Shown piece by piece: positions 1 through 64,000 of a stretch of DNA of 64,000 nucleotides. How positions within the stretch are numbered: position 1 is the stretch's first letter; each line of letters begins with the position of its first letter. This DNA is from Salinispira sp. (GTDB taxonomy: Bacteria; Spirochaetota; Spirochaetia; DSM-27196; Salinispiraceae). The stretch lies in NCBI GenBank assembly GCA_965602015.1, contig OZ271918.1, forward strand, positions 320,001 to 384,000, in the 5' to 3' direction. The notes below the pieces were generated by a model. It saw nothing but the letters and a program-made list of their open reading frames with translations, did not search any database and was not told the origin of the DNA. Both the position numbers and the translations under genes were made by a program.

Positions 1-648
1 CTCCTGGGGGCCATAGCCGTTGCGGCCTATTCATATATGGCTCTGGTGCCCATCATCCAGCCGCCGATTATGCGCATGCTTACCAGCAAGGAGGAGCGGC
101 GCATAAAAATGAAACAGCTCCGACCGGTGTCCCGACGGGAAAAGATTATTTTTCCCGTATTGGTCCTTATTCTGTGCGCCTTGTTCCTTCCCGACGCCAC
201 TCCCCTTATCGGAGCACTGATGTTCGGCAACCTCGCCCGGGAGGCCGGCGTGGTGGACAGGCTTTCTGAAACCATGCAGAATTCCATGATCAATATCGTC
301 ACAATTCTGTTAGGTCTCTCTGTAGGCTCGAAGCTACAGGCTGCCAAGTTCCTCAAAGCCGAAACACTAGGCATACTTGTTCTCGGTCTGCTCGCTTTCA
401 GCGTCGGTACCGCGGCCGGAGTTCTTCTGGGCAAACTTATGAATCGCCTGTCCCGGGAAAAGATCAATCCCCTTATCGGAGCAGCGGGAGTCTCGGCGGT
501 GCCCATGGCGGCCAGGGTGGCGAGCAAGCTCGGGCAGGATGAGGATCCCGATAACATCCTGCTGATGCATGCCATGGGGCCGAATGTGGCGGGGGTCATA
601 GGTTCCGCAGTGGCGGCCGGCATCCTGATTGCCCTCAGTTCAGTGTAA
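1..648 (+). CDS. oadB: Na+-translocating decarboxylase beta subunit (OadB/GcdB/MmdB family), 5' partial
   Basis: Motifs [36 protein letters not shown] and [14 protein letters not shown]; the frame is open to the window edge. Confidence 0.9.
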
Positions 649-730
649 TTTCTGCTCAGTGTAAATTATGACCCGCGACTGGCAAAGCTGATTAAAAACG
701 CCTACAATTTCTATCAAAAGGCAGGGTAAT

Positions 731-2086
731 TTGGCAGGGACACTTTTGCGAACCATAGAACTCCTCAAATCTGCGGTCGACGAACTCTCGATACCCGCAT
801 CCTTGGCTGATATCGAACGGGTGGGAATTATGGTCAACAAGGCGATGTCCACTCAGGCCAGAAGTTTTCACACTGCAGAGCATATTTTCAATTTGGTAAG
901 ACCGGGGTACCCCCTGCAAACCATGGCGGCCCTCTTTCACGACATCGTCTACTACACGATTGATCAGGGTTTTGTTCCTGAGATCGAAGAAATTCTCATG
1001 AACTATGTGGAGGAGAGGGATGACGGGGTCTATATCCGGGATGATCTGGACCCGGAGGCCAGCTGTATTAGAGGTGTCCTCGGCGTCTTTGGTTTTGCTC
1101 CGGGTGATAAGCTTCCGGCTTTCGGAGGCATGAACGAGCTGCTTTCCGCAGTGGTGTTCGTCCATGAATTCGAAAACATGATGAACCACCGCCACATTCT
1201 GGAAGTCATCAGCTATATTGAAGCGACCATTCCCTTCAGAAAACCAAATGACAGCGGGCAAACTCCGCCTGAGGCCCTGGCCGAGAGAATACGCATGCTC
1301 AACGATAAATATAGTCTTGAGCTGAGCGATGAACACATCGTCGAAACCGTCCAGGCGGCAGTACGCTTCGCCAATACCGATGTGGAGAATTTTGCGGAAA
1401 AAGATGTGGCAGCCTTCCTGGATAACACCTGGAAGCTGCTGCCGGAAACCAATCCCTCCCTGCGGACAACCGGTCTGTACACCGTTAAAAATTACCGAAT
1501 AGCCCTGCAAAAAATGGAAGGCTTTATGAACTTCCTCGATCCCGGGCTGATTTTTTCATCTTTTGAGGGAATGCCTGGTGAAAACGAGCTTGGGGAACTC
1601 AATTCCCGGGCCAAACGGAATGTCATTGCTGCCCGGGACTATTTGGGAATTAAACTGTTAACCACCGGAATTCTGGAGGCAATAGCCGATGTCTCCGGAG
1701 GCGATGTTCCCATCGCCCTTCTCATGGGTGATATCTCCGATGAGGAGAGCCTGGAGAAGTTTGAGAATATGCTGCCCCCACTGAAAGTGCAGGCCGGTGC
1801 GGCAATCGGATCTACGGTTTTCCGTTTGCTTGCTGAAGGGCGCAAACAGGGAAGTTCATTCGATCTTAACCGAAGCCCGTTATCAAAATTCATATACCTG
1901 CACATCGGCACCACCCACATGAAGAAATATCTGCAGCCCCTCGCCGAAATGTTTGACGGCAAACGGAGCGCCGAATCCTTTCTCAAGGAACTGCCGCGGG
2001 ATTTGGTGCTGCCGGTTGTCAAAGCCTGTGGTGAAATGGCCTTTACCCGGAAAACCCCCCTTCTTGATTTCGCCGCGAAGCTCTGA
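731..2086 (+). CDS. Conserved hypothetical protein with an HD-like metal-binding motif
   Basis: 451-aa ORF with TTG start; FHTAEH...ALFHDIVY resembles HD-superfamily motifs. Confidence 0.6.
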   Translation: MAGTLLRTIELLKSAVDELSIPASLADIERVGIMVNKAMSTQARSFHTAEHIFNLVRPGYPLQTMAALFHDIVYYTIDQGFVPEIEEILMNYVEERDDGVYIRDDLDPEASCIRGVLGVFGFAPGDKLPAFGGMNELLSAVVFVHEFENMMNHRHILEVISYIEATIPFRKPNDSGQTPPEALAERIRMLNDKYSLELSDEHIVETVQAAVRFANTDVENFAEKDVAAFLDNTWKLLPETNPSLRTTGLYTVKNYRIALQKMEGFMNFLDPGLIFSSFEGMPGENELGELNSRAKRNVIAARDYLGIKLLTTGILEAIADVSGGDVPIALLMGDISDEESLEKFENMLPPLKVQAGAAIGSTVFRLLAEGRKQGSSFDLNRSPLSKFIYLHIGTTHMKKYLQPLAEMFDGKRSAESFLKELPRDLVLPVVKACGEMAFTRKTPLLDFAAKL

Positions 2087-2097
2087 CAAATACGAAG

Positions 2098-2124
2098 TGC
2101 CCCCAAAACAGCTGATTTAAATCT
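2098..2124 (+). repeat. Solo copy of the IS/MITE end motif
   Basis: tgcccccaaaacagctgatttaaatc, identical to the reverse complement of the right end of the MITE at 4328-4470. Confidence 0.85.
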
Positions 2125-2196
2125 TCTTCGCAACTAAATTCCAGCCTTCCGGGCTGGGCCGGGGGAGCTCCGTGGACTGCCCCCGGTAAGCCTTCT

Positions 2197-3594
2197 CTAT
2201 CGCAAGCGGTAGACCCGGTATTCGTATGGCTCAAAATCAAGCGTTCCTGCGGTTTGCATTTTGTTGCCGCTGAACAGTTCGATATATTCTCCCTGATACT
2301 CTTCCGGCAGGGTGAGCTGCTGGACTTCATCGGTTTTGTTCACCAGCACCATCAGTTCCTCCGCTTCAGCGCGCCGTACATATGATAGTACTGCCCGGCC
2401 GTTGTCCTGCCGTACCCGCTTGATATCCCCGAAACGGAGAGCCGGGCTTGACTGCCAGATTCGGCCGAGTTCTGTGTAAAAGCTTCGGATTTCGGGATTC
2501 TGGTCCCAGTCGTAGTTCCATTTGTCGAAAAACGCCCAACTGTCTTCATTGCCGATTTCCTGTCCGTTGTAAATGAGGGGCACGCCGGGCATAAATAGAT
2601 GGCCGACGGCTGCCGCCATGGCGCCTTCCTGTCCGCCGAAAAGCTCACTCGGGGCGGCATCCCAGGCGGTTTCGTCATGATTGGTGGTAAAACGCATATA
2701 TCCCGCATCGCCGATATTCTTCTGTTCGGTTTCGACGCTTGCTACGAATACGCTGGCTCCGCCGCCCCGCCAGACATTCTTAAGGTTCCCGTAGGCTGAC
2801 CATGCATAAATCAGCTGGTAGCCCGCGTCTCTCAGGGTTGCATCGCCTGTTTCACCGAGTAACAGCACTGGTTTGATGTCCTTCACCCGGGGGATGCTCT
2901 CCTCCCAAAAATCCCTGGGAATCATCGAGGCAGTATCGACCCGGTAACCGTCGATATCAAACTCCGAAACCCAGTACATCATCACATTGGTGAGTTCTTC
3001 CCTCAGTTCAGCGTTGGAAAAATCCAGGTCTGCCACATCGCTCCAGTCGGCTACCGGAGGCATCATGTTTCCCGAGTCATCTCGTGAGTACCATTCGGGG
3101 TTTTCTTCAACCCAGGGGTGATCCCATGCGGTGTGGTTTATCACCAGGTCGAGGATGATATGCATGCCTCTGCGGTGTATTTCATCGACCAGGGTCCGGA
3201 AGTCCTCATCGCTTCCGTATGCCGGGTCTACGGCGTAGTAGTCGGTAATTGAATAGGGCGAACCCAGAGGACCCTTCCGCTCGATTTCGCCGATGGGATG
3301 TATCGGCATCAGCCAGATGGTCTCGACGCCCAGGGACTGAATTTCATCAAGCCGGGGAATGATCGCCTGAAAGGTTCCTTCTGGAGTAAAGTCACGGACA
3401 AACAACTCGTAAATAAGACCTTCCTGTATCCACGAGGGCTCCAGGCGGGTTTCAACGATTTCCTGGCCGGCCCTGGTGCCTTCCGGCGGCGGGGGCAGGC
3501 TGGGTCCACAGGAAATCGCCACAGTGGAAAATACCGCAACCATTATTGCGGAGAAAATCTTTACCGGGTTAGAACTGAATCGGGTATTGAACAT
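2197..3594 (-). CDS. GH13 alpha-amylase-family lipoprotein
   Basis: IYELFVRDFT, DLVINHTAWDH, GYRVDTA and NHDE catalytic regions; lipobox-like AISC. Confidence 0.9.
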   Translation of the reverse strand: MFNTRFSSNPVKIFSAIMVAVFSTVAISCGPSLPPPPEGTRAGQEIVETRLEPSWIQEGLIYELFVRDFTPEGTFQAIIPRLDEIQSLGVETIWLMPIHPIGEIERKGPLGSPYSITDYYAVDPAYGSDEDFRTLVDEIHRRGMHIILDLVINHTAWDHPWVEENPEWYSRDDSGNMMPPVADWSDVADLDFSNAELREELTNVMMYWVSEFDIDGYRVDTASMIPRDFWEESIPRVKDIKPVLLLGETGDATLRDAGYQLIYAWSAYGNLKNVWRGGGASVFVASVETEQKNIGDAGYMRFTTNHDETAWDAAPSELFGGQEGAMAAAVGHLFMPGVPLIYNGQEIGNEDSWAFFDKWNYDWDQNPEIRSFYTELGRIWQSSPALRFGDIKRVRQDNGRAVLSYVRRAEAEELMVLVNKTDEVQQLTLPEEYQGEYIELFSGNKMQTAGTLDFEPYEYRVYRLR

Positions 3595-3714
3595 CGCATA
3601 TTGCTCCTGTTTTTCTTGATAAAATCCCAGGAGAATCCTAACAGCAGATCGGGGAAATCACAAGTTTTCTCTCCGGTATTGAACCATCGGTCAGAAAGGC
3701 GTAGCTTATAGCCG

Positions 3715-4320
3715 ATGAATATCTGTTATGCTAATCCCTTTGCTTGGAAAAGAGTAAAAATTCTGACGGCAGCGTTCTTTTTATTCGGACTTATTTTGTC
3801 TCCGCTGTTCGCCCATCCCCATATCTGGATAGATGTAGAGTTTCGACCGACTATACAAAACGGCGTCATGGAGAGTCTGGAAATCCTCTGGATCTTCGAT
3901 GAATGGTACAGCGCCGGGTACCTCCTGGACTTCGATACCGACGGTAACCGCAGCTTCGATCCCCGGGAGGTGGCGAACATCTACGAAAATGCGTTTCGCG
4001 GATTGGATGAGCTCGATTATTTCACCCAGATAACTTACCGCGGAAGGAGACTCGATATTCCCGGTCCGCGGATGTTCGCCGCTGATTTTATCGATGGGCG
4101 ATTGATATATCGATTTGCCATGGACTTTAATCAACGAGTGTCGGCCGGGGGCGAACTGGTGGCTCTATGTGTGGATCCGGAATACTACATCGCGTTTTTT
4201 TCCAATGAAGTCAGGCCTGAAGGGGACGGGAGCCTGAGGCCGATTCTCCGGGAGACCATCATCGACTTTGACATCTGGGGCAGCCACGGCTTGCAAACCA
4301 TGGTTATTTCTCGCAGATAA
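3715..4320 (+). CDS. DUF1007-type exported metal-binding protein
   Basis: Signal peptide followed by AHPHIWID, W.FDE.YS and DPEYYIAF motifs. Confidence 0.8.
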   Translation: MNICYANPFAWKRVKILTAAFFLFGLILSPLFAHPHIWIDVEFRPTIQNGVMESLEILWIFDEWYSAGYLLDFDTDGNRSFDPREVANIYENAFRGLDELDYFTQITYRGRRLDIPGPRMFAADFIDGRLIYRFAMDFNQRVSAGGELVALCVDPEYYIAFFSNEVRPEGDGSLRPILRETIIDFDIWGSHGLQTMVISRR

Positions 4321-4327
4321 TATTCAG

Positions 4328-4470
4328 TGCCCCCAAAACAGCTGATTTTCAGGCTGTAAAATGCTCTATGATAAGCAGAAACGGGCATTTTTCTCGAGCG
4401 CGCGATTGACGGCGCTTAATTCCAATCCTGTGAACAGATTACATGATTTAAATCAGCTGTTTTGGGGGCA
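4328..4470. mobile_element. MITE (143 bp) with terminal inverted repeats shared with the IS at 39534
   Basis: tgcccccaaaacagctgattt ... aaatcagctgttttgggggca form a perfect IR; non-coding; between convergent genes. Confidence 0.9.
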
Positions 4471-4486
4471 CTACTAAAAATACCCA

Positions 4487-5533
4487 CTAACCCGCTATCT
4501 GGCTTAAAAGCAATAAAACCGCCGCAACTATTATAATAACCAGACCGCCGGCTTCCACCCATTCGGCTGCCGCAGCGCCGACCTTGCCGGAAAATCTCCT
4601 GACGATAAACTCCCTTCCCCGAATCAAACCGACAGTGAGAACTGCCATGCTGATAAACCCTCCCAGAGAAACGCCGGCGACCAGAATTATGGAATGAAAC
4701 ACAAGTCCGTTAACCACACCAAAAATGAGAAGAACGGTGCTGACCGGACAGGGAATGATGCCGATGCTCAGGGCCAGCCACAGGGGGTTTTGCCGCCGAC
4801 CGGGTTTGCCGGTCACCGAGGGGTCGTCGGAAGGCGTGCCGTCGCTAGCTGTCCGGTCGTGGCCCGGTGAATGGTCTTCTGAATGCCGGTGATGATCATC
4901 CGGACCATCATGATGGTGGTGATGGCCTCCAGTTCCCCCATGGTGGTGATGTCCTCCGGGGAGCCAGTGGCTGAGAAGATGGCCGCCGCTGAGGACAATC
5001 ACGAGGCTGTAACTGATTATCTGAATAATCCGGCTGACTTCTCCTTGAATTTCGCCGACGCTGAGGGAAAGTAATCCGTAGCCCCCAAAAACCAGGGCGG
5101 CGGCTGAAAGGCTGTCGACGATGTTTATTCCCGCAGCTAAAACCAGGCTCTGGGAGACTCGGGCGTTGCGGGTGGAGACATAACTGAAGGTGAAAAGTTT
5201 TCCGTGACCGGGTCCGAGAACATGTATCATTCCAAAAAGCACGGCGGTAAGGAAGGATAGCAGCACAACGCCGAGATTTCCCCCTGCGCGTACCATTCTG
5301 CTGTAGCCGGCGATGGCCTGCTGGAGGTTGCGGCTCCAATTCAAAAAGAACTCAGGTACCGGTCCGCGGTAGGTTGCCGCAGGCCCATCTTCGATCTGCC
5401 CATCTTCCTGGGCTTCGGTGTTTCCCCGGTCTCCGCTGCTTCGAAACGGGTCCTGGGCCGTCAGCGACGGGACGAGTAGGATGAAAATCGAGATAAGAAT
5501 CAGTGCGAGCCGAAGGGGACGTAGTACATTCAT
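4487..5533 (-). CDS. RcnA/NiCoT-type nickel/cobalt transporter
   Basis: HVLGPGHGK motif, His-rich loop, GIIPCP motif, multiple TM segments. Confidence 0.85.
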   Translation of the reverse strand: MNVLRPLRLALILISIFILLVPSLTAQDPFRSSGDRGNTEAQEDGQIEDGPAATYRGPVPEFFLNWSRNLQQAIAGYSRMVRAGGNLGVVLLSFLTAVLFGMIHVLGPGHGKLFTFSYVSTRNARVSQSLVLAAGINIVDSLSAAALVFGGYGLLSLSVGEIQGEVSRIIQIISYSLVIVLSGGHLLSHWLPGGHHHHGGTGGHHHHHDGPDDHHRHSEDHSPGHDRTASDGTPSDDPSVTGKPGRRQNPLWLALSIGIIPCPVSTVLLIFGVVNGLVFHSIILVAGVSLGGFISMAVLTVGLIRGREFIVRRFSGKVGAAAAEWVEAGGLVIIIVAAVLLLLSQIAG

Positions 5534-5591
5534 GGCACTACCATGCCCGACGGCCTGCCCTCAGGTCAAGCGGAGCAAATGTACTGCAAGC

Positions 5592-6455
5592 TCAATGAAA
5601 CTGCCTGACAATTTCTTCGATATCCAGAGTTTTTCCTGGTTTTCTGTCATGGGCTTTCATGGCTGTGGCATGAAGTTCATCCAGCCGATCGTTCAGGGTC
5701 GGCCTGATTTCCCGGAAAAAGATGCCCGAGTAGCGCGGCTTCTCGCTGTACGCCGCGGCGAATGCCCGCATTTTGTCGTTCTCAGGGAAATCATCAGGCA
5801 GTTCCTCCCAGCCGGTTTTCAACACCTCCCATGGCATTGCCTGATAGGTCACACAGGGACTCATTATTTGGACGATGCTGAAACCCCGGTGATCCAGGGC
5901 AGCCCGGAGTACCGAACGCAGCTGGGGCTGGTTAAGCACCTGAACACGGGCGACGAAGCTGGCGTCGTAAGCGAGGAACATCGGCAGGGGATGGAGGGGC
6001 GCATCCTGGGGACCGTAAGGTGCGGTTTTTGTGCGGAAAGTCCCATCGGTGGTGGGGGAAGTCTGCCCCTTTGTCAGCCCATAAATATTGTTGTCCAGCA
6101 GCAGATAGGTTATGTCGATATTTTTCCGGGCCGCATGGGCGATGTGACCCCCGCCTATGCTTAAACCATCGCCGTCACCGCCTACTGCAATAACATGCAG
6201 GTCCGGCCGGGCCGCTTTGAGTCCCGTCGCAGTGGGAACTGCCCGGCCGTGGGTGCCGTGCAGGGCGTACACATTGTAGTAATGGCTGAATCTCCCGGAA
6301 CAACCAATTCCCGAGACCATGCCGATTTCATGGGGAGGCAGGGCCATTTCTTCCAATACCTTGTTCAGGGCATTGTACACCGCATAATCGCCGCAACCCG
6401 GGCACCAAATCGGCTTTATACCGTCTTTTTTAAGGCTGGGTAATGGTTTCTTCAT
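5592..6455 (-). CDS. korB: 2-oxoacid:ferredoxin oxidoreductase beta subunit
   Basis: WCPGCG, SGIGCS, HGRA, GGDGDG and YGLTKGQTSPT motifs. Confidence 0.93.
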   Translation of the reverse strand: MKKPLPSLKKDGIKPIWCPGCGDYAVYNALNKVLEEMALPPHEIGMVSGIGCSGRFSHYYNVYALHGTHGRAVPTATGLKAARPDLHVIAVGGDGDGLSIGGGHIAHAARKNIDITYLLLDNNIYGLTKGQTSPTTDGTFRTKTAPYGPQDAPLHPLPMFLAYDASFVARVQVLNQPQLRSVLRAALDHRGFSIVQIMSPCVTYQAMPWEVLKTGWEELPDDFPENDKMRAFAAAYSEKPRYSGIFFREIRPTLNDRLDELHATAMKAHDRKPGKTLDIEEIVRQFH

Positions 6456-8265
6456 TTGCAATCCTCGCCACTTTTTCAATGCTGCGGAATATTTCTTCCG
6501 GAGTGAATGGCACCCCTTCGCATTTGTGCACTTCGATGGGTCTTACCCTAAACCGGGCAGTAATTAGATGGGCGAACTGGCCCGAAAGGTTTTCCTCTAC
6601 GATAATCAGATAGCGCAGGTGAAGCAAAAAACGCCCGATCTGCTTCTCCGGTAGGGGCCAGATGGTGTGGGGGTGCAGATGGCGCACCAGAATTCCCTGT
6701 TCTTCGGCCATGTACCGGGCTTCCCTGATGGCCCCCTCTGTTGAACCCCACCCGATGATTCCGATATCGGCGTTTGGATCGCCGTTGAACTCAATGGGGT
6801 TCTTTTCGAAATCCCTGCTGATGGTGAACATTTTGCGCTGCCTTCGCTTGCTCATCTTTAGATGGGTAGGCGGGGTCTGGTCTGCATAGCCGTACTCATC
6901 GTGTTCTATTCCCGTAGCCAGATACTGGCCTCCCGGGGTGCCGGGCCGGGTGATGGGGCTCATGCCGTCTTTTGTGTCTTCGTATCGTTTGAAATCCACG
7001 AGCTCATGTTCCCGGGGGGCCAGACGGGTAATGATGGGAACCGTGTCCGCCTTCGGAACCTTGAAGTGCTCCCTGGTCTGGGTGCTGTCCTTGTATACGA
7101 AGCGGCTGAAGTCGGGCATTTCCACCGTGGCTTTGCGGTATCCGATCGATTGGTCCAGGAGCATTATCACCGGCAGCTGATAGCGCTCTGCCAGGTTGAA
7201 GGCCCGGATGGTCTGATAATAGCTGTCCTGAACCGAAGTCGGCGCAAGGATTATTCGCGGTGACTCGCCGGCGCTTCCGTACACCGCAAACTTCAGATCA
7301 GACTGCTCGGTTTTTGTCGGAAGCCCGGTGCTCGGTCCTCCCCGCTGGACATCAACCACCACCATGGGCGTTTCGATCATTGCGCCAAGGCTGAGCTGCT
7401 CTGCCATGAGCTGCAGGCCCGGTCCGCTGGTGGGCACGATGACTTTTTCCCCGCCGAATGAAGCCCCGATAATCGCCGAAATCGCGGCGATTTCATCCTC
7501 CATCTGCAAGGCCTTGCCGCCGGCTTGGGGCATAAGCCGGGCCAGGGTTTCAAAGATCGATGTGGATGGGGTTATGGGATAGCCCGCCACAAAGCGGCAG
7601 CCCGCGGTTATGGCACCCAGGGCGACTGCCTCATTACCCGACAGGAACATGTAATTTTCTTTTGCCGGCGGCGCGGCCGAGAGGGCAAAGCGCGGTTCCA
7701 GGCCTTCCCGGGTCGCGTATTCATACCCGCCGTGCAATGCGCTGACGTTTTTGTCGATGAGCACGCTGCCTTTTTTCCCGTAGCGCTCAGTCAGGAGCTT
7801 TTCCGAAACCTGCTGGTCGACCCCGAAGAGCCGGCCCAGAACCCCCTGTGCCACGGCGTTTTTGCTCCGTTCTGACCCGGCGACTTCCTTTGCCAGACGG
7901 GTAAAGGGCACGGGAATGCACTGAATATCTATCAGCTCTTCGGGAACCACCGTATCGGGGTCATAGTAGAGCACGCCCCCGGGCTTCACATCCTGGATGC
8001 TCCGGTCATAACCCCGCTGGTTAAAGGCCACAAGATAGTCGACCTTGCTGCCCAGGGAGTAAATGGTATTGTCCCTGACCCGGATCTGGATCATGGAATA
8101 ACCGCCCTTCATCTCCGCCGGATAGGTGATAAAGGTGAATACATGGTATTTCGTTCGGGATGCGGCTTTGGCGAACAGTTCGCCGCAGCTAATGACCCCT
8201 TCGCCGGCTTCTCCGGCGAGCCTGATGATAAAATCAACATCGGAGCGGTACGCCCTGGCTTTCAT
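6430..8265 (-). CDS. korA: 2-oxoacid:ferredoxin oxidoreductase alpha subunit (gamma-alpha fusion)
   Basis: GEAGEGV, AGYPITPS, EDEIAA, TSGPG and QRGGPSTGLPTK motifs. Confidence 0.93.
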   Translation of the reverse strand: MKARAYRSDVDFIIRLAGEAGEGVISCGELFAKAASRTKYHVFTFITYPAEMKGGYSMIQIRVRDNTIYSLGSKVDYLVAFNQRGYDRSIQDVKPGGVLYYDPDTVVPEELIDIQCIPVPFTRLAKEVAGSERSKNAVAQGVLGRLFGVDQQVSEKLLTERYGKKGSVLIDKNVSALHGGYEYATREGLEPRFALSAAPPAKENYMFLSGNEAVALGAITAGCRFVAGYPITPSTSIFETLARLMPQAGGKALQMEDEIAAISAIIGASFGGEKVIVPTSGPGLQLMAEQLSLGAMIETPMVVVDVQRGGPSTGLPTKTEQSDLKFAVYGSAGESPRIILAPTSVQDSYYQTIRAFNLAERYQLPVIMLLDQSIGYRKATVEMPDFSRFVYKDSTQTREHFKVPKADTVPIITRLAPREHELVDFKRYEDTKDGMSPITRPGTPGGQYLATGIEHDEYGYADQTPPTHLKMSKRRQRKMFTISRDFEKNPIEFNGDPNADIGIIGWGSTEGAIREARYMAEEQGILVRHLHPHTIWPLPEKQIGRFLLHLRYLIIVEENLSGQFAHLITARFRVRPIEVHKCEGVPFTPEEIFRSIEKVARIANEETITQP

Positions 8266-8413
8266 GCAGGCCTCCTGCCCTAATAATATCCCGAAAATCC
8301 CACTTGTAAAGCGTGTAATTCAATATATTGAACGATTTTTGCCGGAGAATCCTGGTAGATTGCCCAATCGCACATACTTGTCGCGCTTATGACGGCCACG
8401 GTACTATTTCCCG

Positions 8414-9577
8414 GTGAAAAGCAGTCAAAGCATAAGCATCGCCCACGCCCGCCGCATCATCCTTGAAGACTATCGCCGCCGCCGCAGCGCAGAGATGGAC
8501 CGAGGGCCCGATTCGGCCCAGCGGGCTCTCGAAGAGTCGGGGTACATTCAGATCGACACGATATCGCGGATAATCCGTGCCCATCACCACAGCTTTTACA
8601 ACAGAAGTGAGCATTACCAGCCGACGGATCTCGATGAGGCCCAGCGACGGGGCGGAGTATTTGAATACTGGTCACATGCGGCGGCTTACCTGCCCATGAG
8701 CAGTTACCGCTACTGTCTTCCTCGAATGGAGCGGATGCGCAGGGGCGGCGGGTACGGTCCAAACGCCGATGCCGCTCTGGCAGATGAAGTCCTGAGACGG
8801 ATCCGCACCGAGGGGCCCCTGATGAGCAAGGATTTCGCCCATTCCACACGGCCCGGTGGCGGCTGGTGGGACTGGAAGCCCGCCAAAATCGCGTTGGAAC
8901 ATCTGTTTCACCGTGGTCAGCTGGTAATCGCCGGCCGGAAGAATTTCCAAAAACAGTACGCCCTGCCGGAGCAGGTATTACCCGCAGACCTGGATACTTC
9001 CCCGCCGAGCCGGGAGGAAATGGCGGATTATCTCATCGATCTGACACTGCGCAATCAGCTTTTCAGCCGGGGGAAGTATCTGCGCTCCCAGCACAGGGAC
9101 GGGGCTGAGGGAATCCCCCAGGCGGTGAACCGTCAGCTTGAGGAGGGACTGCTCGTTGCCGTCGACATAGAAGACCGGGGCCTGTGGTACTGCCGTCCCC
9201 AAACCCTGGAGCAGAGTGCTCACCCAGACCACATGTGGGCCCGAATTGTTTCGCCCTTTGACGGTTTGGTAATCCAGAGGGCCTGGATTGCGGAACTTTT
9301 TGATTTTACCTACCAAATCGAGTGCTATGTCCCCGCGGCCAAGCGGCGCTACGGATATTTCACCCTGCCCATTATTGGACCACGGGGTTTTGCGGGTCTC
9401 CTGGATGCCAAGGCCGAACGCAAGAACCGGGTTTTTAATGTCATCTCCCTATACCTCAAGGCCTCTAAGCAAAATGACCCGGAGTTCCGAATTGCTCTTG
9501 ATAAGGAGATCGAGCGGTTTGCTGCCTTTAACGGTTGCGAGACAGTAGAGTGTGAATCGGTCCTGCCCTACGAATGA
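8414..9577 (+). CDS. YcaQ/AlkZ-family winged-helix crosslink-repair DNA glycosylase
   Basis: IQIDTI (QxD), FEYWSHAA, WWDWKPAK, SPFD and IECYVPAAKRRYGYF motifs. Confidence 0.88.
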   Translation: MKSSQSISIAHARRIILEDYRRRRSAEMDRGPDSAQRALEESGYIQIDTISRIIRAHHHSFYNRSEHYQPTDLDEAQRRGGVFEYWSHAAAYLPMSSYRYCLPRMERMRRGGGYGPNADAALADEVLRRIRTEGPLMSKDFAHSTRPGGGWWDWKPAKIALEHLFHRGQLVIAGRKNFQKQYALPEQVLPADLDTSPPSREEMADYLIDLTLRNQLFSRGKYLRSQHRDGAEGIPQAVNRQLEEGLLVAVDIEDRGLWYCRPQTLEQSAHPDHMWARIVSPFDGLVIQRAWIAELFDFTYQIECYVPAAKRRYGYFTLPIIGPRGFAGLLDAKAERKNRVFNVISLYLKASKQNDPEFRIALDKEIERFAAFNGCETVECESVLPYE

Positions 9578-11310
9578 GCATGATCCCGGTTTTCCTCGTA
9601 GAGCCGATTAAAATCATCCTGCAAATCGAGGAAGCACCGGTATATCTCCGTTCCGAAATGCTCCTCCCCGCTGAGGCCGCTGCGGTCGTCGTGGCGCAAA
9701 ATGGCGAGGCTCTTTTTATGGCTGAACTCGTCCTTGTATTGCCGGGAAGCCCTCAGGGCGTCGTATTTATCGGCTATAGCCACAATCATGGCTTCTTTCG
9801 GGATTTCATTGCCCCGCAGCGGTCTGTTTTCCATATAGGCTGGATCGCGGGGATCGCCGATGAGCCGAACACTGCCGTCCGGCGCCATGATTCTGGGGTA
9901 GCCGGTTCCCGCCCAGGTCTGGTGGTGATTGAGGGCAATCTGGTAGGCCATTTTTAAGCGGGGGTCCGGATCCTCTTCATATGCCATCATTTGATCGAGA
10001 ATTCTGGCGCCGTAGACCGGGTGCATCTCCATCTGAAGCCGCTCTTTATCGGTGAGCTTCCTGGGGAGCTTGATAATATGGGGAATCGCCACCTTACCGA
10101 TATCGTGAATGGCCGCCACCTGTCCAATGCTCCGAATGGCCCGTTGATCCATGCCCAGGTTTTTCGCCATAAGCTCGGAGTATAGGTTCACCCTGAAGAT
10201 ATGCCTGCCGGTAATTTCATCGGAAAACTCACTGGCGGCGCAGAGTCCCATGATGCTCTGGACGAATTTTCTGTCATTTTTTATAACCAGCTGCGTGAGG
10301 GAGTTCGTCGCCCGTGCGGTGTTTACTGCTGTCTTGATAAAAACCCGGTCGTAATCCTCGATTGCCGGCAGGCGGTTGAACGCGATGAGGGATATGGGCC
10401 CCTCGTGGTAGCTAATAAAATTATGAACCGGCTCTCCAAGGAAGTCTCGAACCGAGGGAGTAAAAGAGAAATTTTCGCAAAACTGCTCCTGGCTGGAGAA
10501 TTCTTCCTGGGAGGAGGTGAACATAGCAAAGGTCTTTCTTGATAGCAGCAAGGGGTCTGCGGATTCTCCGGCCACCTGTATGGCTTTCGAATGAAGGGCA
10601 TCGTTTTCTCCGGGGCCGTATATTCTCCCGGAATGCATTCCGTCACCGTTTTCCAGGGTGATGACCACCGCCTTAAAATCGTCACCCAAAATAAGCCGGG
10701 CCAACCTGGCGAAACTGTCTCCCTCAGCCGCAAGCTCCTCCACCGAGCTGAGTATCTCGCTACTGAAACTTCGAAGACTCTGAAGGCTGGCATCGAGATG
10801 TTTCCGGGTGCTGATATCGTCGAACCAGACCAGGTATTCTCCCCGGGCCGCAGGTTTGCTTACCGTCACCGCATACCATCTATCGAGCACCGGCGAATGA
10901 CATTCATGTACGTAGCGCTCGCTCGCCTCCTGGGCATTGAGCATCAGTTCGGCAAAGTGATCCTTACAGGCCAGGTCAGTCATCCTCTTCACGCCGTGTT
11001 CTTCGAAAAGGCGGGCGGTGTTGCCCGTAGCGGCCAGAATCCGGCCCTCATCGTCCATAACGAATGCCGGGTCCCTTCGCTCCCGCGGAAGCTGGACCAG
11101 CAGATCCCGCTGGCGGTTTCGAAACTTTACGGCGGATTTGGAAAAGGCCTGGACCAGGACCGGAACCAAAAAGGGTGCGGCGGAGGAAAAGGCGGATCCT
11201 GATTGGAGTACGTTAAGGGAGATGCCCACCGCCCCAGCCAACAGGTAATTGAGGGGATCGGCGAACTCTTTGAGGACGAAGCGGCAGTAGATAAGGAATC
11301 GTGATTTCAT
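9568..11310 (-). CDS. HD-GYP domain protein (cyclic dinucleotide phosphodiesterase-like) with N-terminal membrane/PAS-like region
   Basis: TGRHIFRV, HDIGKV, HHQ.W.GTGYP and ADKYDALR motifs. Confidence 0.85.
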   Translation of the reverse strand: MKSRFLIYCRFVLKEFADPLNYLLAGAVGISLNVLQSGSAFSSAAPFLVPVLVQAFSKSAVKFRNRQRDLLVQLPRERRDPAFVMDDEGRILAATGNTARLFEEHGVKRMTDLACKDHFAELMLNAQEASERYVHECHSPVLDRWYAVTVSKPAARGEYLVWFDDISTRKHLDASLQSLRSFSSEILSSVEELAAEGDSFARLARLILGDDFKAVVITLENGDGMHSGRIYGPGENDALHSKAIQVAGESADPLLLSRKTFAMFTSSQEEFSSQEQFCENFSFTPSVRDFLGEPVHNFISYHEGPISLIAFNRLPAIEDYDRVFIKTAVNTARATNSLTQLVIKNDRKFVQSIMGLCAASEFSDEITGRHIFRVNLYSELMAKNLGMDQRAIRSIGQVAAIHDIGKVAIPHIIKLPRKLTDKERLQMEMHPVYGARILDQMMAYEEDPDPRLKMAYQIALNHHQTWAGTGYPRIMAPDGSVRLIGDPRDPAYMENRPLRGNEIPKEAMIVAIADKYDALRASRQYKDEFSHKKSLAILRHDDRSGLSGEEHFGTEIYRCFLDLQDDFNRLYEENRDHAHS

Positions 11311-11394
11311 CTACCTGCTACTATGACCTCAGCCAGTCATTCCGTCAAATTCGGGATGTAGTTTTCGGGGCATATCTGAAAGCGGTGCCTCCCC

Positions 11395-11547
11395 GCAAGA
11401 GTTTTCAATGTTCTATTACAAAAATTCTGCAAATCGGTTTTGTCCGAGTCATATCTCCGCCATCCACGTGGCATGAAAATGTCTTTCCAGGGGTGTCGCA
11501 ATCACTTTGCACAGCCTCGTATTCGCGCTGTAGCCCCAAAAACGCGC
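11395..11547 (-). ncRNA. Predicted bridge/seek RNA in the 3' non-coding end of IS copy 1
   Basis: Contains UUUUUGGGGC and AAGUG flanking a hairpin, matching the two halves of the target, and AGAUAUGA matching the predicted circle junction; transcript boundaries unknown. Confidence 0.75.
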
Positions 11548-12600
11548 TTACCCCTGTCTGGACAAACCCGCTAATGCAGGATCTTTGTAATGCTGTTCTT
11601 TCTGCAATATCCAAAATATTGCTTCTGCTAAGTGCCGTGCCACAGAGATTATAGCAACCTTATGATTTCGTTTAGTACGAACTCTCTTGTAGAGTTTTAC
11701 CGTATGTCGGTTCGCCCAATTTCTTTGATTAAGACAGGTTACATTAGCTGCTTCAGTAAGTGCCCACTTCAAGTATCGATTACATGCTTTCGATGTTCGA
11801 CCATAATGAGTTTTACCTCCGCTCGAGTGAACGCGCGGCGTTGTACCACAGTATGATGCAAAATGTTCAGCGGTCTTAAAGCGATGTATGTCTCCAATTT
11901 CATGCACAATGACTGCGCTGAGAATAAATCCGATCCCGGGAATGGATTTCACCAACTTCATTTCAGCATTTTCATCAAACGCTTCATGCATTCGTTGTTC
12001 GCAGTCGGTGATAGATTGCTTAATAAACGCGAGATTATCGAGCTTGAGTTTCATCATGGTGCGGGTATGCTCGGGGAGTTTTGGCATTACCTTCTTCATG
12101 GCTTCTGTACCTGCTTTTCCGAACAGATCGCTCACATCATTGAATCGAAACCCATATTTCTCGAACCCGGCATGAATTTGGTTCTTTTCACGTATCAACT
12201 CCTGAACGAACTGCATCCGGGTTCGATAGAGTTCTCGTTTATCACGTAATTCTCCTGGTGGAATCCACACAGTAGGCAGTGTGCCTGTTTTTTGAAGTTT
12301 ATTGAGACCTTCAGCATCGAGTTTGTCAGTTTTGTTAAACATGGCCATCATCAATTTTGACTTACCGGCATGAACCAGCAAGGGGTTCATGCCGGCCTCC
12401 TCAATCTCATCCACGATCCAGTACCAACTTCCGATCGTTTCAAGTGCGACTTCCTGTCCCGGCTCAAATTGTTGGAGGAAATCACGAATACACCCGTGAG
12501 AATGTTCTATGCGCTGTGAGGATTTCCTTCCTTTTTCGTCCTCAATTGCAGCCACGGTATACCGTTTATGGCTGTCGAGGGATATAATAATACTACTCAT
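11548..12600 (-). CDS. IS110-family DEDD recombinase/transposase
   Basis: SLDSHK, ALET and KTDKLDA (DEDD RuvC-like), SIPGIG, and SSGG catalytic serine; RBS ggaggagg. Confidence 0.96.
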   Translation of the reverse strand: MSSIIISLDSHKRYTVAAIEDEKGRKSSQRIEHSHGCIRDFLQQFEPGQEVALETIGSWYWIVDEIEEAGMNPLLVHAGKSKLMMAMFNKTDKLDAEGLNKLQKTGTLPTVWIPPGELRDKRELYRTRMQFVQELIREKNQIHAGFEKYGFRFNDVSDLFGKAGTEAMKKVMPKLPEHTRTMMKLKLDNLAFIKQSITDCEQRMHEAFDENAEMKLVKSIPGIGFILSAVIVHEIGDIHRFKTAEHFASYCGTTPRVHSSGGKTHYGRTSKACNRYLKWALTEAANVTCLNQRNWANRHTVKLYKRVRTKRNHKVAIISVARHLAEAIFWILQKEQHYKDPALAGLSRQG

Positions 12601-12707
12601 TTGGTTGTCCTCCTCCGGTATTTAATATAGACCCTGACTGGCAGGATCTCGGGGGAGGCACCGCTTTCATACCATCACTATCTAATTTTATATTCGCACG
12701 GGCTTTA

Positions 12708-13781
12708 CTACTCGATATTCTGCCGGCTTACCACCGGTTGGGCGTAGAGTTCGAGGATTTTTTCCCGGATTTCCGGTCTCAGGTCGTGAAGTTTTTGGGC
12801 TATCCAGGCACCGCCGGAGCTCATTTTCTGCCCCAGCTCATCAAGGCGGTTGCTGAATCCGTCTCCCACCATACCCAGCAGACTCGCCGCATGAATATTT
12901 GATTCCCAAAGCCGGACGCCCTGTATGATTCTCCTGTCCAGGAGTTTCACCAGCTCGCTGCGCTTTGACGCCCGGACCGCCGGAGATAGATGAATGTGAA
13001 TCCGGCGCTTTTTCTGCGTCAATTCCTGGACAACCTGGCTGCTGTCCCGGCGCTCGTCGCTCTTGTCGAGCTTACCCAATCGGTCTTCCACAAGCAGGGT
13101 ATCGAGGGGAATTTCTTCGTAGCTGATGGAAACCGGAATGACATCGACCTCATTGGTAAACTCTTCCCAGCTTTTGTCGCGATGAGCCATTTTTATCATG
13201 GCGGGCACCGCGGAGTCGGTGACATCCCGGCCGTCTTTTGCACGGCCGTTGCGTTGGGCTATCCACACTGACTTTCCCTTGTCGGTGAGGGAACGGATAT
13301 AGCCCGAGAGTTTTTCCGCGGCTTCCAGCTTCTCCTCAATGTCGGGAACCTCCCGCCTGACGATAAACCCCCGGTTGAGGCGGATGAGGTGTCCCAGCCA
13401 GGGGGTCTTCAGGAGATTGTCCCCGGCGGCGTTATATGCGGTTTCGCCGCTGTGACGGTATAGCATGTGGTTGAACAAAATCGGATCCAGCGATGTGCTG
13501 CGGTGTGTCGATATATAAATCGCCGGTCTGTTACGGGGAATGTTTTCCAGCCCTGAATAGCTGATACCCTCGGTGCTGTGATCAATAATAAAATCCACGA
13601 GACGGGCCATAGTGCGCCGAAACTGTTTCCAGCTCAGGATGAACATAAGCTTTGCCTGTATGCGTCCGATGCGCCCGCCGGCCCGGTCAAGAAGGGACTG
13701 AAAATGGGGGTCTTTGCGTATCATCCTCCAATAACGGCGGAAGGTTCTTCTGGGATATGCCTGTATATCGTCAAACTTCAT
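12708..13781 (-). CDS. Glycerophospholipid acyltransferase (PlsB/PlsC-like)
   Basis: HRSTSLD (HX4D), AGDNL and WIAQRNGRAKDG motifs. Confidence 0.85.
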   Translation of the reverse strand: MKFDDIQAYPRRTFRRYWRMIRKDPHFQSLLDRAGGRIGRIQAKLMFILSWKQFRRTMARLVDFIIDHSTEGISYSGLENIPRNRPAIYISTHRSTSLDPILFNHMLYRHSGETAYNAAGDNLLKTPWLGHLIRLNRGFIVRREVPDIEEKLEAAEKLSGYIRSLTDKGKSVWIAQRNGRAKDGRDVTDSAVPAMIKMAHRDKSWEEFTNEVDVIPVSISYEEIPLDTLLVEDRLGKLDKSDERRDSSQVVQELTQKKRRIHIHLSPAVRASKRSELVKLLDRRIIQGVRLWESNIHAASLLGMVGDGFSNRLDELGQKMSSGGAWIAQKLHDLRPEIREKILELYAQPVVSRQNIE

Positions 13782-13929
13782 AAACGCTGTGCTCCTGTTT
13801 TTAAAAGCGAATCGCGTTCAATAATACTGATGTTGGCATAAATATACAATGCAAATCCCCGCGTCTCAAGGAGCCGGGAATTTGCCTTCTGTGATGCCTT
13901 AGCCTATAGTTGCTATCGGAGGATAGTAG

Positions 13930-15633
13930 GTGAAACAGGCTATGAACCGCGTTGTGGTCTTCCGAATCCTTGTCACCGCGGTAGTTCTGATGTCTTCGTT
14001 TTCTCTCTCGGCCCAGGATGGACTCGGATTGGTGCGGATCGGCGTGTATCAGAACCCTCCAAAAATTACCGTTTCTCCCGAGGGCGGCTGGCCCGGCGGA
14101 CTGCACGGCGAAATCCTTACTCTATTTGATCAATACCTGGACTGGAATCCGGTTTTTATTAGCGGTGAATGGAACGAGTTGCTCGATCTTCTCGAAGCGA
14201 GGGAAATCGACATGCTGGTCGATGTAGCCCGCAGCGATGAACGGGAGGAGAAATACTTCTTTAACGGGGAGAGCGTCCTGGTAAACTGGGGAGTGGTGTA
14301 TTCCCGCCCGGAAAATCCTATCCGGAGTTTTTATGATCTGGAAGGGCTAAGGGTTGCCAGCATGGATGAGTCGGTGCACACCGATTCTTCTGCGGGAATC
14401 CGCAGCCTGCTTGAGCAGTTTTCCATCGACGCCAGCATCATTCTCACTCCGGACTACGAAGAGGCGTTCGCCCTGGTTGCCGACGGGCAGGCCGATGCCG
14501 CAGTGGCAAACCGGCTGTTCGGCATCACCCGGGCTGCGGAGTACGATCTTGTCAGAACCGATGTGAACTTCAACCCCCGCAGCATTTACTATGCCTTCCC
14601 CAGGCATCCGGATTCTGCGGCCTTGATTCGGGAGATCGATGATGTTCTTTCCATGCTCAAGAGAGACCGTAGTTCCCGGTTCTTTGAAATAATCGACAGC
14701 TATGCAATGGGACCGGTAGCCACCCGTGAAGTAACTCCTCCTTGGCTCGCTCCCCTGCTACTCAGCGCGCTGGTGATAATAGGCGGATATTCGGTGCTTA
14801 CGGCGATAGTCATCCGCGAAGTGGGTCAGCGCCGCCGCAGCGAAAAAAACCTCAGGGCATATCAGGATCGGCTTATTTATATGGCGAAACACGAGTATCT
14901 CAACACCTTGGTCGCCGACCTGGGTCATCAGCTGAACACCCCCTTGGGTGTGTTGACCACCGCGGTGAGCGGAGCCCAGGACCTTTTGGCACCGGCCAAA
15001 GTCCCCCCGGCAGGCGATGCACCGGCCGTCAGCCCGGCAAATAAAGAAGTGGGGGAGTACCTCGAGCTGGCCCGGGATTCGGTTGAACGGATGAACCGGA
15101 TCGTCGGCGCATTTCGGGAGTTATCAGATCAGGACGCCAAGGATTCGGCCGCGCCGGGAGAACTGACCGAAATTGTCGAGGCGATCATCCTACTTCACCG
15201 TCAGACCCTGGAAGCTGCGGGTATACAGCTTGAGATTAATCTGGAACCCGGGCTCTCCTGGCAAGTAGAGCGTCGCCCGCTGCTGACAGTCCTGAACCAG
15301 ATGGTTACCAACTCAACGGAACACGGCGGTCCCGGAATGAACAGGATTAAGATCGATATGACAAGCGTCGTCGGCGACGGCTCATCCCGCCGGCAAGCAA
15401 CCCGCGTGCTTCGTATCCGGTACAGAGATAACGGATTAGGTGTCCCCCCCGAGCTTAGCGGCAGGCTATTCCTGCCTTTTTCAAGCATGAGCCGGAATGG
15501 AGAACATCTCGGACTGGGGCTACATATCGCTCAGCTGCTGGTACACCGCCGCCTTGGCGGTGAAATCCGATATATCCAGTGTGATTCTGGCTGCGAGTTC
15601 CTCATTACTATAGATCCGGGTTTAAAAACCTGA
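13930..15633 (+). CDS. Sensor histidine kinase with an extracellular solute-binding (family 3) domain
   Basis: GVYQNPPK binding-protein domain, TM segment, HQLNTPLG H-box, DNGLG and GLGLHI boxes. Confidence 0.85.
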   Translation: MKQAMNRVVVFRILVTAVVLMSSFSLSAQDGLGLVRIGVYQNPPKITVSPEGGWPGGLHGEILTLFDQYLDWNPVFISGEWNELLDLLEAREIDMLVDVARSDEREEKYFFNGESVLVNWGVVYSRPENPIRSFYDLEGLRVASMDESVHTDSSAGIRSLLEQFSIDASIILTPDYEEAFALVADGQADAAVANRLFGITRAAEYDLVRTDVNFNPRSIYYAFPRHPDSAALIREIDDVLSMLKRDRSSRFFEIIDSYAMGPVATREVTPPWLAPLLLSALVIIGGYSVLTAIVIREVGQRRRSEKNLRAYQDRLIYMAKHEYLNTLVADLGHQLNTPLGVLTTAVSGAQDLLAPAKVPPAGDAPAVSPANKEVGEYLELARDSVERMNRIVGAFRELSDQDAKDSAAPGELTEIVEAIILLHRQTLEAAGIQLEINLEPGLSWQVERRPLLTVLNQMVTNSTEHGGPGMNRIKIDMTSVVGDGSSRRQATRVLRIRYRDNGLGVPPELSGRLFLPFSSMSRNGEHLGLGLHIAQLLVHRRLGGEIRYIQCDSGCEFLITIDPGLKT

Positions 15634-15873
15634 ACCATTTGCGGAAACAGAAGGGTTTCCCGGTATTTTGCGGAAAACATGAGCCTTTCGTTTGGAGCCC
15701 CGGTCATTCTGGGATATATTAAAGACAGAGACCGGCGGATCGCTCTTGTTACTCCACGTATGATTCCCAAATATGCTTTTTTCCGGCGCGGAAACTTTTT
15801 TTTCGGAAATCCTTGGGCTATAATAGCCAAATAACCGATGAAATCACTCAAGATTATTGTAAAGAGGTTGGGT

Positions 15874-17964
15874 ATGAAAAGACTGCGTATTGTCGGACTG
15901 CTGCTTTTTGCGGCACTTTTTATTTTGAGCTCCTGTGACGTTTTGGGAACCATCGATGATGTGGTTAACGAACCCCCGGTTCCCGATGCGGGAGGCGATC
16001 AGAGCGTACTTGTGGGAACATTGGTCGAGCTCAATGCGTCGGCGTCAAGCGACCCCGATAACGACAGCTTGAGTTTTTCCTGGAACCTTATTCCCCCGGC
16101 AGGTTCGAGCATAGTGCTATCAAACAGCAACCTGTTTTTTACCAGCTTCACCCCTGATGTTGCGGGTACGTATCTTGTAGAACTGACGGTGAGCGACGGT
16201 TTCGACGAAGCCCAGGCCCGGGCCATCATTCGGGCCGAGGCGGCCAATGACAACCAGGCGCCCGTCGGAACATTCGACGTGGAAAACAGCACCACCCGGG
16301 GAACCATCGACCTTGCCACAGACAATGAGGTTACCCTGAATTTCATCGCCACCGCCGTCGATGCCGACGGCACAATTGCCAATTACATCTGGGACTTCGG
16401 CGACGGCTCGCCAGCGTTCACCGAAACAAGCGGAAGCGTTGATCATACCTACAGCGCCAACGAAGTTGGCGAACTGGTGTTTGACCTTTCGGTAATTGTG
16501 GAAGACGACGGCGGGTCACGGTCGACTATCGGCAACACCCCCGATGTGGTCATCAGCGTAATCAACAGCGATCCGGCTCCTATTGCCCAATTCAGCTATG
16601 CCCCCAACACCGTAAAAGTCGGAGACGTGGTGAGCTTTACCGACGGAAGTCAGGTCCTCGACCAGGACGGCGTCAATGACAGGCAGTCCACCAGTTGGGA
16701 TTTCGGCGACGGGCTGGGCTCTTCCGTTCTTGAAGACCCGATCTATACCTACGCCGCCGCCGGCAGCTACACCGTGACGCTTACAGTCACCGATGTCGAC
16801 GGCCTGAGCGACAGCTTCAGCAAAACCGTAGTGGTCAGCGCAATTGGTGAGAACCCCCCACCGGTCGCCGCCTTCGATTTTAGCCCGACAAAGGTTGACC
16901 TCGCCGTCAGCGGGGTTGTGGATTTCTTCGACAAGTCCTCCCTCGAGGATGCCGCCGGTCTGCCTGATGCGGACAGTTATTTATGGGACTTTGGCGACGG
17001 GTCTACTTCCGCCGTACAGGGAGATGTGAGTCATACGTATGACGCCGTCGGAGTGTACACCGTAACCCTTAGGGTAACCGATAACGATAACCTCAGCGAC
17101 GAGTACAGTGTAAATATTCAGGTGGTCAACTCCGATCCACCGCCAAAAGCTTCCTTCGAACCGAGTCTCAAAGAGGCCGATGCGGGTACCTTTATAAAGT
17201 TCACCGATTACTCCGAGTCGGTCGATCAAAACAATGTCTCGGATGTAGCCGCCTATGAATGGCGGATAATCAATGCCGCAACCGATGTTGAGATTTTTTC
17301 ATCCGCCGATATCGGCAGTATTGAGTATCAGTTCAATAATCCCGGAGTCTATGCGGTAGTCCTCACCGTCACCGATACCGACGGACTTTCTGACAGTTTC
17401 GATACCAAAATCACCATTTCCGGCACCGGAGGTGTCAGCGCCGAAATAAATCCGGCGATCGACCTGTTCATGGATAACCGTGGCAATGCCGAGGACGGTA
17501 ATAAGGATATTGTTATCGGCATCGGCCGTGACAAGCGCTACGCAGCGGTGTTCCAGTTCGACCATCGAGAAATAGAGGAAAGACTGAGCGGTTCCGAACT
17601 TCTCGGGGCGCAGCTGTTCTTCGACTACTTCAGGATGAGCGAAAAAGACGGGGAATGGCCGCGCCTGGCCGTCGTGTTGAAGGCCATCCCTGAAGGATAC
17701 GAGTGGGATTCCCAGCGTCCGCCTCGCTATGAAGATATCGTGAATAAGAATTTCAGCGAGTTCACCTTCGAATTCCAGCTCAACGACCGTAAAACCGCCG
17801 GTCCGGTTAACATAACCCAGTTGGTAATAGATTGGCTCAAGGATCCTGGATTCAACAATGGTTTTGTGCTCTATGCCATCGATCAGAGCATTCAGGACCG
17901 ATTCGCCATTCTTAACAGCATCGAAGCGGAACAGCCGGGTATCCGACTTGAGTTTGAGTTTTAA
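15874..17964 (+). CDS. PKD-repeat surface lipoprotein
   Basis: Lipobox LSSC; repeated WDFGDG...HTY...YTVTL.VTD units. Confidence 0.88.
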   Translation: MKRLRIVGLLLFAALFILSSCDVLGTIDDVVNEPPVPDAGGDQSVLVGTLVELNASASSDPDNDSLSFSWNLIPPAGSSIVLSNSNLFFTSFTPDVAGTYLVELTVSDGFDEAQARAIIRAEAANDNQAPVGTFDVENSTTRGTIDLATDNEVTLNFIATAVDADGTIANYIWDFGDGSPAFTETSGSVDHTYSANEVGELVFDLSVIVEDDGGSRSTIGNTPDVVISVINSDPAPIAQFSYAPNTVKVGDVVSFTDGSQVLDQDGVNDRQSTSWDFGDGLGSSVLEDPIYTYAAAGSYTVTLTVTDVDGLSDSFSKTVVVSAIGENPPPVAAFDFSPTKVDLAVSGVVDFFDKSSLEDAAGLPDADSYLWDFGDGSTSAVQGDVSHTYDAVGVYTVTLRVTDNDNLSDEYSVNIQVVNSDPPPKASFEPSLKEADAGTFIKFTDYSESVDQNNVSDVAAYEWRIINAATDVEIFSSADIGSIEYQFNNPGVYAVVLTVTDTDGLSDSFDTKITISGTGGVSAEINPAIDLFMDNRGNAEDGNKDIVIGIGRDKRYAAVFQFDHREIEERLSGSELLGAQLFFDYFRMSEKDGEWPRLAVVLKAIPEGYEWDSQRPPRYEDIVNKNFSEFTFEFQLNDRKTAGPVNITQLVIDWLKDPGFNNGFVLYAIDQSIQDRFAILNSIEAEQPGIRLEFEF

Positions 17965-17992
17965 TTTCGACGCTGCCGCAAAGCGTAATTTC

Positions 17993-18021
17993 ACCCGGGG
18001 CAATACGCCCCGGGTTTTTTT
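17993..18021 (+). terminator. Intrinsic terminator
   Basis: acccggggc-aatac-gccccgggt followed by a T run. Confidence 0.88.
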
Positions 18022-18298
18022 ATGGCGAAAGAACTAACGGAGCATTAGACTTGTGTATGGATAGCCGTTGGCATAGAGGCGATAGACTCGGCTGCCCGAA
18101 GATGAAAGACCGGACATTTCGCCGTATGTTGTTACGCAGCTGATTCCGGCGTGTTATATGTCATGTCTGGTCAGTACAGGCGCCGATTACCGGCGCATTT
18201 GGACCAGACCGCCGGAAAACAGCGGAACCGGCGATATATTTTTACTACCAGGAAACCAATCCCCTGCGGGATCGCCGGGGAATCATCAGGAGAGATGA

Positions 18299-19033
18299 AT
18301 GAAAAAATCCAGGATAATGCTCATCGTGCTCATTGCCTTGCTTCTTCTGCCGGTCACCGGCCTGTTCGCTCAGCGAGGCGGATCAATCGGCGGTTCGGCA
18401 CCGGCCAGCTTCACCCTGAGGGTAAACGTCAATGTCGACAACGCGGCAATTTTTATCAACGGCACACGCCAACGGGGCAACGCCTTCGAACTCGCCCCTG
18501 GCACCTACCAGCTCCGGGTCAGCGCTCCGAATTACCTGGACTATGCGGCGAATATCCAACTCAATGGAAACCGCACGGTTAGTGTCAATCTCGAGCCGTC
18601 ATTGGCAACCCTCACAGTCCGGACAAATGTGGCTACAGCCCTGATCTATGTAAACGATGTGCTTCAAAACTCCCCGCGTATGGTTCTCCCCCTGGGAACC
18701 CACGTCATTCGGATCGCCGCCCCGGGTCATCAGCAGTATATCCAGACCATCAATCTCACTCAGGATCAGAGGCTTGCTATTGAGCTGACCCCCCTGTTTG
18801 GCTATCTTACCGTCGAGTTGCCCCCGATAATTCGGCGTTTTACCCTCACGATCGACGATCTCCAGATAACCGAACGGGACCTGCTGGAGAACATCGAACT
18901 GTTGCCCGGCGAGTATGTGCTCCAGCTCGACATCGGCGGCCTGGTCGGCATGATGGAACTTGATGTGGTAGCTAACAGAAGACAAACCATCGAACCGGTC
19001 ATGAACTTCCGCTTCCTCACCAATGCTCAGTAG
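18299..19033 (+). CDS. PEGA-domain exported protein
   Basis: Signal peptide; repeats of type LRV..NV..A.I.ING...L.PG.Y.L.V.AP.Y. Confidence 0.8.
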   Translation: MKKSRIMLIVLIALLLLPVTGLFAQRGGSIGGSAPASFTLRVNVNVDNAAIFINGTRQRGNAFELAPGTYQLRVSAPNYLDYAANIQLNGNRTVSVNLEPSLATLTVRTNVATALIYVNDVLQNSPRMVLPLGTHVIRIAAPGHQQYIQTINLTQDQRLAIELTPLFGYLTVELPPIIRRFTLTIDDLQITERDLLENIELLPGEYVLQLDIGGLVGMMELDVVANRRQTIEPVMNFRFLTNAQ

Positions 19034-19079
19034 CGTATTTTCATAGCCGCCGGAACATGTCTTAAGGCGTTGAATGTTC

Positions 19080-19107
19080 AACCCGCGCCAAGCGCGCGGG
19101 TTTTTTT
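19080..19107 (+). terminator. Intrinsic terminator
   Basis: aacccgcgc-caagc-gcgcgggtt followed by a T run. Confidence 0.8.
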
Positions 19108-19435
19108 ATGCCATTACCTGAAGAAGAATCATATAAAATGCGGTACCGCCGATGATGCTGAGCAGGTGATGCCGTGCTGCCAGGTGAAGGGCCGCAGTAA
19201 AAGCTACGGAAACCCAGGGTATCCATATCGCCGGATTGGTCACCACTGGAGAAATCGGCAAGCTGGTGAACACCAAAACCACCATAACCGCCCCCGGTAT
19301 AAGCCGTGCGGCACGGATGAGACGTTCAGGCGGCGGCTTTCTTGCAAACAATAAAAAGGGGAAGGCCCTGGTCAATACTGTCGCAGCGGCCATGGCGAGC
19401 ACGGCGCCGCCAATGTAAAAAAGAGTATCGCTCAT
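19106..19435 (-). CDS. azlD: AzlD-family branched-chain amino acid export protein
   Basis: TRAFPFLLF and LLSIIGGT motifs; lies downstream of azlC. Confidence 0.85.
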   Translation of the reverse strand: MSDTLFYIGGAVLAMAAATVLTRAFPFLLFARKPPPERLIRAARLIPGAVMVVLVFTSLPISPVVTNPAIWIPWVSVAFTAALHLAARHHLLSIIGGTAFYMILLQVMA

Positions 19436-20144
19436 GGTTTTCTCTCCTGAACCGGGAAGTCAATCGCAGGAAAACAAACATTGCGGCAGTAGACAGCAGA
19501 ATGCCGACGAGCAGGGCCTGATCCCCCAGTCCCGCAGCATATGCGCCGATGCAAATGATCAGGGCAGTGATAAACGGCCCGGGGCGTTTTAGGGTTCTCA
19601 TTTGCTCCACCAGTAAAACGGTGAACAAGGCGGTCATTGAAAACTCAATTCCCGCCGCATCCCAGGAAATCATCGAACCGAAAAGCGCGCCGAGACTGCT
19701 TCCCGTCACCCAGTAGCTTTGATTGAGGGCGGTGACGAAAAAATCGAAACGTTCAGGGTCGGTGCCGATAGGAGGATCGATGGTGGTCAGCAGGCCGTAT
19801 GTTTCATCGGTGAGGCCGAACACGAGATACGCCCGGAATCGCGTAAAGCCCCGGTAGCGATCCAACAGGCTGAGTCCGTAGACCATATGTCTGGCGTTTA
19901 TGAATAAAACGGCGAGAAACATTTCCCCTATGCTCCTGCCGGCGGCCAGCATTCCCACCGACAGGAATTGCGCCGCGCCGGCAAAAATCAGCAAACCGCT
20001 CACCGGTGCCCAGTACCAGGCAAACCCGGCTTTCACCAACAGGAACCCATATGCAAATCCGATGGACAGATATCCGAACAGAACAGGAATGCTGGTTATA
20101 AATGCCGCCCGGAAACTCCGGTCGGAGTTTTTATTCTCAGTCAT
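19326..20144 (-). CDS. azlC: AzlC-family branched-chain amino acid permease
   Basis: FAGAAQF, INARHMVYGLS and FGLTDETYG motifs. Confidence 0.9.
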   Translation of the reverse strand: MTENKNSDRSFRAAFITSIPVLFGYLSIGFAYGFLLVKAGFAWYWAPVSGLLIFAGAAQFLSVGMLAAGRSIGEMFLAVLFINARHMVYGLSLLDRYRGFTRFRAYLVFGLTDETYGLLTTIDPPIGTDPERFDFFVTALNQSYWVTGSSLGALFGSMISWDAAGIEFSMTALFTVLLVEQMRTLKRPGPFITALIICIGAYAAGLGDQALLVGILLSTAAMFVFLRLTSRFRRENHERYSFLHWRRRARHGRCDSIDQGLPLFIVCKKAAA

Positions 20145-20285
20145 GGGCAGATAATACCGGGTCCCACTGCGCTAAGCAATGAAGTCGAAAATTCCCATGC
20201 CTCTGTTGTGCTTGTAAATTCGCCCCGCCGGGCCCATAATGAACCGTTGTTCAATAATATAACTACTGCAATAAAGAAGGATGCG

Positions 20286-22220
20286 ATGGAATACGAAAAG
20301 CGAACCATACCTCAACAATTGATTTTAAGTTCGGAAAAATGGCCCGAAGCGGTCGCCCAATTCAGCAAAGACAGCTCCGGGGATTTTCATCCCACCAGCT
20401 TTCCGCAATTAGTAGAGGAAATGTATATCACTGCGGCGGGCTTCCACGAAATCGGAATCGGAAGGGGTGACCTGGTTGGTCTGATATCGGAGAACCGCAA
20501 GGAATGGCTCCTGGCAGATCTGGGATTGCTTGCCCTGGGAGCTGCCGATGTACCCCGGGGAAACGACACCATGCCGGACGAACTGATCTACATCCTCAAA
20601 ACCGTAGAAGCTTGTGCTGCCATTTTCGAAAATGCCTCTCAACTTAATAAGGTGTTGTCCCGGGTAGGAGAAGTACCGGCTTTGAAAACCTGGATACTCC
20701 TTGATCCGCCGCCGTCTGACGCCGCGGAGGGTCTGGACGATATTACAAGCCGCCTGCCTGAAAGCTCGAAACTTTTAACCTTTGACAAGATACGTGTGGC
20801 CGGAAAAAATGCTATCGAGACACACCGTGAAATGCTCATTGGCCGGGTTGAAGCTGCACAGCCCGAGGAGCTGGCCACCATTATCTTTACATCGGGAACC
20901 ACCGGAGAACCGAAGGGCGTAATGATCAGTCACTGGAACTTCCTTGTCCAGGCCTTGTTTATCGACAATAAAATTGGAATCTCTCCGGGGGACACCTGGT
21001 TGTGCGTGCTACCGGTCTGGCACAGTTTTGAGAGGGTTATGCAGTATATTTCTGTGGCCAACGGCACGGCCCTGGCTTACTCAAAACCCGTCGGTCCGAT
21101 AATGCTTGCGGATTTTGCCAAGGTCAAACCGACGTGGATGGCCTCGGTTCCCCGCATCTGGGAAAGTCTCCAGGCTGGTATTTACAAGAATCTCAAAACC
21201 AAGGGCGGGGCCAGTTGGGCGCTTTTCCGCTTCTTTGTTGCGGTAGGCGGGGCGTTTAAACACCAGGAGGCCCTGGTTCGCGGTTTGCTTCCCCGTTTTA
21301 CCAAAAGAAGCCGGGTGCTGGATTTTCTCCGCGGGGTAATTCCATGGCTTCTATTGCTGCCGCTCCATGCCCTTGGCAATGCCCTGGTTTTTAGCAAGAT
21401 CCGGGGGCGGTTGGGCGGCCGCTTTGTCGCGGGCATCTCCGGTGGCGGCGCGCTGCCGGGGTACATCGATAAATTCTTTAGCGCCGCAGGTATTCTGTTG
21501 TTGGAAGGATACGGATTGACCGAAACATCCCCTGTTATTTCCGTCCGCACCCAGTGGAAACCGGTGCAGGGAACCATCGGTTCGCCGCTTCGGTACACCG
21601 AAGCTCAGGTCCGTGATGATGAGGGCTACGTGCTTCCCCCGGGGCAAAAAGGGGTCCTTTGGGTCCGGGGAATGCAGCGGATGATGGGCTATTTCAAGCG
21701 CGATGATTTAACCGAAGCGATAATCGATGGGGAGAACTGGCTTAACACCGGGGATTTGGCTGAAATGACCTACGACGGGGAAATCGCCATAAGAGGCCGA
21801 GCAAAGGACACCGTAGTTCTGCTGGGCGGTGAAAACATTGAGCCGACGCCGATTGAAGCCCGGCTGCGGTCGAGCATGTATATCGATCAGGCTGTGGTTG
21901 TGGGACAGGACCAGAAATTCCTCGGAGCGCTCATTGTTCCAGAGAAGGAGAATGTCAGCATATGGGCCAGGGAGAACGGCCTGAATCCCGATGATTGGGA
22001 GGCATTCTGCGCAAGTGAAGACCTGAGAGGGCTCATTCGCCAGGAAATCGCCGAAGCTGTGAGCAGTAAGAACGGGTTTCGCACCTGGGAGCAGATTTCC
22101 CGATTTACCCTGCTTTGCGAACCCTTTGAAGTCGGAGCCGAACTGTCGGGAAAACAAGACTTGAAGCGGCACTATATCGACGGAAAATATGCCGATCAGA
22201 TTTCCGCGCTGTTTAAATAG
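20286..22220 (+). CDS. fadD: Long-chain fatty-acid--CoA ligase
   Basis: IFTSGTTGEPKGV, EGYGLTET, TGD and GRAKDTVVL.GGENIEP motifs; start placed at MEYEKR after aagaagga. Confidence 0.9.
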   Translation: MEYEKRTIPQQLILSSEKWPEAVAQFSKDSSGDFHPTSFPQLVEEMYITAAGFHEIGIGRGDLVGLISENRKEWLLADLGLLALGAADVPRGNDTMPDELIYILKTVEACAAIFENASQLNKVLSRVGEVPALKTWILLDPPPSDAAEGLDDITSRLPESSKLLTFDKIRVAGKNAIETHREMLIGRVEAAQPEELATIIFTSGTTGEPKGVMISHWNFLVQALFIDNKIGISPGDTWLCVLPVWHSFERVMQYISVANGTALAYSKPVGPIMLADFAKVKPTWMASVPRIWESLQAGIYKNLKTKGGASWALFRFFVAVGGAFKHQEALVRGLLPRFTKRSRVLDFLRGVIPWLLLLPLHALGNALVFSKIRGRLGGRFVAGISGGGALPGYIDKFFSAAGILLLEGYGLTETSPVISVRTQWKPVQGTIGSPLRYTEAQVRDDEGYVLPPGQKGVLWVRGMQRMMGYFKRDDLTEAIIDGENWLNTGDLAEMTYDGEIAIRGRAKDTVVLLGGENIEPTPIEARLRSSMYIDQAVVVGQDQKFLGALIVPEKENVSIWARENGLNPDDWEAFCASEDLRGLIRQEIAEAVSSKNGFRTWEQISRFTLLCEPFEVGAELSGKQDLKRHYIDGKYADQISALFK

Positions 22221-22294
22221 GTGTTCGCTTTTACTTGCCGTTTGGGCTCCTGCGAAGTATCCGCGGGAGCCCACAGGCTTAGTGTAGATTGAAC

Positions 22295-22421
22295 TGCCCC
22301 GAAAACAGCTGATTTTCTGGTGGTAAAACACCATGCGAGAATGATAAACCTAGTTTTTCGACTTTACGCGCAGTAGACTGGGTGTAATTCCTATCTCAAT
22401 TGCCGGTATCTACATATTGAA
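22295..22421 (+). mobile_element. Truncated MITE (one IR plus internal sequence, second IR missing)
   Basis: tgccccgaaaacagctgattttc, then taaaacac..t.cgagaatgat.aacc.tagt shared with the reverse complement of 49908-50051. Confidence 0.8.
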
Positions 22422-22422
22422 C

Positions 22423-23130
22423 TTACCGAAAGATTTCCACATCGAAATTTAAAATGATTCTTTCTGCAAACAATCGGTAGGCTTCGCCTGAAGGATGAAG
22501 GCCATCATCTGCGATCAGTTCCGGGTTAGTTATTCCGCGTCTGGTGATGTCGGTAATCTCAAAAAAGGCAATGCCACGGTTTTCCACGTAGGTTTTCATC
22601 CAACTGTTGTACGCATTTAGCTCATGTTCAATAGCGGCGCGCTCCTGGGGATCGATACGGCTTCCGTACGCTGTGTATCCATAATCCGGAATGGAGAGCA
22701 CGAATACCCGTTCTGCCTGTCCTTCGGTAAACTCTAAGGCTCTGTCTATGAGCTCCGGGACATCGGACGTATACCGGGAAAAATCATAGCCCCGAAATTG
22801 GTTGTTCACTCCGATCAGCAGGGAGACAAGATCATAGCTTTGCCGGTCTGTAGCGGTGTTCCGTAAAGATGAGATCAATTCATCGCTTGTCCACCCGGTG
22901 CGGGCTCGATACTCCACCACTATGCTTCGGGAAAGCCGGGTCTCCAACGACCCAGCAAACTGTTCAGGCCATCGTTCTTCCGGTGAAACCGATTGGCCAA
23001 TGGTATACGAGTCTCCCAGCGCCAGGTAATGGACTTCGTCACTCGGAGCCTGCGGCAGGGCTGATGTGCAGGCCGAAAAAAAACCGGCGCAGCACAAGAT
23101 CAGAATTAGCATTCGCGACACAGATTTCAT
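22423..23130 (-). CDS. SGNH/GDSL hydrolase lipoprotein
   Basis: LGDSYT, GVNNQ and DGLHPS motifs; lipobox FSAC. Confidence 0.9.
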   Translation of the reverse strand: MKSVSRMLILILCCAGFFSACTSALPQAPSDEVHYLALGDSYTIGQSVSPEERWPEQFAGSLETRLSRSIVVEYRARTGWTSDELISSLRNTATDRQSYDLVSLLIGVNNQFRGYDFSRYTSDVPELIDRALEFTEGQAERVFVLSIPDYGYTAYGSRIDPQERAAIEHELNAYNSWMKTYVENRGIAFFEITDITRRGITNPELIADDGLHPSGEAYRLFAERIILNFDVEIFR

Positions 23131-23232
23131 GAATCAAAGATAGGGATTTTTTTGTCCTTCGTGGTCATTCATCTCTTGATTTACTGTTTGCCGTAGATAT
23201 ATGATATCACATCAAAACCCGAGGAGGTCTGT

Positions 23233-23286
23233 ATGAAAGAGCTTGTTCTCTACCATCGCCCTGTTCGGGGTCTGCTAGCAGGCTAA
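23233..23286 (+). CDS. Putative 17-aa leader peptide MKELVLYHRPVRGLLAG
   Basis: Strong RBS GAGGAGG at 23221; ends 85 bp upstream of rsgA. Confidence 0.6.
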   Translation: MKELVLYHRPVRGLLAG

Positions 23287-23371
23287 TCCCTTCCTGTACA
23301 CTTCCTGAACAGCGCGATTATCTCACGTATGTAAGTAACAACAGATATCGACTGGATTTCAGGAGAAACCA

Positions 23372-24586
23372 TTGAATAACGCAATTATTTCCGCTGATCC
23401 CCGCATTTTGGCCATGTGGGAAAGCTGGATTGAAGAGCAGGGCGAGAGCACGGGTTTTATGCTCGCCCGCATCACTGAGCAAAACCATCATCTCTATACC
23501 TGTCTGGAGCCTGAGGGGCAGAAAATCCGCGTCCGGATTTCCGGAGGGTATGAGTCCCGGGGGAGAAACCGGGACGAGTACCCCGTGGTCGGCGATTGGG
23601 TGGCAGTCAGTATTCCCAAAACGCAGGACAGCCAAACAGATGAAGCCGCAGGCCTTATTTCCCACGTGCTTCCCCGAAGTAGTTCGTTAAGCCGGGCTGC
23701 CGCCGGAATCAAAACAGAAAAGCAGATTATCGTCTCAAACATCGATTATGTCCTGCTGGTCTTCGGCCTTGACGGGGGGCGAAACTTCCTCGAATCCATG
23801 CTTGAGCGCAGTCTCACGGCCGCGTGGAACTCCGGTGCCAAACCGGTGATTGTCCTCAATAAAGCCGACGCGGCATCCCCGGAAGACCGGGATAAAGCCC
23901 GAGCTGCCGCCGAGGGGATCGCCTTCGGAGTTCCGGTCTTCGTGGTAAGCGCTCATAGTATGGAGGGCATGGAGGATCTTGCTGCGGAAATCGCCGGAAA
24001 GGGGCAGTACCCGCCGCTCATCGCCATGCTGGGAAAAAGCGGCGTCGGCAAGTCCGCGCTGGTAAATGCCCTGCACCGTATTGATCGCGGGGACCGGCAA
24101 AGCATTGGTGGCGGTGAACCCGCATCCGCAAGCCCGTTCGCCCCATCGGTTACACACTCCGGCGCCTCGCGGGTTGCAGCAGAGGGAGCCCAGCGCAAAG
24201 GTGATAACCAGGGAAGGCATACCACCACCGCCAGCCGGCTCTATCCCCTGCCGTTTGGCCCGTGGATCGCCGATGTGCCGGGCCTTCGCGAGCTGAAGAT
24301 TTGGGGTGATGAGGATGATCTTGCTCAGGTTTTTCCCGAAATCGTTGAGCTTGCGGAGCAATGCCGTTTCCGGGACTGCCGTCATGATGCAGAGCCGGGC
24401 TGCGCTGTCCGCCAGGCCATGGAAGCCGGCGAACTCGATCCCCGGAGATTCGAATCATGGCAAAAGCTGCAGAAAGAGCTGGCCTATCTCGACCGACGAA
24501 ATAATGAGCAGGCAATTCGCGCGGAACGGGACAAATGGAAGGCCATCAATAAAAGCATGCGCAATTTTAGAAAACCGGGGCGTTGA
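23372..24586 (+). CDS. rsgA: Ribosome small subunit-dependent GTPase A
   Basis: PVVGDWV, LNKAD, GKSGVGKS, GRHTTT, DVPGLRE and C.FRDC.H..EPGC zinc finger; TTG start after aggaga. Confidence 0.93.
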   Translation: MNNAIISADPRILAMWESWIEEQGESTGFMLARITEQNHHLYTCLEPEGQKIRVRISGGYESRGRNRDEYPVVGDWVAVSIPKTQDSQTDEAAGLISHVLPRSSSLSRAAAGIKTEKQIIVSNIDYVLLVFGLDGGRNFLESMLERSLTAAWNSGAKPVIVLNKADAASPEDRDKARAAAEGIAFGVPVFVVSAHSMEGMEDLAAEIAGKGQYPPLIAMLGKSGVGKSALVNALHRIDRGDRQSIGGGEPASASPFAPSVTHSGASRVAAEGAQRKGDNQGRHTTTASRLYPLPFGPWIADVPGLRELKIWGDEDDLAQVFPEIVELAEQCRFRDCRHDAEPGCAVRQAMEAGELDPRRFESWQKLQKELAYLDRRNNEQAIRAERDKWKAINKSMRNFRKPGR

Positions 24587-24698
24587 GCGCTGTCTGATGA
24601 GCTGACAAACACTTCATAAAAAACCTGGTTTTGATTCGGCTGTTAACTTGATTTTATGGCATAATAGCTGTGAACCATGCGGTTACTATGGAGGTAAT

Positions 24699-25175
24699 AT
24701 GGAGAAGGATGAAAAACTCAAAGCACATAAATATTTCTCGGCCCAGTGCTTCAACCGGATCTGGGAGCTGATGGAGAATCCCCAACGGGGGGACGCGGAG
24801 AACCAGGAAATGCTCAGGCTCGCATTTAGTTCTTATTGGCACTGGACCTGCCGAGATGACGTGGACGACACCAAGATTTCTGTGGCCTTATGGATGAATG
24901 CCCGGGTTGCCGCGGTAATCGGAATGGGTGAGCTGGCTCTTGATCAGGCGAAACGATGCCTTGAAATCAGCAGCAATGAAGGTATTCCCCCGTTCTATCT
25001 GGGCTATGCCCATGAAGCACTGGCCCGGGCCCATCAGGTCAGGGGCGAAAGCCAGGAAGCCTCAATGCAGCTCCAGGCTGCAGATGCGGTGCTCGCGTCT
25101 ATGCCCGACAATGATGAAAAGTCCTGGCTCGCTGCTGATCTGTCGGAACTCAAAAAGCTTCCCGCCGATTCCTGA
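24699..25175 (+). CDS. Conserved hypothetical helical protein
   Basis: RBS ggagg; FN.IWELME...YWHW...YAHEALARA; stop overlaps the next start. Confidence 0.7.
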   Translation: MEKDEKLKAHKYFSAQCFNRIWELMENPQRGDAENQEMLRLAFSSYWHWTCRDDVDDTKISVALWMNARVAAVIGMGELALDQAKRCLEISSNEGIPPFYLGYAHEALARAHQVRGESQEASMQLQAADAVLASMPDNDEKSWLAADLSELKKLPADS

Positions 25176-25726
25176 TGGAAGAATTTGTCGAACTCTGCGG
25201 TTCTGATAGTGAGCTGCGCCGAAGCGCCGCCGAAATCCTTACCGAGAGCTTCACCGCTCTTGGGGTCCCGGCATGGCCGGATATTGAGTCGGCAATAAAG
25301 GAAGTCAAAGACTGCTGCTCAAATTCCCGGATGGTTATCGGCCTGGTAATCGATGGACGCCTTGCCGGCTGGGGTGGGCTTCAAAGCATGTACGGCGACG
25401 TCACCTGGGAGCTTCATCCTCTGGTTGTAGACCGTGAAATGCGCGGGCGAAGAGTCGGGGCGAAACTGCTCTGTGAACTTGAACGCCGCGCCCGAAGGGC
25501 AGGGGTTGCCAATATCGCCCTGGGTACTGATGATGAGTACCACGGAACCAGTCTCTCGGATTTCGATCCGACGGTCGATGATCTCGGCCAAGCGATAAAA
25601 AGCATCTCGAATAGGGCGAATCACCCGTTCGAGTTCTATCAAAAGCAGGGATACCGTATTGTTGGAATCATTCCCCACGCCAACGGCCGGGGAAAACCGG
25701 ATATCATTATGTGGAAGGCCTTGTAG
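25175..25726 (+). CDS. GNAT acetyltransferase resembling aminoglycoside 6'-N-acetyltransferase AAC(6')-Ia
   Basis: WELHPLVV, LGTDDE...TSLS and HPFEFYQKQGYRIVGIIPHANG.GKPDI.M.K motifs. Confidence 0.85.
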   Translation: MEEFVELCGSDSELRRSAAEILTESFTALGVPAWPDIESAIKEVKDCCSNSRMVIGLVIDGRLAGWGGLQSMYGDVTWELHPLVVDREMRGRRVGAKLLCELERRARRAGVANIALGTDDEYHGTSLSDFDPTVDDLGQAIKSISNRANHPFEFYQKQGYRIVGIIPHANGRGKPDIIMWKAL

Positions 25727-25755
25727 CAGATTGTAAAATATTGGGGAGGCTGTTT

Positions 25756-27372
25756 ATGGCGTCAATTTTAAATCCCGCAACCGGAGAGACCGTAGCGGAG
25801 CAAATCACCCACGATTCCTCTTTGGTCAAGGAGGCGGTTAGCCGCGGAAAAGCTGTACAGCCCGGCTGGTCCGGCCTGGAGTTCCGAGGCCGCCGAAAGA
25901 TTATCCGCAAGGCCGCCATCATCATAAGCCGGCGTAGCGATGAACTTTCACGCATGATCTCAAGGCTTACGGGGAAGACCCCAGTGGATGCCCTGGCGAC
26001 CGAAGTTTTGCCATCGGTGCTCTCTGCTTCATACTACGCGAAAAGCGCAGAAAAATCCCTGCGTTCCGAACGGGTACCGGGCAGCAGCATCATCTTTTTT
26101 AATAAGCGCTCCCGCCTGTTTCGGGAGCCCATTGGTGTAGTCGGCATTATCAGCCCCTGGAATTACCCCTGGTCCATCCCTTTCCAGGAGGTGGTTATGG
26201 CCCTGATGGCTGGAAATGCGGTGATCCTCAAAGTTGCCACCCAATGCCAGCCCCTTGGAGATCTCATGGCGGAAATTCTCTACGATGCGGGCATCCCCCG
26301 TGATCTCTTCGCCGTGCTTCACATCTCGGGCCGAGAAGCCGGCTCGGCCTTTATTGGTTCGGGGATCGGTAAACTCTTTTTTACCGGCTCGGTTGAAGTC
26401 GGCAAAAAACTGGCCGAAGAAGCCGGGCGGGTTCTGCTTCCAGTTTCCCTGGAACTGGGGGGTAATGACGCAATGATCGTCTGCGAAGATGCCAATATCG
26501 AGCGGGCTGTGAACGGGGCAATGTGGGCGGGACTATCGAACTGCGGCCAGTCCTGCGGCGGGGCTGAGAGGATTTATGTCCATGCCTCGCGCTATGAGGA
26601 ATTTGCATCAACCCTGGCCCGGCGGATTCGCTCCCTCCGCCACTACCGGCCCGGCCTCGAGGATCCCTACGCCTATGAGCAGGGCAGTCTGACTACTGAG
26701 AAACAGCGGGAAGGCGTCAAAGCCCATGTCAGCCAGGCCGTGGCGAAAGGCGCCCGCATATCGGCACAGAGCGGGCTCGGCGACAGAACCTCGGATGGCC
26801 ATAAGAACGCCGCGGCGGGCAATCTCACAAACATGCCGGGATTCGCTCATCCGGCGGTGCTGCTGGAAAACGTCACCCATGAAATGGATGTTCAGCTTCA
26901 TGAAACCTTCGGTCCCGTACTCACCCTGACTCCCTTTGCCGATGACCGTGAGGCAGTCCGTTTGGCGAATGATTCATACCTGGGGCTCACCGCATCGGTA
27001 TGGACAAAAAGCCGGAAACGGGCCGACCGGTTGGCCTCCGCGCTGGAGGCCGGGGCGGTAACGGTCAACGATCACCTCATGAGCCATGGCCTTCCGGAAA
27101 CTCCCTGGGGAGGGTACAAGCAGTCGGCCATAGGACGATCGCACTCCAAACTCGGGTTTTACGAAATGACCCAACCCAAGGTCGTTGTTAAGGACATCCT
27201 GGATTTTGCTCCCCGACAGATGTGGTGGTTTCCTTATGATGGGGATTTGTATCGCGGACTACAATCAGTTTTGACCCTGTTGCACGGTCCCCGACGATTG
27301 GCATCGGCGCTTCGCCTGCTGAAAACATTTACGAGGATGTTTAAAAAACCGAAGGAGATAGACCATGCTTAA
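25756..27372 (+). CDS. Aldehyde dehydrogenase
   Basis: ISPWNYP, FTGS, LELGG, catalytic GQSC and ETFGPV motifs. Confidence 0.92.
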   Translation: MASILNPATGETVAEQITHDSSLVKEAVSRGKAVQPGWSGLEFRGRRKIIRKAAIIISRRSDELSRMISRLTGKTPVDALATEVLPSVLSASYYAKSAEKSLRSERVPGSSIIFFNKRSRLFREPIGVVGIISPWNYPWSIPFQEVVMALMAGNAVILKVATQCQPLGDLMAEILYDAGIPRDLFAVLHISGREAGSAFIGSGIGKLFFTGSVEVGKKLAEEAGRVLLPVSLELGGNDAMIVCEDANIERAVNGAMWAGLSNCGQSCGGAERIYVHASRYEEFASTLARRIRSLRHYRPGLEDPYAYEQGSLTTEKQREGVKAHVSQAVAKGARISAQSGLGDRTSDGHKNAAAGNLTNMPGFAHPAVLLENVTHEMDVQLHETFGPVLTLTPFADDREAVRLANDSYLGLTASVWTKSRKRADRLASALEAGAVTVNDHLMSHGLPETPWGGYKQSAIGRSHSKLGFYEMTQPKVVVKDILDFAPRQMWWFPYDGDLYRGLQSVLTLLHGPRRLASALRLLKTFTRMFKKPKEIDHA

Positions 27373-27772
27373 CCTGGGAACTCCAGCCCTGCTGTTTCCC
27401 GCCTTGAGTCTGCTGCTCCTGGCGTATACAAACCGCTTCCTCACCCTGGCGGACCTAATCCGCAAACTCCACGATCAGTTAAAATCCGGGGGGCCGGGAC
27501 AGCTCATAGCCCAGATTCGCAATTTGCAAAAGCGCATTCGGCTCATCAAGTCTATGCAAATATTCGGAGTGCTCTCTCTGCTCCTCTGTGTAATTACCAT
27601 GTTCCTGGTATTTTTCGGCGCAGTATTCGCTTCGGAACTCTTATTCGCCATGAGTCTTATTTCAATGATAATTTCCCTGACCCAGTCGCTGAGGGAACTG
27701 AGCATATCGGTCGATGCCCTCAGCGTTCAGCTCGAGGATCTCGAGGAAGGCTGCAGCGATAAAAACGGCTGA
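27365..27772 (+). CDS. DUF2721-like small membrane protein
   Basis: TPALLFPALSLLLLAYTNRF...IR.LH motif; three TM segments. Confidence 0.75.
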   Translation: MLNLGTPALLFPALSLLLLAYTNRFLTLADLIRKLHDQLKSGGPGQLIAQIRNLQKRIRLIKSMQIFGVLSLLLCVITMFLVFFGAVFASELLFAMSLISMIISLTQSLRELSISVDALSVQLEDLEEGCSDKNG

Positions 27773-27809
27773 GGCATTTATCACTCCCTGCGGCGGGACG
27801 TTCAGGAAA

Positions 27810-28268
27810 TTAGGATCTGCCGATTTGAGACTTGCGGGTATACTTTGCAATGTGCGAGCGGTGACGGAATCGCAACAGCGACCAGTCTTCATCAAATGCT
27901 ATTTGCCGGACGCCTTCGAAACCCAGGTCCAGAATAGCCTCCCAACCGCTATCCCGGTTAAAATCCGCTGTATATCTCTTGGAGCTAGCTTTCGGATAGG
28001 CGAACCAGAATAGGGGATCGCCCGCTGGGTCTGCATCGGCAGCCTTGATTGCCGCCGCAAGGCTGTCGATATGCGCTTTCTCAAACAGAAAGGCGAGAAC
28101 ACAGTCTTTCGAGCCTACATAGTCCGCCGGCAGCCTATAATCCCTGCTGAATATCAGCGGTATATGCGCTTCGCTTCTTTCCAGAGCCTTGCGGACATCC
28201 TCCGGGGCATTAAGTATCAGTAATCGATGGGCGTCTTTAAGCTGGAGCTTTTTATTCACGTTTTCCAT
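27810..28268 (-). CDS. Conserved hypothetical protein (DUF3052-like)
   Basis: W.AYPK..S....D.NRD.GW...G...VRQIA.DEDWS.LRFR motif. Confidence 0.7.
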   Translation of the reverse strand: MENVNKKLQLKDAHRLLILNAPEDVRKALERSEAHIPLIFSRDYRLPADYVGSKDCVLAFLFEKAHIDSLAAAIKAADADPAGDPLFWFAYPKASSKRYTADFNRDSGWEAILDLGFEGVRQIAFDEDWSLLRFRHRSHIAKYTRKSQIGRS

Positions 28269-28300
28269 TTTCGCCTCCCTGCGGGCTGGCTGATCACCTT

Positions 28301-28672
28301 CTATCGATGCTGGTCGAAAAGGATGGGATTGCCGTCGGGATCTATCAGGGTAAATGATGCCGGTCCGCTTCCGGACTCGTCGGCGGCTTCCACGGGGGTA
28401 ATGCCCGATGCGATTAGGGACTTTTGAATCTCTCTCACATCGGTGAAATCGTCGAGGTTTTCCCCGTTCTGATTCCAGCCGGGGTTAAATGTGATGATGT
28501 TCTTTTCGAACATCCCCTGGAATAGGCCGATTACCGTATCGCCGCTTTTGAGCATCAGCCAGTTCTGCTCTATATCGCCGCCGAACTCAACAAATCCGAG
28601 CTTCTTATAAAAATCCCGTGATGCTTTTATATCCTTAACAGCCAGGCTGATGGAAAATGCACCGAGTTTCAT
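28301..28672 (-). CDS. VOC/glyoxalase family protein
   Basis: [18 protein letters not shown] and DPDGN motifs. Confidence 0.88.
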
Positions 28673-28743
28673 ACATGCCTCCTTGGGACCCCAGGGTCCA
28701 TTACTTAACTATAGCCGCAGAATGAGGAAAATGCGAATCTTTG

Positions 28744-29973
28744 TCAGGTCTCGACCTTCATTTCCATGGCGATGAGGGGCCGGGGAGCGAGACTGGTGAG
28801 GGAATCGGAGCTTACTCCCATGAATCCGTCTCCGAACATGTGATTCACATGTCCGGAGAGCTTGAACTCCGGACACCTGCCTATAAAACGCTCGCCGTCA
28901 TAATACAGGGCTAACTGCACCGGGCTGGCAAAGGCTCCGTCGGGGGTAAAATCACCTCCCGAGGCGATTACTACCACCACTCCCGGTTCGCCGCCAAGAA
29001 TATCTCTGGTCGTTCTTGTTCCCGGTTTGATCGCGAGGTGAGGCATTGATATTCCCGGCGTCTCATCGAAATCACCGCCTGCGCATCCGGTTTGCGGCAG
29101 ACCGAACTGCATCGCGTACTCCCGGTTCAGGTAGGGAGCCACCAGGACCCCGTTCTCAATGAGGGCAAAGCGGTCGTCGGGGTTCGCCACCCCTTCGCTG
29201 TCAAAAAATGCTTCGAGAAAGCCGTCGGCCCGGTTTCTGCTCTGATAGAGGGTAAAGTCCCGGTGAAACAGCTTTTCACCGATCTTGCTTGACCACTTCG
29301 ACCCGCCGCTGCCGAACTGAAGTCCCTGCAGTTCCTGAAGAAACTTTATTTTGTAACCCAGGTCGTTTTCCAGGAACAGCACCGGTCGGGTTCCACCGGT
29401 CATATTCATAGGGTTTTTCATAGCCTCGCAAATATCATTCGTGAGGCGGAGAAATTCCGGGGCATCCCACCTGGTTCCCTCTATCTCCGAGAAACCGTCC
29501 ATGATGTTCGGCGAGGACTGTTCCTTTATGCCCAGGGCAAACTCCATCATTCTGCTTGTATCCCGAAGGTCCAAACCCCGGTCGTTGCGCAGCGATGTCT
29601 CGGTTTTTCTTAATCTGGCGAGATAGGAAAAAATGAAATCCGGCTGACTTTCCCTCAGCTTTTCGAGAACTTCCTCAACCTCAGAGAGAAAGTTCTCCCT
29701 GACTGGTATTTGGGCGGGATTGTCACGGTGCTCCTTCCGCGGGCCCATGGGCTCCGGAGCGTAAGGGATGTTCATCTTCAGGAACGCAGAGGCGCGTTTT
29801 TCCAGCTTTGCCATATCCGGCTTTCCCAGGCCGCCGGCTACGGCTATATGGCCGTTGTGGTAGAGCCGCAGGGCTTCTTTTCGGATCGTTTTGCTCCGCA
29901 TTGAACTCACCCGGCTTTGGGCGATGCTGAGGGTCATTTCTTGGGTTTCTATTGCATAGTGTTCTTTGATCAT
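28744..29973 (-). CDS. TldE/PmbA-like metallopeptidase subunit
   Basis: FDSEG and LIENGVL motifs; stop/start coupled downstream of tldD. Confidence 0.8.
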   Translation of the reverse strand: MIKEHYAIETQEMTLSIAQSRVSSMRSKTIRKEALRLYHNGHIAVAGGLGKPDMAKLEKRASAFLKMNIPYAPEPMGPRKEHRDNPAQIPVRENFLSEVEEVLEKLRESQPDFIFSYLARLRKTETSLRNDRGLDLRDTSRMMEFALGIKEQSSPNIMDGFSEIEGTRWDAPEFLRLTNDICEAMKNPMNMTGGTRPVLFLENDLGYKIKFLQELQGLQFGSGGSKWSSKIGEKLFHRDFTLYQSRNRADGFLEAFFDSEGVANPDDRFALIENGVLVAPYLNREYAMQFGLPQTGCAGGDFDETPGISMPHLAIKPGTRTTRDILGGEPGVVVVIASGGDFTPDGAFASPVQLALYYDGERFIGRCPEFKLSGHVNHMFGDGFMGVSSDSLTSLAPRPLIAMEMKVET

Positions 29974-30000
29974 TTTGTCTCCTGTTATTCCCTCGCAGCC

Positions 30001-31341
30001 TTACTGTACATCCAGCGCTTTGACTCGGACCGACGGCCCGCCGAAACCCACCGGCAGCGGGAACTGCTCCATCTTTCCGCATCCTCCGAGAATGAAACTG
30101 AGGATTTCCCTGCCGTCAGAAAGGCCGTCTATGTCGCCGAGGGTCTTGAACACCGAACCGCTTACCACCGAAATATTGAGCGGTGAGGTGATTCTTCCGC
30201 TCTCAATCAGCCATGCCCGGTTTGGAGCAAGGGTGAAGGTAGACAGTCCCGAGCCGTGCCGAAGGGTTTCAACAAACACCCCCTTCTCGATGCCCTCAAG
30301 CAGCTCGTCAAAGCTCGAGTCGCCGGGCTCGATGTAGGTGGTTGTCATCCGTACGATGGGCTCGTATTCGAAATTCATGGCTCGGCCGTTTCCCGTCAGC
30401 TCCTCATGGAGGGATGCTGCGGTGACCGATGAGTGGAGCCGTCCGCTCAGTTTTCCGTTTTTGATGAGATACGTTTTGGTGCTCGTGCTGCCCTCATCAT
30501 CAAAGGGGGTGAAACCGGCACCAAGCTCCTCACCGGTATCCACTATGGAGAGAATCGGAGAACCCACTGACTTCCCGATGGACCACTCGGCCTTCATATT
30601 TTCATCGCCGAGCATAAAATCCGCTTCGGATTTATGACCGAAACTTTCATGGGCGAATACTCCGGCGGCTTCGGGACTTAAAATAACCGGGTAGGACCCT
30701 GCTTCGATGCTTCGGGCCTCGGAAAGGAAGCGCAGGGCCGTGGCGTACATGTGCTCAATGGCCTCGGCGGGATCGACCAGGCAGCTGAAATCATTGCCGG
30801 AGAAATCAATTGAGTCATCAAACTGCCGTTCGCCTTCGGCCAGGCTGATTCCGGCGCGGATACCCACCCGCTGATAATCCCAATGGAGGTCAGCGCCTTT
30901 GCTTGAGTAAAAATGCTTGGTCATCGATTCATCCACATAGCGGACTGTCCAGACCTTGACCTTTTCCCGGCCGTCAAGCAGTGGCTGATAGGATTTGACC
31001 ATGGCGAGCTTATCCGCAAGACTTCTGCTTCGGACGGATTTTCCACCGGTGAACCGATAATGCTCTCCGGTATTTGCCTGAAGCCGGGATACTACCGGGT
31101 CAGAAGTTCTGAGCCCCCGGGGATCGGCCATGCCGGAAAGCTGATCGATTTCCGATTGGATGGCTTTGACGTCACTGGTCGCCGAGTAGTACCAGCGGGT
31201 ACCGTCGTAGAGCCGGATAAAGGCTCCCAAAGACTCTCTCTCGCTGATGTTTTCAATCTTGCCGCTGGTGAGGGCAAGTGATGTCTTAAATCCGTCTTCA
31301 ATGCGGACATCGCAATACAGCCCGTCGGGGAAATTATACAT
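30001..31341 (-). CDS. tldD: TldD metallopeptidase
   Basis: HESFGHKSEAD, FDDEG, RMTTTYI and CGK..Q motifs. Confidence 0.9.
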   Translation of the reverse strand: MYNFPDGLYCDVRIEDGFKTSLALTSGKIENISERESLGAFIRLYDGTRWYYSATSDVKAIQSEIDQLSGMADPRGLRTSDPVVSRLQANTGEHYRFTGGKSVRSRSLADKLAMVKSYQPLLDGREKVKVWTVRYVDESMTKHFYSSKGADLHWDYQRVGIRAGISLAEGERQFDDSIDFSGNDFSCLVDPAEAIEHMYATALRFLSEARSIEAGSYPVILSPEAAGVFAHESFGHKSEADFMLGDENMKAEWSIGKSVGSPILSIVDTGEELGAGFTPFDDEGSTSTKTYLIKNGKLSGRLHSSVTAASLHEELTGNGRAMNFEYEPIVRMTTTYIEPGDSSFDELLEGIEKGVFVETLRHGSGLSTFTLAPNRAWLIESGRITSPLNISVVSGSVFKTLGDIDGLSDGREILSFILGGCGKMEQFPLPVGFGGPSVRVKALDVQ

Positions 31342-31411
31342 ATTTGCTCCTTTGTACATTTAACCCCGATTTATCCTCATTTGCAAGAAAATCATGCATT
31401 TATGCGTAAAG

Positions 31412-31494
31412 TTGCATAATTGCATGAAAAAACCTTGCATTACCCGGGTGCCCATGCTATATTACAGATATGCAAATTATTGCATAATTGCATG
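31412..31494. promoter_or_regulatory. Promoter/operator region between tldD and the ArsR-type gene
   Basis: Direct repeat ttgcataattgcatg at 31412 and 31480 flanking TTGCAT-17bp-TATATT (31435-31463). Confidence 0.55.
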
Positions 31495-31540
31495 CGGCAT
31501 TACACGACGATGTGTAGCGCTGCATAACACGGAGGTAGTC

Positions 31541-32626
31541 ATGCGGAACCTGTCTTTGATTAAGGCCGAGCCTGGAGAGGGAATTAGTTTCGCCCTGGAA
31601 CGGGTGTATGCCCTGCAGTCAAGCCTGTGCTTAATCAAAGACCCGGTTGACGGGCTTCATCCCTGGGTTCACGAAATGCGTCAGAAACTCAGCGAAGAAG
31701 AGCTTCGAAACACCCGGAAATTCTGCATGACTAACACCTTTCTGGACGGCAAAAGCTGGGATTCGGTAGAAGACTGGCTGAACCATGTCCGTCAGCTTAC
31801 TGACGAAGAAATGGTGGCCTCCGAGCTCGATAATCTGCGGGCCAAGGTCAAAACATTTAAGAATTTCACCCAGGAGATGCCTGAGGATCAGGTGCTCCTG
31901 AATGATGAACAGGCATATGTGGATTTTATTTCGGCATTTTGGCAGGCCGATGAAATGGATGTCGATGAGGAGGTAATAAGGGATGAGTATTACTTGTTAA
32001 CCCACCCGGCGGAAAAACGGGAATTTATCATTACCCATTTCCGTCGAATGTACGATGCGTACCTGCGAAGCGAGTGGGAGCTTCACGAACAGGATCTTCT
32101 GGATTCCATCAGGGCTTTTAGCTCGGTGGATTACAATGCAAAACTTCGCGATGAAGCCGTGCTGGAAATAATTCAGCGAAGTTCCATGGACGAGGGCTTG
32201 ATGAATATGTTCGCCGAGGCCCGGCAGATCATTTTTATTCCCTCGGCTCATATCGGTCCCTACATCATGATTATGGACAACCGGGACGGAATCATCAGAA
32301 TAGTCCATGGAGCCCGGATTCCCGAGGGAGCCGTTATTAAATCTCCCTCACTGGTGAGGGGTGAGCTTCTGATGAAACTGGAGGCCATAGCCGATGACCA
32401 TCGGCTGCGCATTCTCAGGACTATTGCGGACCGCGGGGAAGTATCAAGCCAGGAGATAATCGACAGTATGAATCTGAGCCAGTCAAGCGTATCCCGCCAC
32501 CTGAAGCAATTGACGGCCAACGGATTTATCAAAGTTCGGAATATAGATCGGTCCAAGTATTTCAGCCTGAACATGAACCGATTCGACACGATGTTTCAGA
32601 CCATGAAACGCTATTTGGGAGGATGA
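31541..32626 (+). CDS. ArsR/SmtB-family regulator with a large N-terminal domain
   Basis: C-terminal AIADDHRLRIL...LSQSSVSRHLKQL HTH; RBS ggagg. Confidence 0.85.
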   Translation: MRNLSLIKAEPGEGISFALERVYALQSSLCLIKDPVDGLHPWVHEMRQKLSEEELRNTRKFCMTNTFLDGKSWDSVEDWLNHVRQLTDEEMVASELDNLRAKVKTFKNFTQEMPEDQVLLNDEQAYVDFISAFWQADEMDVDEEVIRDEYYLLTHPAEKREFIITHFRRMYDAYLRSEWELHEQDLLDSIRAFSSVDYNAKLRDEAVLEIIQRSSMDEGLMNMFAEARQIIFIPSAHIGPYIMIMDNRDGIIRIVHGARIPEGAVIKSPSLVRGELLMKLEAIADDHRLRILRTIADRGEVSSQEIIDSMNLSQSSVSRHLKQLTANGFIKVRNIDRSKYFSLNMNRFDTMFQTMKRYLGG

Positions 32627-32627
32627 T

Positions 32628-32828
32628 ATGTTGATATCAGACTATGAAATGATGGAATTGTCCCGTCAGAAGTACAACGAACTTCTAAAAGTAAGCAATA
32701 AGGGTGAATTCGGGGTATCCCGAAGATTGCGATCCGTCCGACGGGCTGTTGGACACAGCTTCATCGAACTGGGTCGCCGCCTTCTGAAGGGTGATGGAAA
32801 ATACCCCCTGAGCGCCATCGCCCGGTAA
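32628..32828 (+). CDS. Small basic hypothetical protein (66 aa)
   Basis: RBS ggagga; coupled to the ArsR stop and followed by a terminator. Confidence 0.6.
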   Translation: MLISDYEMMELSRQKYNELLKVSNKGEFGVSRRLRSVRRAVGHSFIELGRRLLKGDGKYPLSAIAR

Positions 32829-32859
32829 AGCCCAAGAAGCTCACAGATGTATGCCTCGG

Positions 32860-32896
32860 CAGCCGCGGGAAAAATCCGCGGCTGTCTTTTTTTTTG
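32860..32896 (+). terminator. Intrinsic terminator
   Basis: cagccgcgg-gaaaaat-ccgcggctg followed by a T run. Confidence 0.85.
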
Positions 32897-33003
32897 ATGC
32901 GGGTGAGATTATGATGAGAATACAGAGGCATACAGCGCTTCTTTTCGAGAAGAGAATCCGGAAAATAAGCCGGAAAAGAACGCCAAAATGCGAGGAGACC
33001 CAC

Positions 33004-33288
33004 ATGGCAGATAAACGGCCGTTTGTTGAGGAATTTATGGTACGGGGACAGGAAGCAGTTCAACGGGTGAGAGATCTCATCAAGGAAGGCAATGTCCGAC
33101 GCATAATCATTAAAAATGAAGAAGATAAGGTGCTCTTTGAAATTCCCGTCACTGCCAGCGTGTTCGTAGGCGGCGCGCTAACCCTTTTGGCCCCGGTGCT
33201 CGCAGCCCTCGGTGCGGCGGCAGCCCTGATGGCCCGGGTGAAGTTCGAGGTTCACCGAAGCGATGAACCCACAGACCAGGGCGAATGA
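33004..33288 (+). CDS. DUF4342-like protein
   Basis: V.DLIKEGNVRRIIIK...EIPVT...LAPVLAALG motif; RBS gaggag. Confidence 0.8.
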   Translation: MADKRPFVEEFMVRGQEAVQRVRDLIKEGNVRRIIIKNEEDKVLFEIPVTASVFVGGALTLLAPVLAALGAAAALMARVKFEVHRSDEPTDQGE

Positions 33289-33339
33289 CCGGGACATCAT
33301 CCAAATTTCGTATATCTAAATGTCCCGTGTATGGAGAAA

Positions 33340-34512
33340 TTAGAGCAGTAAACCCGCTGCCAATGCGGTAAGAACGGCGAAGGGCGGTGGAATTTTTGTA
33401 AACCCCAGCACAAGGGCTGTTATTAAGGCAACCGCAGCGGTCTCGAGATTAACTCCGGCGGCTAAAAAAATTACCAGCGCTGCCGAGGCGAGCATTCCGC
33501 CGGCGACCGCGTTGACTCCGGTAATCCCTATGCGGATTGCCGGCACGGCCCTTATGGCGTCCCACAGCGGATACACAAAGTAAATCAGCAGGAGGCCGGG
33601 TAAAAAAATACCGACCGCTCCGATGGCTGATCCCAAAATCTGATAAAGGCTACCAGAACCCCTGGCCGCCAGCCCGCCGGCGAATGACGCGAAACTGAAC
33701 ATCGGACCGGGTAGGCCCTGTACGAGGCCGTAGCCCGCCAGGAACTCGCTTCCACTCAACAGGCCGGTCTGTTCGACCAGCTCCCCATACATCATGGGAA
33801 CCACAACCTGTCCGCCTCCGAATACCAGATAGCCGTATCGGTAAAATCGCTCAAACAGGATGATGAGCGGGTGGGCTTCCGCAAGACTCAGGACGAGAGA
33901 CGTTAGGGCAATGAGGCCCAGGGCGATGATAAATCCCCATTTCGGCTTTAGCTGCGGCGTGGTCCAGCTGGCTTCTCTGCGTCGTATGAGAATTTCAACC
34001 CCGCCGCCCGCCAGAAGGAGGAGGGGAAACAGCCAGGGAGCCCGGAAAAAAAAGGTCAGCACTGCGCTGATGGCAAACAGAATCATCGTGCGGCGGTTGA
34101 CCAGCACCTTTTTGCCGATGCGGACCGCCGCCACCGCGATAAATCCCACGGCCATCGCGGGAACGAAGCGCAGGGCTTCAAGTCCGGTGGCCCCGGGCGA
34201 CAGAATATCATAGGCAAGGCTCAATGCTCCCATCACCGCAACGATCGGCAGGGCCCAGACCAGCATGGTCAAAGCGGCCAGAACCGGTCCGCCCATTTTG
34301 TAGCCCACGGCGACGATGGTCTGGGTGCTTGTGGGACCCGGCAGTACGGCGCACAGGGACATAAGCTCGATCAGTTCTTCATGGCTGAGGTAGTTCCGCT
34401 TGTTCACCAGCTGATGCTCATAGACCCCGTAATGACTCTGGGGACCACCGTAGGCCCCAAGAGAGCAAATCATGACGTCGAGAAGAAAGCGGGACTTCGT
34501 TACGGATTTCAT
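33340..34512 (-). CDS. chrA: Chromate efflux transporter
   Basis: AYGGP, LPGPTSTQ, VFGGGQVVVP and QGLPGPMF duplicated CHR motifs. Confidence 0.9.
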   Translation of the reverse strand: MKSVTKSRFLLDVMICSLGAYGGPQSHYGVYEHQLVNKRNYLSHEELIELMSLCAVLPGPTSTQTIVAVGYKMGGPVLAALTMLVWALPIVAVMGALSLAYDILSPGATGLEALRFVPAMAVGFIAVAAVRIGKKVLVNRRTMILFAISAVLTFFFRAPWLFPLLLLAGGGVEILIRRREASWTTPQLKPKWGFIIALGLIALTSLVLSLAEAHPLIILFERFYRYGYLVFGGGQVVVPMMYGELVEQTGLLSGSEFLAGYGLVQGLPGPMFSFASFAGGLAARGSGSLYQILGSAIGAVGIFLPGLLLIYFVYPLWDAIRAVPAIRIGITGVNAVAGGMLASAALVIFLAAGVNLETAAVALITALVLGFTKIPPPFAVLTALAAGLLL

Positions 34513-34626
34513 GGTTGCATTGTAGTGGAGAATGCCGCGACACGGCAAATGATCTATACTTAACAGAGATGTGGTTTTTGTGAATGTGTAAACCCGAACA
34601 TCCATTCGGCAAATCAGGAGGAGACA

Positions 34627-34830
34627 ATGATCAGATTTATTTTCGGGATAGCTATTGGTGTGGTGATAGCGATTTTCTCTTTTCAAAATACCCAGGTGGT
34701 GGATTTCGACTTTCTCGTATGGACGATTACAATTTCCCGCTCGCTCATGGTATTGATTGTGTTCGGGGTCGGCGCAGTAAGCGGATGGCTGGTCGGCGGT
34801 TTTGCCAAGAGCCGGCGACGGCACCGGTAA
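34627..34830 (+). CDS. LapA/DUF1049-like small membrane protein
   Basis: IFSFQNTQVV.FDFL.W motif; RBS aggaggag. Confidence 0.8.
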   Translation: MIRFIFGIAIGVVIAIFSFQNTQVVDFDFLVWTITISRSLMVLIVFGVGAVSGWLVGGFAKSRRRHR

Positions 34831-35151
34831 CGAGCCCATCTTCGGTCGCATCGCTTCTGTGTTCAATTCTGTGCCCGAGCGCATAATCAGAATTGAGGGC
34901 CACACGGCCACCGGCAGGGACATATCCTTCACGTCCAGCTGGGATCTCGGAGCGGCCCGGGCGGTAACCGTTCTCCGGTTTTTCGAAACCGGTCCGGCGT
35001 CGATCCTTACCGGCTTGTGGCGGTCTCCTTCGGATAATATCGCCCCCTATTGCCGAACACCAGTGAGCAAAACAGACTGAGAAACCGCAGAATCGAAATT
35101 GTCCTGCTGCCCCGCCCCCTGTATCAATGGCAGCAGATTATTGTGGAGTGA
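34831..35151 (+). pseudogene. MotB/OmpA C-terminal domain remnant
   Basis: IRIEGHT..SWDLGAARAVTV, a frameshift near 34995, then GVDP.RL.AVSFG*YRP..PN......NRRIEI with an internal TAA at 35035. Confidence 0.85.
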
Positions 35152-35190
35152 TGTAAAGCCCCGGTTGTGAGCCTGTTTTTTTACCGGGCT

Positions 35191-36837
35191 CTATGACAGA
35201 CCGCTGATTGTCCCTTCATCGTCGATATCGATGGCAAGAGCCGAGGGAACCCGGGGAAGCCCGGGCATCCTCATGATGTCGCCGGTGAGGGGAACCAGAA
35301 AGCCGGCCCCCGCATTTATCACGATGCGGCGCACGGTAACCAGGAAATCCTTCGGCCGGCCCAGCAGGGCGGGATTATCGCTTAGGGAGGACTGGGTTTT
35401 TGCGATGCATACCGGAAGCTTGCCGTACCCGCCGTCGACAATGGCGTTTATGTCACGGCGGGCTGCGGAGGTAAAGTCGACCGCCTCGGCGCCGTAAATC
35501 TCCCGGGCGACGGTCTCGATTTTTTCTTCAATCCCCGCCTCCCAATCGTACAACGGCCGGCCTTTTCCCCTGTCTTCATTGAGTATTTCTATCGCCTTGT
35601 GCGCCAACTCCGAGGCTCCTTCACCGCCTTTTTCAAAATGATAGGAAACGGCGTACTCCGCCTTGTTCTCCCGGCATATATCCCCTATGGCAGCCAGCTC
35701 TTCGCTGCTGTCGCCGGGAAAGGCGTTAATGGCCACTAACGGGGTGACGCCGAACTTCCGGATGTTCTCCAGGTGTTTGACCAGATTTTCCGCTCCCCTG
35801 CGGAGGGCGGCAAGATCAGCGACATCCAGCTCCTTTTTGCCGACGCCGCCGTGCATCTTTAATGCCCGGGCCGTAGCCACCAGCACCACCATATCGGGGG
35901 CAAAACCGCCGTATGGCGACACGATGTCGAAAAACTTTTCCGCGCCCAGGTCGAAACCAAAACCCGCCTCGGTAACCCCGACTTCTCCCATACGCAGGGC
36001 GAGATTGGTGGCGAGAACCGAGTTTGCGCCCTGGGCGATGTTGGCAAAGGGACCGCCGTGAATAATTGCCGGTCCGCCTTCGCTGGTTTGTACGAGATTC
36101 GGGAGCATGGCGTCCTTTAACAGAGCCGCCGCTGCCCGCTCCACCCCGAGATCAGCTACGGTGAACGGACTTCCGTCTGCCCGCTTGCCCAACAGTATTC
36201 TGCCGATCCGTTCCTTGAGCTCCGAGTAACTGGAAGAGAGACAGAGGATAGCCATTATTTCACTGGCAGCGGTTATGTCAAAGCCGTCCTCCCGGGGCGG
36301 ACCGTTTTTTTCACCAAGGCCGATGACGATGTCCCGTAGAGACCTGTCGTTCATATCCATCACCCGCTTCCAGTAGCAGCTGCCGGGCGAAGGGCTGCCC
36401 GCGGGATCGAAGTGCATTGCATTGTCCAGGCTGGCTGATATCAGATTGTGGGCTGAGCTTATGGCGTGGAGATCTCCGGTGAAGTGGAGGTTGATTTCAT
36501 CAGATGGGTGGACCATCGACGCTCCGCCTCCGGTAGCCCCGCCTTTGATGCCGAAGACCGGTCCGAGGCTTGGTTCCCTCAGGGCGACAACCGCGTTTAC
36601 CCCGTTGTGCCGCAGGCCTTGGGTCAGGCCGATACTGGTGGTGGTCTTTCCTTCCCCGGCAGGAGTAGGTGTGACCGCGCTTACCAGTATCAGTTTGCCG
36701 GGGCTCTTTTTCAGAATCCGATGTACCGCCGGCATGGCGATCTTGGCTTTGTAGGGTCCGTAGTGCAGCAGATCGTTGGACTCGATGCCCGCCTTTCCGG
36801 CGATTATTTCGATGGGTTCAAGGGTACCGTTCTTCAT
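35191..36837 (-). CDS. fhs: Formate--tetrahydrofolate ligase
   Basis: TPTPAGEGKTTT, LREPSLGPVFGIKGGA, HGGPFANIA and MRMPGLP motifs. Confidence 0.96.
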   Translation of the reverse strand: MKNGTLEPIEIIAGKAGIESNDLLHYGPYKAKIAMPAVHRILKKSPGKLILVSAVTPTPAGEGKTTTSIGLTQGLRHNGVNAVVALREPSLGPVFGIKGGATGGGASMVHPSDEINLHFTGDLHAISSAHNLISASLDNAMHFDPAGSPSPGSCYWKRVMDMNDRSLRDIVIGLGEKNGPPREDGFDITAASEIMAILCLSSSYSELKERIGRILLGKRADGSPFTVADLGVERAAAALLKDAMLPNLVQTSEGGPAIIHGGPFANIAQGANSVLATNLALRMGEVGVTEAGFGFDLGAEKFFDIVSPYGGFAPDMVVLVATARALKMHGGVGKKELDVADLAALRRGAENLVKHLENIRKFGVTPLVAINAFPGDSSEELAAIGDICRENKAEYAVSYHFEKGGEGASELAHKAIEILNEDRGKGRPLYDWEAGIEEKIETVAREIYGAEAVDFTSAARRDINAIVDGGYGKLPVCIAKTQSSLSDNPALLGRPKDFLVTVRRIVINAGAGFLVPLTGDIMRMPGLPRVPSALAIDIDDEGTISGLS

Positions 36838-36995
36838 TTTACCTCCCGCGCAGCAATACAAGGATAGACAGTTCCGTGCTCCCAGCATGGAGCATGACCG
36901 GATATTCTTCAAGATACGCGGTCAGCTCAGAGGGCCGTTGACGATTTTTCAAGCGAATGCTCAACAAACATCGGCTCCCGGTGTACAGTGTTACC

Positions 36996-37688
36996 GTGAA
37001 AGCACAATATTCATGGCTTCTGTTTGACGCCGATCATACGATTCTTGATTTCGATGCGGCGGAGGCCCATGCCCTCGAAACGGTCTGCCGGGAACTTGCC
37101 GGAGAGTGGGATGATAGCTGGGCCGTTTTGTACCACACTATCAATCGGGAGCTTTGGGCAGACCTGGAAAAGGGTGTTATCAGCAGCGCAAAACTGAGGG
37201 TGGAGCGTTTTGCCCGCTTTCAGCGAAATGCGAACATCAGCGGAGATCCAAATACCTACAGCGCCCGCTACCTCGAATTGCTGCAGGAGGGGAACTTCGT
37301 CATCGACGGTTCCCGGGAACTTCTTGAGCGCATCGCCCCGGATTTTAAAATGGCGGTAATCACCAACGGCATCAGAGACACACAGCTGCGCCGTTTCGAG
37401 GTGACGGGCCTGGGCAAGTATTTTGAACACATTGTGATATCCGAGGACGCCGGAGCTCCAAAGCCCCATGCCCAGTTTTTTGATTATGCCCTTAACCGTA
37501 TAGGTTTTTTTGAGCGGCGGGACATACTGGTAATCGGCGACAGCTTGAGCTCTGATATCGCCGGGGCGAACAGCGCCGGCATCCCCGCGTGCTGGTTCAA
37601 TCCCTGGGGTATTGATTCGGGGGATGTAGCGGTGCCGGATTACCAGATAAGCAGTCTGGACGAACTTCCCGGCTTGCTTTACCGCTGA
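36996..37688 (+). CDS. YjjG-like HAD nucleotidase
   Basis: FDADHTILDF, ITNG, KP and IGDSLSSDI.GA motifs. Confidence 0.88.
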   Translation: MKAQYSWLLFDADHTILDFDAAEAHALETVCRELAGEWDDSWAVLYHTINRELWADLEKGVISSAKLRVERFARFQRNANISGDPNTYSARYLELLQEGNFVIDGSRELLERIAPDFKMAVITNGIRDTQLRRFEVTGLGKYFEHIVISEDAGAPKPHAQFFDYALNRIGFFERRDILVIGDSLSSDIAGANSAGIPACWFNPWGIDSGDVAVPDYQISSLDELPGLLYR

Positions 37689-37705
37689 TACGGTTCTTTT
37701 CTGAT

Positions 37706-38515
37706 ATGGGAGGCTATAGGGTGAAAATCAAACAAATCGTCATTCTGATTCTCGTGGTTTTTGGCATTCCTGCGGCCTTGTTCGTCGCGTCGTCCTATTT
37801 TGAGGCCTATGCGGGCAGTTCCACTGCGGATTTCTTCCAGGATGGGCGGGATGAGCCGGTATGGTATCCCGCTGGGGTTGAACCGGGAAGCTACCAGGGT
37901 CTGGCCCTTCCGGCTGTGCTTCTGATCAGCGATGAGTTCTCGATAAATAACAATATTCGCCTGCGGGCCGAACAGCTGAATGCATTCGGTTACATTGTCC
38001 GGGTTCCGGATCTATATGACGGACGCCAGGCCCGGGGCATACCGGCCACCCGAATACTCCGGCGGGCAAACGCGTATGAGCTGCTCCTCGAGCGGGTACG
38101 CAGGGCCTGGCGGGATCTCCTGTCAGATCCTCTCGTTGATCCTGCCCGGGTCGCCGTCGCGGGATTCGATTTAGGCGCCGAGCTCGCCCTTTCGCTGGGA
38201 AGGGAGGACCCACGTCCGGCGCTTACCTTGCTGTTTTATCCCGGCGAGCTTCCCGCCAGTGCTGAGGAGCTGGGACTGGTGGGCGCCGCCGGACCGGTAG
38301 CGGCGTTTTACGCCGAGCTCGATGAGCGCCTTTCGCTGACGGACCGGGCGGAGTTTGCATCGTTGATGAGCAGCGCAGGGCGGGAGTTCGATCAGATCGT
38401 CTATGAAGGAACCCGCCCGGGCTTCGTTCAGACCGTACGGTCATCGGATACCGGCGCATCCATACGTGCATGGCTCGAGCTTCTGACCATCCTGCAGAAT
38501 CAGTTCTTGCGCTAA
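37706..38515 (+). CDS. Dienelactone-hydrolase-fold membrane-anchored protein with altered catalytic residues
   Basis: GY....PDLY, GFDLG (normally GFCxG), AELD and YEGTRPGF (normally HGF). Confidence 0.75.
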   Translation: MGGYRVKIKQIVILILVVFGIPAALFVASSYFEAYAGSSTADFFQDGRDEPVWYPAGVEPGSYQGLALPAVLLISDEFSINNNIRLRAEQLNAFGYIVRVPDLYDGRQARGIPATRILRRANAYELLLERVRRAWRDLLSDPLVDPARVAVAGFDLGAELALSLGREDPRPALTLLFYPGELPASAEELGLVGAAGPVAAFYAELDERLSLTDRAEFASLMSSAGREFDQIVYEGTRPGFVQTVRSSDTGASIRAWLELLTILQNQFLR

Positions 38516-38527
38516 AGGGAGCATAAT

Positions 38528-39532
38528 GTGCGCGTCTGCCTTGTTCAGTTCGATCCCGCCTGGGAAAACCCGGAAGAAAACCGAAGACGGATACGAGCAT
38601 TAGTTGACCGGCTTTCCGGGATTGCAGCGGTGTCCCCACAGCCGGCGGATATGATAATTCTGCCGGAGATGTGCCTCACGGGGTTTACCATGAATCCTCA
38701 TGCACACGGTGCCGCTGAAAGTTCTACCGATGACTCGAGCGGCGATACTGACGGCGTAATTGTTGCCGCGACCGGCGCGACTGTCTCGGCCGATGGAGCA
38801 GCTGCTGATCACACGACCGATGCGACAACTTACGGCGCGACTGTCTCGGCCGATGGCTCGGCCGATGGAGCAGTTGCTGATCACGCGACCGATAGCGCAA
38901 CATACGGCGCGACCGATAGCGCAACATACGGCGCGACCGATATCGCGTTGGATGCCCGGGGCTTTTTTTCCCAGTGTGCCCGTTCACTGAACTGCGCAGT
39001 GGTGGCGGGATACGGAGAGTTGGACCCCGACGGAATGGCGTCGAACAGGGCGGGCGCCTGGAGCTCAAGCGGAAAGTTGCTTGCCGATTATGTGAAAAAT
39101 TATCCCTTCAGTTATTCTGGAGAAGACCGGGTTTACCGGGCCGGGAAGGACGCCTCGATGCTCAGCATCGGCGGTCTGCGCTTCGGCCTGTATATTTGCT
39201 ACGATCTGCGATTTCCTGAACATTTTCGGAGGCTTGCAGGTCAGGTTGATTGTTATCTGGTCGTGGCCAATTGGCCCCTGTCACGCATGGCCCACTGGCG
39301 CAGCCTTCTGGTCGCCCGGGCGGTGGAAAACCAGGCCTGGGTTATTGGCGTGAACCGCCGGGGGAAGGACGGCAACGGAATCCGTTACCCCGGGGTTTCC
39401 GTGGTTGTTGATCCCATGGGCGAAATATGCGCAGAGGGAGGAGAAGAAGATGAGCTTGTTTGGGCAGACATCAGCAAATCCTTCGTCGATGAGACCCGGG
39501 CTCGATTCCCCTTTCTGAATGACCGGAAATAA
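38528..39532 (+). CDS. Carbon-nitrogen hydrolase (nitrilase superfamily amidase) with a low-complexity insertion
   Basis: LPEM, YVK and ICYDLRFPE (E-K-C triad); ANWP and ARAVENQ motifs. Confidence 0.9.
   Translation: MRVCLVQFDPAWENPEENRRRIRALVDRLSGIAAVSPQPADMIILPEMCLTGFTMNPHAHGAAESSTDDSSGDTDGVIVAATGATVSADGAAADHTTDATTYGATVSADGSADGAVADHATDSATYGATDSATYGATDIALDARGFFSQCARSLNCAVVAGYGELDPDGMASNRAGAWSSSGKLLADYVKNYPFSYSGEDRVYRAGKDASMLSIGGLRFGLYICYDLRFPEHFRRLAGQVDCYLVVANWPLSRMAHWRSLLVARAVENQAWVIGVNRRGKDGNGIRYPGVSVVVDPMGEICAEGGEEDELVWADISKSFVDETRARFPFLNDRK
38774..38942 (+). repeat. In-frame nested tandem repeats (60/72/24 bp units)
   Basis: ggcgcgactgtctcggccgatgg x2 and gcgaccgatagcgcaacatacggc x2. 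Confidence 0.9.
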
Positions 39533-39568
39533 TATGAAGTGCCCCCAAAACAGCTGATTTTCCCCTCC

Positions 39569-40702
39569 TCAGGCCACCGCATAATCGGGAAGATCGATCT
39601 TCAGCGCACTCACCGGTGTCTTCCAGATCCGATGCCAGGTCTTCCATTGGCTGATGTCCAGCACCAGATGATGAACGAATGCCCGCTGTGTAAACATCCG
39701 TTTTACCAACATCAGTACCCGCCTTCGGTCAAACCCCGCAACCTCACCATGGCTGATATCGTTACGTCCGTTTATCCGATACGGCTTGAGCAGGTTATGA
39801 TAGGCGATGTAGATCATCATCCGCTCCATGCTGTTGTTCACCGATTTTGACCACTGCACACTCTGGCGGACATGACAGGATTGATCCTTTCGTATCTCCC
39901 GATCCAGGTAATTCACCGGAAACAGGGGGTTCTCAGTGGTCCTCACTACCCTCGATGAGGTTCGGTGATGGATAACCCGCCCTGCATTTTCCAACGCCGC
40001 CCAGTCCCGGTGAGCGAACAGCTCACGGCGGTATTCGAGTTTTTCATCGCTCAAGAGATAGCATGGCTTCTTCGATGAATAAGCCCTCCACCTGGGAAGA
40101 ATGGTGTTTATCACATCCCGGAAAGATCGCGCAATTTGTCCCCCTGCAATAGGATACCGGCGATTGAGCTCATCGCGCCGGCGCTTTTGCGCGGGGGTCA
40201 TCCGCCCTTTGCGCCGCATCTGCGCATAGTCGCAGGCATAGACAACCTGGCTGTCGCAACCCACCGCGAGGGTGAAGTTGTTCGGCCAGTATTGGCTGTG
40301 CACAAAGCTTTCAAACCCATCAACGGCAATATCCTCATCGATTGTATGATCATTCAATAACTGGGCCATGGCAGCGATTGCCTGACGGGACAATCGGCTC
40401 AGCCGATTGAGAATGACCTTGTCGGTGACATAAAACTCCCGGGCAATGTCGCGGATGCCGGAAGCCGAGTTGATCGAAGAGAAGATGCGCCGGTAATCGA
40501 GGCGATGATGTGCGCGATAATCGAGGTGAAACGCGCTTTCGCAGAAGTATCGACGGCAATGCTTACAGCGATAGCGCTGTGAAGAACCGAGGCGGCGACA
40601 GTGATAGTGGCCGTTTCGGACAAACCAGCATCGGCTTGATTCTCTGTCGCGATGATGCTGAGAGCAGTCCGAGTACGGACAGAATCGGGGGTAAAATGCC
40701 AT
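39569..40702 (-). CDS. Putative transposase (Zn ribbon + HTH + DDE-like domain)
   Basis: CP...C...G....QRYRCKHC zinc ribbon, GIRDIAR HTH, AVDGFESF, LSDE and YHNL.KPYR; the ORF fills the space between the IRs. Confidence 0.82.
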   Translation of the reverse strand: MAFYPRFCPYSDCSQHHRDRESSRCWFVRNGHYHCRRLGSSQRYRCKHCRRYFCESAFHLDYRAHHRLDYRRIFSSINSASGIRDIAREFYVTDKVILNRLSRLSRQAIAAMAQLLNDHTIDEDIAVDGFESFVHSQYWPNNFTLAVGCDSQVVYACDYAQMRRKGRMTPAQKRRRDELNRRYPIAGGQIARSFRDVINTILPRWRAYSSKKPCYLLSDEKLEYRRELFAHRDWAALENAGRVIHHRTSSRVVRTTENPLFPVNYLDREIRKDQSCHVRQSVQWSKSVNNSMERMMIYIAYHNLLKPYRINGRNDISHGEVAGFDRRRVLMLVKRMFTQRAFVHHLVLDISQWKTWHRIWKTPVSALKIDLPDYAVA

Positions 40703-40808
40703 GGTAATCTCCTATGAGCGGTAATCGTGTCATAGAAGACTACTGGCAAAAGAGTTATGTTGATTCGATCAGCTGTTTTGGGGGCATATCTGAAAGCGGT
40801 GCCTCCCC

Positions 40809-40961
40809 GCAAGAGTTTTCATTGTTCTATTACAAAAATTCTGCAAATCGGTTTTGTCCGAGTCATATCTCCGCCATCTACGTGGCATGAAAATGTCCTT
40901 CCAGGGGTGTCGCAATCACTTTGCACAGCCTCGTATTCGCGCTGTAGCCCCAAAAACGCGC
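40809..40961 (-). ncRNA. Predicted bridge/seek RNA, copy 2
   Basis: Same guide-like segments as 11395-11547; three substitutions seen, none in those segments. Confidence 0.75.
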
Positions 40962-42014
40962 TTACCCCTGTCTGGACAAACCCGCTAATGCAGGATCTTT
41001 GTAATGCTGTTCTTTCTGCAATATCCAAAATATTGCTTCTGCTAAGTGCCGTGCCACGGCGATTATTGCAACCTTATGATTACGTTTAGTACGAACTCTC
41101 TTGTAGAGTTTTACCGTATGTCGGTTCGCCCAATTTCTTTGATTAAGACAGGTTACATTAGCTGCTTCAGTAAGTGCCCACTTCAAGTATCGATTACATG
41201 CTTTCGATGTTCGACCATAATGGATTTTACCTCCGCTCGAGTGAACGCGCGGCGTTGTACCACAGTATGATGCAAAATGTTCAGCGGTCTTAAAGCGATG
41301 TATGTCTCCAATTTCATGCACAATGACTGCGCTGAGAATAAATCCGATCCCGGGAATGGATTTCACCAACTTCATTTCAGCATTTTCATCAAACGCTTCA
41401 TGCATTCGTTGTTCGCAGTCGGTGATAGATTGCTTAATAAACGCGAGATTATCGAGCTTGAGTTTCATCATGCTGCGGGTATGCTCGGGGAGTTTTGGCA
41501 TTACCTTCTTCATGGCTTCTGTACCTGCTTTTCCGAACAGATCGCTCACATCATTGAATCGAAACCCATATTTCTCGAACCCGGCATGAATTTGATTCTT
41601 TTCACGTATCAACTCCTGAACGAACTGCATCCGGGTTCGATAGAGTTCTCGTTTATCACGCAATTCTCCTGGTGGAATCCACACAGTAGGCAGTGTGCCT
41701 GCTTTTTGAAGTTTATTGAGACCTTCAGCATCGAGTTTGTCAGTTTTGTTAAACATGGCCATCATCAATTTTGACTTACCGGCATGAACCAGCAAGGGGT
41801 TCATGCCGGCCTCCTCAATCTCATCCACGATCCAGTACCAACTTCCGATCGTTTCAAGTGCGACTTCCTGTCCCGGCTCAAATTGTTGGAGGAAATCACG
41901 AATACACCCGTGAGAATGTTCTATGCGCTGTGAGGATTTCCTTCCATTTTCGTTCTCAATTGCAGCCACGGTATACCGTTTATGGCTGTCGAGGGATATA
42001 ATAGTATTACTCAT
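40962..42014 (-). CDS. IS110-family DEDD recombinase/transposase
   Basis: 350 aa, intact DEDD and SSGG motifs, about 8 substitutions versus copy 1. Confidence 0.96.
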   Translation of the reverse strand: MSNTIISLDSHKRYTVAAIENENGRKSSQRIEHSHGCIRDFLQQFEPGQEVALETIGSWYWIVDEIEEAGMNPLLVHAGKSKLMMAMFNKTDKLDAEGLNKLQKAGTLPTVWIPPGELRDKRELYRTRMQFVQELIREKNQIHAGFEKYGFRFNDVSDLFGKAGTEAMKKVMPKLPEHTRSMMKLKLDNLAFIKQSITDCEQRMHEAFDENAEMKLVKSIPGIGFILSAVIVHEIGDIHRFKTAEHFASYCGTTPRVHSSGGKIHYGRTSKACNRYLKWALTEAANVTCLNQRNWANRHTVKLYKRVRTKRNHKVAIIAVARHLAEAIFWILQKEQHYKDPALAGLSRQG

Positions 42015-42111
42015 TTGGTTGTCCTCCTCCGGTATTTAATATAGACCCTGACTGGCAGGATCTCGGGGGAGGCACCGCTTTCATACCATCACTTCAAAAA
42101 TAATCCCGGCG

Positions 42112-43374
42112 TCACTCAAAATCCGATATTATCACCCGCAAATCCTCATAATCGGGAACCCGGTAATCTTTAGCCTTCAGGCGGTGGTCAAAATAAGCCC
42201 TGATCTGCTGCCTTTGGTATTCCATAAAGACCTGAGGTTTCACCGACCCGATCATACCCAGCCATTGAACTACCGGGGCATACATATAGAGGGTGGTGAA
42301 CTGCTGATGGGTGATGTTTTCGATCTGATACAGCTCAACCGGTGATTCTAATGCGGAGACAAAGGGCATAAGGTAACCGTCATTGATTCCTCCCTCCCAC
42401 TGAGCGCTGCGAAGGAAAAGGGATGGCAGCTCATATTCCCCCGATTCCAAGTCTGGCCGCCCCACCGGCTCGACCCAGGCATCCAGCCCGACGAGGGCCT
42501 GGATCGACGGATAATCCGTTGATTGCTCACCGGCAGCCTCGAGTTCTCTGCGGTAGTCAATTGCCAGCCGCACCATGGCTCCCCCGCCTGTGGAATGCCC
42601 CAAGAGGCCGATTCGCGATAGATCCAGTTTTCCCGCGAGAGATATACGGTGCTGAAGTCCGCCCGGCTCAGACCCGGCTTGAATGTCCATCAGGTGATCG
42701 AGGATAAATCTGTTGTCATCGGCGAAGGTTTGAACCAGTCGGGAAGACAGGCGGGGAAAATCCGGGGAATTCTCTCGAAGGGGCAGGATATCATCCCCGG
42801 ATTGGATGATTCTGCCGTCTTCCAAAACCACCGCTGCCGCACCGTAGCTGTGGTCTGCTGCGGCAACCAGGTAGCCGTGGCTGGCCAGCTCTTCGGCCAC
42901 ATCGACGTGAAGTCCCCGGTATCCCTCCCAGCCGTGCGAAATGATGATAACCGGGAACCGTTCCCCTTCCGGGCTTATCGCCGGATGAGCTCCTTCAATG
43001 CTGTTGGCCGCCATAAATCCGGTGTGATTCCAGATAAAGCCCGGGAAGCCGTGGGTGTTTACAATTGCCCGGATCTGACGTCTGCCTTCGGGAATCCATC
43101 GCAGCATCCGACGGGTATTTCTCTGTTCATCCGTCGGATACCAAAGCTGAAGCCGAATAGTCCGGGGGCCGGGTGTATCACCGCGAATTGGGGCATAGGA
43201 CTCAGCGCGATCCGGATCGGAAATATCATAGACCACACTGCCCACGGCAAAGGGGCCCGTAGGCTCCGGGAGGTTTCTGGGGGGCATGGCAATGCCCCAC
43301 ATAAAAACCACTCCGATTGCCAGAATAATGACAATAGTAAACAGCAGGATAAAAAGAAGGCGTTTGGCGCTCAT
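42112..43374 (-). CDS. Alpha/beta hydrolase (PAF-acetylhydrolase-like)
   Basis: PTGPFAVG, ELASHGY, GHSTGG nucleophile elbow and LDAW motifs. Confidence 0.85.
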   Translation of the reverse strand: MSAKRLLFILLFTIVIILAIGVVFMWGIAMPPRNLPEPTGPFAVGSVVYDISDPDRAESYAPIRGDTPGPRTIRLQLWYPTDEQRNTRRMLRWIPEGRRQIRAIVNTHGFPGFIWNHTGFMAANSIEGAHPAISPEGERFPVIIISHGWEGYRGLHVDVAEELASHGYLVAAADHSYGAAAVVLEDGRIIQSGDDILPLRENSPDFPRLSSRLVQTFADDNRFILDHLMDIQAGSEPGGLQHRISLAGKLDLSRIGLLGHSTGGGAMVRLAIDYRRELEAAGEQSTDYPSIQALVGLDAWVEPVGRPDLESGEYELPSLFLRSAQWEGGINDGYLMPFVSALESPVELYQIENITHQQFTTLYMYAPVVQWLGMIGSVKPQVFMEYQRQQIRAYFDHRLKAKDYRVPDYEDLRVIISDFE

Positions 43375-43449
43375 GCTTGTAATCTACTGTGAGGGCGGAT
43401 ATTCGACTATAATTAGCGTAAAAATCTCGGCCTGTGCTCGCACTCGCTT

Positions 43450-43998
43450 ATGGAGGTGACCGTGAAAAATCGTCTGTACTGCGTATTGGGAGACATTACC
43501 AGCCTATCGGTGGACGCCATTGTCAATGCGGCCAACCCCTCCTTACTGGGGGGCGGAGGTGTCGACGGGGCCATACATCGAGCCGCCGGCCCCAAGCTGC
43601 TCGAAGCCTGCCGTGAAGTTCGGCGCGAAAAGCATCCCGACGGTTTGCCCACCGGCCGGGCAGTGTTGACTCCGGGATTTAATCTACGTGCCCGGTATGT
43701 TATTCACTGCGTCGGCCCGGTCTACCCGGATCACAGTGCCGATGAGGCTGACTATCTTCTTACATCCGCCTACATAAACTGTCTGCACATTGCCGCCGAA
43801 AAGGGTGACATTCATTCCATTGCCTTTCCGGCAATCTCAACCGGGGTATATGGTTTTCCTCCCAAGCAGGCTGCCGAGCTGATTACCCGGGAGCTGAACC
43901 GCTGGGTAACAGAGAATGACCATCCGCAGTTCATAACACTCTGTCTTTTTTCCCCGGGAGATTACCGCGTCTGGGAAACCGCGTTATCTTCGCTTTGA
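43450..43998 (+). CDS. Macro-domain O-acetyl-ADP-ribose deacetylase (YmdB-like)
   Basis: GDIT, DAIVNAAN.SLLGGGGVDGAIH and AFPAISTGVYGFP motifs. Confidence 0.92.
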   Translation: MEVTVKNRLYCVLGDITSLSVDAIVNAANPSLLGGGGVDGAIHRAAGPKLLEACREVRREKHPDGLPTGRAVLTPGFNLRARYVIHCVGPVYPDHSADEADYLLTSAYINCLHIAAEKGDIHSIAFPAISTGVYGFPPKQAAELITRELNRWVTENDHPQFITLCLFSPGDYRVWETALSSL

Positions 43999-45200
43999 GG
44001 AAGAACTTCGACGCCGTCTTTCCGGGTCTCCTTGAGACCGAAAAGCAGCACTAGACCTGCTGCAAGCCCGATTCCCGCGGCTGCCAGAGGAGCGGCCCAC
44101 AGGCTCAGACTGGCTGCGATATACCCGGCAAGTATCGGACCGCTTAACATGCTGCTGTCGGTGACGAAACGCCATATTCCCAGAAATTCCGATGCTGCAT
44201 GCCGTGGAGCGAGGTCCGAGCTTATCGTCATATTTATGCCGCTGCCCAAACCGTTGGCAAGGGATATAAGCAGGTATACTGCGGTTAGGGCTGCAAGACC
44301 TGTCGCTAAGGGGATCAAGGCCATGGCTGCTGCGAAGCCGAGGGTGCAGGGAACCGCAGCCCATTTCCGGCCCGCCCGGTCCATAACCAATCCCGCGGGA
44401 ACAACCAGGGCGGTTTCCACCAGGCCGCCGGCGCTGGTTATTCCGCCAAGCGCCAGGGCCGAGACGCCGATGCTGTCGGCCCACAGAGGGATGATGAGGT
44501 TCCGGCTCATCCTTAGCAGCATCAATCCGGTGATGCCGATCATGGCCGCGGCAATATTCCCGCCGTTTTCCCGGAACGTTTTCCCCAGCACCGCGAGCGG
44601 TGGGTGATGCACACTTCCCGGAGTCTCCCCTCGCTTTAACATCAGCCCCAGGGCGACTGCTCCCAGGCCGAAGAAAATCGCCTGAAGCACATAAAGCTGA
44701 CGGAAGCCCATAAACTGCACGACGGCTCCACCCAGGGCTGGAGTTAGTACCCGGGCGATACGCATAATCCCGCCCATAAACGCCATGGTGCGCCCTCGAA
44801 GTTCCTGGGGAACGTGTCGGCGGATGTAAGCAGTGCGGCCTATCCCGAAGGCCGATGCGAACATTCCGAACACCGCCGAAATGATAAAAAGCTGCCAAGG
44901 CTCGGTTGCAGCGGCCCGGGCCAGACCGCAGAGCACCATGCCGGTCAGCGAGGTGAGCAGGAATGTCTTTTCCCTGATTCTTCCGGCGATCCAGCCGCCG
45001 GGAAGGTCGAAAATAAGGTGTCCGATTCCGCTACCCGCGGCGATCAACCCAATCATCGCCACATCCGCGCCGAGCTTTTGCGACCACAGGGGGTTGAAAG
45101 CCATGGTCATCGATGCGCCAAGCTGCACAAGCAGGTTGGGTACATATATTGAGAGGCTTGTACGAATGATGGCGCGATTATTCACGTCTCCATTATACAT
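43962..45200 (-). CDS. MFS transporter
   Basis: About 12 TM segments; G..MDRAGRK and RGR.M motifs. Confidence 0.88.
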   Translation of the reverse strand: MYNGDVNNRAIIRTSLSIYVPNLLVQLGASMTMAFNPLWSQKLGADVAMIGLIAAGSGIGHLIFDLPGGWIAGRIREKTFLLTSLTGMVLCGLARAAATEPWQLFIISAVFGMFASAFGIGRTAYIRRHVPQELRGRTMAFMGGIMRIARVLTPALGGAVVQFMGFRQLYVLQAIFFGLGAVALGLMLKRGETPGSVHHPPLAVLGKTFRENGGNIAAAMIGITGLMLLRMSRNLIIPLWADSIGVSALALGGITSAGGLVETALVVPAGLVMDRAGRKWAAVPCTLGFAAAMALIPLATGLAALTAVYLLISLANGLGSGINMTISSDLAPRHAASEFLGIWRFVTDSSMLSGPILAGYIAASLSLWAAPLAAAGIGLAAGLVLLFGLKETRKDGVEVLPQSEDNAVSQTR

Positions 45201-45213
45201 TATTCGACTCGAG

Positions 45214-45236
45214 TGCCCCGAAAACAGCTGATTTTC
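45214..45236 (+). repeat. Solo copy of the IS/MITE end motif
   Basis: tgccccgaaaacagctgattttc. Confidence 0.85.
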
Positions 45237-45309
45237 CGGCGGTACACTGCTTTTAAGGACCCATCAAAATATCCCCTGGCAGCCCACAGGGTAAAAGGCT
45301 TTGGAGCTG

Positions 45310-45867
45310 TCACAAATCGTATCGATAGACAGGAGTACTTAAAGCTCCCTCGCTGATTCTTTTCTCCGTAGCAGTCCATCCGGGCATGGCAAATGCTACC
45401 GAGATTAACCGGGCATTATCCGGCTGGTCTTCTTCAAATCGGTGCCTCAGCCGGCGCATTGCGGGGCCTGATAGATAGGCGATATAGACTCTTTGCCCCT
45501 GCAGCCCTGATTCGAGAAAATTGCCTCTGACAAATACGACGTTTGGCCGGCAGGCGGAAGGGCGCAGTAGCCGCTCGACAATTTGTCCAGCGCGGCATGT
45601 AAGGTAGGGTAGTGCCCCGCCTTCGATGCCGAAGAAGTTACGGTCGGGAAAGCGGCTGGCGAGGTACCTCAGCATCCCGCCCCAGCCGGATCCCAAGTCA
45701 ATGACAACATAATCTGGGGGCAGACCTGCAATGATGTCCCCTACGGTCTTTCTTTCGTTGTGTGTAGTCGGGGATGGGGCAACGCCGAAGCGCATGGCCG
45801 ACCACAGCAGACTAAGGAGGATTTTGAGACCGATTGCGACAACTATCAGTATCAACAGGCTTGGCAT
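45310..45867 (-). CDS. Class I SAM-dependent methyltransferase with N-terminal TM anchor
   Basis: G..PSPT, IDLGSGWGG, YL...M..L and LIS..F..PGW motifs. Confidence 0.82.
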   Translation of the reverse strand: MPSLLILIVVAIGLKILLSLLWSAMRFGVAPSPTTHNERKTVGDIIAGLPPDYVVIDLGSGWGGMLRYLASRFPDRNFFGIEGGALPYLTCRAGQIVERLLRPSACRPNVVFVRGNFLESGLQGQRVYIAYLSGPAMRRLRHRFEEDQPDNARLISVAFAMPGWTATEKRISEGALSTPVYRYDL

Positions 45868-45892
45868 GGTCTTAGTTCATAAATTCGCCGTT

Positions 45893-46204
45893 TCATGCTG
45901 ATATTTCGCCGTTTCCGACTTCCGGCCTCGGACGGGAAAAGCGCTCTATCAGCTGGTCAATACTCATTCGCCTGCCGCCCTGGCTTCCGGGTTCGACGAC
46001 AAGGAGGCGATCGGACTCATACTCTTTTCCTCCAATGAGAATCAGGATTTCATCACCGGCTTCGCCGGTCCTGCTGCGGCTTCCGCCGGTAAAACGCCAC
46101 GGGTCGAGGCTGCAGGGTATGCCCTCCTGTCGGAATTCATCGAAGGCAATATCTGCGTATCCCTGGTAGCGATGGTGCATTGGACATATCCGTAACTGGT
46201 GCAT
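45893..46204 (-). CDS. Small protein resembling a stand-alone class IIa (ThrRS-like) anticodon-binding domain
   Basis: RBS aggagg; pattern Q..I.P......YA........GI....D......ILIG.KE.E.........MSIDQLIE. Confidence 0.65.
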   Translation of the reverse strand: MHQLRICPMHHRYQGYADIAFDEFRQEGIPCSLDPWRFTGGSRSRTGEAGDEILILIGGKEYESDRLLVVEPGSQGGRRMSIDQLIERFSRPRPEVGNGEISA

Positions 46205-46253
46205 CTGTTCCTCCTGGGAATCCCCGCGGGGGCATTGATGCGTATCGCTACAC

Positions 46254-46279
46254 AAAAAAAGCCCCGCATTTTGCGGGGC
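46254..46279 (-). terminator. Intrinsic terminator (attenuator)
   Basis: Minus strand gccccgca-aaa-tgcggggc followed by T7. Confidence 0.88.
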
Positions 46280-46299
46280 CTTGACGGTCTGGTTTATAA

Positions 46300-46380
46300 T
46301 CAGTCCGATCTACCCGTCCCCGCAATTCCGGTATTGCTGAGATTCATCCAATTATTGGTTCGGGTAGTTTTCGCGCTCAT
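46300..46380 (-). CDS. Putative attenuator leader peptide MSAKTTRTNNWMNLSNTGIAGTGRSD
   Basis: 26-aa ORF between a promoter and a terminator; its 3' part is complementary to the terminator 5' arm. Confidence 0.65.
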   Translation of the reverse strand: MSAKTTRTNNWMNLSNTGIAGTGRSD

Positions 46381-46389
46381 TAGAAGTGA

Positions 46390-46418
46390 ATGCTATTGAA
46401 GCCGGAGATTCTTGTCAA
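46390..46418 (-). promoter_or_regulatory. Sigma70-type promoter
   Basis: TTGACA-17bp-TAGCAT on the minus strand. Confidence 0.7.
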
Positions 46419-46490
46419 GCGGGCAGGGCAGTGCTGATTATTTGCGCTTTTCCTCTGTGAGATGTATGTTTTTTACAGGGAGGACAATCC

Positions 46491-46889
46491 ATGAACCGCG
46501 AATCATCCGGACGACCGACGGGGCAAACCGCCGACGGCAGCTTTCAGCTCGGTATACGACGTACCCTTCCTTTTGACATGGCCGAGCTCTGGCGGCGGGC
46601 TGGCCCCGACTCTGCGATGTGGAAAGCTCCCGAGGGCGGGTCTGCTCTGGTGACTACCCTTTCCGAGGGCAACCATTTCAGAATGAAATGGATGGATCCC
46701 CGTTGGATTTCCCATTCCATCCTTCAGGTGCGGGTCCTCCCGTCGCGGCGCCCTTCCTCGTCAGTGCTTGCCATCCATCAGGAAAAACTGCCGGATCAGG
46801 CCAGCAGAGCAACACTTTTGGCTCATTGGAAATCGCTGGTCGATGAATTTGTGGATGGAAGTAAACCGGGCGGCGTGAGAGGCGATTGA
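46491..46889 (+). CDS. Hypothetical protein, SRPBCC/AHA1-like
   Basis: RBS ggagga; GQT.D..FQ.G.RRT...S.LQVRV...HQEKL...HWK pattern. Confidence 0.65.
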   Translation: MNRESSGRPTGQTADGSFQLGIRRTLPFDMAELWRRAGPDSAMWKAPEGGSALVTTLSEGNHFRMKWMDPRWISHSILQVRVLPSRRPSSSVLAIHQEKLPDQASRATLLAHWKSLVDEFVDGSKPGGVRGD

Positions 46890-46971
46890 CAAAAACTATA
46901 GCAAAATCTTGAAACCACCTATGAGGCAAAGTTCCGATTCCTTAACTATAATTAGAGTGGAGGAATGTACT

Positions 46972-49467
46972 ATGGCTAAAGCCATAAAAGACCGTTTAAC
47001 CATAGGGGTAAAAACAACAATTATCATCGTTCTTCTATTAAGTTTTTCGATCCTCACCCTTTCAGTAATTACGCTCAGCAATGCGAATCGGACACAAATG
47101 AGCATGAGTTTCGATCAGCTCGATGCAGTTAGGGCCATAAAAACCCGTCAGATTCAAGAATTGTTCCGCAATGCCATGGAAGATCTTGCCACTGTGGCTG
47201 TGGTTACAAGTCTTGAGCAGCAAAAATCATTTGAAACCCTGAAAGCCATCCACAATGCTAAAAAGCAATTGCTGGAAGTACACCTGAGGGAAAATCCCTT
47301 CAACGCTGAGGATTTTCAAACCGAAGGCCGATTGTCCGAGCGAGTCGCAGAAATTTTTGGTGACAGAACCGGCTTGGGAGTGAGTGGAGAAAGCTACATT
47401 GTCGAGTTCATAGGCGACCGGATTTACTTCCGAAGCAACCTGGTTACCCTAGGTAACGGCAGCTTTGTTTCGGGATATGATTTGACGGACATTGCTCCCT
47501 CCTATATTCGTGAAATTCAACGCGGCGAGAGCGGTGCCGATGTTTTTACCGACACTTCAGGTGCCCTGGTTATGGTTCAATACTCGCCAGTTGAGGCTTC
47601 GGGAATAAATCTCGGGATTGTGACGAAATATAATCTGGAAGAGGCGCTGTCAGCGGAAATAGAGGGGCTCTCAGATGATTACTACACCAACTTTATTGAC
47701 AGCAAGGGATATTATGATCTCTTTCTTATTCATCCGTCGGGTTCCATTTTCTACTCGGTGGGACAGGAAGCTGACTACGGAACAAATATTTTAACCGGAG
47801 AATACCGGGATTCTAGTCTGAACCGCGCAGTGTCGGAAGCTATTAGTACACAAGATATTGCCTTCGGGGACTTTCGTCCCTATGAGCCATCGGGAAATCA
47901 ACCAGCGGCGTTTGTTGCGATTCCGCTAATGCATCATGGATCAATTGAACTGATAGTTGCCCTGCAACTGTCTATTACCAGAATCAATCAGATTATGCAG
48001 GAACGTACCGGAATGGGCGAGAGCGGAGAAACCTACCTCGTAGGGTCTGACCGTCTTATGAGATCGGACTCCTTTCTTGATCCGGTAAATCATAGCGTTG
48101 TGGCATCATTTGCAAATCCGACATTGGGATCTGTGCGGACAGAGGCAAGTCTGAGGGCTTTGAATCAGGAAACCGCTCGGGACATTATTATTGATTACAA
48201 CGGAAATCCCGTACTCTCGTCATTCGAGCCCGTCCATATATTCGACACCACCTGGGCAATTTTGGCCGAAATCGATGAACGAGAAATCCGGGCACCGATT
48301 CTCCGGGCAGCGAGATTTATCATTATATCCGCCTTGATGGTTTTAGTGCTCAGCGTAGTACTGTCTGTTCTGTATTCCCGTTCTTTGTCCGCACCGATAA
48401 AGCAGCTAATGAAGGGAGCGATGGATCTTTCGAAGGGCGATATCGCTCTGAGCAATGTGGACATGAAAAAATTCGCAGGAATGAGAAAACGAAGGGATGA
48501 AATTGGTTCAATCTCTAATGCGTTTTCGGAGCTCATTGAATATCAGCGAAATAAATCGGATGTCGCGAAGGCAATTGCCTCCAAAAATCTTGTTGTTGAT
48601 GTTTCATTAAGTTCGGAGAAAGACGAGCTCGGCAGATCCTTCAGGGATATGCTGGAAGCATTAAAAAATCTCATCGGTATTGCTTCCAGTGCCTCGTCAA
48701 ATGTGTCATCCGGGTCCGATCAGGTCAGTCTGGCTAGTCAGGAATTAAGCTCAGGCGCAACCGAGCAGGCGAGCAGTATAGAAGAGATTTCCAGCGCCAT
48801 GTCGGAAGTCAGCAGCCAGGCCAGTGTGAATGCAAAAAACGCCACTGAAGCCATGAAAGTGGCCAGCGACGCCAAGGAACGGGCTAACGAGGGTTTGAGC
48901 GAGATGAAAGAGCTTCTTTCAATCATGTCTGAAATAAATGAATCGGCTGCGGAAATTAGTTCGGTGGTGAAAATAATCGATGACATCGCTTTTCAGATTA
49001 ATCTATTGGCACTCAATGCAAATGTCGAGGCAGCCAGGGCGGGAAAATACGGAAAAGGATTCGCCGTTGTGGCCGATGAAGTCAGAAATCTCGCAAATCG
49101 AAGCGCCGAAGCGGTAAAAAGCACTGCGCAGATGGTTTCGCAAACGGTTTCCGCGATTCAGCGCGGAAATACGGCTACCCAAAACACCGATCGTCAGCTC
49201 GATGGAATTGTGGAGGCCATAGCAAAAGTTGCAATTCAGCTTCAGGAAATTATGGATTCAAGTCAGGAGCAGGCGCAGGTCATCAACCAGGCGGCCAAAG
49301 GTCTGGATCAGATTAGCGAAACTACCCAATCCACTACCGCCAGTGCTGAAGAATCAGCCGCGGCTTCCGAGCAGCTTGCCAGCCAGGCTATGGAACTCCG
49401 TTCCATAATATCCGAGTTCACCGTTGAAGAAAGTGAGATGCGTCTGATAGAGGACCGCCGCAGTTAA
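46972..49467 (+). CDS. Methyl-accepting chemotaxis protein with Cache-type sensor domains
   Basis: Two TM segments, HAMP (RRDEIG), IAFQINLLALNANVEAARAG..GKGFAVVADEVRNLA signalling hairpin. Confidence 0.95.
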   Translation: MAKAIKDRLTIGVKTTIIIVLLLSFSILTLSVITLSNANRTQMSMSFDQLDAVRAIKTRQIQELFRNAMEDLATVAVVTSLEQQKSFETLKAIHNAKKQLLEVHLRENPFNAEDFQTEGRLSERVAEIFGDRTGLGVSGESYIVEFIGDRIYFRSNLVTLGNGSFVSGYDLTDIAPSYIREIQRGESGADVFTDTSGALVMVQYSPVEASGINLGIVTKYNLEEALSAEIEGLSDDYYTNFIDSKGYYDLFLIHPSGSIFYSVGQEADYGTNILTGEYRDSSLNRAVSEAISTQDIAFGDFRPYEPSGNQPAAFVAIPLMHHGSIELIVALQLSITRINQIMQERTGMGESGETYLVGSDRLMRSDSFLDPVNHSVVASFANPTLGSVRTEASLRALNQETARDIIIDYNGNPVLSSFEPVHIFDTTWAILAEIDEREIRAPILRAARFIIISALMVLVLSVVLSVLYSRSLSAPIKQLMKGAMDLSKGDIALSNVDMKKFAGMRKRRDEIGSISNAFSELIEYQRNKSDVAKAIASKNLVVDVSLSSEKDELGRSFRDMLEALKNLIGIASSASSNVSSGSDQVSLASQELSSGATEQASSIEEISSAMSEVSSQASVNAKNATEAMKVASDAKERANEGLSEMKELLSIMSEINESAAEISSVVKIIDDIAFQINLLALNANVEAARAGKYGKGFAVVADEVRNLANRSAEAVKSTAQMVSQTVSAIQRGNTATQNTDRQLDGIVEAIAKVAIQLQEIMDSSQEQAQVINQAAKGLDQISETTQSTTASAEESAAASEQLASQAMELRSIISEFTVEESEMRLIEDRRS

Positions 49468-49533
49468 GCAAAAAAATGAGACCCAATCTGCCGCCAGCCC
49501 GGCTGAGTCCATACCTGAGGTAATTCTCGCGGG

Positions 49534-49809
49534 TTATTTCCGCCCCGTCAGCTTGATAAGATGGTAGCCGAACTGGGTCTTGACTACGCCGCTCAGCCTG
49601 CCGGGACTGAGTTTTGAGCATGCTTTTTCGAATTCCGGGACCATTTTGCCCGGGCCGAACCAGCCCAAATCACCGCCCTTGCTTTTTGAGGGGCAGGTTG
49701 AAAAATCTTTCGCCAGGGCTTCAAAACGGGCGCCGCCCTTCAACTGCTTGAGAATCCGCTCGGCCAGGCTCTTGTCTTTTACCAGAATGTGACTTGCTCG
49801 ATATTCCAT
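49534..49809 (-). CDS. ppiC: Parvulin peptidyl-prolyl isomerase
   Basis: ASHILVK, S.CPS...GGDLGWF..G.MVPEFE and VKTQFGYHLI motifs. Confidence 0.93.
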   Translation of the reverse strand: MEYRASHILVKDKSLAERILKQLKGGARFEALAKDFSTCPSKSKGGDLGWFGPGKMVPEFEKACSKLSPGRLSGVVKTQFGYHLIKLTGRK

Positions 49810-49907
49810 GCTGAAGAATATACCTTCTGGTCTGTCAGGGTTCAAGATTGATTGCAACGGCCTGCCCTTCCGGCGATGGAGAAAACTGTTCTGCGTTTTT
49901 TAGATAA

Positions 49908-50051
49908 TGCCCCGAAAACAGCTGATTTAAACCCTCTAACATTTATATCAGACAGGATTTAACCGCTGTCCACCGCATGCAGAGGTAAATACTATGGTTA
50001 ATCATTCTCGTACCGTGTTTTAGCACTCGCAAATCAGCTGTTTTCGGGGCA
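49908..50051. mobile_element. MITE (144 bp)
   Basis: Perfect IR tgccccgaaaacagctgattt; internal similarity to the 22295 and 4328 copies; offset direct repeat cgttttt. Confidence 0.9.
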
Positions 50052-50053
50052 GT

Positions 50054-50350
50054 TCACCGTTTTTGCAGCCAGCTGACAAATCTCCTGATTTCCGGTTCGG
50101 CTTCAAGGGCATCCAGGGTGTTTAAACGCCTGCCAAGTTCTTTTTCGCTGAAGTGCCGATGAATGTGTTCATGGCAGTCCTTGCACAGGTCTATGCCTCT
50201 TGTGCGCATATCCATCGGGTCAAAATTCTTGCGGAACCATTTATTCCTGTGGCATGTCCGGGGAATGAGATGGTGAAAGGAAAGAGGTTTGACCCTGCCG
50301 CATAATCTGCAGGACTCTCCGGTTTTTTCTGGACGGGTATTCACTGGCAT
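50054..50350 (-). CDS. Small HNH-like zinc-binding protein (YisB-like)
   Basis: C.LCGR....HHLIPR...LC..CH..IH..FS.KEL...NTL motif. Confidence 0.8.
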   Translation of the reverse strand: MPVNTRPEKTGESCRLCGRVKPLSFHHLIPRTCHRNKWFRKNFDPMDMRTRGIDLCKDCHEHIHRHFSEKELGRRLNTLDALEAEPEIRRFVSWLQKR

Positions 50351-50460
50351 GCTTAAGAAAGTACCGCCGAGGTCCCTTCCGCGGCAAATACCGGTGCGGA
50401 GCATTCTCTCTTGCCATGAGCGCCGGCGGGAGCGAGAATGAGGTATGAGGAGACGCAGAA

Positions 50461-50973
50461 ATGGAAAACAGCGGTGAAATGATTTCACGGGGGGATATCC
50501 TCGAAGATATTCGCACACTTTTTTTGGAGGCCGCAGTGGGCCCTGAGGATCCCAGGGAAACCTGGTTCACCGATAATGAAGAGGGATCGGGCATTCTCGG
50601 ATCGGTGGGTCAGCTCAGCGCGAAAGCGGCATTTTCCGAAAAGGTTCCCGGCCTGGACAGCATTGCAGCTCATGTTCAGCATGTGAGCTTTTTCGTAAAT
50701 CTGGCTGTTCGGGCGTATCGGGGTGATAATGCTTATGAAGGGGCTGACTGGACCGGCAGCTGGAAAATCCGTGAAAAAACACCTTCGGAGTGGCAGCGCA
50801 TCCTCAATGAACTTGAATCGGCGGTGAACAACATCAGCGCAGAACTAAAGCGCGGAATTGACCTCGATGTTTTCCCCATACGGCGGGGCAGCATGGCTCT
50901 GGTGGCCCACTGCGCATGGCATCTCGGAGCCATCCGGCAGCTGCTGGTGCTTGTCAATTCTCCCGGGCAGTAA
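50461..50973 (+). CDS. DinB-like protein
   Basis: SIAAHV.H and AHCAWHLGAIRQ motifs. Confidence 0.75.
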   Translation: MENSGEMISRGDILEDIRTLFLEAAVGPEDPRETWFTDNEEGSGILGSVGQLSAKAAFSEKVPGLDSIAAHVQHVSFFVNLAVRAYRGDNAYEGADWTGSWKIREKTPSEWQRILNELESAVNNISAELKRGIDLDVFPIRRGSMALVAHCAWHLGAIRQLLVLVNSPGQ

Positions 50974-51793
50974 GGGACTCATCTCCAATTACGATTTTCT
51001 TCAAGCCCGCAAGCCATGGCGCCAGGGCACCGTCGTGCTTGATATGAGCCTTGTCGTCTGCCCTTGTGGGGCCCAGGTTTATTACTGCAAGAGTCTTTCC
51101 CTTTTTTACCGCATGCTCGGCGAATCGCAGCCCCGAGCGGACTGTGAGCGATGAGCCGAGCACAAGCAATACATCCGCTTCATCGACCAGGGCATAGGAT
51201 TGATCCACCCGCGGCCGGGGCACATTCTCACCGAAAAAAACCACATCGGGTTTTATCGTTCCCCCGCAGAACCTGCAGGAAGGAGGGTGAAAGCCCCGGC
51301 TTTCCTCACGGCCGATAATAGCGTCTCCGTCGGGGGTGATGGTCGCCAGGCGATCCGTCCAAGCGGGATTGCTTTCGATCATCCGATCCTGCAAATCCTG
51401 TCGGTCTTCCATTTTACCGCAGTCCAGGCAGACGACCCGCCTGAGGCTGCCGTGAAGCTCAACTATCTCCCGGCTCCCCGCTTTGTAGTGAAGGTGATCC
51501 ACGTTCTGGGTTATTATTCCGATGACGACCTCGTGGTTTTCCAGTTCCGCAAGCGCCCTGTGAGATTCGTTCGGTTCCCGGTCTCTGATCCAGGGCCAGC
51601 CGATGGCCGACCGGGCCCAGTAATAGCGTCGGAAATCCGGAGAGCTCAGGAACTGCTTTATGGTCAGCGGGGATGAAGGGCGTCTGCGGCCGGTCTCTCC
51701 CCGGTAGTCGGGAATGCCCGAATCGGTGCTGATTCCCGCGCCGCTGAGCACGGCGATGGATTTATCAATAAATGCGGCATAGCTGTTGTCCAT
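50954..51793 (-). CDS. cobB: Sirtuin NAD-dependent deacylase (class II/SIRT4-like)
   Basis: GAGISTDSGIPDYRG, R.YWARS..GW, TQNVD.LH, ELHG and KPDVVFFGE motifs. Confidence 0.9.
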   Translation of the reverse strand: MDNSYAAFIDKSIAVLSGAGISTDSGIPDYRGETGRRRPSSPLTIKQFLSSPDFRRYYWARSAIGWPWIRDREPNESHRALAELENHEVVIGIITQNVDHLHYKAGSREIVELHGSLRRVVCLDCGKMEDRQDLQDRMIESNPAWTDRLATITPDGDAIIGREESRGFHPPSCRFCGGTIKPDVVFFGENVPRPRVDQSYALVDEADVLLVLGSSLTVRSGLRFAEHAVKKGKTLAVINLGPTRADDKAHIKHDGALAPWLAGLKKIVIGDESLTAREN

Positions 51794-51888
51794 CGCCTAA
51801 ATATAGCACTTCAACAGCCAGTCGTGGACCGGCTGCTGTGCGGCCCTTCATCCTTGACCCGGGCCCGGGGCTGACCTATGCTCATCAC

Positions 51889-54378
51889 ATGTACGTTACG
51901 AAATTCCCCAGTCCGGATAATTACCGACCCGTCGGAATGAGCGAAGATGGAAGCGAAAGCAGCTGGTACCGCCGGGATGACAACATCCTTGCGCTCACCA
52001 TCAGAAACCAGCGCTGGGACGCCGATGACGGATTACTGGATTTTAGTCCGGAAGGCCGCCAGGAATACCGAATGGTGGAGCCCTCGGATGCGCCGGAACC
52101 CGCTGTATCAGATCCGGATGCGCCAGAACCCACCGCATCAGATCCGCAAGCGCCGGAGGCCGCTCCTTTGAGCACGGGTGCGCCGAAGCCCGACGGGGGA
52201 GGCGAAGTCCTGCCGGGTATTTATCCCAGTCATACCGGAGATGGCGGAGTCGCCATCAACTGGAACGGCGAGGCCCTCTTGCAAACAACCGGTTTGAGCA
52301 TTGGAGGTCCCGAGGGCCGCTCCTGGATTCTGAGTTTTCACCACAATCCTGATTACTCATTCTACGGCCTTGGTGAAAAGAACGGCAGTCTGGAGCACAG
52401 CGGCCGTCAGACCACATTCTGGAATACCGATGTGATGGGGGATTTTCCAGGCGAATGGATAACCGAGGGACTTCCGGACCCCCTGTACATTTCAATTCCT
52501 TATGTCCTCATCCGCTGCGACAAAACCCGCTGGATCGGCGTGTTTTCCGACAACATGTACCGCAGTCACATGTCCCTGGGCGCAAACCCCCATATCGAAC
52601 TTATTGAACACCGGGATGTGCCGGCCCAGTTTTTCATCGCCGCCGAGGACGGAACCCCTCGGCTGCACTTTATCGCCGGAGATAGTCCGTCTCAGGTGAC
52701 CAGAAGCGTATACCGGCTTCTTGGCCGCCACGAACGACCGCCCCTGTGGTCCCTCGGTCATCATCAAAGCCGCTGGGGCTATGCATCCCGGGACGATTTG
52801 CTGGCCGTCCGCCATGGCTACGCCGAACACAAAATCCCTAATGACGGGTTGTGGCTCGATATCGATTACATGGACGGATACCGGGTCTTCACGTTTAATT
52901 CGGATCACTTTCCCTCGGTCCAAAGCGACCTGGAGACAATCCAGGCGGAGGGTCAGTACGTGATACCCATTCTCGACCCCGGGGTAAAACGCGATCCCGC
53001 CTATGCTGTGTATAACGAGGGGCATGAACAGGGGTATTTCTGCCGAAATTCCGCCGGCGGCGAGTACGTGGGCTATGTTTGGCCGGGAGAAACCGTATTT
53101 CCCGACTTTTCCCTGGAAACCGTGCGGCGGTGGTGGGCGTCCCATGTCGCCCGGCTTATCCGCCTCGGGATTCGCGGTTTTTGGGTTGATATGAACGAAC
53201 CGGCCACCGGCAGCGCCGATCCCATGGAAATGCGCTTCAGGAATGGAAGCATGCCTCACGGCTACTTTCACAACAGTTACGCCCTCGGAATGCAGCAGGC
53301 GACTCATCTGGGGTTCCAGAATGCCGCTCCGGATCTGCGCCCCTTTATCCTCAGCAGGGCGGGGAGTCCGGGTACTTCCCGGTATGCCGCAGTGTGGCTG
53401 GGAGACAGTGTCAGCAACTATCATCACCTCGCCCAGGCGCTTGTCACCGGCATGAACCTCGGACTTTCGGGGATTGCCATCTGGGGCGCCGATGTACCGG
53501 GCTTCGCCGGAGATGCCGACGGTCAGCTTGCCCTCGACTGGTATAAGTCGGCCTTCCTCCAGCCCTTCTTGAGAAACCATTCCTGTCTAGGCACCGCCGA
53601 TCAGGAGCCCTGGCAGTTCGGCAGCAGCGTGCGCCGGGCAATTACCCGGTATATCAGGCTGCGCTACCGCTTTCTGCCTTACCTCTACAACCTTCATATA
53701 CTGCAGGAGGAGCGGGGCGAACCCCTTCTCACGCCCCTGTGGTATCACTTTCCCGAGGTCTGGTCCGAATGCCCCAATACGTCTGATCAGTTTATGGTGG
53801 GATCAGGGGTAATGCAGGCGCCATTTGTGCAGGCCGAACAGCAGAAGCGGGATGTCTATTTGCCGCCCGGCGGCTGGTACGACGCCGCGGAAGGCCGCTG
53901 GCGAAGCGGCGGGCGCAACATCGTCTGCGAACGGGACCATACAGCGACGCCCCTGTTTTTCCGGGAGCACAGCGCCATTGTTCTGCAGGCCGGCACGAGG
54001 AAAAGCAATAAGAATGATCTTTCGAACATCGAAATCCATGTCATCCTGCGGAAAAAATCAAAGGGCAGCGTGAAGGGCCGGTATGTCAGCGATGACGGGC
54101 TCACCCGGGGATACACCCGGGGAAATGAAACCCGGGTGGAATATACCCTAAAAGCCCGGGGAGATAGTCTCGATGTCACCCTGGAGCATCGATTGCAGGG
54201 CCACGGTCCCCTGCGGATTGCTCTGGTTCTCTACGACGATTTTGAGAGCGTTATTCTGAATTCCTCCAGCGGAAAACTGCACAACAAAAAACCAGCGGTA
54301 AAGGAAATTCGCGAAAATTATGTCGGTAGTGATCTTTCCCTTCGCCGGACCAAGAGTTTCCTTTTTATCCTGAGATAG
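51889..54378 (+). CDS. GH31 alpha-glucosidase
   Basis: YGLGEK, WLDIDYM, WVDMNEP nucleophile, W.GD, GADVPGF and LRNH motifs. Confidence 0.92.
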   Translation: MYVTKFPSPDNYRPVGMSEDGSESSWYRRDDNILALTIRNQRWDADDGLLDFSPEGRQEYRMVEPSDAPEPAVSDPDAPEPTASDPQAPEAAPLSTGAPKPDGGGEVLPGIYPSHTGDGGVAINWNGEALLQTTGLSIGGPEGRSWILSFHHNPDYSFYGLGEKNGSLEHSGRQTTFWNTDVMGDFPGEWITEGLPDPLYISIPYVLIRCDKTRWIGVFSDNMYRSHMSLGANPHIELIEHRDVPAQFFIAAEDGTPRLHFIAGDSPSQVTRSVYRLLGRHERPPLWSLGHHQSRWGYASRDDLLAVRHGYAEHKIPNDGLWLDIDYMDGYRVFTFNSDHFPSVQSDLETIQAEGQYVIPILDPGVKRDPAYAVYNEGHEQGYFCRNSAGGEYVGYVWPGETVFPDFSLETVRRWWASHVARLIRLGIRGFWVDMNEPATGSADPMEMRFRNGSMPHGYFHNSYALGMQQATHLGFQNAAPDLRPFILSRAGSPGTSRYAAVWLGDSVSNYHHLAQALVTGMNLGLSGIAIWGADVPGFAGDADGQLALDWYKSAFLQPFLRNHSCLGTADQEPWQFGSSVRRAITRYIRLRYRFLPYLYNLHILQEERGEPLLTPLWYHFPEVWSECPNTSDQFMVGSGVMQAPFVQAEQQKRDVYLPPGGWYDAAEGRWRSGGRNIVCERDHTATPLFFREHSAIVLQAGTRKSNKNDLSNIEIHVILRKKSKGSVKGRYVSDDGLTRGYTRGNETRVEYTLKARGDSLDVTLEHRLQGHGPLRIALVLYDDFESVILNSSSGKLHNKKPAVKEIRENYVGSDLSLRRTKSFLFILR
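52084..52163 (+). repeat. In-frame 30-bp tandem repeat (about 2.7 copies)
   Basis: Encodes SDAPEPAVSD-PDAPEPTASD-PQAPEA. Confidence 0.8.
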
Positions 54379-54422
54379 CCCGCTTGACTTTTGAGACCGG
54401 CGGACGTACTATCTGATACACA

Positions 54423-54503
54423 ACCTGGGGAGCTGGGAAACCGGCTGAGAGGAAGCACGCGCTTCGACCCGCGACCTGATCTGGATAATGCCAGCGTAGG
54501 GAA
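54423..54503 (+). ncRNA. TPP riboswitch
   Basis: GGGGAGC...CTGAGA...GACCC...ACCTGATCTGGATAATGCCAGCGTAGGGA consensus; upstream of thiamine-related genes. Confidence 0.96.
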
Positions 54504-54536
54504 TATATTTGCCGCTCCTGCGGCGGAAACCATTCC

Positions 54537-54570
54537 CCCAACGCCGTTTTGCGCGCAGTTGGGTTTTTTT
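54537..54570 (+). terminator. Expression-platform terminator of the TPP riboswitch
   Basis: cccaac...gttggg followed by T7. Confidence 0.65.
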
Positions 54571-54663
54571 ATATCCATCCGGTCCGGTTATAGACTCCCC
54601 GTATTTTTTTACAGGCAGCCCGCCGCGAGTTCTCGCACGGACGGAGTTGCCGGAGGAGTTAGT

Positions 54664-54954
54664 ATGGAACCCGATGTGCACCTGAGTCTTCAGATTCTCC
54701 CGGCTGTCGATCAGGCCGAGCTGTATCCCACCATCGATAAGGTCATCGATTATATAGCCGCCAGCGGTTATCCCCACTGGGTGGGACCCATGGAAACCAC
54801 CATCCAGGGACCCCTGAGCGAACTACTTAACATTGTGAAAGAGGCCCAGAAAATCTGTGAAGAAGCGGGAGCGGAGCGCATAATTTCCTTCGTCAAAATC
54901 GATTACAAGACCCACGGTGTGAAATATGAAGAAAAAATGGCCCGTTACCGGTAG
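54664..54954 (+). CDS. Thiamine-binding protein (YkoF/MTH1187 family)
   Basis: QILP...IDKVI.YI..SG....VGPMETTI.G...KID motif; RBS ggagga. Confidence 0.88.
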   Translation: MEPDVHLSLQILPAVDQAELYPTIDKVIDYIAASGYPHWVGPMETTIQGPLSELLNIVKEAQKICEEAGAERIISFVKIDYKTHGVKYEEKMARYR

Positions 54955-55699
54955 TTACCTGCCGGCCGCCGGGGTCGTGATTGGGCTAATCCTGCTCTGG
55001 CAGCTGGCTTCGCCGCTGTTGCCCCCGTACATACTTCCGGCGCCAAGCGCTATCGGGGCGGCTTTTGTGCAGAACTTCCCGATTATGGCCGAGCACGCCC
55101 TTTCGACTATGAACGCCGCCGCCCTGGGAATAGTCATCGCGTTGCTGCTCGCCCTGGCATCGGCGGTGCTGATGGACGCGTTTCCGCCGCTGTACGATGT
55201 GTTTTATCCCCTGGCTGTGGTCAGTCAGACCATCCCGCTCATAGCGGTTGCGCCGCTGTTTGTCCTCTGGTTCGGATTCGGTCCGGTTCCGAAGATTCTT
55301 GCGGTGATTCTCGTCTGTTTCTTTCCCATCCTCGTCAATCTTTTAAAGAGTTTTCAGTCTCTGGACCGGGAGTATGTCGAGCTGATGAGGAGCATGGGGG
55401 CGTCCCGGGCGGATATTTACCGCCACGTAAAGCTTCCCGGGACCCTGCCCTCGTTTTTCGCCGGCCTGAGAATCGCCGCGACCTATTCCATCATGGGTGC
55501 GGTCATCGGCGAGTGGCTCGGCGGAGCCGAAGGGTTAGGGGTATACCTTATCCGGAGTCAAAAATCCTTTGCGGCGGCCCGGGTGTTCGCCGCCATTCTT
55601 ATGATTATTGTGCTGAGCGCCGGTTTTTTTCTGCTTGTGATGGTCGGAGAATATCTTTTTCTTCCCTATGCCAGGCGGGACAAGGCCGAAGCGAAGTAG
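54926..55699 (+). CDS. ABC permease, ThiX-like
   Basis: QTIP.IA.APL..LWFGFG and GAVIGEWLG motifs. Confidence 0.88.
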   Translation: MKKKWPVTGSYLPAAGVVIGLILLWQLASPLLPPYILPAPSAIGAAFVQNFPIMAEHALSTMNAAALGIVIALLLALASAVLMDAFPPLYDVFYPLAVVSQTIPLIAVAPLFVLWFGFGPVPKILAVILVCFFPILVNLLKSFQSLDREYVELMRSMGASRADIYRHVKLPGTLPSFFAGLRIAATYSIMGAVIGEWLGGAEGLGVYLIRSQKSFAAARVFAAILMIIVLSAGFFLLVMVGEYLFLPYARRDKAEAK

Positions 55700-55750
55700 G
55701 GGCGGCCCGGCCGCATACCTGCGAAGATACTTACTTAAAGGAGTGCGTAC

Positions 55751-56749
55751 ATGAGACGCCTATTTTCGTTTTTATTGATAATTGTCTGGAGTATTGTTCT
55801 TTCCGGGGGGCTGTTTGCCGCCGGCAGCGGTGAAGCAGATCCTCAGGCGGAGAGCCTGATTCTGACCCTTGACTGGGTGCCGAATACCAACCATATCGGA
55901 GCCTACGTGGCCCGGGATCTGGGATATTTTGCCGAAGAGGGACTGGATGTGCGGATAGTTCAACCCGCCGAGGCCACGGCAGAGACCCTGGTGGCCGCCG
56001 GCCGTGCGGACTTCGGCTATTCATACCAGGAATCCGTGACCTTCGCCCGCACCGCTGAAGATGCCCTTCCGGTGGTCGCCCTGGCTGCGGTTATCCAGCA
56101 CAACACGTCGGGCTTCGCGTCTCCGGCGGACCGGGGCATCGAGACCCTGGCCGACCTGGTGGGCAAAATCTATGGAGGCTGGGGTTCCCCGGTGGAAACC
56201 GCCATGCTGCAGACCCTCCTGGAAAATGAGGGCGCCGGACTTGATGATATCCGGGTGCTCAACACCGGTGCCGCGGACTTCTTTGCCGCCAGTGACCGTG
56301 AAGTTGATTTTTCATGGGTTTTCGAGGGCTGGACCGTGGTCGAAGCGGAGATCCGGGGCGTCCAGCTGAACTATCTCGATCTGGCGGAACTGGATCCGGT
56401 ATTCGATTATTACACCCCGGTAATTATCGCCAGCGAGGAAACCCTGGAGGACAGACCGGAAACCGTGCGGCGCTTCCTGCGCGCCATGAGCCGGGGCTAC
56501 CAATACGCCATCAGCCGGCCGGCGGATGCTGCCGGCATTCTGGTGGAAGCGGTTCCCGAGATCAGCGCAGACCTGGCGACCGCCAGTCTGGAGTTTCTTC
56601 AGGATGAGTTTGTCGCAGAAGCGCCGCGGTGGGGATATATGCGGGAAGAGGTATGGCAGCGCTATGCCGACTGGCTCCACGACAATTCCCTGATTCCCCG
56701 GGAACTTGATGTCGATTCCAGCTATACCAATGACTTCCTCCCCCAATAA
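55751..56749 (+). CDS. ABC substrate-binding protein, ThiY/NMT1-like
   Basis: LDWVPNTNH.G.YVA, SYQE and DYYTPV motifs. Confidence 0.9.
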   Translation: MRRLFSFLLIIVWSIVLSGGLFAAGSGEADPQAESLILTLDWVPNTNHIGAYVARDLGYFAEEGLDVRIVQPAEATAETLVAAGRADFGYSYQESVTFARTAEDALPVVALAAVIQHNTSGFASPADRGIETLADLVGKIYGGWGSPVETAMLQTLLENEGAGLDDIRVLNTGAADFFAASDREVDFSWVFEGWTVVEAEIRGVQLNYLDLAELDPVFDYYTPVIIASEETLEDRPETVRRFLRAMSRGYQYAISRPADAAGILVEAVPEISADLATASLEFLQDEFVAEAPRWGYMREEVWQRYADWLHDNSLIPRELDVDSSYTNDFLPQ

Positions 56750-57488
56750 GCAGAATCTGGAAGTAGGCTCCCTGTACTACCGCTACGGGGGGCTTCCGGT
56801 TCTCGAGGATATCAGTTTCGGTGTCCGCCCCGGTGAGGGAGTGGCCATACTTGGCCCAAGCGGCTGCGGCAAGAGCACCCTTCTTCACATAATCGCCGGG
56901 CTTTTGGAAGTGGAGTCCGGAGACGTCCGCTTCGACGATAAATCGATGACTGGCCGCCCCGGCTGGATCAGCTACATGCAGCAGGATGATTTACTGCTGC
57001 CCTGGAAAACCGTAGAGGCCAATATCTGCCTTCCCCTCATTATAAAGGGAATTGATGCCCGGCGCGCCAGGAAGCAGGTCGACGATCAGCTTGAGGAATT
57101 CGGACTGGAGGGTTTTGCCGATCATTATCCGGATCAGCTCTCCGGAGGCATGCGGCAGAGGGCTGCGTTTATGCGCTCCTGCATGTTTCGCCAGGACTTC
57201 CTGCTTCTCGATGAACCGTTCTCCCGACTGGACTATCTCACCCGCCGGGGCATGCATCAGTGGTTTATGAAATATCTCGAAGAGCACAGGCCGGGCTTTG
57301 TTCTGGTCACCCATGACCCAAGGGAGGCTCTGTTACTGGCCGACAGGGTGCTTGTTCTCAGTTCGAGGCCGGCGAAAATCATCGACAGCATCGAGCTGAA
57401 TGCCCCCCGGAACCGGGACGGCGAGTACCTCTCCAGCCCCGAGGCCCGAGATGCAATGGAGCGGATTGTTGCAAAAGCACTGACATGA
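56730..57488 (+). CDS. ABC ATP-binding protein, ThiZ-like
   Basis: GPSGCGKST, LSGGMRQR, LLLDEPF and VTHD motifs. Confidence 0.9.
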   Translation: MTSSPNKQNLEVGSLYYRYGGLPVLEDISFGVRPGEGVAILGPSGCGKSTLLHIIAGLLEVESGDVRFDDKSMTGRPGWISYMQQDDLLLPWKTVEANICLPLIIKGIDARRARKQVDDQLEEFGLEGFADHYPDQLSGGMRQRAAFMRSCMFRQDFLLLDEPFSRLDYLTRRGMHQWFMKYLEEHRPGFVLVTHDPREALLLADRVLVLSSRPAKIIDSIELNAPRNRDGEYLSSPEARDAMERIVAKALT

Positions 57489-57503
57489 CGGTAATATGCC
57501 CCA

Positions 57504-59003
57504 ATGAAGCTCAAGTCCGGGGCGATTAATGCTGCCCGAGTGTACATGATCGGCATAAAAGGCACCGGAATGTCCGCCCTTGCAGAGCTGCTGGCCGGGG
57601 AAGGGGCTGCGGTAAGCGGTTCCGACGTCGGGGAGCGCTTTTACACCGACGCTATCCTTGAAAAAAACCGGATTCCGGTTAACCAGGGCTTCCGCGCCGA
57701 TCAGGTTCCGGAAGATGCCGACCTGGTAGTTTACTCGCCCGCCTATGATATTCACAGTCATCCCGAGCTTCTGAGGGCCCGGGCCCTGGGTCATGCCCCC
57801 CTGGAATACACAAAGGCTTTGGGAGAGTACAGCTCGAGCCTTCCCCTCGCGGCGGTTTCGGGCATCCACGGCAAAACCACAACCACCGCCATGATCGGCG
57901 CCATAATCAAGGCTCTGGACCTGCCCGCAAAGGTGTTGGTCGGCTCCGCGGTGAGCAATTTCGGAGGGAGTCCGACCTTTAACAACGGCAACCGCTTTAT
58001 GGTCGCCGAGACCTGCGAGTACCGCCGGCATTTTCTGGACTTCTCCCCCGATCATATCCTGATAACCAGCATTGAGCCGGATCACCTCGACTATTTTTCT
58101 GATGAGGATGATGTCCGGCAGGCGTTTTGCGAATTCATGGACCTTCTGCCTTCGGACGGCCGGGTGGTCTATTGCGCTGATGACCCCGGAGCCAAGGAAA
58201 CTGTAGAAGGCTATGTGGCTCAACGAACTGATGTCACTGCCGTGCCCTACGGCTTTGAAGCCGCTGGCGATTACCGCCTGGAGGCCCTGGCTTCCGAAGA
58301 CGGCGTACAGCGTTTTAGTCTTTCGGGTTACCGGCAGACCTTTTCATTGCCGTATCCCGGCATCCACTCCTTAAGGAATGCCGCCGGGGCTATGGCCCTT
58401 TTGGGCTCCATTCTCGGGCGGTCCGCTTCACAGATGGATGAAGATTTTGGCGCTGATATGGCGAAAGCCCTGGCCGGCTTCTCGGGAACAACCCGGCGAA
58501 ATGAAATTGTTGCCGATATCGGCGGGGTGAGGATAATCGACGACTATGCCCACCACCCGACGGCTATCCGGACAACTCTTGCGGGTTTCCGTACCTTTTA
58601 CGGCTCCCGGCGTCTCATCGTCGATTTTATGTCCCACACCTATAGCAGAACTTCCGCCCTCCTCGATGAGTTCGCCCGGGCGTTTGCAGACGCGGATATC
58701 CTCATTCTCAACGAGATTTACGCTTCCGCACGGGAGCATAACGATAGCGGGGTAAGCGGCGAGTCCCTGTTCCGTAAGGCACAAGAGCATCACGAGGATG
58801 TCCGCTACATTGCCGATTTCGACGAGGCCGCCACGGCGGTTTTTGCCATAGTCAAGCCGGGAGATGTTTTTGTCACCATGGGTGCAGGAAATAACTGGGA
58901 AATCGGACGCATGCTCCGCGATAAGCTTCTTGCCCGTGATGGCAGCAAAACACCCGGGTCCCGGGCCAGCGGCTTCGACGGAGCCACAGGAGTAAGGAAA
59001 TGA
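57504..59003 (+). CDS. murC: UDP-N-acetylmuramate--L-alanine ligase
   Basis: IGIKGTGMSALA, G.HGKTTTT, DHLDYF, DDYAHHPT and HTYSRT motifs. Confidence 0.95.
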   Translation: MKLKSGAINAARVYMIGIKGTGMSALAELLAGEGAAVSGSDVGERFYTDAILEKNRIPVNQGFRADQVPEDADLVVYSPAYDIHSHPELLRARALGHAPLEYTKALGEYSSSLPLAAVSGIHGKTTTTAMIGAIIKALDLPAKVLVGSAVSNFGGSPTFNNGNRFMVAETCEYRRHFLDFSPDHILITSIEPDHLDYFSDEDDVRQAFCEFMDLLPSDGRVVYCADDPGAKETVEGYVAQRTDVTAVPYGFEAAGDYRLEALASEDGVQRFSLSGYRQTFSLPYPGIHSLRNAAGAMALLGSILGRSASQMDEDFGADMAKALAGFSGTTRRNEIVADIGGVRIIDDYAHHPTAIRTTLAGFRTFYGSRRLIVDFMSHTYSRTSALLDEFARAFADADILILNEIYASAREHNDSGVSGESLFRKAQEHHEDVRYIADFDEAATAVFAIVKPGDVFVTMGAGNNWEIGRMLRDKLLARDGSKTPGSRASGFDGATGVRK

Positions 59004-59869
59004 TTCAAAGCATGACGGGATACGGCTTCGGAGAGTACAGCGATGACCGATACAATATCTCCGCAGAAATAAAGGGCTACAATAACCGCTATCTGGACAT
59101 CCAGCTCACCATGCCCTCCACCCTCGGCGCAATGGAAAACGAACTTCGGACCTTGATTAAAGAACAGTTCACCCGCGGCCGGGTCGAGGTGTATATCCGG
59201 GTGCAGAGCTCGGAATCTCAGGCCGAAGCCCGGGTCGACCTTTCGCAGGGCAGGGAAATCGCCGATGCCCTGCACACATTAAAGGCCGCAGCAGGCGCGA
59301 AGGGACCGGTCACCCTCGATCATCTTCTGCATTTCGAGGGATTGATTCGCCTGGAAAAGAACCGGGATCCCGAGGCCATCCGGCCGATGATTACCGACTG
59401 CATAAAAAAGGCCGTGGACGATTTTCGCCAGAGCCGGATGAGGGAAGGCGAGACAACGGTGGCGGATATTAATGCCCAGCTCGAGCGCTTTGAACACGGC
59501 TTCGGCGGAATCTCACGACGGGAAAAGGATATTGAAAACCATATCAACTCCCAACTGCGAAGCCGTTTCGCGGAGGTTCTGGGGGATCAGGTTGAGGAGC
59601 AGCGTGTATTAACCGAGCTTGCCGCGCTTGTGGTGAAACATTCAATCAACGAGGAACTCAGCAGGCTGGGCGCTCACATCAGCCAGTTCCGCAGCGAAAT
59701 CGAGGCCGGCGGCGCACTTGGAAAGAGACTTGATTTCCTGTGTCAGGAAATGAACCGGGAAACCAATACCATCGGATCCAAAAATCTCCTCACGGAAATC
59801 TCCTCGTTTGTCATCGAAATGAAGGATGCCCTGGAAAATATCCGGGAACAGCTCAGGAACATAGAATGA
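59000..59869 (+). CDS. yicC: YicC/YloC-family endoribonuclease
   Basis: MIQSMTGYG, NNRYLD and GKRLDFLCQEMNRE.NTIGSK motifs. Confidence 0.93.
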   Translation: MIQSMTGYGFGEYSDDRYNISAEIKGYNNRYLDIQLTMPSTLGAMENELRTLIKEQFTRGRVEVYIRVQSSESQAEARVDLSQGREIADALHTLKAAAGAKGPVTLDHLLHFEGLIRLEKNRDPEAIRPMITDCIKKAVDDFRQSRMREGETTVADINAQLERFEHGFGGISRREKDIENHINSQLRSRFAEVLGDQVEEQRVLTELAALVVKHSINEELSRLGAHISQFRSEIEAGGALGKRLDFLCQEMNRETNTIGSKNLLTEISSFVIEMKDALENIREQLRNIE

Positions 59870-60555
59870 ATAAGCGCAACACAGAGGAACTGCCGGCGGC
59901 TGCCGATTCCCCGAACGGGGAATCCCGATCTGGAGAAACCAGAAGCGGGGAAGCCCGGGAGGATGACCTCCGGATCGCCGAGTTAAGCCGAAAGGCGAAG
60001 GAAGCAATTTCCGGCCAACCGATCAGCATTGCGGTTTCGGGCAAAAGCGGCTGCGGCAACACCACCCTCAGCAAGCTCATCGCCAAAACCCTCGACCTGG
60101 AGTTTATCAACTACACCTTCCGCAACCTGGCCGTCGAACGCGGGGTGACCCTGGAAGATATTATCGAACAAGCCGGCCGGGATGACGAAATTGACCGTAC
60201 CATCGACCGCCGCCAGGTTGAAATGGCCAGCCGGGGGAACTGTGTTCTTGCCTCCAGACTCGCCATCTGGCTAAAAAAAGACGCGGATTTGTCAGTGTAT
60301 CTTTACGCCGACGAGCAGATAAGGGTATCCCGTATTGCCGCCCGGGAGGGTTGGACCTTGGAAACCGCGGCGGAACACACTGCCATGCGCGACCGGGAAG
60401 ACCATCAGCGCTATTTGGCCATCTACGGCATCGACAACGATGATTACGGTTTTGCCGACCTGGTGCTGGATGCCGGTACTCTGAGCCCACGGGAAGAACT
60501 CATCGAGGTACTCAAAGCCCTTATTGAAGGCGTTGGAAAGCGGAGAAAAAAGTAA
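59866..60555 (+). CDS. Cytidylate kinase-like protein (archaeal-type Cmk)
   Basis: IAVSGKSGCGNTT, FR.LA.E.G, D..ID..Q, SRLA.W and RY..IYGID motifs. Confidence 0.8.
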   Translation: MNKRNTEELPAAADSPNGESRSGETRSGEAREDDLRIAELSRKAKEAISGQPISIAVSGKSGCGNTTLSKLIAKTLDLEFINYTFRNLAVERGVTLEDIIEQAGRDDEIDRTIDRRQVEMASRGNCVLASRLAIWLKKDADLSVYLYADEQIRVSRIAAREGWTLETAAEHTAMRDREDHQRYLAIYGIDNDDYGFADLVLDAGTLSPREELIEVLKALIEGVGKRRKK

Positions 60556-60690
60556 TTATAATTTTCCTGAGGCGGGCATGTAAGGAGGACCAATGGCCTG
60601 TGTTTATTTGCTAGTCAACAGCCGGCTCACAGAGATGGCGGGAGCTCCATGCGCCGCCCTATCCAGATCCAATAAATCAGTGGAGGGCCT

Positions 60691-61350
60691 GTGAGTTCGG
60701 CGATATGGTATGCCCTTATACTCCTTCTTCATATTCTTGCGCCGGCGGGAAACGTCACGCTGCCGGCGGAGGTGTACATCGATTCGGTTCCGGTGGCAAG
60801 CCTTGAAATCCGGGGCGACATGCGCTCCGGAGAACTTCATGGCGAACCCGGGTTGATCGGCGAGTATGAATCCTCCCGGCGATACCGCCAAAGTTATCAG
60901 CTGTTTCCCCGCTTCGATGTGCTGTCTGCGGTGACCGAAGGCATCGATGAAGAGGACCATCAGCAAAGTATGGGGGATACCCGCGCGATGGGACAAACGG
61001 CCGGGGGTAATGCTCCCTCTTCTCAAGGGGTAGAGAACCCCGCAGGCCTAGCTCCGGCTGATGCGCCCGCTACGACTTTGCGATATGCCTCGGGAGAATT
61101 GCCTCCCCTTTCTGTGGACCTCACTCCGGTAATGAGCGCAATTACCGTACCCGAAATCGGTCGGCAAGTCTCGTTTACCCAGACGGGTTACGAAGAACTG
61201 TTTTCCGGCTCCGGGGATTCCGAACAGATGGCTCCCGAAGGGGTTCGAAGCAGCGCTGAAAGCCCAAACCGGTGGATTATCCGCCGCAGCTCCAGCCAAA
61301 TCTCCTTGGCGGCGCCCCACCTGGGACTGCTGGTTATCGTCCGATTCTGA
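60691..61350 (+). CDS. Hypothetical exported protein
   Basis: GTG start after ggagg, hydrophobic N-terminus; no recognised domain. Confidence 0.55.
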   Translation: MSSAIWYALILLLHILAPAGNVTLPAEVYIDSVPVASLEIRGDMRSGELHGEPGLIGEYESSRRYRQSYQLFPRFDVLSAVTEGIDEEDHQQSMGDTRAMGQTAGGNAPSSQGVENPAGLAPADAPATTLRYASGELPPLSVDLTPVMSAITVPEIGRQVSFTQTGYEELFSGSGDSEQMAPEGVRSSAESPNRWIIRRSSSQISLAAPHLGLLVIVRF

Positions 61351-61401
61351 CGGGTCAATCGCGGCGGTTCCCATTTGATCGGTGGCCGGCGCTTTGCTAC
61401 T

Positions 61402-61902
61402 ATGGTGTCCATGAACAGAAAATCTATTCTCTTTGTTTGCACAGGAAATATCTGCAGAAGTCCCCTTGCTCATGCCCTCTTTGAACATCATGCCAAAAAT
61501 CAGGGCCGGGAAGGGGATTTCACGGTGGAATCCGCCGGCACCCACGGCTACCACGTCGGGGAGAATGCCGACCAGCGCATGCGGGCCACCGCGTCACGGC
61601 GGGGCACGCCGTTCAGCCATCCGGCCCGGCACCTCAGCCTGAGCGATATCAGAAACTACGACTACATTTTTGTGATGGACCATGGACACATGCGCGAGGT
61701 GCGGGCCATGGCCGCCGCCCATGGAATCGGGGGTCTCGACGGACGGCTTCGCATGTTCAGGGAGTTCGATCCCCTGGGCAGCGAAAGCGACGAGGTACCG
61801 GACCCGTACTATGGCGGCCAAACCGGTTTTGACACGGTCTACGACATGGTGGACCGAACGTCGATTTCCATTCTCGAGGCTCTTGAAGATGGCCGTCTCT
61901 GA
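61402..61902 (+). CDS. Low-molecular-weight protein tyrosine phosphatase
   Basis: FVCTGNICRSP, SAGT and VPDPYYG motifs. Confidence 0.93.
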   Translation: MVSMNRKSILFVCTGNICRSPLAHALFEHHAKNQGREGDFTVESAGTHGYHVGENADQRMRATASRRGTPFSHPARHLSLSDIRNYDYIFVMDHGHMREVRAMAAAHGIGGLDGRLRMFREFDPLGSESDEVPDPYYGGQTGFDTVYDMVDRTSISILEALEDGRL

Positions 61903-62788
61903 CGCCCTCCTCGATGTAATAAAAAGGCATTGGCAGTCCTCTGTCGATCCAAGCACACTGTCGCTTCGCTCCCTTGGCGGGGGCTGCATCAATGAGGTTG
62001 TGCTGGTACGATCTCCGGTTTTTGGTGAAGTGGTGGTAAAACACCGAAGGGCCGCACCGGCAGGGTTTTTCGCTGCGGAAGCCCATGGACTTGAATCCCT
62101 GGCACAGGCTGCCGCCATTGATCCCGAGTCACTCAGGGTTCCCCGGCCCATCGGTTACAATGACGAATACCTCATCATCGAGCACATCAGCAGGGGTAAG
62201 CCCGGATCCGAGTTTCCGCGGCGCTTCGGAAGGGCCCTGGCGATTATGCATCAAACGGCAGATAAGAACCGGCCCTACGGCGGAACGGACAATTTTATCG
62301 GCTTAAGTCCCCAGGCCAACGGCGGTCCGGATTCCGACCTGAGTTGGCCGGATTTTTTTGTGAAATTCCGGCTGGAATTTCAGATGGCCCTGGCAAAAAA
62401 AACCGGGCGGGCGGATACGGTCCTTGAGTCGGCGGTGAGTCATGTCATCGCACATATTCATCGCGTGCTGCCCGAATGCCCTCCGGCCTCGCCTCTTCAC
62501 GGCGATCTGTGGGGCGGAAATTACCTGGTTGATACTGCCGGCAGGGCGGTGCTGATCGATCCGGCGTACTACCGGGGTCACGGGGAGGCTGATCTGGCGA
62601 TGACCGAGCTCTTTGGAGGTTTCCCCCGGGAATTCTATGAGGGTTACCGGGAGGTAATCCCCGATGACGGAAATTACGGGCGTCGCCGCGAGGTCTACAA
62701 TCTCTATCACCTGCTCAATCATCTCAATCTGTTCGGCGGGGGGTACCGTAGCTCGGCACTCGCCGCGGCAAAGGCGACGGGCTTGTGA
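61889..62788 (+). CDS. Fructosamine kinase family protein
   Basis: GGGCIN, EA.GL, LHGDLWGGN, IDPA.Y.GH.E.DLAM and LNHLNLFG motifs. Confidence 0.92.
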   Translation: MAVSDALLDVIKRHWQSSVDPSTLSLRSLGGGCINEVVLVRSPVFGEVVVKHRRAAPAGFFAAEAHGLESLAQAAAIDPESLRVPRPIGYNDEYLIIEHISRGKPGSEFPRRFGRALAIMHQTADKNRPYGGTDNFIGLSPQANGGPDSDLSWPDFFVKFRLEFQMALAKKTGRADTVLESAVSHVIAHIHRVLPECPPASPLHGDLWGGNYLVDTAGRAVLIDPAYYRGHGEADLAMTELFGGFPREFYEGYREVIPDDGNYGRRREVYNLYHLLNHLNLFGGGYRSSALAAAKATGL

Positions 62789-62855
62789 TGCCCAAAAGAG
62801 CCCGAGGGATCATTGATGCGGGCGGCCGGGTCTCCTATCATTACGGTGAGGATCG

Positions 62856-63272
62856 ATGATGTTTGAGTCGCTAAGCACCGGAACCCTGATGTTTTTGGAT
62901 TACTTTTTTCTCATTTTCCACGGAGTGTTTGTGGTTTTTAATGTCTTGGGGTGGATCTGGAGGAGCACCCGGCGCCTGCACATCATTACCATCGCGCTGA
63001 CGCTGTTTTCCTGGCTTGTTCTGGGGATATGGTATGGTTTCGGCTACTGTTTCTGCACCGACTGGCATTGGCAGGTGCGAAGTCTTTTGGGAAATCCTCC
63101 TCACCATTACTCGTACATTCAGTTTCTTGTGGAGGAGATTACCGGTGTAAATCCTCCGCGGCAGCTTACCTATGATGTGACAATGATCAGCTTTGCGGTC
63201 ATTGTCTTTCTCAGCGTCGTGATGAATATTGCCGACCTGCTGCGCCGCCGGCGCCGTCTCCAACAGGAGTAG
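62856..63272 (+). CDS. DUF2784-like membrane protein
   Basis: FH.....FN..GWIW...H...SW..LGIWYG.GYC..TDWHW motif. Confidence 0.78.
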   Translation: MMFESLSTGTLMFLDYFFLIFHGVFVVFNVLGWIWRSTRRLHIITIALTLFSWLVLGIWYGFGYCFCTDWHWQVRSLLGNPPHHYSYIQFLVEEITGVNPPRQLTYDVTMISFAVIVFLSVVMNIADLLRRRRRLQQE

Positions 63273-63303
63273 AGCACCGGGTGGCGCGGCGGGGACACCG
63301 GGA

Positions 63304-64000
63304 CTAAAAAAGTCGGCCGGCGTCCAAAGCCCTCAAATAGCTCTGTTCCAGGGCGTCCAGAAGCTGACGCTCCTCGCTGCTGACATTGCCGTCGGCTTCG
63401 GCGGCTTTCCGCATCAAATCGATGATCTTTCGGCGCTTTCCGATGTCCAGCGGCATGCGTATGCTGATTCTCCCGCTCTTGGCCTGGGCAAACAGCGGCT
63501 CGATGTTCGACAGCCGATACCCCAGTTTTTTTGCGCTCTCCTCGAGAAAATCCCGTTCCTCGGGCGCCAGAACCCCGTCGGCGGCGGCCATCACCAGAAG
63601 GTTGTTGATTACATAATCCCGTACGTCGTAGAGGTTCTCCAGCAGTGCGGGATTCATCTTGACCTTCATCCTGGGCAGTTCGCTATGCATCTTCTGATAA
63701 TCCGCCCAGGTGAGATAATCGTCGAGGACCCACTCGAGCTCACCGGAGTTATATTCAGCGCCGCAGTAAGGGCAGGTAACATCAGTTGAATCGGAAATCG
63801 GGGCTCCGCAGGAGGCGCATTGATGCATGAGCACCGAGCCCTTCGCGCCCTGTCCGGCCATTTTCCGCTTGAGCACCAGCACGCGGTCCTGGGAAATCAG
63901 GGACGGATCGAGTATGCGCAGCCGCCCGTCCTTTACGGTAATCCGTTGAGCGGTGAACTGAACCGCTACGTAAGCCTTGAAAAAGTCTCCTTCTTCATGG
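63304..64000 (-). CDS. Tim44-like / zinc-ribbon / TerB-domain protein, 5' partial
   Basis: CASCGAP...CPYCG zinc ribbon, then two AADG....EE TerB motifs; true start probably lies beyond the window edge. Confidence 0.7.
   Translation of the reverse strand, partial: HEEGDFFKAYVAVQFTAQRITVKDGRLRILDPSLISQDRVLVLKRKMAGQGAKGSVLMHQCASCGAPISDSTDVTCPYCGAEYNSGELEWVLDDYLTWADYQKMHSELPRMKVKMNPALLENLYDVRDYVINNLLVMAAADGVLAPEERDFLEESAKKLGYRLSNIEPLFAQAKSGRISIRMPLDIGKRRKIIDLMRKAAEADGNVSSEERQLLDALEQSYLRALDAGRLF

Follow-up and report, generated by a model that had tools for sequence, protein, structure and literature searches.

What the non-coding DNA behind the transposase gene of an IS110-family element encodes, and in particular whether it specifies an RNA that reads the insertion site alone or the element's own ends as well, is the question raised by positions 11395 to 11547 of the window, the 64,000-nucleotide stretch of Salinispira sp. 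DNA analysed here. RNA-guided targeting by IS110 and IS1111 elements has already been published (2024), and the present element is a member of a branch without an ISfinder name in the table searched. A single element adds little to that picture and its value is practical: covariation backs the reading of all four guides and of both handshake positions, which makes it possible to plan a reprogramming test straight away for a branch with a CA/TG core. The element is relevant, too, to the question of whether a right-end element requires its donor loop (the bridge model) or the target loop alone (the seek model), and it illustrates clearly how one mobile element can be directed to another's ends and MITEs.

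We find that the 3' non-coding end very probably encodes a bridge RNA for the element's own DEDD/serine recombinase. The preliminary description of this DNA had proposed a bridge or seek RNA, a reading that is supported by covariation of the guides with flanking DNA, by the compensatory changes seen in the stems and by a catalytic set of the IS110 type that is intact.

The element, its recombinase and its ends

The IS110-family element is about 1.3 kb long and is found in 10 genome copies of 98.6-100% identity, one of them interrupted; excluding the cores, its non-coding parts measure 175 bp downstream of the gene and 75 bp upstream. The recombinase passes the NCBIfam IS110 model NF033542 (222.5 bits, cut-off 140), its D9, E54, D92 and D95 are invariant and S260 near-invariant among 58 aligned relatives, and D92, D95 and S260 align with the catalytic region of IS621 (the D102/D105/S241 region), for which the residue roles are taken from PMC11208158. 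The DEDD and catalytic serine set of the family is intact. The closest relatives of the protein anywhere have at most 60% identity, phage records give distant matches only, and the best plasmid match, at 31% identity, is a haloarchaeal plasmid protein that by eye resembles the cluster ISH18/ISHvo10/ISHvo9 in row 229 of PMC11208160. At least 6163 proteins, a count that includes more distant IS110s, match at E 1e-30 or better, and relatives are distributed among many phyla.

The CA core proposed earlier (TG on the transposase strand) holds at both ends of all ten copies (Table 1). Empty target repeat arms read GGGG-CA-CT, with a single copy of the core, and the short core stands at both occupied ends. 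Subterminal repeats of 9-18 bp are found in 63 of 68 homologues, and the end spacing of 6+2+4 = 12 bp is the same in 62 of 68, although the parse was built on that spacing. Joining of the ends would set the hexamer TTGCGG 18 bp before TATGAT, an arrangement that the integrated copy does not have, and 28 of the 68 homologues have an exact TTGACA 17 bp before the junction-spanning hexamer. Among sequencing runs no RNA run was listed as containing the sequence, and a search of four contig sets from one sample for a circle joint or an empty site found none; neither result is evidence either way.

The two copies in the window differ at 11484, 11465 and 11408 of the 3' end, and only four positions of that end vary when all 10 copies are compared. 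That the three differences avoid the guides, as the preliminary description pointed out, is true and carries no weight, since by chance three changes would spare all of the roughly 15 guide bases among 177 in some three cases out of four. A change corresponding to window position 11390, within the downstream subterminal repeat, is carried by two copies, at G000:C1 644931 and 1234165. Two copies form a tandem pair (L008/L009, G000:C1 about 3399650-3402550) with an identical upstream flank for both, and another (L016, G000:C1 about 1706980-1709290) is split by an element of about 1.3 kb, with two ORFs that are IS3-like by eye, and has beside it a fragment of a second IS110 that is unrelated. Homologue L205 has two tandem occurrences of the end motif at its downstream end, spaced by about 20 bp, which looks like the re-insertion of a short end segment.

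Anatomy of the predicted RNA

The RNA is predicted to span about 125-140 nt of the minus strand, from about 11556 to 11434/11416, and to contain two loops, in each of which a hairpin is flanked by a left and a right guide. All segments named in the preliminary description, from CGCG at 11543-11546 through AU-UGCG at 11497-11502, sit exactly where it had placed them and lie within the range it gave for the RNA, 11395..11547; the RNA itself begins farther upstream, with an outer stem (11550-11556) that overlaps the stop codon, and the architecture described there comprised the target guides and missed the donor loop (11450-11480) and both handshake positions. The stop codon lies within the RNA scaffold in 79 of 108 homologues.

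Table 1. Features of the element, its predicted RNA and its targets (window positions)
Feature	Position	Strand	Remarks
Target half at the insertion of the copy under study, GTTTTCGGGG	11361..11370	+	not part of a MITE
Core CA, downstream end of element	11371..11372	+	CA in 10/10 copies
4-nt terminal extension, core to subterminal repeat	11373..11376	-	would be read with the core by donor guide 11450-11456
Subterminal inverted repeat, 18 bp, downstream arm	11377..11394	.	perfect reverse complement of 12652-12669
Candidate -35 hexamer TTGCGG	11393..11398	-	-10-like TATGAT would be paired with it only across joined ends
Small 3' hairpin	11434..11447	-	probable 3' part of RNA; absent from RNAalifold consensus
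Handshake position of donor loop, AC	11448..11449	-	one of two matches in this element; covaries with core-adjacent target bases in homologues
Right donor guide AGAUAUG	11450..11456	-	same letters as own downstream end and core
Hairpin of donor-binding loop	11458..11473	-	4 consensus pairs, 3 with compensatory changes
Left donor guide AUUUUCA	11474..11480	-	in register with upstream end and core
Outer stem of target-binding module, 3' strand	11488..11494	-
Inner stem, 3' strand UGCG	11497..11500	-	pairs with CGCG; near-invariant pairs, 69 sequences
Handshake position of target loop, AU	11501..11502	-
Right target guide AAGUG	11503..11507	-	complement of core and CTT
Hairpin of target-binding loop	11510..11532	-	arms 11527-11532 / 11510-11515
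Left target guide UUUUUGGGGC	11533..11542	-	9 target bases (1 mismatch or wobble) and first core base only
Inner stem, 5' strand CGCG	11543..11546	-
Recombinase stop codon	11548-11550	-
Outer stem, 5' strand	11550..11556	-	overlaps last recombinase codons and stop
IS110-family recombinase, 350 aa	11548..12600	-	PF01548 and PF02371; D9, E54, D92, D95, S260
Subterminal inverted repeat, 18 bp, upstream arm	12652..12669	.
6-nt terminal extension, upstream end	12670..12675	-	would be read by left donor guide
Core CA, upstream end	12676..12677	+	10/10 copies
Other target half at the same insertion, CTA	12678..12680	+
Target IS of second copy, 1247 bp	39540..40786	-	377-aa ORF 39569-40702; terminal repeats in common with MITEs
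Second copy of element, core to core	40785..42091	-	at tip of a different full-length IS
MITEs of target IS	4328-4470; 49908-50051
Single repeat arms	near 2100, 22297, 45216

Homologues were found with a scaffold pattern and an alignment, a scan of genome contigs with the single protein having found no relatives. Of 210 loci gathered, 143 have a transposase homologue, 136 of these could be parsed (7 were dropped) and 108 were kept after removal of identical guide sets and of the other copies of the present element in its own genome; the ends were placed by end motif and inverted repeat, with guide and flank left unused. RNAalifold, applied to 69 of the 100 ends that could be extracted, gives a consensus of 23 pairs, 17 of them with a compensatory change, made up of the outer stem, the inner stem and both hairpins. 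In the single-sequence fold the donor loop as drawn does not form (z -2.3), and in the lowest-energy fold of a longer, 210-nt end the left target guide pairs instead with target DNA downstream of the element. An Rfam search over 11300-11700 gave no match at E up to 1.

From these parts, and from what is established for the family (PMC11187229, PMC11208158), a route of transposition can be proposed. The element would form a circle or copy whose joined ends create a promoter, the recombinase transcript would be processed at its 3' end to release the RNA, perhaps together with a shorter seekRNA of about 70 nt that contains the target loop only, and a recombinase tetramer would exchange strands at the CA core with the help of handshake pairing. 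At the level of sequence, the first loop reads the insertion site GTTTT(C/G)GGGG-CA-CT(T) and the second loop both element ends as they would lie joined in a circle. Since the guide is tuned to a terminal repeat that belongs to a different, abundant IS and to its MITEs, the element would have over 100 landing sites, most of them intergenic.

The donor-binding loop and the handshake positions

The right donor guide and the element's own end are identical in each of the 80 homologues in which both were parsed, with four sequence types, against 47% after permutation, a test in which only two positions were free to differ under the patterns used. The left donor guide is weak in the element under study (4 of 7 bases exact, two U-G wobbles, one mismatch); across homologues its triplet matches the other end at 2.31 of 3 positions against 1.51 permuted (n=67), with covariation at two to three positions. 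Registers of this guide at offsets -1 to 2 gave no signal and were set aside for the register that includes the core, which gave it.

The bases that follow the right guides appear, from their covariation, to behave like the handshake guides of IS621, from which the concept comes (PMC11208158). For the donor loop, the first of them scores 0.82 versus 0.55 (n=80), and 0.59 versus 0.24 outside the dominant target class (n=32); for the target loop the first base is invariant and the second gives a weaker signal, 0.68 versus 0.53 (n=68). The AU of the target loop would extend the right guide onto core-adjacent donor bases after strand exchange.

The presence of the donor loop and of both handshake positions argues for a complete bridge RNA and not a seekRNA only. 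It remains to weigh the view that only a short seekRNA, the target module at 11556-11488, does the work, with the protein reading the ends through the subterminal repeats and the donor loop dispensable or a relic. An 82-nt seekRNA is enough for ISEc11 (PMC11187229), an RNA with the target loop only makes up 90% of the bound RNA of CazIS110-1 (10.1101/2025.10.25.684509), the 18-bp repeats offer a candidate protein-binding site and the left donor guide is, as noted, degenerate here. Against this, both donor guides and the handshake base of the donor loop covary with DNA across the clade, the donor hairpin retains compensatory pairs, and CazIS110-1 itself required the full-length RNA for excision and integration (10.1101/2025.10.25.684509); we therefore consider a seekRNA acting alone unlikely.

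The target guides and the sites they match

At a single locus the match between guide and target is modest evidence, suggestive only: of 3000 dinucleotide shuffles made from the 177-nt end, 99 reach at least 9/10 against the left half, and in 8 there is in addition an AGTG no more than 60 nt beyond that match. It is covariation in homologues that lends decisive support to the target guides. The left guide matches its own downstream flank at 4.66 of 7 positions against 2.30 after permutation (n=76), the right guide at 3.97 of 5 against 1.68 (n=66), neither score being reached in any of 3000 permutations, and the same is true (0/3000) once the dominant target class is removed, leaving 31 and 39 loci. 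The signal spans about 6 bases for the left guide and 4-5 for the right one, and the 4-mers that the guides follow are diverse, 39 downstream and 42 upstream. When nearest relatives are compared in disjoint pairs, a test that at a median protein identity of about 70% reduces the dependence on kinship without removing it, the left guide fits its own flank better than that of its partner 31 times against 3, with 4 ties (38 pairs), and the right guide 30 times against 1, with 2 ties (33 pairs). Of the checks named in the preliminary description, covariation against the target sites of homologues comes out in its favour, with target guides that change along with their own flanks (108 loci), and folding of the aligned ends gives compensatory change in 17 of 23 consensus pairs (69 sequences).

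The single mismatch in the left guide falls, as first described, on the C/G position of the target. The C-U with which this guide ends was considered as a defect of one element and rejected, the ending recurring in 11 of 76 loci under a loose rule; under a strict rule pairing with the first core base only is found in 6 of 68, with 57 in the two-base register and 5 ties. A quick tree does not support the C-U class as a single lineage.

The right guide AAGUG is indeed the complement of CACTT, as stated at the outset, but the flank of the copy under study reads CA-CTA, and CACTT is found in only four of nine independent right flanks, whereas all nine have CA-CT. Similarly, the claim that the target loop matches the end of a MITE or IS describes 7 of the 10 copies, whose downstream junction lies at the tip of a repeat arm (3 full elements, 3 MITEs and 1 unpaired arm), and not the copy under study, which lies outside such an end. 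The target is a 10-nt motif followed by CA-CT, usually but not always at the end of a MITE or IS. Within the repeat CA-CT is present in 7 of 7 occupied arms against 63 of 112 empty ones (P about 0.02). The copy near G000:C1 1709278 has several mismatches between its site and the left target guide, and the junction near G000:C1 3400972, in a tandem duplication, has no left-target match.

The exception represented by the copy under study is informative on how the repeat is recognized. Agreement between its flank and the repeat arm extends over 10 contiguous bases and takes in 1 of the 9 that follow, and this restriction of the match to the span of the left guide favours recognition of the repeat by RNA over recognition by protein. 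If the guide matches were instead due to chance, or were captured leftovers of target DNA, with the protein choosing its site from the sequence or hairpin of the repeat, one could point to the low-complexity runs, to the 3% of shuffles that reach the left-half match and to the one repeat family that hosts 7 of the 10 copies. Guides that follow 39 downstream and 42 upstream 4-mers, nearest relatives included, and a copy outside the repeat that has only the guide-covered bases in common with it stand against such an origin, which the homologue covariation and the pair tests already largely refute and which we consider very improbable. A role limited to terminating the transposase transcript or stabilising the 3' end of its mRNA, with no guide function, might be suggested by the hairpins and by the start of the structure at the stop codon; it is scarcely credible, since a terminator would leave unexplained why bases in the loops covary with the flanks or with the distant element end.

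The repeat that the guide matches has 126 arms in the genome, and paired arms delimit 11 full-length elements (about 1.25 kb each) as well as MITEs, 29 of 130-146 bp and 4 of about 42 bp. The full-length target IS is poorly classified: its 377-aa ORF has no Pfam match at the cut-off, only sub-cut-off matches to the IS1 and ISL3 models, and the flanks of its full copies show no obvious fixed target duplication. In the window, short tandem-like repeats (35-60 nt) occur at 38773-38913 within a 334-aa ORF (38528-39532). The element resembles IS4321/IS5075 in being aimed at the terminal repeat of another mobile element, a preference that IS4321/IS5075 are reported to have. In the clade as a whole the commonest target class has CTCGCAA before the core (11 loci, with L019, L141, L142, L145, L147, L149, L199 and L205 among the carriers), and presumably resembles a REP-type repeat.

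Relationship to known IS110-family elements

By the broad description of the IS110 family, namely domains, core, target loop, donor loop and handshake guides, the element belongs there, and as far as its sequence can tell it functions like the IS621 bridge system with the layout of IS1111 elements. With IS621 and ISCro4 (IS622) (PMC11208160, PMC11208158) it shares a DEDD and serine recombinase, a core of 2 nt at each end, a pair of loops in which a left and a right guide surround a hairpin, handshake bases after the right guides and, as a prediction, a junction promoter; the pairing of its target guide with the first core base only is likewise seen in the donor guide of IS621 (PMC11208158). 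It departs from the strict IS110 group, or IS621 type, in that its RNA lies downstream of the gene and not upstream, its subterminal repeats are of 18 bp and not 2-3 bp, and its guide order is reversed, the guides reading the strand opposite to the gene whereas those of the IS621 type are on the gene strand. The core is CA (TG on the gene strand) as opposed to CT in IS621, and the two proteins are only distantly alike (E 4e-11, in the C-terminal part).

Strict IS1111 elements are described as having subterminal inverted repeats of about 11-13 bp or more and a long downstream non-coding region (PMC11187229), and the element has both, together with the guide order. The downstream non-coding region, the long subterminal repeats and the 350-aa enzyme recall ISEc11, ISPa11, ISKpn4 and IS4321/IS5075, and a top-strand complement lies 5' of a bottom-strand match as in the IS1111 type (PMC11187229). 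The joined ends, in contrast, would place 12 bp (6+2+4) between the repeats in the circle, against 10 (7+3, sometimes 6+3) in IS1111, and the GL-P----S(t)G motif of that group (PMC11187229) reads GTTPRVHSSG here, and of 66 clade proteins 44 have GT and 2 have GL; this loop motif is a soft marker, since IS621 also has GL-P. Protein identity to IS5075/IS4321 is 22-25%, and a quick tree that includes 9 references and has long branches unites the 66 clade proteins in one group (SH-aLRT 97) outside the IS5075 group (99). Given the end spacing, the GTTP motif, the low identity and, with a warning for long branches, the place in the quick tree, the element should not be filed as a strict IS1111.

A further difference from IS1111-type elements is the simple donor loop with covarying guides. 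Bridge RNAs have been predicted for 93% of the IS1111s in ISfinder (PMC11208160), and the right-end bridge RNAs of ISCARN28, ISAzs32 and ISPa11 described there likewise have target- and donor-matching loops and long subterminal repeats; many of that set are described with their donor bases in a multi-loop, whereas the present element has a simple IS621-like loop, a comparison made by description only.

These features may indicate a separate subfamily of bridge recombinases, widespread and distinct both from classic IS1111 and from the IS621-like type, marked by a TG/CA core, a 12-bp end spacing, an RNA stem that incorporates the stop codon and two registers of the left target guide (both core bases or the first only) that are scattered over the tree, although we regard this as a tentative possibility that is somewhat more likely to fail than to hold. 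If it were true, elements of the right-end "seekRNA" kind would be directly shown to keep the full donor loop and handshake pairing, and a non-CT core would be available with natural examples of retargeting. It is in any case sound to infer, as the preliminary description did, that the recombinase could be reprogrammable, which is a published property of the family, known since 2024.

We found no RNA or activity data on the clade in the literature as far as it was available, nor a title or abstract beginning tied to it, which does not imply absence from print, and the DNA motifs of the scaffold were not found in the searchable part of the supplements of PMC11208160, a weak negative. In a preprint of 2026 (10.64898/2026.10.21.760802), 86 models were used to score 32,190 bridge RNAs, and these models may include the present scaffold. 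The clade motifs NKTDKLDA and WYWI do occur in rows 433 and 442 of Supplementary Table 1 of Durrant et al. (PMC11208160), both rows without an ISfinder name.

Follow-up and report, generated by a model that had tools for sequence, protein, structure and literature searches.

The window analysed here, the 64,000-bp stretch G000:C1:320001-384000 of a closed 3.87-Mb genome (G000), holds two copies of an IS1111-type IS110 element, one of which interrupts the terminal repeat of an IS1-like transposon. The locus raises the question of how an insertion sequence comes to be placed at a single base of another element's end, and with what effect on that element. The reading preferred here, at a probability of about 85%, is that the element lands at one exact base of the end-repeats because its predicted guide RNA spells that site. 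It would be an IS1111-type bridge recombinase element with a guide RNA programmed for the tip of the repeat that ends the IS1-like element and a set of MITEs.

The IS1111-type element and its insertion sites

The element is 1305 bp long, counting one CA core, and lies on the minus strand of the window at 40787..42091 (copy 2) and 11373..12677 (copy 1). Both copies have CA at each junction, as the earlier note had reported, followed by CT. Copy 2 carries a gene (40962..42014, minus strand) for a DEDD recombinase of 350 aa with the domains PF01548 and PF02371 and a score of 224.6 bits against NF033542 (cut-off 140). Residues D9, E54, D92 and D95 and the SG at 260–261 were present in all nine intact copies, and the predicted DEDD (RuvC-fold) domain and C-terminal Tnp domain with its catalytic serine place the protein in the IS110 family. 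It is only distantly related to the recombinase of IS621 (E 7.6e-12), and its length is within the 330–350 aa reported for IS1111 group transposases (PMC11187229). Perfect subterminal inverted repeats of 18 bp lie on the minus strand at 42066..42083 (left, 6 nt inside the core) and 40791..40808 (right, 4 nt inside the core). Non-coding stretches of ∼75 nt and ∼175 nt precede the recombinase start and follow its stop, respectively, a long non-coding region downstream of the gene being a feature of the IS1111 group. Taken together, the perfect repeats, the short left end and the ∼175 nt after the stop indicate an IS1111 layout (PMC11187229, PMC11208160). The subterminal repeat is one base above the range of 7–17 bp given for the group in PMC11208160, and 12 nt (6 + 4 nt and the 2-nt core) lie between the perfect repeats compared to 10 nt published, the terminal extensions being given as 7 bp on the left and 3 bp on the right (PMC11187229); the left extension is longer than the right, as published. 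Relatives had the same 6+4 layout, which was partly imposed by the search design.

Ten copies were found in the genome, nine full-length at 98.7–100% identity and one broken by a 1310-bp element. Nine of the ten are independent insertions; the remaining junction is not, because it is part of a tandem duplication (G000:C1 3399668-3402532) in which a copy was repeated with ∼255 bases of flank and the second junction shares only the TG core. The 1310-bp element is itself present in seven identical copies (G000:C1 1707043-1708352 and six more), one of which cuts the IS1111 copy, with a loss of 319 bases, while one cuts a MITE end and one adjoins another MITE end.

All nine independent insertions are at AG|TG|CCCC on the transposase strand and in a single orientation, which bears out the description of a site-specific, IS1111-type element, and they differ in their outer flanks. 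Seven are in the repeat that ends the IS1-like element (family A), with three at ends of full-length host elements, three at MITE ends and one at an unpaired end; one is in a sister family (family B), and one, window copy 1, is alone. The last, flanked by an HD-domain gene on one side and an acyltransferase gene on the other, is similar to the family A repeat for only about 12 bases from the core inward; beyond these the two sequences part, and no partner end is present. It thus shares a short motif and not a recognisable terminal repeat. The earlier proposal that both window copies occupy the same position of the same motif therefore holds for a short motif common to both, while copy 1 is not in a recognisable terminal repeat. 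Likewise, the idea that the element parasitises the ends of an IS/MITE family fits eight of the nine insertions, in family A or B, but not copy 1, at a lone guide-matching site. Among all genomic copies, the one independent site outside the repeat ends had the matching AGTGCCCCNAA motif. Removal of copy 2 in silico restored the exact reverse complement of 39535-39558, as had been claimed.

The IS1111 copies have a pS of 0.02 and include three identical pairs, compared to a pS of 0.11 and no identical pair among the host copies. By these values the IS1111 copies are the younger, consistent with a recent arrival in a genome that was already seeded with targets. Co-transposition of host and IS1111, considered for two copies at the same host end, was ruled out: the two sites have different tips and flanks, and their hosts share 97.1% identity. 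A base-level empty allele was not obtained, the matching intergenic regions of G097, a related genome, being too diverged.

The target repeat and the elements that it ends

The body and intact end of the host element occupy 39535..40786 (minus strand); its other end, 40768-40786, is split by IS1111 copy 2, beyond which lie the displaced outer 5 bases of the tip (42092..42096). A 9-base stretch resembling a target duplication (39526..39534, plus strand) is 7/9 identical to a partner stretch beyond the displaced tip (42097..42105, plus strand). The host transposase of 377 aa (39569..40702, minus strand) has a zinc-binding N-terminus, an HTH and an RNase H-like core. It matched no Pfam family at E 0.001, reached 35.3 bits against the IS1 profile NF033558 (cut-off 100) with only residues 40–139 covered, and was not related to IS110 profiles (probability 0.2); no DDE domain was among the 25 families listed for 40 homologues of the protein. 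The nearest named Atlas cluster was DDE_Tnp_IS1 at 0.92, and the fold of a structural model (pLDDT 90.2) matched retroviral integrases, Mos1 and MuA. Homologues with names were from Spirochaetales. D128, D219 and N264 were invariant in 40/40 aligned proteins, and N264 is probably at the third catalytic position. The IS1595 group has a D-D-N triad.

Direct repeats were scanned over 81 offset-length settings in 44 paired elements, one of 45 being left out with its end cut by another IS. The best setting was 9 bases, 5 outside TG (z 6.7), and the signal was weaker with the tip set 0–4 or 8 bases outside TG. At least 7/9 bases agreed in 10 of the 44 elements, compared to 0.9 in shuffles; none was perfect at 9 and one was perfect at 8. 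The tip consensus was [T/G]GnA[G/C], with G as the first base in 44/126 ends. Strong conservation is limited to the inner two of the five tip bases, and one site compared across species can be read in more than one way; the true tip is therefore placed between 2 and 5 bases beyond the point of insertion. The outer three bases vary even among 99%-identical host copies.

The host resembles IS1 in its zinc-binding N-terminus, HTH and integrase-like core, in a likely tip five bases before TG, a register that fits the ends GGnnnTG reported for IS1 and IS6 (PMC6807381), and in a signal of ∼9-base direct repeats in AT-rich DNA, IS1 elements making target duplications of 8–9 bp. It differs in having no Pfam match, an Asn that is invariant where the third catalytic residue probably stands, variable outer three tip bases and imperfect duplications. 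From these sequence features it is classed as IS1-like, not as a member of IS1, and as part of an unnamed spirochaete family. Elsewhere in the window, a carbon-nitrogen hydrolase gene has in-frame repeats of 12, 24, 60 and 72 bases (38773-38931), which account for a protein of 334 aa compared to 276 aa in its G097 counterpart.

The family A repeat, whose inner part is CAGCTGAT, had 126 genomic matches at ≤2 mismatches: 22 paired host ends, 60 ends of 30 MITE pairs, 8 in four palindromes and 36 unpaired. Its 18-base motif had 124 matches at ≤1 mismatch, and a reversed control none. The repeat ends 12 IS1-like elements, the twelfth copy having a one-base deletion at one end, and 30 paired elements of ∼143 bp. 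The latter are classed as MITEs, being non-coding and of fixed short length (141–145 bp from TG to CA in 29/30) with the host's terminal repeat; their mobility is only presumed, and the median identity of their interiors was only 44%. Two unoccupied MITEs with the same terminal repeat are in the window, of 143 bp (4328..4470) and 144 bp (49908..50051), along with unpaired copies of the repeat on the minus strand at 2098..2115, 22295..22312 (where 107 nt resemble the MITE at 49908) and 45214..45231. Four palindromes of 42–47 bp, REP-like in form, join two repeat ends directly (G000:C1 201919-201960, 400647-400688, 2681483-2681524 and 2356764-2356810). Family B had 18 matches and has TGCCCC in common with family A; one copy abuts a host-family fragment of 37% identity.

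AGTGCCCCNAA occurred 82 times, compared to 2.5 expected under an order-4 Markov model fitted to the genome. In the IS-free genome, 73 occurrences were in family A, 8 in family B and 1 elsewhere, so that 81/82 fall in ends of these two families. All nine insertions are within these 82 sites, the single non-family site included.

Among 99 genomes of the order, 2 had the family A repeat, 49 the host protein family and 7 relatives of the recombinase (E 1e-40); G097 had 63 matches to the repeat. Different host-family elements, facing opposite ways, adjoin the same terminator-like flank at G096:C1 ∼1282550 and G097:C185 ∼3730, and the matching flank at G000:C1 ∼2096420 has a short end-like remnant without an element.

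These data bear on whether the repeat is still mobile. It may be REP-like and largely resident, with a domesticated transposase and old miniature copies, in which case IS1111 would use an abundant intergenic repeat, like IS621 and ISPa11, and there would be little host mobility to block. The 12 host genes are all open, none identical, mosaic, and have a pN/pS of 0.10 at a pS of 0.11; the fixed length and divergent interiors of the MITEs, the lack of a perfect 9-base duplication in all 44 pairs, the palindromic end-to-end forms and the host homologues flanking the same site in G096 and G097 point the same way. However, the host family is multi-copy at unrelated sites (12 in G000, 12 matches in G096, 14 in G030), the 9-base direct-repeat signal 5 bases outside TG is significant, and the protein has an integrase-like fold. 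The element is moreover missing at a matching G097 locus, and the elements at the site shared by G096 and G097 are in opposite orientations. A largely resident repeat is possible, though on the unlikely side.

Predicted guides and their covariation with targets

Under the preferred reading, RNA-guided insertion, the right end of the element should encode the site. The segment 40902..40970 (minus strand) is predicted to fold into a stem with an internal loop, a fold weak by itself (z -1.74, 12/200 shuffles equally good) with a layout that is kept in relatives. On the 5' side of the loop, the right target guide UUUUUGGGG (40948..40956, minus strand), followed by C, can pair with the core G and with CCCC[C/G]AAAA inward of the core; a U faces the C/G position, giving a mismatch at C-type ends. 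On the 3' side, AAAGUG (40917..40922, minus strand), that is, the left target guide AAAG and the core UG, repeats the tip and core. Two putative donor guides lie beyond on the same strand, the right one at 40888..40894 with four Watson-Crick pairs, two wobble pairs and one mismatch, and the left one, AGAUAUG (40864..40870), matching the element's right tip and core exactly. The predicted guides thus match both target strands with the top-strand complement first, the order reported for IS1111 seekRNAs (PMC11187229). An Rfam search gave one match at chance level (E 0.98), and a scan for promoters and terminators was also at chance level.

Occupancy in the genome was compared with these guides. 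At six of the seven occupied ends in family A, ≥3/4 positions agree with the left guide, compared to 33/126 of all ends (p = 0.0013, post hoc), and all occupied ends are among those with CT outside the core (7/75 vs 0/51 ends, p = 0.04). The family B site scored only 8.5/13. Measured against a bare 8-base seed, the 8/9 insertions in repeat ends were not a significant enrichment over a background of 81/118. The sole non-family AGTGCCCCNAA site is occupied and has no inner repeat, which implies that a short guide match is enough and that the inner repeat is unneeded; an element reading ∼13–15 bases would use any matching site.

Single-protein scans of contigs from genomes and metagenomes gave no recombinase relatives, and an alignment-based scan gave 80 loci. 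At 42 of the 80, the two ends and the loop could be identified; together with the element studied here, these provided 34 distinct guides. At ∼47–56% identity, the relatives keep the scaffold and have changed guides. Right-guide pairing was 4.88/7 compared to 2.73 when shuffled and left-guide match was 3.47/4 compared to 1.42, with 0/5000 shuffles reaching either value, a test that overstates significance because the relatives are kin. The element's own guide scored 6 on its own target and the best of 33 foreign guides scored 4. The left donor guide was exact in 34/34 and follows three donor variants. The right target guide is 9 nt here and 7 or 8 nt in relatives, and two relatives with other right guides, L101 and L134, also have AAAG as left guide. 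Since the guides match the target and covary with it, targeting is best explained by RNA guidance over ∼13–15 bases rather than by the element recognising transposon ends as such.

Placement by protein recognition of the repeat, by the host transposase or by recombination among copies would need no guide. Such a route is made conceivable by ISPpu10, for which a structural gate beyond base pairing has been reported (10.64898/2026.03.19.712850), and by the one junction in ten that arose by duplication. It is very improbable given the differing outer flanks of the nine insertions, the occupied non-family site without inner repeat and the covariation of guides with targets.

Sixty flanking frames of the relatives contained one IstB, two DDE_Tnp_1, one DDE_3 and one IS110 beside them. 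L080 directly follows an IS21 istB gene and lies in short repeats; L100 and L109 are next to DDE_Tnp_1 genes, and L090 and L101 share flanks or guides with L080/L100/L109. To the eye, the flanks of L108, L126 and L138 resemble arms of tRNA genes; with ARAGORN, no complete tRNA was detected at the 42 reconstructed sites of relatives, the rejoined sites of L108 and L126 included.

No second case of the pairing of IS1111 with the host repeat was found in G096, G097 or the metagenome contigs. The junction pattern had nine matches in the contigs; tblastn detected neither an IS110 gene nor a host gene at any of them, and they are attributed to chance. Four contig sets from a single sample had no such junction, a result that carries no weight either way. 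G097 (83% complete, 780 contigs) had no PF02371 match, which in so incomplete an assembly does not imply absence, and no IS1111 tip was seen at ends from 13 of its repeat loci. G096 had five PF02371 matches, 25–35% identical to this recombinase; convergent targeting there was ruled out, the three elements with visible ends lying outside the host repeats of G096.

Probable effect on the host and relation to known systems

By analogy with the published IS1111 and IS621 mechanism, the element would excise as a circle, whose joined ends (TTGCGG, 18 nt, TATGAT) are predicted to form a promoter from which the right end would be transcribed into bridge RNA. The recombinase would then join donor and target at the common TG core, without true duplication. 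Insertion would split the outer 2–5 bases off the host end and probably disable it: it puts an A beside the core, where only 2/126 natural ends have one, so that the split end is probably dead. Immobilisation of the host is plausible; one end is split in 3 of the 12 full-length host copies.

A stronger version holds that the autonomous host IS is the specific target, which the element would suppress by RNA guidance, the MITE insertions being spill-over. The left guide AAAG matches 19/22 paired host ends at ≥3/4 positions compared to 14/104 other ends (p = 5e-11), and the split host copies and the two bases left outside the core after insertion (TA on the transposase strand, with the rare A next to the core) would suit such a role. 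Yet host ends show no significant excess of occupancy (3/22 vs 4/104, Fisher p = 0.10), host tips are related to each other and the AAAG matches are not 22 independent events, L101 and L134 share AAAG with other right guides, and hitchhiking or safe-harbour use would give the same pattern. Suppression of this kind is unlikely. Extended to the clade, it is a doubtful conjecture: the guide would be fitted to tips of the autonomous elements in an as yet undescribed family of spirochaete transposons, marked by Asn for the third acidic residue, variable outer tips and fixed-length divergent MITEs; IS1111 would be an RNA-guided brake that splits the bases that the transposase must cut; and the clade would have been re-programmed repeatedly to other mobile-element ends.

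IS4321 and IS5075 are reportedly IS1111-type elements that insert in the terminal repeats of Tn21-type transposons. The element described here is like them in being IS1111-type with subterminal repeats and in using one position inside another transposon's terminal repeat, but its host is a small IS1-like element with MITEs, not a Tn3-family transposon, and its site is 2–5 bases from the tip. In Coxiella, 20/21 copies of IS1111 are reported to split one end region of QMITE2, a MITE of 150–190 bp with direct repeats of 7–11 nt (PMC5896051). The target there is a GTAG REP inside the MITE, and the account in PMC5896051 names no autonomous partner, whereas the repeat here also ends 12 full-length elements. 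ISEc21, in turn, targets IS3-family genes (PMC11187229). With the seekRNA systems of ISEc11, ISKpn4 and ISPa11 (PMC11187229) and the bridge RNA of IS621 (PMC11208160), the element shares a non-coding region after the gene, a top-strand guide before the bottom-strand guide, a circle-junction promoter (here predicted), a shared core and donor-binding segments. It differs from them in its 18-bp subterminal repeat and its 12 nt between repeats at the junction instead of 7+3; its right target guide, at 9 nt, is longer than in its own relatives.

The earlier note had regarded the pairing as undescribed. Literature searches, as distinct from ISfinder and the supplementary target tables of PMC11187229 and PMC11208160, found no paper on this IS1111/IS1-like pairing; the habit itself has been published, for IS4321/IS5075 and for IS1111 in QMITE2. 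Insertion of IS1111-type elements into the ends of other mobile elements is thus a known principle, of which this pairing is a clean new example.

The locus provides a well-resolved natural guide-target pair: a single closed genome contains nine insertions, one site outside the repeat families and more than 100 unoccupied ends that match the guides to varying degrees. The graded matches across ends make the mismatch tolerance of an IS1111-type bridge RNA readable from the genome. The recombinase belongs to a clade in which the nearest relatives, among the matches listed, are ≤60% identical. The system could also show, in a simple test, if an insertion of this kind halts the host, and it brings to light a host transposase family without a Pfam model that is present in 49 of the 99 genomes of the order.
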